This document shows, one piece after another, positions 1 to 11,954 of a stretch of 11,954 nt of DNA. A program made the position numbers and the translations under genes. The DNA comes from Chthoniobacterales bacterium. GTDB taxonomy: Bacteria; Verrucomicrobiota; Verrucomicrobiia; Chthoniobacterales; Chthoniobacteraceae. Location: NCBI GenBank assembly GCA_038207335.1, contig JBBQZX010000046.1, forward strand, positions 1 to 11,954, written 5' to 3'. Every line of letters begins with the position of its first letter. Position 1 is the first letter of the stretch. Under the pieces are notes generated by a model, which did no database searches, had not been told where the DNA came from, and saw only the letters and a program-made list of their open reading frames with translations.

Positions 1-14
1 GGAGGGCCGATGGA

Positions 15-164
15 TATTAGCCGGGGGTAACACCCCCGGAATGCCGATACAAAAACGGATGCACCCCGGCAGGGGTGCGGGAAATTGCGCGCCGCTTCCG
101 GCACCCCTGCCGGGGTGCGCGCAAATGTGGGACACGAATCCGGGGGTGTTACCCCCGGCTAATA
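15..164. repeat. 150-bp symmetric array of four palindromic units (A-B-B'-A') upstream of the recombinase
   Basis: 15-40 (TATTAGCCGGGGGTAACACCCCCGGA) is the exact reverse complement of 139-164. 61-78 (GCACCCCGGCAGGGGTGC) is the exact reverse complement of 101-118. Both pairs and the central GCGCGC (87-92) share the axis 89/90, and each unit is itself a hairpin. Confidence 0.92.
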
Positions 165-172
165 AATCAGCA

Positions 173-201
173 TTTACTACCCATGATTTGGCTGGTATCA
201 T
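173..201 (+). promoter_or_regulatory. Putative sigma70-type promoter with extended -10 for the recombinase
   Basis: TTTACT (173-178), a 17-nt spacer, then TATCAT (196-201) preceded by TG at 193-194. It ends 7 nt before the in-frame GTG at 209. Confidence 0.55.
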
Positions 202-208
202 TTGCTTC

Positions 209-1792
209 GTGCCAAAGACATCTACGCAGCTCTCACCCGGCGAACAGCCCGCAAGGAACGCGCACTCAACCCGCAAGCCAAAGGCATACTCCTATCTGCG
301 CTTCTCGACGGCGGACCAGATTCGCGGCGACTCCTTTCGGCGACAAACTGAGCTGGCGCGGACGTGGTGCGAGAGAACGGGCGTCCCGCTGGTCGACAAC
401 TATCGGGATCTCGGGGTTTCGGCATTCCGTGGCGCAAATGCCGACAAAGGAGCGCTGAAAGCGTTTCTGGACAGGGTTGAGAGCGAAGTGATCGAGCCGG
501 GCTCCTATCTGATCGTGGAGAGTCTGGATCGTCTCTCTCGCACCGACATCACTTTTGCGCTCCAGATGTTTTTGGGGCTGATCAACGCAGGGATCGTCGT
601 CGTCACGCTCGCCGATCAGCGGGTTTATGATCGCGAGCGCATCAACGATGGCAATTTCACGGACATCATCATCAGCCTGACGATTCTGAGCCGGGCGAAT
701 GAAGAGAGCCGGATCAAATCGAGTCGCCTCTGTGCGGCGTGGGCAAACAAACGCGAGCGAGCCGGTCAGGAGAAATTGACCGCGCGCTGTCCGGCATGGC
801 TGCGCATGAAGCCGGATCGGACCGGCTTTGAGTTGATCCCGGAAAAAGCCCCAGTCGTGCGCCGCATTTTTGAAATGGCTGCCGCCGGGAAGGGCCAAAA
901 CCATATCGCGCGAGTCTTTGGACGCGAGCAGATCCCCTGCTTCTCCAATGGGGCTCGCTGGTACAGTTCGACGATCAGGGTGATCCTGCACAGCCGGGCG
1001 GTCATCGGAGAGTATCAGCCGAGTAAAATGGTCAGCGGCAAGCGCCAGTTCCTCGAGGGCGTGCCGGATTATTTCCCGGCCGCCGTGCCGATGGATTTGT
1101 TCGCCGCCGTCCAGCGCATGCAGCGGGTGCGCCCGTCCTACCGTGGGCGCGGTCAGACGAATCCAATCGCGGGCCTCACTTACAACGTGATGACCGGCAA
1201 CAAGATGATGCGGGTTTCCAAGGGCAAGGCGAAGAAGTGGACTTACTTGCTCGATGCCGCCGCGCCAACTGGCGGTGCTCCTTACGTGAGTTGGCAGTTC
1301 GAGCAGTTCTTGAAGACCCTTCTGACGGTCTGCGAGACGATCACCACGGCCCCAGCGGCTCCGCAAAAACAGAACACCGAATTGCTCGCCGCTCTTAAGC
1401 GCATCGATGAGATGGAAATCCAGATTCCGCGTCTCGTGGAGTTCGTGGCGACGGGATTTTCGGCTTCCGTGGATCAGAAACTCCGCGAACTGGAAAAGGA
1501 GAAGGATGTGCTGGAAAAGCACATCGCCGAGATGCAATCCGATGAGAAAGCGGCAGACATCGACGTTGGGAGGATCGACTGGCAAGACACGGAGAGGCTC
1601 AAGGAAAATGCGCGAGCCGTCATCCGTCGGGTCGACGTCCATCCGGTCGAACGCTGGTTCAAGGTCACCACGTTCGATGGCCGAGAGGTGATCTACCGGG
1701 AGGATGGCGACGAGATCGAGATCGTATCCTCAGAAACGCCAGCATTGCTAAAGAGAGACGCGATGCCAGCAGCGGGTCGCTCCAAACAATAG
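209..1792 (+). CDS. Large serine recombinase/integrase (resolvase catalytic domain, recombinase domain, degenerate zinc ribbon, coiled coil)
   Basis: Catalytic motif AYSYLRFSTADQIRGDSFRRQ, followed by YRDLGVSAF, LIVESLDRLSR, the E-helix RANEESRIKSSR, and recombinase-domain VVRRIFEM...IARVF...WYSSTIRVILHSRAVIG...YFPAAV. The ORF is open from 41, but codons in 41-208 run through the palindrome array, so GTG 209 is the likelier start. Confidence 0.93.
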   Translation: MPKTSTQLSPGEQPARNAHSTRKPKAYSYLRFSTADQIRGDSFRRQTELARTWCERTGVPLVDNYRDLGVSAFRGANADKGALKAFLDRVESEVIEPGSYLIVESLDRLSRTDITFALQMFLGLINAGIVVVTLADQRVYDRERINDGNFTDIIISLTILSRANEESRIKSSRLCAAWANKRERAGQEKLTARCPAWLRMKPDRTGFELIPEKAPVVRRIFEMAAAGKGQNHIARVFGREQIPCFSNGARWYSSTIRVILHSRAVIGEYQPSKMVSGKRQFLEGVPDYFPAAVPMDLFAAVQRMQRVRPSYRGRGQTNPIAGLTYNVMTGNKMMRVSKGKAKKWTYLLDAAAPTGGAPYVSWQFEQFLKTLLTVCETITTAPAAPQKQNTELLAALKRIDEMEIQIPRLVEFVATGFSASVDQKLRELEKEKDVLEKHIAEMQSDEKAADIDVGRIDWQDTERLKENARAVIRRVDVHPVERWFKVTTFDGREVIYREDGDEIEIVSSETPALLKRDAMPAAGRSKQ

Positions 1793-1820
1793 CCGACGGG
1801 ACGAGTGTTCCCGCGGGACA

Positions 1821-2180
1821 TCAGGGGAGCGGACGCCGCTCCAGCCGCTCCAACACCTTGTCCATGACGAGCAGCACCTTCTCAGTGACGACGAGCATCT
1901 TGGAGTGGTCGCCTTCCATGTAGGAGATGAGCTTGTTGGTTGCGTCGGCGTTCACACTGCGCTGGCTTTCGAGCTGATTGAGCATCCAGCGGACAATGAA
2001 GGACCAGCTCGCGATTGAAATTGCGGCCAGCGCGAGGAACCAATAGGCGATGTTTTTGCTGGCGAGATAATCGATTTCCGACTCGAACGGAATTGCGCCG
2101 GTCGCCACGCCAACCGCACCGAGAGCAACGCTGGGAAGAACGGCAACGAGTAGGATGGCAAGAGTGAGACGTATCTTCAT
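1821..2180 (-). CDS. Small membrane protein, holin-like (signal/TM segment, second TM, coiled coil)
   Basis: 119 aa. Hydrophobic N-terminus MKIRLTLAILLVAVLPSVALG, a second TM IAYWFLALAAISIASWSFIVRWML, then an amphipathic coiled coil reminiscent of BhlA/UviB-type holins. Last gene of the module, preceded by the TTGACG-N13-ATG motif. Confidence 0.55.
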   Translation of the reverse strand: MKIRLTLAILLVAVLPSVALGAVGVATGAIPFESEIDYLASKNIAYWFLALAAISIASWSFIVRWMLNQLESQRSVNADATNKLISYMEGDHSKMLVVTEKVLLVMDKVLERLERRPLP

Positions 2181-2181
2181 C

Positions 2182-2874
2182 TTACTGCACGCACGTCAAA
2201 TTCTCGTCCTCGCAAAACGGTGGCAGAAGGTGGCGGAACCAGCACTGAGACCCATCGGAAAAATAGTTGCTGTAACAAGTGTCTGTGAGGTCGGAATACT
2301 CGACGGCCTGCCAGGCGAGATTGGGGTGAGCGGCGTAGGTCGGAATGATCCCGTGAAGGCTGGAGAGAAGCACATCACTGTGCAGTTCACCGACGGTGCC
2401 CTTGGCACCACCCCGCATCGAAGCTCTCACGACAGCGTAGTAGTTGCGGCGCACGGCAAAGGCGTGCCCATCGAGTGCGCGACTAACCCGGAAGAGGCCG
2501 GGCGCGACTGCCTCCGGTGTCTCGATGTGCTGGCAACCGAAATAGAAGATGCTCCAATCATCGGGCATCGTGAGTGCCTCGACCCGATCGAGGAACTCGG
2601 GATGGAAAACGGCATCGTCCTCGAAGATGAGCACGGCCTCGGCATTGCGGCGTTCGGCCTCGCGAAGGATGAGACGTTTGCCGAGCGCGAGCGAGCGTTT
2701 GCGGACGTCGAGAAAGCCGCGGGGGTCGCCGCGGAGTGAGTTGGCGTCCACGCCCTTGAACCATTCGGCATCGAGGTTTGCCGCCGCGAATCTCGGCAGA
2801 AACCGCTCACGTCGGTCGGTGCGTGATTCAAGGCTGATGAACACGCGGAACGGAAAGGTCGCCCGGATGTCCAC
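2182..2874 (-). CDS. Glycosyltransferase family 25 (Lex2B/LgtB-like)
   Basis: GT25 N-terminal signature FISLESRTDRRERF...WFKGVD, the acidic motif VLIFEDDAVF, and DWSIFYFG. Its GTG start lies 3 nt after the upstream stop. Confidence 0.85.
   Translation of the reverse strand: MDIRATFPFRVFISLESRTDRRERFLPRFAAANLDAEWFKGVDANSLRGDPRGFLDVRKRSLALGKRLILREAERRNAEAVLIFEDDAVFHPEFLDRVEALTMPDDWSIFYFGCQHIETPEAVAPGLFRVSRALDGHAFAVRRNYYAVVRASMRGGAKGTVGELHSDVLLSSLHGIIPTYAAHPNLAWQAVEYSDLTDTCYSNYFSDGSQCWFRHLLPPFCEDENLTCVQ
2194..2200 (-). promoter_or_regulatory. TTTGACG motif 13 nt upstream of the holin-like ATG
   Basis: Minus strand reads TTTGACG TGCGTGCAGTAAG ATG(2180). Confidence 0.65.
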
Positions 2875-2877
2875 GGT

Positions 2878-3627
2878 TCAGCCGAAATTCACGCGCACCC
2901 GCACGTTCGCGCAGGGTTGGCCGGCGTTGGCGATGGACTTTTCGCCGGCGAGCGTAACTGCGGCGATCCGGCGACTGATGGCGAGACTGCTTGTCTTGTC
3001 TTTTGCGCCTTCGGCGAAGACGCGCTCGCAGTCGCCGTGGCGGCGAAACGCGGCGAAGTTGTCCGGCGTCATGACGACCTCAAGTCCCGCGGCCTCGGCG
3101 CGCAGCAAGAGGTCATTGTCCTCCCAACCCCAGGATCGGATCCGCTCGTCGTAGCCCCCGAGCGCGAGCCAGTCTGATTTGCGCAATGCGATTCGGCCGA
3201 AGCCGCCGCCGCACGTAAGAGGGCTCATGCTGGTGATGCGGCGGCCGTCCCTCGTGAAGACCTCGCGAAGCCATGCGGAAAAGCCCGGCAAGACCCAATT
3301 GTCGGCGTCGAGATTGCAAACAACCGGAAGGCGCGCACAGAAGTGGGCGATGTTCTTCGCGCGCGTCGGATGCCACGGCTGCGGACCTTCATCGAGCTGC
3401 ACGAAACGCAGCCGGCCCGCGCGGATTTCGGGCGTCAGTTCCGCCCGGACCCAGTCCGCCAATCCGTCCTGAGAATCGTAGTCGAGCAGGACAATTTCAT
3501 CGCCGGGCAGCAGGCTTTCGAGCGTGCGGGGAAGCGACTCGCGAAGGTGGTGCAGTCGGCCCTTGCAGGTCGTGCAAAAGCTGATGCCCGGTCGGTTCGG
3601 CGGAGGAATGGGAGCTGGCGTATTCAC
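2878..3627 (-). CDS. Glycosyltransferase family 2 with GT7 C-terminal-like motif
   Basis: ISFCTTCKGRLHHL, EIVLLDYDSQDG, RAKNIA, the DxD motif NLDADN, and the GGYDERIRSWGWEDNDL motif typical of Glyco_transf_7C. Confidence 0.88.
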   Translation of the reverse strand: MNTPAPIPPPNRPGISFCTTCKGRLHHLRESLPRTLESLLPGDEIVLLDYDSQDGLADWVRAELTPEIRAGRLRFVQLDEGPQPWHPTRAKNIAHFCARLPVVCNLDADNWVLPGFSAWLREVFTRDGRRITSMSPLTCGGGFGRIALRKSDWLALGGYDERIRSWGWEDNDLLLRAEAAGLEVVMTPDNFAAFRRHGDCERVFAEGAKDKTSSLAISRRIAAVTLAGEKSIANAGQPCANVRVRVNFG

Positions 3628-4456
3628 AGCCGCCGCGAGGTGTCAAAGCCTCGACCTGCGGCCACATCGCGAGGAAGCGTGCGTAGGCTTCCGGGAAGTC
3701 GTGGGCGAGCCGCTGCTCGGCGCGAGCGATCAGTTCAGGGTCACGTTTTGCGCCGCCGGTGAGATGCGCATATCCCGCTTTGGCAATCTGCTTCCGCGTG
3801 GGATGCAGCGGCAAAAGCGTGCCCACCTCCACGCCGACGCGCTGCGCAAAAACGCCGAGCTGATACTGCTCGACGAGCATCGAAGTCGTGGTGCCGTTGA
3901 GCGGGCTGTCGCGAAACTTTTGCGCGAGCTCGAGGCCCGCCCACGCGTAAGCGCGCACGAGTGCGACGTCATGGCCGCCGAGCAGTCCGCCGTTGAATGC
4001 GGGCGCCCCGTGCGGGAAGCCGGCGATCCGCTGAGCCGCAAGCATGTCGGGCGAAGTGTAGTAATGGGCGTAATCCGGCGACTGGGCGATCAGGCGGAAT
4101 CGCTCGACCCGTTTTGGCAACGGTTTGAAGATGAGTACGTCGCCGTCGAACTGCACAAACGGCTGCTCCTGGACAGCACATGCGAGAAGTTTTCCGAGCG
4201 CCCAAATGTGCGTGAGCCCATCGGTCGGCCAGCTTTCGAGCGCCGTTGAAATGTTCGTAAATGGCCAGCCGAAAAGCTTCGCAATGGCTGCGCCGCGAAT
4301 GTCGGTGACGAATTCCGTTTCCTCGAAGGCGCGCGCTGCGAGGCATGTTGCCAGCGTCTGAATCAACATCGGACCTCGATGCACGCTGAACATCGGCGTC
4401 TTCGTCCAAAGGCTCATGACGCCACGGAGGCATCGGCAGATACGAGGTGGCAACAT
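3497..4456 (-). CDS. DUF6734-like putative nucleotide-diphospho-sugar transferase (GT-A-like)
   Basis: Motif order SLWTK...FVTDIRG...WALGKLLA...EQPFVQFDGDVLIF...FNGGLLGG...LVEQYQL matches DUF6734 proteins as recalled (no search run), including a DxD (DGD) motif. The last ~43 codons overlap the GT2 gene. Confidence 0.7.
   Translation of the reverse strand: MLPPRICRCLRGVMSLWTKTPMFSVHRGPMLIQTLATCLAARAFEETEFVTDIRGAAIAKLFGWPFTNISTALESWPTDGLTHIWALGKLLACAVQEQPFVQFDGDVLIFKPLPKRVERFRLIAQSPDYAHYYTSPDMLAAQRIAGFPHGAPAFNGGLLGGHDVALVRAYAWAGLELAQKFRDSPLNGTTTSMLVEQYQLGVFAQRVGVEVGTLLPLHPTRKQIAKAGYAHLTGGAKRDPELIARAEQRLAHDFPEAYARFLAMWPQVEALTPRGGCEYASSHSSAEPTGHQLLHDLQGPTAPPSRVASPHARKPAARR
3641..3647 (-). promoter_or_regulatory. 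TTTGACA motif 13 nt upstream of the GT2 GTG
   Basis: Minus strand reads TTTGACA CCTCGCGGCGGCT GTG(3627). Confidence 0.65.
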
Positions 4457-4469
4457 TCCGCTCTCGCGC

Positions 4470-4476
4470 TGTCAAA
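4470..4476 (-). promoter_or_regulatory. TTTGACA motif 13 nt upstream of the DUF6734-like ATG
   Basis: Minus strand reads TTTGACA GCGCGAGAGCGGA ATG(4456). Confidence 0.65.
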
Positions 4477-4481
4477 GCGGG

Positions 4482-4955
4482 TCAGATGAGAAAGCTGCCT
4501 AGCGCCGGTGCTGGCACGAAGAGCGGGGTTAGAGGCGTTGCGCGGACGTAGCCATCGATGGGTGCAAAGTGTGAGATTGCAGCAAGTTCAATCAACGCTG
4601 GCGCGCCATTGATTGAAGAGAGGATCGCGCCACGCGGGAACCGGCAGACCGGCAAGCGATCCACGTTGAGCCACCGCACGCAGTAGTGGAATGGATGGGT
4701 GTAAGGCAGCGTCTGCGGATCGCGCATCCGCACAGCTCGGCCGGCCGCATCGGCGAGCGCACGTGCAAATGGCACTGCCATTTTGGAAGGCAGCAACAGC
4801 AGCTCGATAGCTTCGCCAGCCATCGACGTCCTCCGCGCATCGCTGCCAGTCAGGCCCACCGTGCCGATCGAAAACGTCCGCGCGAGCCGCGAGATCAAGG
4901 CGCAGAGCTGATCAGGGGCCTGTTTCAGTTCCGCGCTTTTGTGTGGTGCAGCCAT
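4482..4955 (-). CDS. Hypothetical protein with a degenerate minimal nucleotidyltransferase (MNT/PolB)-like N-terminal domain
   Basis: LARTFSIGTVGLTGSDARRTSMAGEAIELLLL...ALADAAGRAVRM resembles the MNT consensus (GLFGSxARG...SDIDLLV...LGRxVD). The ORF is open to 5030; ATG 4955 is preferred because it reduces the overlap with the upstream gene. Confidence 0.5.
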   Translation of the reverse strand: MAAPHKSAELKQAPDQLCALISRLARTFSIGTVGLTGSDARRTSMAGEAIELLLLPSKMAVPFARALADAAGRAVRMRDPQTLPYTHPFHYCVRWLNVDRLPVCRFPRGAILSSINGAPALIELAAISHFAPIDGYVRATPLTPLFVPAPALGSFLI

Positions 4956-6018
4956 GGAGGTCGGTTTGGGTGGTCGTCGATCCGTCGTAGACGATGCCGA
5001 GCTTGTGCGGCTCGACGTTGCTGATCCCACCTTGCGCGCTGACCTGGCAGGTTACTGAGCCGGGCGCATCGACGTGCAGCTTGACCGTCGTGGTCTGTCC
5101 GTCGGGAACGGACGTCGTGAGCTGCGTGCGATTGCCCGGCGGATTGTAGTCCTTGCCGTAAACGATCCCGATCTCCGTGCCCGGCTCCGGGTTGATCGCA
5201 TACTTGCGCGTCACTGTGTAGCTATCGGAGAAATCCCAGCCGGTTTCCGTGCTCTCGGATCCCTGTGGCGGACAACGATGAGAATCTTCCTCGTCACCGG
5301 TCCATGTGAAGGCGGTCTTGATGCAGTCCTTCACGTCGCACGTCTTCTCGCCGGAGCCGGTCCACGCATGGATGCCGTCGCCTGCGGAAGCCGTTGCCGT
5401 CGCGGTAACGACCTGCCCCGCGCTGACTTTGCCGGTGAACGAGAATCCCTGCGTCCCGCCAGGAGCGAGGGCGCCGAGCTTGGTTTTTCCAAAGCAGGTC
5501 ACCGAGATCGTCGCGACCTTCAGTTTGCCGTCGCCCGGATCTGGCACCGTCACATTCACAAGCGCAGTGCAAGGACGTGGCGATTCAATGAAGCAGCCCG
5601 GCCCATCGATGTTGGGATCAAGATCGACGGTCACGAGCGGAGTGTAATCGCCCCAAGGCACCCGCTTCCTCGGCGGCTTCGGCGAATGCGGACCACCTCC
5701 TCCGCCACTGCCGCCGCCCGAAATGCCCCAACTTCCCGAGCCGCCGCTGTCGCTGCCGCCTCCGCCTGAGCTGCCGCCGCCGGAACCGATCCCGCCATCG
5801 CTGCTACCGGTGCCATCGGAATTGCCGCCGCCGCCGCCGCTCCCACCTGAGCCATTGCCGCCATCGCCCGGCGGATTACTTCCACCGTCACCGCCGCCGG
5901 GCGGATCGATCACTGGCGGCTGGCATGTTGTTTGGGCGCGGGAGTCAACGTTGTCAGGAAATCCGTCATGCAAGCCCCCGTCTCCGACGTAAGTCGTTGA
6001 TGGAGAGGCTGTGGAAAG
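4912..6018 (-). CDS. Gly/Ser-rich, Cys-containing putative virion/tail protein with beta-sandwich-like C-terminus; 5' end uncertain or truncated
   Basis: Protein-like from about 6018 downward: a Gly/Ser linker, then Thr/Val/Gly-rich beta-strand patterns, with 9 Cys in total. The 6019-6342 part of the 476-aa ORF is an off-frame shadow of the upstream gene. A TTG at 5973 is a possible alternative start. Confidence 0.62.
   Translation of the reverse strand, partial: LSTASPSTTYVGDGGLHDGFPDNVDSRAQTTCQPPVIDPPGGGDGGSNPPGDGGNGSGGSGGGGGNSDGTGSSDGGIGSGGGSSGGGGSDSGGSGSWGISGGGSGGGGGPHSPKPPRKRVPWGDYTPLVTVDLDPNIDGPGCFIESPRPCTALVNVTVPDPGDGKLKVATISVTCFGKTKLGALAPGGTQGFSFTGKVSAGQVVTATATASAGDGIHAWTGSGEKTCDVKDCIKTAFTWTGDEEDSHRCPPQGSESTETGWDFSDSYTVTRKYAINPEPGTEIGIVYGKDYNPPGNRTQLTTSVPDGQTTTVKLHVDAPGSVTCQVSAQGGISNVEPHKLGIVYDGSTTTQTDLHGCTTQKRGTETGP
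5692..5898 (-). repeat. Low-complexity Gly/Ser tract (~69 codons)
   Basis: Encodes GGGDGGSNPPGDGGNGSGGSGGGGGNSDGTGSSDGGIGSGGGSSGGGGSDSGGSGSWGISGGGSGGGGG; appears as (CCG)n runs on the + strand. Confidence 0.9.
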
Positions 6019-6659
6019 TATTCCTCGGTGATCTCCACGGCGTTGCCCTTGCGCTTGATCTTCGGTGCCATCTTCAGCCAGGTCCGCTTCTTGGCCGCGC
6101 CGGGTATCTTGAACTGCTCGATACCCGGTGGCTTGTCCACGATTGTGCCGATGCCACGGAGGATCGAAGGTGGGATGGTCTTTGCCGCGTAGGTCTTGCG
6201 GAACACCGCGCCGACAACCAGCCAGTTGTCCACGCCGAACATCGGGTTCTTCTTCGGCTTTTTGCCGCTGCCGCTGAGTGCGGTCTGCTGGGCGCTCGAC
6301 TCGGGCAACGTCTCCGCGAATTGCTCCTTTGCTGCGTCCCACGCGTAGCGAGTTTTGAGCGTGTCGAAGAACGGATGCGTCTGAATCGGATCTTCGGCCA
6401 TCGAAGTATCCAGTTCGAACGTCACTTGGTCGTCCTTGGGCTCGTCGCTCAGACCCTCAAAGTGCAGCGTCACCTTGAAGCTGCCGTCGTCTTCCTGCGC
6501 GAAGGATCGCGAACGATACGGAATGCCGATGCCGAGATTCGGCAGCACGCTCAGCGCGTCCGCGAGTGTCTCGACGAACATCGGAACCTCGATGGTTGCG
6601 ACGCCCGTTTCGGAAATGCCGCCGGTGATCCCGGTCGTTGGAAGTGGAGCAGTGCTCAT
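5910..6659 (-). CDS. Phage tail-associated hypothetical protein following the tape measure gene (distal-tail position); C-terminus possibly disrupted
   Basis: ATGA overlap with the tape measure stop (6656-6659). Globular, GC3-rich sequence up to EITEEY (~6018), after which codon usage in this frame degrades. Confidence 0.68.
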   Translation of the reverse strand: MSTAPLPTTGITGGISETGVATIEVPMFVETLADALSVLPNLGIGIPYRSRSFAQEDDGSFKVTLHFEGLSDEPKDDQVTFELDTSMAEDPIQTHPFFDTLKTRYAWDAAKEQFAETLPESSAQQTALSGSGKKPKKNPMFGVDNWLVVGAVFRKTYAAKTIPPSILRGIGTIVDKPPGIEQFKIPGAAKKRTWLKMAPKIKRKGNAVEITEEYFPQPLHQRLTSETGACMTDFLTTLTPAPKQHASRQ

Positions 6660-8254
6660 GCGAAGACGGGGCTGAGTGTGGCGTTGCCTGCCGTGGGCTT
6701 GTTTTCGATGGCGCGCTTCACGTCGCGCAGGAGGCCGCTCTGCGTCGTCAGTTCCCGCGTCTGGCGCTGTTGCTCGCGGAGCATGGGATCGCCATTGCTG
6801 TAAGCCGCACCGCCGCCGCCGATGCGCTGGATGGCCGAGATCGCGGACTTCTTGCCTTTGTTCGTATCCTCCTCGGGGTCAAGCAGAGGGCCGCTTGGTT
6901 TGGTTGGCTTCGTGGCGTCGAGTGATTGCTGCGAAACGATCTGCACACGGCTCATCACCGAGGCCACCGCGTCGCCGAGGTGTTGCTCCCAATCGCTCGT
7001 TTCGATCAGGGAATTGCCTTTATCAAAGCCCGCGCTCAATGCCGTGCCGATGTTGCTGAAGGCGTCGCGCATCCGACTCGCCGCCTTGTCGAACGATGGG
7101 CCAAGCAAGTCACCGCCGGAGTCGCGATTATCCTGACCGGACTCGCGCACCGTCTGCGCCAGACCCTGCATCTCCGCGGCACCCTGGCCGATTTTCTCGC
7201 CGATCAGCGGAATGCCGGAGAGGTAATCGAGTAGCTTCGCAATCCCATCGAGCAGGAACGCGATGAAGCCTTGTGCGATCCCCATCATGGCCTTGCCCAT
7301 CCCAATCCAAAAGTCCGCGGTCGTGAGAATCTGAAAGAGCGTGATCGCGTTCTTGATCGACTCGGCCAACGCCTGCCAGAGCGCCTGGGCCACGGCCATG
7401 AGCGCGCCCGCGAGGAAGTTCACGGCATTGGCGAAGGCGATTTTCGCCGAGGTCAAAAGGATGTCGCCGACTTTCCCATCGGAGAATGCCTGGACGATAA
7501 ACGCCACGGCTTCACCTGCCTGCTGGCCCCACTTCGCGAGATCGAGATTGGCGAAGCGGTCGATCAACGGCTTGAGAACGGGCGCGACCTTGTCTGCCAG
7601 CCCAATCCAGAATCCGCGGACCTTGACCCCGGTGAGTGCGAGCTTGTCGCTGATGTCATCGAAGAGGTTGGCATCGCGTTGAAGCAAGGCCGCCTGCGAT
7701 CCAACCTGCGCCGCCGCGTCGCCAAACCCATCACCGGCGAAAAGCGCCAGCAATTCCGCGCCGCTGCGGCCAAATAGTTGCATCGACAAAGCGGCGCGTT
7801 CGGAGGGATCGCGGACGTTGTTAATCGCTTTGCCGAGCGTGCGGAACTGCTCGGCAGGCGTCTTCGCCTTCAGCTCTTCGAGTTTGATCCCGAGCTTATC
7901 CACTGTGTCGGCGGCGGAATCCCCATGCAGCGACTTCGCCATCTTCGCAAGCACCGGCCCGACGTCCTCCGCCGTCTTGCCCGCGTTGGCGAACTCCTGT
8001 TGTAAGACGACGAGATCGCCCACGGCCACGCCGGTATTGGCCGAACGATCGCTGAGCTCCCCACCTAAATCGAGCGCCTGGCGGAAATGATCGAAGCCTG
8101 CCGTTACAACTCCCGCCGCCGCGCGGATGGCAATGAACGCTGCCGCGAACTTTGCGATGCGCGACTGCAGCGCGAGCATCTTGCCATTGATGCGCGCTAG
8201 CGCACTGCTCAGGCGGCTGTCGTCGGCATCGAATACGGCGGTGGCTTTCGGCAT
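6656..8254 (-). CDS. Phage tail tape measure protein-like
   Basis: 532 aa, Ala/Gly/Leu-rich and helical. Contains TMP-type segments GGELSDRSANTGVAVGDL, LGIKLEELKAKTPAEQF and ERAALSMQLFGRSGAELL, a long amphipathic mid-section, and C-terminal IQRIGGGG...QQRQTREL. Confidence 0.85.
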   Translation of the reverse strand: MPKATAVFDADDSRLSSALARINGKMLALQSRIAKFAAAFIAIRAAAGVVTAGFDHFRQALDLGGELSDRSANTGVAVGDLVVLQQEFANAGKTAEDVGPVLAKMAKSLHGDSAADTVDKLGIKLEELKAKTPAEQFRTLGKAINNVRDPSERAALSMQLFGRSGAELLALFAGDGFGDAAAQVGSQAALLQRDANLFDDISDKLALTGVKVRGFWIGLADKVAPVLKPLIDRFANLDLAKWGQQAGEAVAFIVQAFSDGKVGDILLTSAKIAFANAVNFLAGALMAVAQALWQALAESIKNAITLFQILTTADFWIGMGKAMMGIAQGFIAFLLDGIAKLLDYLSGIPLIGEKIGQGAAEMQGLAQTVRESGQDNRDSGGDLLGPSFDKAASRMRDAFSNIGTALSAGFDKGNSLIETSDWEQHLGDAVASVMSRVQIVSQQSLDATKPTKPSGPLLDPEEDTNKGKKSAISAIQRIGGGGAAYSNGDPMLREQQRQTRELTTQSGLLRDVKRAIENKPTAGNATLSPVFA

Positions 8255-8268
8255 CGACGGACGCGCGC

Positions 8269-8274
8269 CGTCAA
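8269..8274 (-). promoter_or_regulatory. TTGACG motif 14 nt upstream of the tape measure ATG
   Basis: Minus strand reads TTGACG GCGCGCGTCCGTCG ATG(8254). Confidence 0.6.
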
Positions 8275-8354
8275 CCCAACCGCCGACTGCATTCCAAATC
8301 GGAGGAGAGGTATGAGGAGGTATCGAGACCCATCGCCCCCCGGATACCCGACTC

Positions 8355-8411
8355 TCAGTTTGCGTGCCGTGACAGCAACACAGGGAGAAGCAGGAGGTGA
8401 ATGCGTCTCAA
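8355..8411 (-). pseudogene. Possible truncated 5' end of a host secreted-protein gene
   Basis: GGAGAG-AAAA-TTG then RRIHLLLLPVLLSRHAN-stop. This is a signal-peptide-like start 34 nt after the G8 gene stop, and it ends after 18 codons. Confidence 0.3.
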
Positions 8412-8445
8412 TTTTCTCTCCGGGGGCAGCAACGAAAGAACTTCA

Positions 8446-10791
8446 TCAAGGCTCGGCGTGTTGCCGGACTTCATGCGGCGTGAGTTCCGCATTGTTTGCG
8501 CGGTCGGTGGACTGCGCGACGTAGCGACCATCGGCAGGGGCGTCGAGCGTGAGGGTCCAGTCCGCAATGCCTGCTTCTTGCGTGATGATCGTTGCGGGGT
8601 GGCCATTGACGGTGATGGTCGCGATCTCGCCGTTGTCGTGCGAGACGCCGCGCACGATTCGCTTGGCATCTTCGCTGGTGATGCTGGTGATCAAGGTTGC
8701 GGGCGGCAGGTCATCCACGGGTGCGAGGAGTTCGGGGAACGAAATGCGTTTGACCTCGGCGGCGCGCGCCTCGGGGCCGGTCCAGTCGGCGATGCTGCGA
8801 TAGGCTCCGTCGTTGATGATTTGCGGGAGCTTCATGCTCGCCACTCGCGTCGTCGCGCCGGGCGCGGGTGTGTCGTGAAAGTAATAGCTCACGGGATGAT
8901 CCAGCTTCTCCGTGCGCGGGCCGCCGCCGAAGTCCACGACGTTGCCGCCTGACTTGCTGTTGGTGATTGTTATGCAGCGAAAGTGTCCGGTGAGATCGGC
9001 TTTTCGCGCGATGCCGGTGAGTTGGATGAACGGGTCGCGTTCGAGACGGCAGTTAGTAAACGTGAGGCGGTCATACGAAAAATCGCCATACGGCAGGCTC
9101 TCCTCGTCATGGCCGCCGTTGAGCGGCTCGGCGGTGATGTGGTCGAGCGTGATGTCGCGATAGACGTGCGCATCGTAGTCGGGGTGGTAGATGCCAAAGG
9201 CCGCGTTCTGCGCGCGCAGTCCGTCGAGCAGGAAGAACTGCACATTGGGCCGGATGACATAATGCGACTGCCATGCGCGCAGGTTGCGGACGATGAACGG
9301 ATGCGCGCGGTCGCCATGCACCGAGCCGTGCGTCTCGTCGCCGAAGCGAAAATCGAACAAGCCTTCGCTGTGCGATTCGTTGTCCTCGAAGCGCAGGAAC
9401 GGCAGCGTGCGCACATCGCGCTCGGCGACCTGGCCGTCAGGTCCGCGCAGGCGCAGCATGGGATTGAAGTCCGCGGTCTTAATGATCTGAAAGTGGTAGC
9501 CGTAGTGATCGTTTTCACACGCGACATTGCGGGTGAAAGTGTTCCGCGCGTTCGCCCACCAGAAGCCCGCGCCGTCGTTGGGATCGAACGTGCGCACCTG
9601 CTTCGGCAAGGGCACGCTGCCAAAGGCCTGCACGGCGAGATTGCGATCCAGCACGTTCCATTGCTCCGTCGCGTCCTCGAGGAAGAAGCCGTGGCCGCGC
9701 GACTGGTAGCCCACGCAATCGCGCACCAGCAGATGGTCGGTGCCGTGGATGGTGACCCAGCGGTTTTGCGAATCCCAGATGCTCGCGCCGAGCACGCCGC
9801 TCCCGCGCATGGTGCTGCGCACAAGATGAAAATGGATCGGATATTTGCCGAGCACGCCGTCTTTTCCCAAATGCCGGAACTCCGCGTAACTAATGCCGCC
9901 CGCGGAGTCGCGATGATACATGGTATGGCCGCGCACGCCGGCGGGTTCGGCGGACTCGATGACGACGTTGCGCGAGAGATTGGCGACCTCGCAGCGCATC
10001 AATCCTTCGCCATGATGCGCTTTGCCGAGGGCGCGATCCAGCGTGAGCGCTGCGCCTTCGATGGCCGTGATCACGCGCTCTTCAGTGCCCACCGGCTTCT
10101 GTCGGCCAAACGGCACTTTTTTTTGAAAGCTAGTCCCAGACTCAATCGTCGGCGCGTCGCCGCTGGTGATGATGACGCGGTCACCGACGTGCCAGTCGCT
10201 CACGGGTTGCTCCAGGGTGACGCGCGCATCGCCCACCCTGGCCGGTGCGGCGAGCTTGAGCCAGGTGCGGCTCATTGGCGCGCCATGCGCCTCCCAGCCT
10301 CCGCCGCAGGCGATAATGGCGGGCAGCGTCTCCGGGTTCGTGCCTTTGAAATGACGCAGCCGGATCGTCGCCTTCACGCCGTATGGAATCGGCGAGGCTG
10401 GCGTGCCGATTTCCAGCACCGGCATCGCGCCGCTCGCAGGCAGCGCGGGTGCTTCATCATGGCAGTTGAAGTCGTCTTCTGTCGTGGTGTCGCCCGGCTC
10501 GATCTTGATGAGCCCCACATCGAGCAGCGTGTTTTTTTCCCGCGAGAAAGTGAGCGTGCCGGCGACGTGCAGCAGCCGCAGCGCGGCGCTGGAATCCACA
10601 TCATAGGTGACGACGTGCCCTGCGCGCACCTGCACAAAATCACCCGCCTGCGGCTGGCGCCCGCCTTCCCACGTCTGCGCGTCGGACCACTTGCCGCCAT
10701 GCGCGGTGCGGGCATTGAAGACTACGGGTTCCGCTGCGGCCATCGCGGCGGTGAGCGCAAAAGCGCAGAGAAGTGTCAGGTTGAATTTCAT
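8446..10791 (-). CDS. Secreted G8-domain protein with CEMIP/TMEM2/fibrocystin-like parallel beta-helix and C-terminal Ig-like domain
   Basis: Signal peptide MKFNLTLLCAFALTAAMAAA. G8 N-terminus GKWSDAQTWEGGRQPQAGDFVQVRAGHVVTYD, then WHVGDRVIITS, EVANLSRNVVI, LGKYPIHFHL, RWVTIHGT and GHGFFLED. C-terminal DDLPPATLIT...VRGVSHDNGEIATITVNG...STDRANN. Confidence 0.88.
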   Translation of the reverse strand: MKFNLTLLCAFALTAAMAAAEPVVFNARTAHGGKWSDAQTWEGGRQPQAGDFVQVRAGHVVTYDVDSSAALRLLHVAGTLTFSREKNTLLDVGLIKIEPGDTTTEDDFNCHDEAPALPASGAMPVLEIGTPASPIPYGVKATIRLRHFKGTNPETLPAIIACGGGWEAHGAPMSRTWLKLAAPARVGDARVTLEQPVSDWHVGDRVIITSGDAPTIESGTSFQKKVPFGRQKPVGTEERVITAIEGAALTLDRALGKAHHGEGLMRCEVANLSRNVVIESAEPAGVRGHTMYHRDSAGGISYAEFRHLGKDGVLGKYPIHFHLVRSTMRGSGVLGASIWDSQNRWVTIHGTDHLLVRDCVGYQSRGHGFFLEDATEQWNVLDRNLAVQAFGSVPLPKQVRTFDPNDGAGFWWANARNTFTRNVACENDHYGYHFQIIKTADFNPMLRLRGPDGQVAERDVRTLPFLRFEDNESHSEGLFDFRFGDETHGSVHGDRAHPFIVRNLRAWQSHYVIRPNVQFFLLDGLRAQNAAFGIYHPDYDAHVYRDITLDHITAEPLNGGHDEESLPYGDFSYDRLTFTNCRLERDPFIQLTGIARKADLTGHFRCITITNSKSGGNVVDFGGGPRTEKLDHPVSYYFHDTPAPGATTRVASMKLPQIINDGAYRSIADWTGPEARAAEVKRISFPELLAPVDDLPPATLITSITSEDAKRIVRGVSHDNGEIATITVNGHPATIITQEAGIADWTLTLDAPADGRYVAQSTDRANNAELTPHEVRQHAEP

Positions 10792-10838
10792 CGTGGTTAG
10801 CTGTCGGTTTCGGTTGGAAAATGCAGCGCGCGGGCGAG

Positions 10839-11750
10839 TTAGCTTGTTTTCGCCACGCCGATTTGAACTTCGAGGACGACCTCCTCCACCTTGCGCACCG
10901 TCACAATCGTCCCTTCCTTGGCAGCTTTCAAAGTTGCAGCCCCTGCCGGCCGATAGGCACCACCATCAATGCTTTCGACGATCGAAACGTGGTCGGCGAT
11001 CCGCAGGTTGATTAGCCTCTCATATTCATTGGCGGCCAATGAAGTGACACCTTTCCCGCGCATCCGAAGGATGCCGTCTTTGAAGGAGACAAACGAGCCG
11101 CGCACCGTCCCTCGGCTTTGCCCGATGTAACGTTCGATCTGTCGCTTCGACGCGCCGAGTTGGATGACCTCGATCGTGTCGGGATCGTATTCGCTGCGGG
11201 CGGTGAGGAGCGTGCCTTGCTTGGCCTTCTTCAAAACCTCCCCGGCTGGGCCTGCATGTTTGTAGTCACCGCCGTCGATGCTTTCGAGCACAGGAATGGC
11301 CGGGTCGATCGTCAGCGAGACATTGCCTGCCGGTTTCTGGACAAATCCCGGCGGGACATCGGCGGCGAGGAGATTCAGTTTCCCGTTGCGGTAGGATTCA
11401 AACGTGCCAATGACGCGATGATCCAAGCCGAAGATGATTTCGTGATCCGCGACACTCACCCGAAACACTGTTCCGGGAGCCACGCGGCTCAAGGCATCGG
11501 CGGTATCCACCACCTTGGAACCGGGGCCGCTTTCATTATTCTCGAAGGTCTGGTAGTTCGCGCCGATGTGCTCGAAGATAATCGGGCCGGACTTGCCCTT
11601 GAGCGTCAGCGTCCCGTCCCTAAACGACACGAACGAGCCGCTGGCCGCCTGCTCCTTCGGTTCGGACTTGTCCGCCGCGAAAATCGCAGTCGTGAACAGC
11701 AGCGCACAAGTTAAAGTCAGGATGGTTTTCATGGCGTTGCGTGAAGTCAT
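10839..11750 (-). CDS. Secreted hypothetical protein with three internal repeats (OB-fold/DUF5666-like by inference)
   Basis: ATG 11750 overlaps the upstream stop (ATGA); ATG 11732 is an alternative start. Signal peptide MKTILTLTCALLFTTAIFA. Repeats GSFVSFRDGTLTL / GTFESYRNGKLNL / GSFVSFKDGILRM, and ESIDGG twice. Confidence 0.8.
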   Translation of the reverse strand: MTSRNAMKTILTLTCALLFTTAIFAADKSEPKEQAASGSFVSFRDGTLTLKGKSGPIIFEHIGANYQTFENNESGPGSKVVDTADALSRVAPGTVFRVSVADHEIIFGLDHRVIGTFESYRNGKLNLLAADVPPGFVQKPAGNVSLTIDPAIPVLESIDGGDYKHAGPAGEVLKKAKQGTLLTARSEYDPDTIEVIQLGASKRQIERYIGQSRGTVRGSFVSFKDGILRMRGKGVTSLAANEYERLINLRIADHVSIVESIDGGAYRPAGAATLKAAKEGTIVTVRKVEEVVLEVQIGVAKTS

Positions 11751-11953
11751 TTCAGGTCCTTCAGCGCTGAGATCGTCAACGGCTCGGCGGGATCGATGAT
11801 GAACCATTGCGGCAGTGCGCGGTCGAGCGTGACAAAGACGTCGTCGAAGCTGCCCTTCGGTGCCTTCTCGATGGAGAGGCACCAAAAGCCCGCCCACTCG
11901 CCGCCAGTCTGCGCGGGTGTGATGGTCGCGCGGGCGATCCGCTCGGTCTGCGT
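11747..11953 (-). CDS. 3' end of a hypothetical protein (runs off the window edge)
   Basis: Open GC3-rich frame TQTERIARATITPAQTGGEWAGFWCLSIEKAPKGSFDDVFVTLDRALPQWFIIDPAEPLTISALKDLK-stop; its TGA overlaps the next ATG. Confidence 0.75.
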   Translation of the reverse strand, partial: TQTERIARATITPAQTGGEWAGFWCLSIEKAPKGSFDDVFVTLDRALPQWFIIDPAEPLTISALKDLK

Positions 11954-11954
11954 G

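Follow-up and report, generated by a model that had tools for sequence, protein, structure and literature searches.

Late genes in a group of related phages and prophages carry a single hexamer, TTGACA or TTGACG (TTGACR, here called the box), whose end lies 13 or 14 nt before the start codon (N13 or N14), and the box co-occurs with an unnamed family of sigma4-like HTH proteins, a link that is new here. Box sites total 526 and are spread over 96 protein families. From sequence comparison we think it somewhat more probable than its alternatives taken together that the box is a single-box promoter at -19 to -14, which starts transcription on the start codon and needs the HTH protein, hereafter the factor.

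Box copies in the window

The window, i.e. the whole stretch of 11,954 nucleotides that was analysed, is a decayed prophage remnant with the following features.

8269..8274, minus: box TTGACG, N14 to the ATG at 8254 of the tape measure gene; orthologues carry the box at N13/14
6656..8254, minus: tape measure protein gene, heading the remnant late block (phrog_9483, E 5.7e-15)
5910..6659, minus: tail-region gene without a box, coupled by an ATGA overlap (reading-frame overlap and comparison with relatives)
5920..6015, minus: scrap of about 95 bp from a satellite-type element, comprising sequence from its end, the region before the integrase gene and the first codons of that gene
5943..5948, minus: fifth site, TTGACT, N16 to the ATG at 5926 of a vestigial integrase (intact copies have N15)
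4912..5915, minus: glycine-rich reading frame without a start of its own, left after the junction
4470..4475, minus: box TTGACA, N13 to the ATG at 4456; same site in the G000 C10 copy
3497..4456, minus: DUF6734 gene (PF20508, E 1.5e-29)
3641..3646, minus: box TTGACA, N13 to the GTG at 3627, inside the DUF6734 frame
2878..3627, minus: GT2/GT7C-like glycosyltransferase gene (PF02709, PF00535)
2182..2874, minus: GT25 glycosyltransferase gene after a 3-nt gap, without a box in the window (PF01755)
2194..2199, minus: box TTGACG, N13 to the ATG at 2180, in the last codons of the GT25 gene
1821..2180, minus: gene for a 119-aa hydrophobic protein, closing the late block; conserved with its box in C10, L027 and L028
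41..1792, plus: serine recombinase/integrase gene without a box (PF00239, PF07508, phrog_95)

TTGACR is scarce in the window, with six copies (five on the minus strand) where shuffles predict 12.1. Four of the five minus-strand copies stand 13, 13, 13 and 14 nt upstream of the starts at 2180 (ATG), 3627 (GTG), 4456 (ATG) and 8254 (ATG), exactly as a preliminary description of this DNA had reported, and the first three read TTTGAC. Its view that such placement is hardly accidental is upheld: the probability that at least four of five copies fall at N13/14 of nine gene starts is 2.6e-11, rising to 2.1e-6 when 40 offsets and every hexamer are allowed for in a crude correction, and standing at 6.1e-6 if any ATG or GTG that opens 45 codons is counted as a start. 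It was also right that two genes lacking the box are translationally coupled, one overlapping its neighbour by ATGA at 6659 and the other, at 2874, following after 3 nt; the latter, the GT25 gene, does bear a box in relatives where it is uncoupled (L001:17323, L003:18347, L024:8248). The boxes at 2199 and 3646 fall within the coding sequence that precedes them, the former in the GT25 gene and the latter in the DUF6734 frame.

The tail-region gene 5910..6659 is cut near 6015, because relatives match only its amino acids 1-215. The starts of the integrases in G031 C26, G031 C10 and G000 C32 align with the scrap at 5920..6015, and the TTGACT within this scrap is, to judge by this resemblance, a piece of another element's integrase promoter. 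Searches of Pfam and PHROG gave no match for the glycine-rich frame and no family for the 119-aa protein, which is predicted to be holin-like.

Spacing, start context and gene placement

Positional enrichment in related prophages, which the preliminary description proposed as a check, is found: in 75 terminase-selected loci 116 of 248 TTGACA copies lie at N13 and 42 at N14, with 24 at N15-17 and none at N12, counts that overstate independence since the loci are kin and that come from a gene caller favouring box-supported starts. At 14 tail-tube-selected loci the N13 share is 36/88. The sixth base of the box at N13 is A in 62%, G in 29% and T in 9%. The bases just before the start are also conserved: N13 ATG genes (n = 57) have G at -3 in 70%, G at -2 in 79% and C at -1 in 77%, i.e. 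an ending GGC|start, against 28, 17 and 36% at the same positions of box-less phage genes (n = 380). The window boxes fit this ending poorly, their starts being preceded by gga, gct, aag and tcg. Y-1 R+1 Y+2 is described as the conserved bacterial start element (PMC12641261). At the N16-17 sites (n = 38), a YR step follows nt 13 in 13 cases, nt 14 in 17 and nt 8 in 18, so the case for a fixed start in this class is equivocal.

The reported lack of a -10 box holds across the family, with TA...T in 1 of 118 spacers and A at -11 in 15 of 118. No SD accompanies the box, the spacer is 76% GC, and the logo shows no conserved bases at -33 to -21 or -13 to -4.

Late genes with an opposite-strand neighbour carry the box in 61 of 63 cases. 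Grouped by gap to the neighbour, box frequency is 32/46 above 50 nt, 34/54 at 11-50 nt and 3/70 at 10 nt or less (coupled genes). The box thus likely marks late genes that need a promoter of their own. It heads late-gene blocks but is not confined to late genes, standing before excisionase-like genes as well and, in the form TTGACT, before integrase genes. A host-wide signal was considered and ruled out, TTGACA-N13-ATG occurring 0-23 times per genome in 61 genomes; 7 of 3,735 called genes of G000 have TTGACR at N13.

The candidate HTH factor

Members of the factor family (profiles A4/A5/A10) are 150-210 aa long, and at E ≤ 1e-3 the family profile finds 2,402 cluster representatives. The gene usually ends the replication cluster, after the primase/helicase in L044, L124, L150, L290/L289 and L295, and the first box follows directly, often within the 3' end of the factor gene; as exceptions, the G033 factor comes after the terminase and the G136-type factor after tail genes. 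In the box-bearing genome G000, the sole factor copy detected is split across two frames.

Selecting for either partner tends to recover the other. A box was found at 51 of 59 factor-selected viral loci (with at least 5 kb downstream) vs 7 of 59 at control offsets 22-26, while upstream of the factor gene TTGACA stands at N13-15 in merely 5 of 81 cases. Factor and box occur together in 7 of 8 elements from relatives and 10 of 14 from a phylum sample, and box-selected records yield the factor at E ≤ 4e-19 in 8 of 10. The pairing spans temperate phages, small phages of 33-43 kb and satellites, with factor identities of 17-47%. Both are missing from P8625, G040, G054 and, over the sequence available, from one of two prophages in a single host, G017 (C1), whose other prophage (C18) has both. 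Eight of the 59 factor loci have no box, and the two of these inspected show no late genes in view. The factor was not found in G359 (35.5 kb, CheckV 100%), G361 (44%), G006, G014 and G038. The G005 C132 prophage, covered from integrase to tail, has five boxes, its only factor look-alike scoring an hhalign probability of 0.7%; a clear factor copy lies on another G005 contig.

A divergent factor goes with a different word in G136, G262 and G265, where GCAACG stands at N13, 14, 13 and 13 before four genes that correspond to box genes by homology or by position (HMM E 0.018, 3.3e-5, 7.6e-8 and 0.006), and TTGACR at N13-16 occurs in just 4 of 230. These are near-identical prophages, i.e. one lineage. 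GCAACG ranks first among hexamers when G136 is taken by itself (4/16, p 1.3e-4), but this fails correction for 4,096 words, and it is the four equivalent genes that carry the argument. Ten weak-hit regions were scanned de novo for hexamers, and no late-gene box emerged; L503, one of the ten, has a strong ATCCCC peak.

The structural model of the factor (pLDDT 88.6) matches HTHs of sigma4/LuxR type over residues 88-159. The best fold match, to WhiG region 4 (Z 6.2, rmsd 2.5, 63 aligned), is tied with LuxR- and ArsR-type HTHs, and the likeness of the predicted fold is middling. Residues 1-87 were barely probed by the fold search, and short members are without that part. Compared as a profile with host sigma3-4, the factor matches weakly (hhalign probability 28%, 32 columns), PHROG sigma families match one of 11 members each, and none of the 11 has Sigma70_r2 at E ≤ 0.1. 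The factor did not match the Ltr or Ogr Pfam families, any of 50,697 GenBank phage records, or the PDB by Foldseek at E ≤ 0.001. A viral structure library returned uncharacterised phage proteins only, and the Atlas unnamed viral clusters, with sigma4 clusters at 0.77 only. A sigma3.2-like look of the L044 linker, noticed by eye, was not recovered in profile comparison. A predicted complex with host RpoB 32-518 (A6) and RpoC 8-335 (A7) scored 0.54, a control with RpoB replaced higher at 0.70 and two partner-replaced controls 0.00; the prediction is no evidence either way.

Readings of the box and known systems

The preliminary description had offered a phage late promoter giving leaderless mRNAs gene by gene, or a non-SD translation element. 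Indirect support for the first, from sequence only, comes from the sharp edge at N13, the Y-1 R+1 ending, the 61 of 63 genes with opposite-strand neighbours, the restriction of the box to DNA downstream of the HTH gene, and a sigma70 version of the same word at N30 before equivalent genes of P8625. Transcription would start on the start codon or 1-4 bases before it. The HTH protein would be made late in the early programme and bring host RNA polymerase to each box, so that a separate mRNA, leaderless or nearly so, is made for each uncoupled late gene and also carries the genes coupled to it. As to what reads the hexamer, we lean towards the factor's own sigma4-like HTH over host sigma70 region 4 re-docked 17 bp closer. 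From one TTGACA phage to another the putative recognition helix differs greatly (TRAAVSK, SKQAFHY, TRQQFDK, TRATPHQ), which sits uneasily with an invariant word being read directly.

More speculatively, a widespread phage family may swap the host sigma for a sigma4-only mini-factor that grips TTGACA or GCAACG just upstream of the bubble; at these GC-rich promoters without a -10, RNA would begin on the start codon. Bacteria would then have an initiation mode in addition to those of sigma70 and sigma54, with factor and box as a naturally swappable pair. To our knowledge no bacterial holoenzyme reads a lone hexamer at -19 to -14 without a -10 box. We did not find the box described in open-access papers. 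If the box is a promoter, it tests the minimal needs for positioning and opening DNA, and the candidate factor, the GCAACG variant and the factor-less P8625 make a two-component swap experiment possible. It would also correct gene starts and late-gene calls in a large group of uncultured phages, and might give a phylum poor in genetic tools an orthogonal expression switch.

The strongest competitor, which we nevertheless consider unlikely, keeps the compact promoter and lets the HTH gene hitchhike, with another phage or host protein, or re-docked sigma70 alone, doing the work. It is favoured by the box-positive elements in which no factor was detected (G359, G005 C132, G006, G014, G038), by the variable recognition helix, by the identity of the word with the sigma70 -35 consensus and by the kinship of all carriers. 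Hitchhiking accords poorly with co-occurrence across very different genome plans at such low factor identities, with boxes that begin directly after the factor gene, with joint absence in P8625, G017 C1, G040 and G054, and with the joint change of factor and box in G136-type prophages.

Less probable again is that long late mRNAs carry UUGACA as a translation-initiation element, serving genes that cannot be coupled in an SD-poor host and read by the ribosome or a phage RNA-binding protein. The fixed distance to the start codon, the near absence of the box from coupled genes, the mostly SD-poor host starts and the orientation-specificity of the word (its inverted form has no N13 peak, 1/342) would all suit this. 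The suggested complementarity to 16S rRNA was checked and is not found in its tail, which is ordinary (GAUCACCUCCUUU) and without a box complement in five of five relatives, in all of which the tail GATCACCTCCTTT holds neither TGTCAA nor CGTCAA. TGTCAA is absent from four of five whole 16S genes; CGTCAA lies about 300 nt upstream of the tail in four of five, and exact motifs found no 16S in G000. Further against translation are the one-sided cut-off at N13, the dearth of other promoter signals upstream (a second TTG[AC]C in just 2 of 118), the DNA-binding-type fold predicted for the co-occurring protein, and the box word 43-44 nt before a tRNA-Met gene, which has no start codon, in three sequence types, though this lies within a coding 3' end.

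A processing signal, with a nuclease cutting long late transcripts 13 nt past UUGACA to leave leaderless messages, is slightly less probable still. It would explain the sharp edge, a GC-rich spacer that need not melt and the GGC|R preference, but genes with an opposite-strand neighbour would still require a promoter and show no other, RNA fold around the box is not conserved (mean z -0.23, 142 sites), and no conserved nuclease family was noticed when shared families were listed.

With the box at N13, the TGA within TTGAC forms a stop codon in frame with the gene, five codons before its start, and might create spurious reading-frame starts. That chance or this artefact made the spacing, as the mere five sites of the window might suggest, is refuted: TTGACC shares the TGA without a peak (2/300 at N13), so the frame is not the cause, the frame-matched offsets N10, N19 and N22 hold 0, 1 and 4 of 248, and the box recurs before 96 families.

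Among known systems, P2 Ogr with P4 delta and the Ltr proteins are the late activators to compare. Sigma54 promoters have GG at -24 and GC at -12, and the box sites have no conserved bases in either region. T4 late promoters, served by gp55 and gp33, have an AT-rich box at the -10 position, gp55 being sigma2-like. The box resembles them as a single short element in many copies with a small phage sigma-like protein (here a candidate), and differs in lying upstream of the bubble position, in its GC-rich spacer and in a candidate that is sigma4-like. The Thermus phage Lalka27a has many late promoters and mostly leaderless transcripts with no phage RNA polymerase or sigma, and the authors who describe it deduce that host specificity is changed by a phage factor (bioRxiv 10.64898/2026.04.20.719267). 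Its late promoters retain a -10 of the TANNNT type (TAGGGT), 6 nt upstream of the start. Single boxes of the T4/Lalka type lie about 6 nt before the start, whereas ours ends 13 nt before the start codon and has no -10 consensus. The Ltr activators RinA and ArpU bind repeats upstream of one terS promoter (PMC3753634), serving one late operon, while here a single hexamer precedes many genes per genome.

The preliminary description's comparison with sigma70 is borne out on both counts, the word being identical to the TTGACA -35 hexamer and the distance different (N13 vs 29-30 nt). About 10% of Akkermansia starts are leaderless (PMC4782308). Host sigma70 sites show a leaderless-like two-peak pattern, with TA...T 6 and 9 nt before ATG, paralleling N13 and N16; the host leaderless candidates lack the G-2 preference (25% of 52). 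The main text of the P8625 paper contains neither 'promoter' nor 'TTGAC'. This cultured phage, in which no factor was detected (best E 0.1), carries TTGACA before gp08, gp15, gp22 and gp31 at N30, the distance usual for sigma70, and shares the N28-34 layout with the host. Like the box phages, P8625 places TTGACA before the gene preceding portal and before a tail-fibre gene, and the leaderless sigma70 promoters resemble the candidate box promoters in a predicted start on or close to the start codon; in P8625 and host G000 leaderless sigma70 promoters the hexamer is at N30 with a -10-like box, whereas in the box phages it stands at N13, without the 17-bp spacer or a -10 consensus.

Box placement in the window and in related phages

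The window spans contig C46 of the source genome in full. Its minus-strand late block encodes a tape measure protein, a cut tail gene, DUF6734, two glycosyltransferases and a small hydrophobic protein; a serine recombinase is also present, and two further genes are non-phage. Homologue labels (Chthoniobacteraceae, Luteolibacter) and a terminase match to the cultured phage P8625 suggest a verrucomicrobial host. Two segments are peculiar:

5920-6015, minus strand: fragment of a satellite-type element (its end sequence, the region upstream of the integrase and the first integrase codons), lying between the cut tail gene and a glycine-rich frame that lacks a start; either an excision scar or a misassembly
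8446-11954, minus strand: G8/CEMIP-domain gene and neighbour, possibly cargo and not host flank, as they occupy the cargo position of relatives (loci L002, L023, L029, L031), between the tape measure gene and the gene before it

The preliminary description placed the TTGACR hexamer (the box) at a fixed distance from start codons, and this holds: four of the five minus-strand copies lie 13, 13, 13 and 14 nt before the starts at 2180, 3627, 4456 and 8254. Contigs C2, C6, C10, C32 and C52 of the source genome carry further remnants of the same family with the same signal. The positional enrichment expected in related phages was found in loci chosen by protein, not by motif. In 75 terminase-selected IMG/VR loci (from the best 80 of 361 matches), 116 of 248 distinct TTGACA have ATG or GTG at N13 (13 nt between box and start codon), with 42 at N14, 24 at N15-17 and none at N12, counts that overstate independence because the loci are kin. 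TTGACG stands at N13 in 52/295 cases in these loci, TTGACA at N13 in 36/88 in 14 tail-tube-selected loci, and at N13-16 in 125/263 in 80 loci chosen by one box pattern, with the seed pattern removed. The 526 box sites are spread over 96 protein families, and the box is not a host feature. At N13 the TGA within the word is an in-frame stop that could fake starts, but TTGACC shares that TGA and gives only 2/300, so the stop does not account for the peak.

In loci L022-L031 (genomes G031 and G028), the phage modules are separated by metal-resistance, efflux and DNA-repair cargo in either orientation, and every module starts anew with its own box.

A candidate factor

Clustering of 3,753 proteins from the loci revealed a family (the factor) with no curated Pfam or PHROG assignment, whose profile matches 2,402 cluster representatives at E<=1e-3. 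Its model (pLDDT 88.6) shows an HTH of the sigma4/LuxR type at 88-159 (with a middling best Z of 6.2) and the conserved C-terminal tail PSRxMRSxxARxxY. The gene follows primase/helicase in temperate and small phages, and in satellites the boxed excisionase-like gene. We consider it probable, though far from assured, that the box is a compact promoter: it would act as an element at -19..-14, transcription would begin at the start codon or slightly ahead of it, and the HTH factor would be the switch.

That the factor only hitchhikes with the box is unlikely. The profile is matched in 10/61 relatives, with the box in 7/8 fetched elements (the eighth ends 226 nt downstream), and in 37/301 phylum genomes, where 14 fetched strong-hit regions comprise 10 with the box, one without late genes, one that ends and two with a variant. 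In 59 of 79 factor-selected viral loci, 5 kb or more of downstream sequence is present, and 51 of these 59 bear the box versus 7 at control offsets. In reverse, the factor occurs at E<=4e-19 in 8/10 records drawn from 80 box-selected ones. The factor was not detected in the box-selected records G359 (called complete) and G361 (44%), nor matched in three boxed genomes (G006, G014, G038); in G005 the match is on another contig only, and the boxed prophage has a look-alike of probability 0.7%. The only copy detected in the source genome (C32) is split over two frames.

Of the 81 TTGACA upstream of the factor gene, only 5 stand at N13-15. In this early region (loci L384-L462), TTGACA at N18 (12/81) and TTGACG at N17 (19/279) form peaks that probably reflect one or two gene families.

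Satellite-like elements comprise an integrase, an excisionase-like gene preceded by the box, a short factor homologue and a primase-polymerase:

L040:586-5748
L043:9685-15185
L297
source genome, C32

This box placement hints that the factor of a helper phage activates these elements, in the manner of P2/P4.

Sequence around the box

The spacer is 76% GC, with TA...T in 1/118, and a second -35 lies upstream of the box in only 2/118. The sole other conserved part is G-3 G-2 C-1 ahead of the start purine; this GGC-start signature contains the Y-1 R+1 Y+2 start element given in PMC12641261. The host's 1,561 operon-head genes show TA...T peaks at distances of 6 and 9 nt from ATG, together with TTG[AC]C at 29-34 nt; this pattern appears to be that of leaderless and short-leader sigma70 starts, mirrored by N13 and N16. 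Three observations argue against a simple reading of the signal: the 38 N16-17 sites show a YR step after nt 13-14 that does not exceed the one after nt 8, G-2 is lacking in host leaderless candidates, and the window's own box copies fit GGC poorly.

A translation element, which the tie to start codons might also suggest, is rather improbable. SD-like words are no commoner with the box (13/57 boxed versus 93/380 box-less genes), and the 16S pairing raised at the outset failed, the box complement being absent from the 16S tail of 5/5 relatives. In L001, L004 and L026 the word occurs within the 3' end of a coding region, and a tRNA-Met gene, which has no start codon, begins 43-44 nt further on; in two of the three loci, GGC followed by A stands at N13. 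Many relatives have one tRNA-Met(CAT) located within or next to the boxed genes; its 5' end looks like that of an initiator, and it could aid leaderless initiation:

L001:6974
L004:9919
L026:14174
L077, L089, L091, L097, L102, L106, L110, L149, L155, L292

Large tRNA arrays are inserted at L062:8285-12433 and L081:10981-14114 (about 20 genes each) and at L133:245-1108.

An RNA processing signal is slightly less probable still: no conserved RNA fold was found around the box, which stands on 61/63 late genes with an opposite-strand upstream neighbour versus 3/70 whose gap is <=10 nt (no more than two rows were counted for any family pair; the gene caller preferred box-supported starts). Chance placement can be dismissed, with p 2.6e-11 for the window's nine gene starts, or about 2e-6 after crude correction.

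Natural controls and known systems

Around distant tail-gene matches in G017 C1, G040 and G054 the N13 peak was not seen; a second prophage of G017 (C18) is positive for factor and box. One lineage (G136, G262, G265) has a divergent factor (helix HKAAISR, conserved tail altered), and no TTGACR peak was found (4/230 at N13-16). GCAACG instead precedes four genes, each spacer ending in GT before ATG:

13 nt: gene ahead of portal
14 nt: gene ahead of capsid gene
13 nt: gene after capsid gene
13 nt: tail-tube-position gene

Homology to TTGACA genes is clear for two of the four (E 7.6e-8, 3.3e-5) and weak for the other two (0.018, 0.006). This pairing of GCAACG with a divergent factor favours direct reading of the box by the factor; the variability of the recognition helix and the exact match of the word to a -35 speak for host sigma70 region 4 being re-docked. 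In L503 (G347:C1:4810001-4830000), ATCCCC 13-14 nt before the start in 9/31, near a weak factor match (E about 1e-5 to 1e-8), may represent either a repeat or a further variant of the box.

P8625 has a terminase of the same family (23.5% identity) and no factor was found in it (best E 0.1); TTGACA lies 30 nt before gp08, gp15, gp22 and gp31, a distance that exceeds N13 by exactly 17 nt. GTATC is common to the N30 spacers of gp08, gp15 and gp22, with GATAC near the start in two, a possible operator.

A description of the box was not found in the open-access literature searched. The closest systems are T4 gp55, the Lalka27a late promoters, the Ltr activators and leaderless sigma70 promoters (P8625; PMC4782308); for each of them, defining features are either absent here or not clearly matched.
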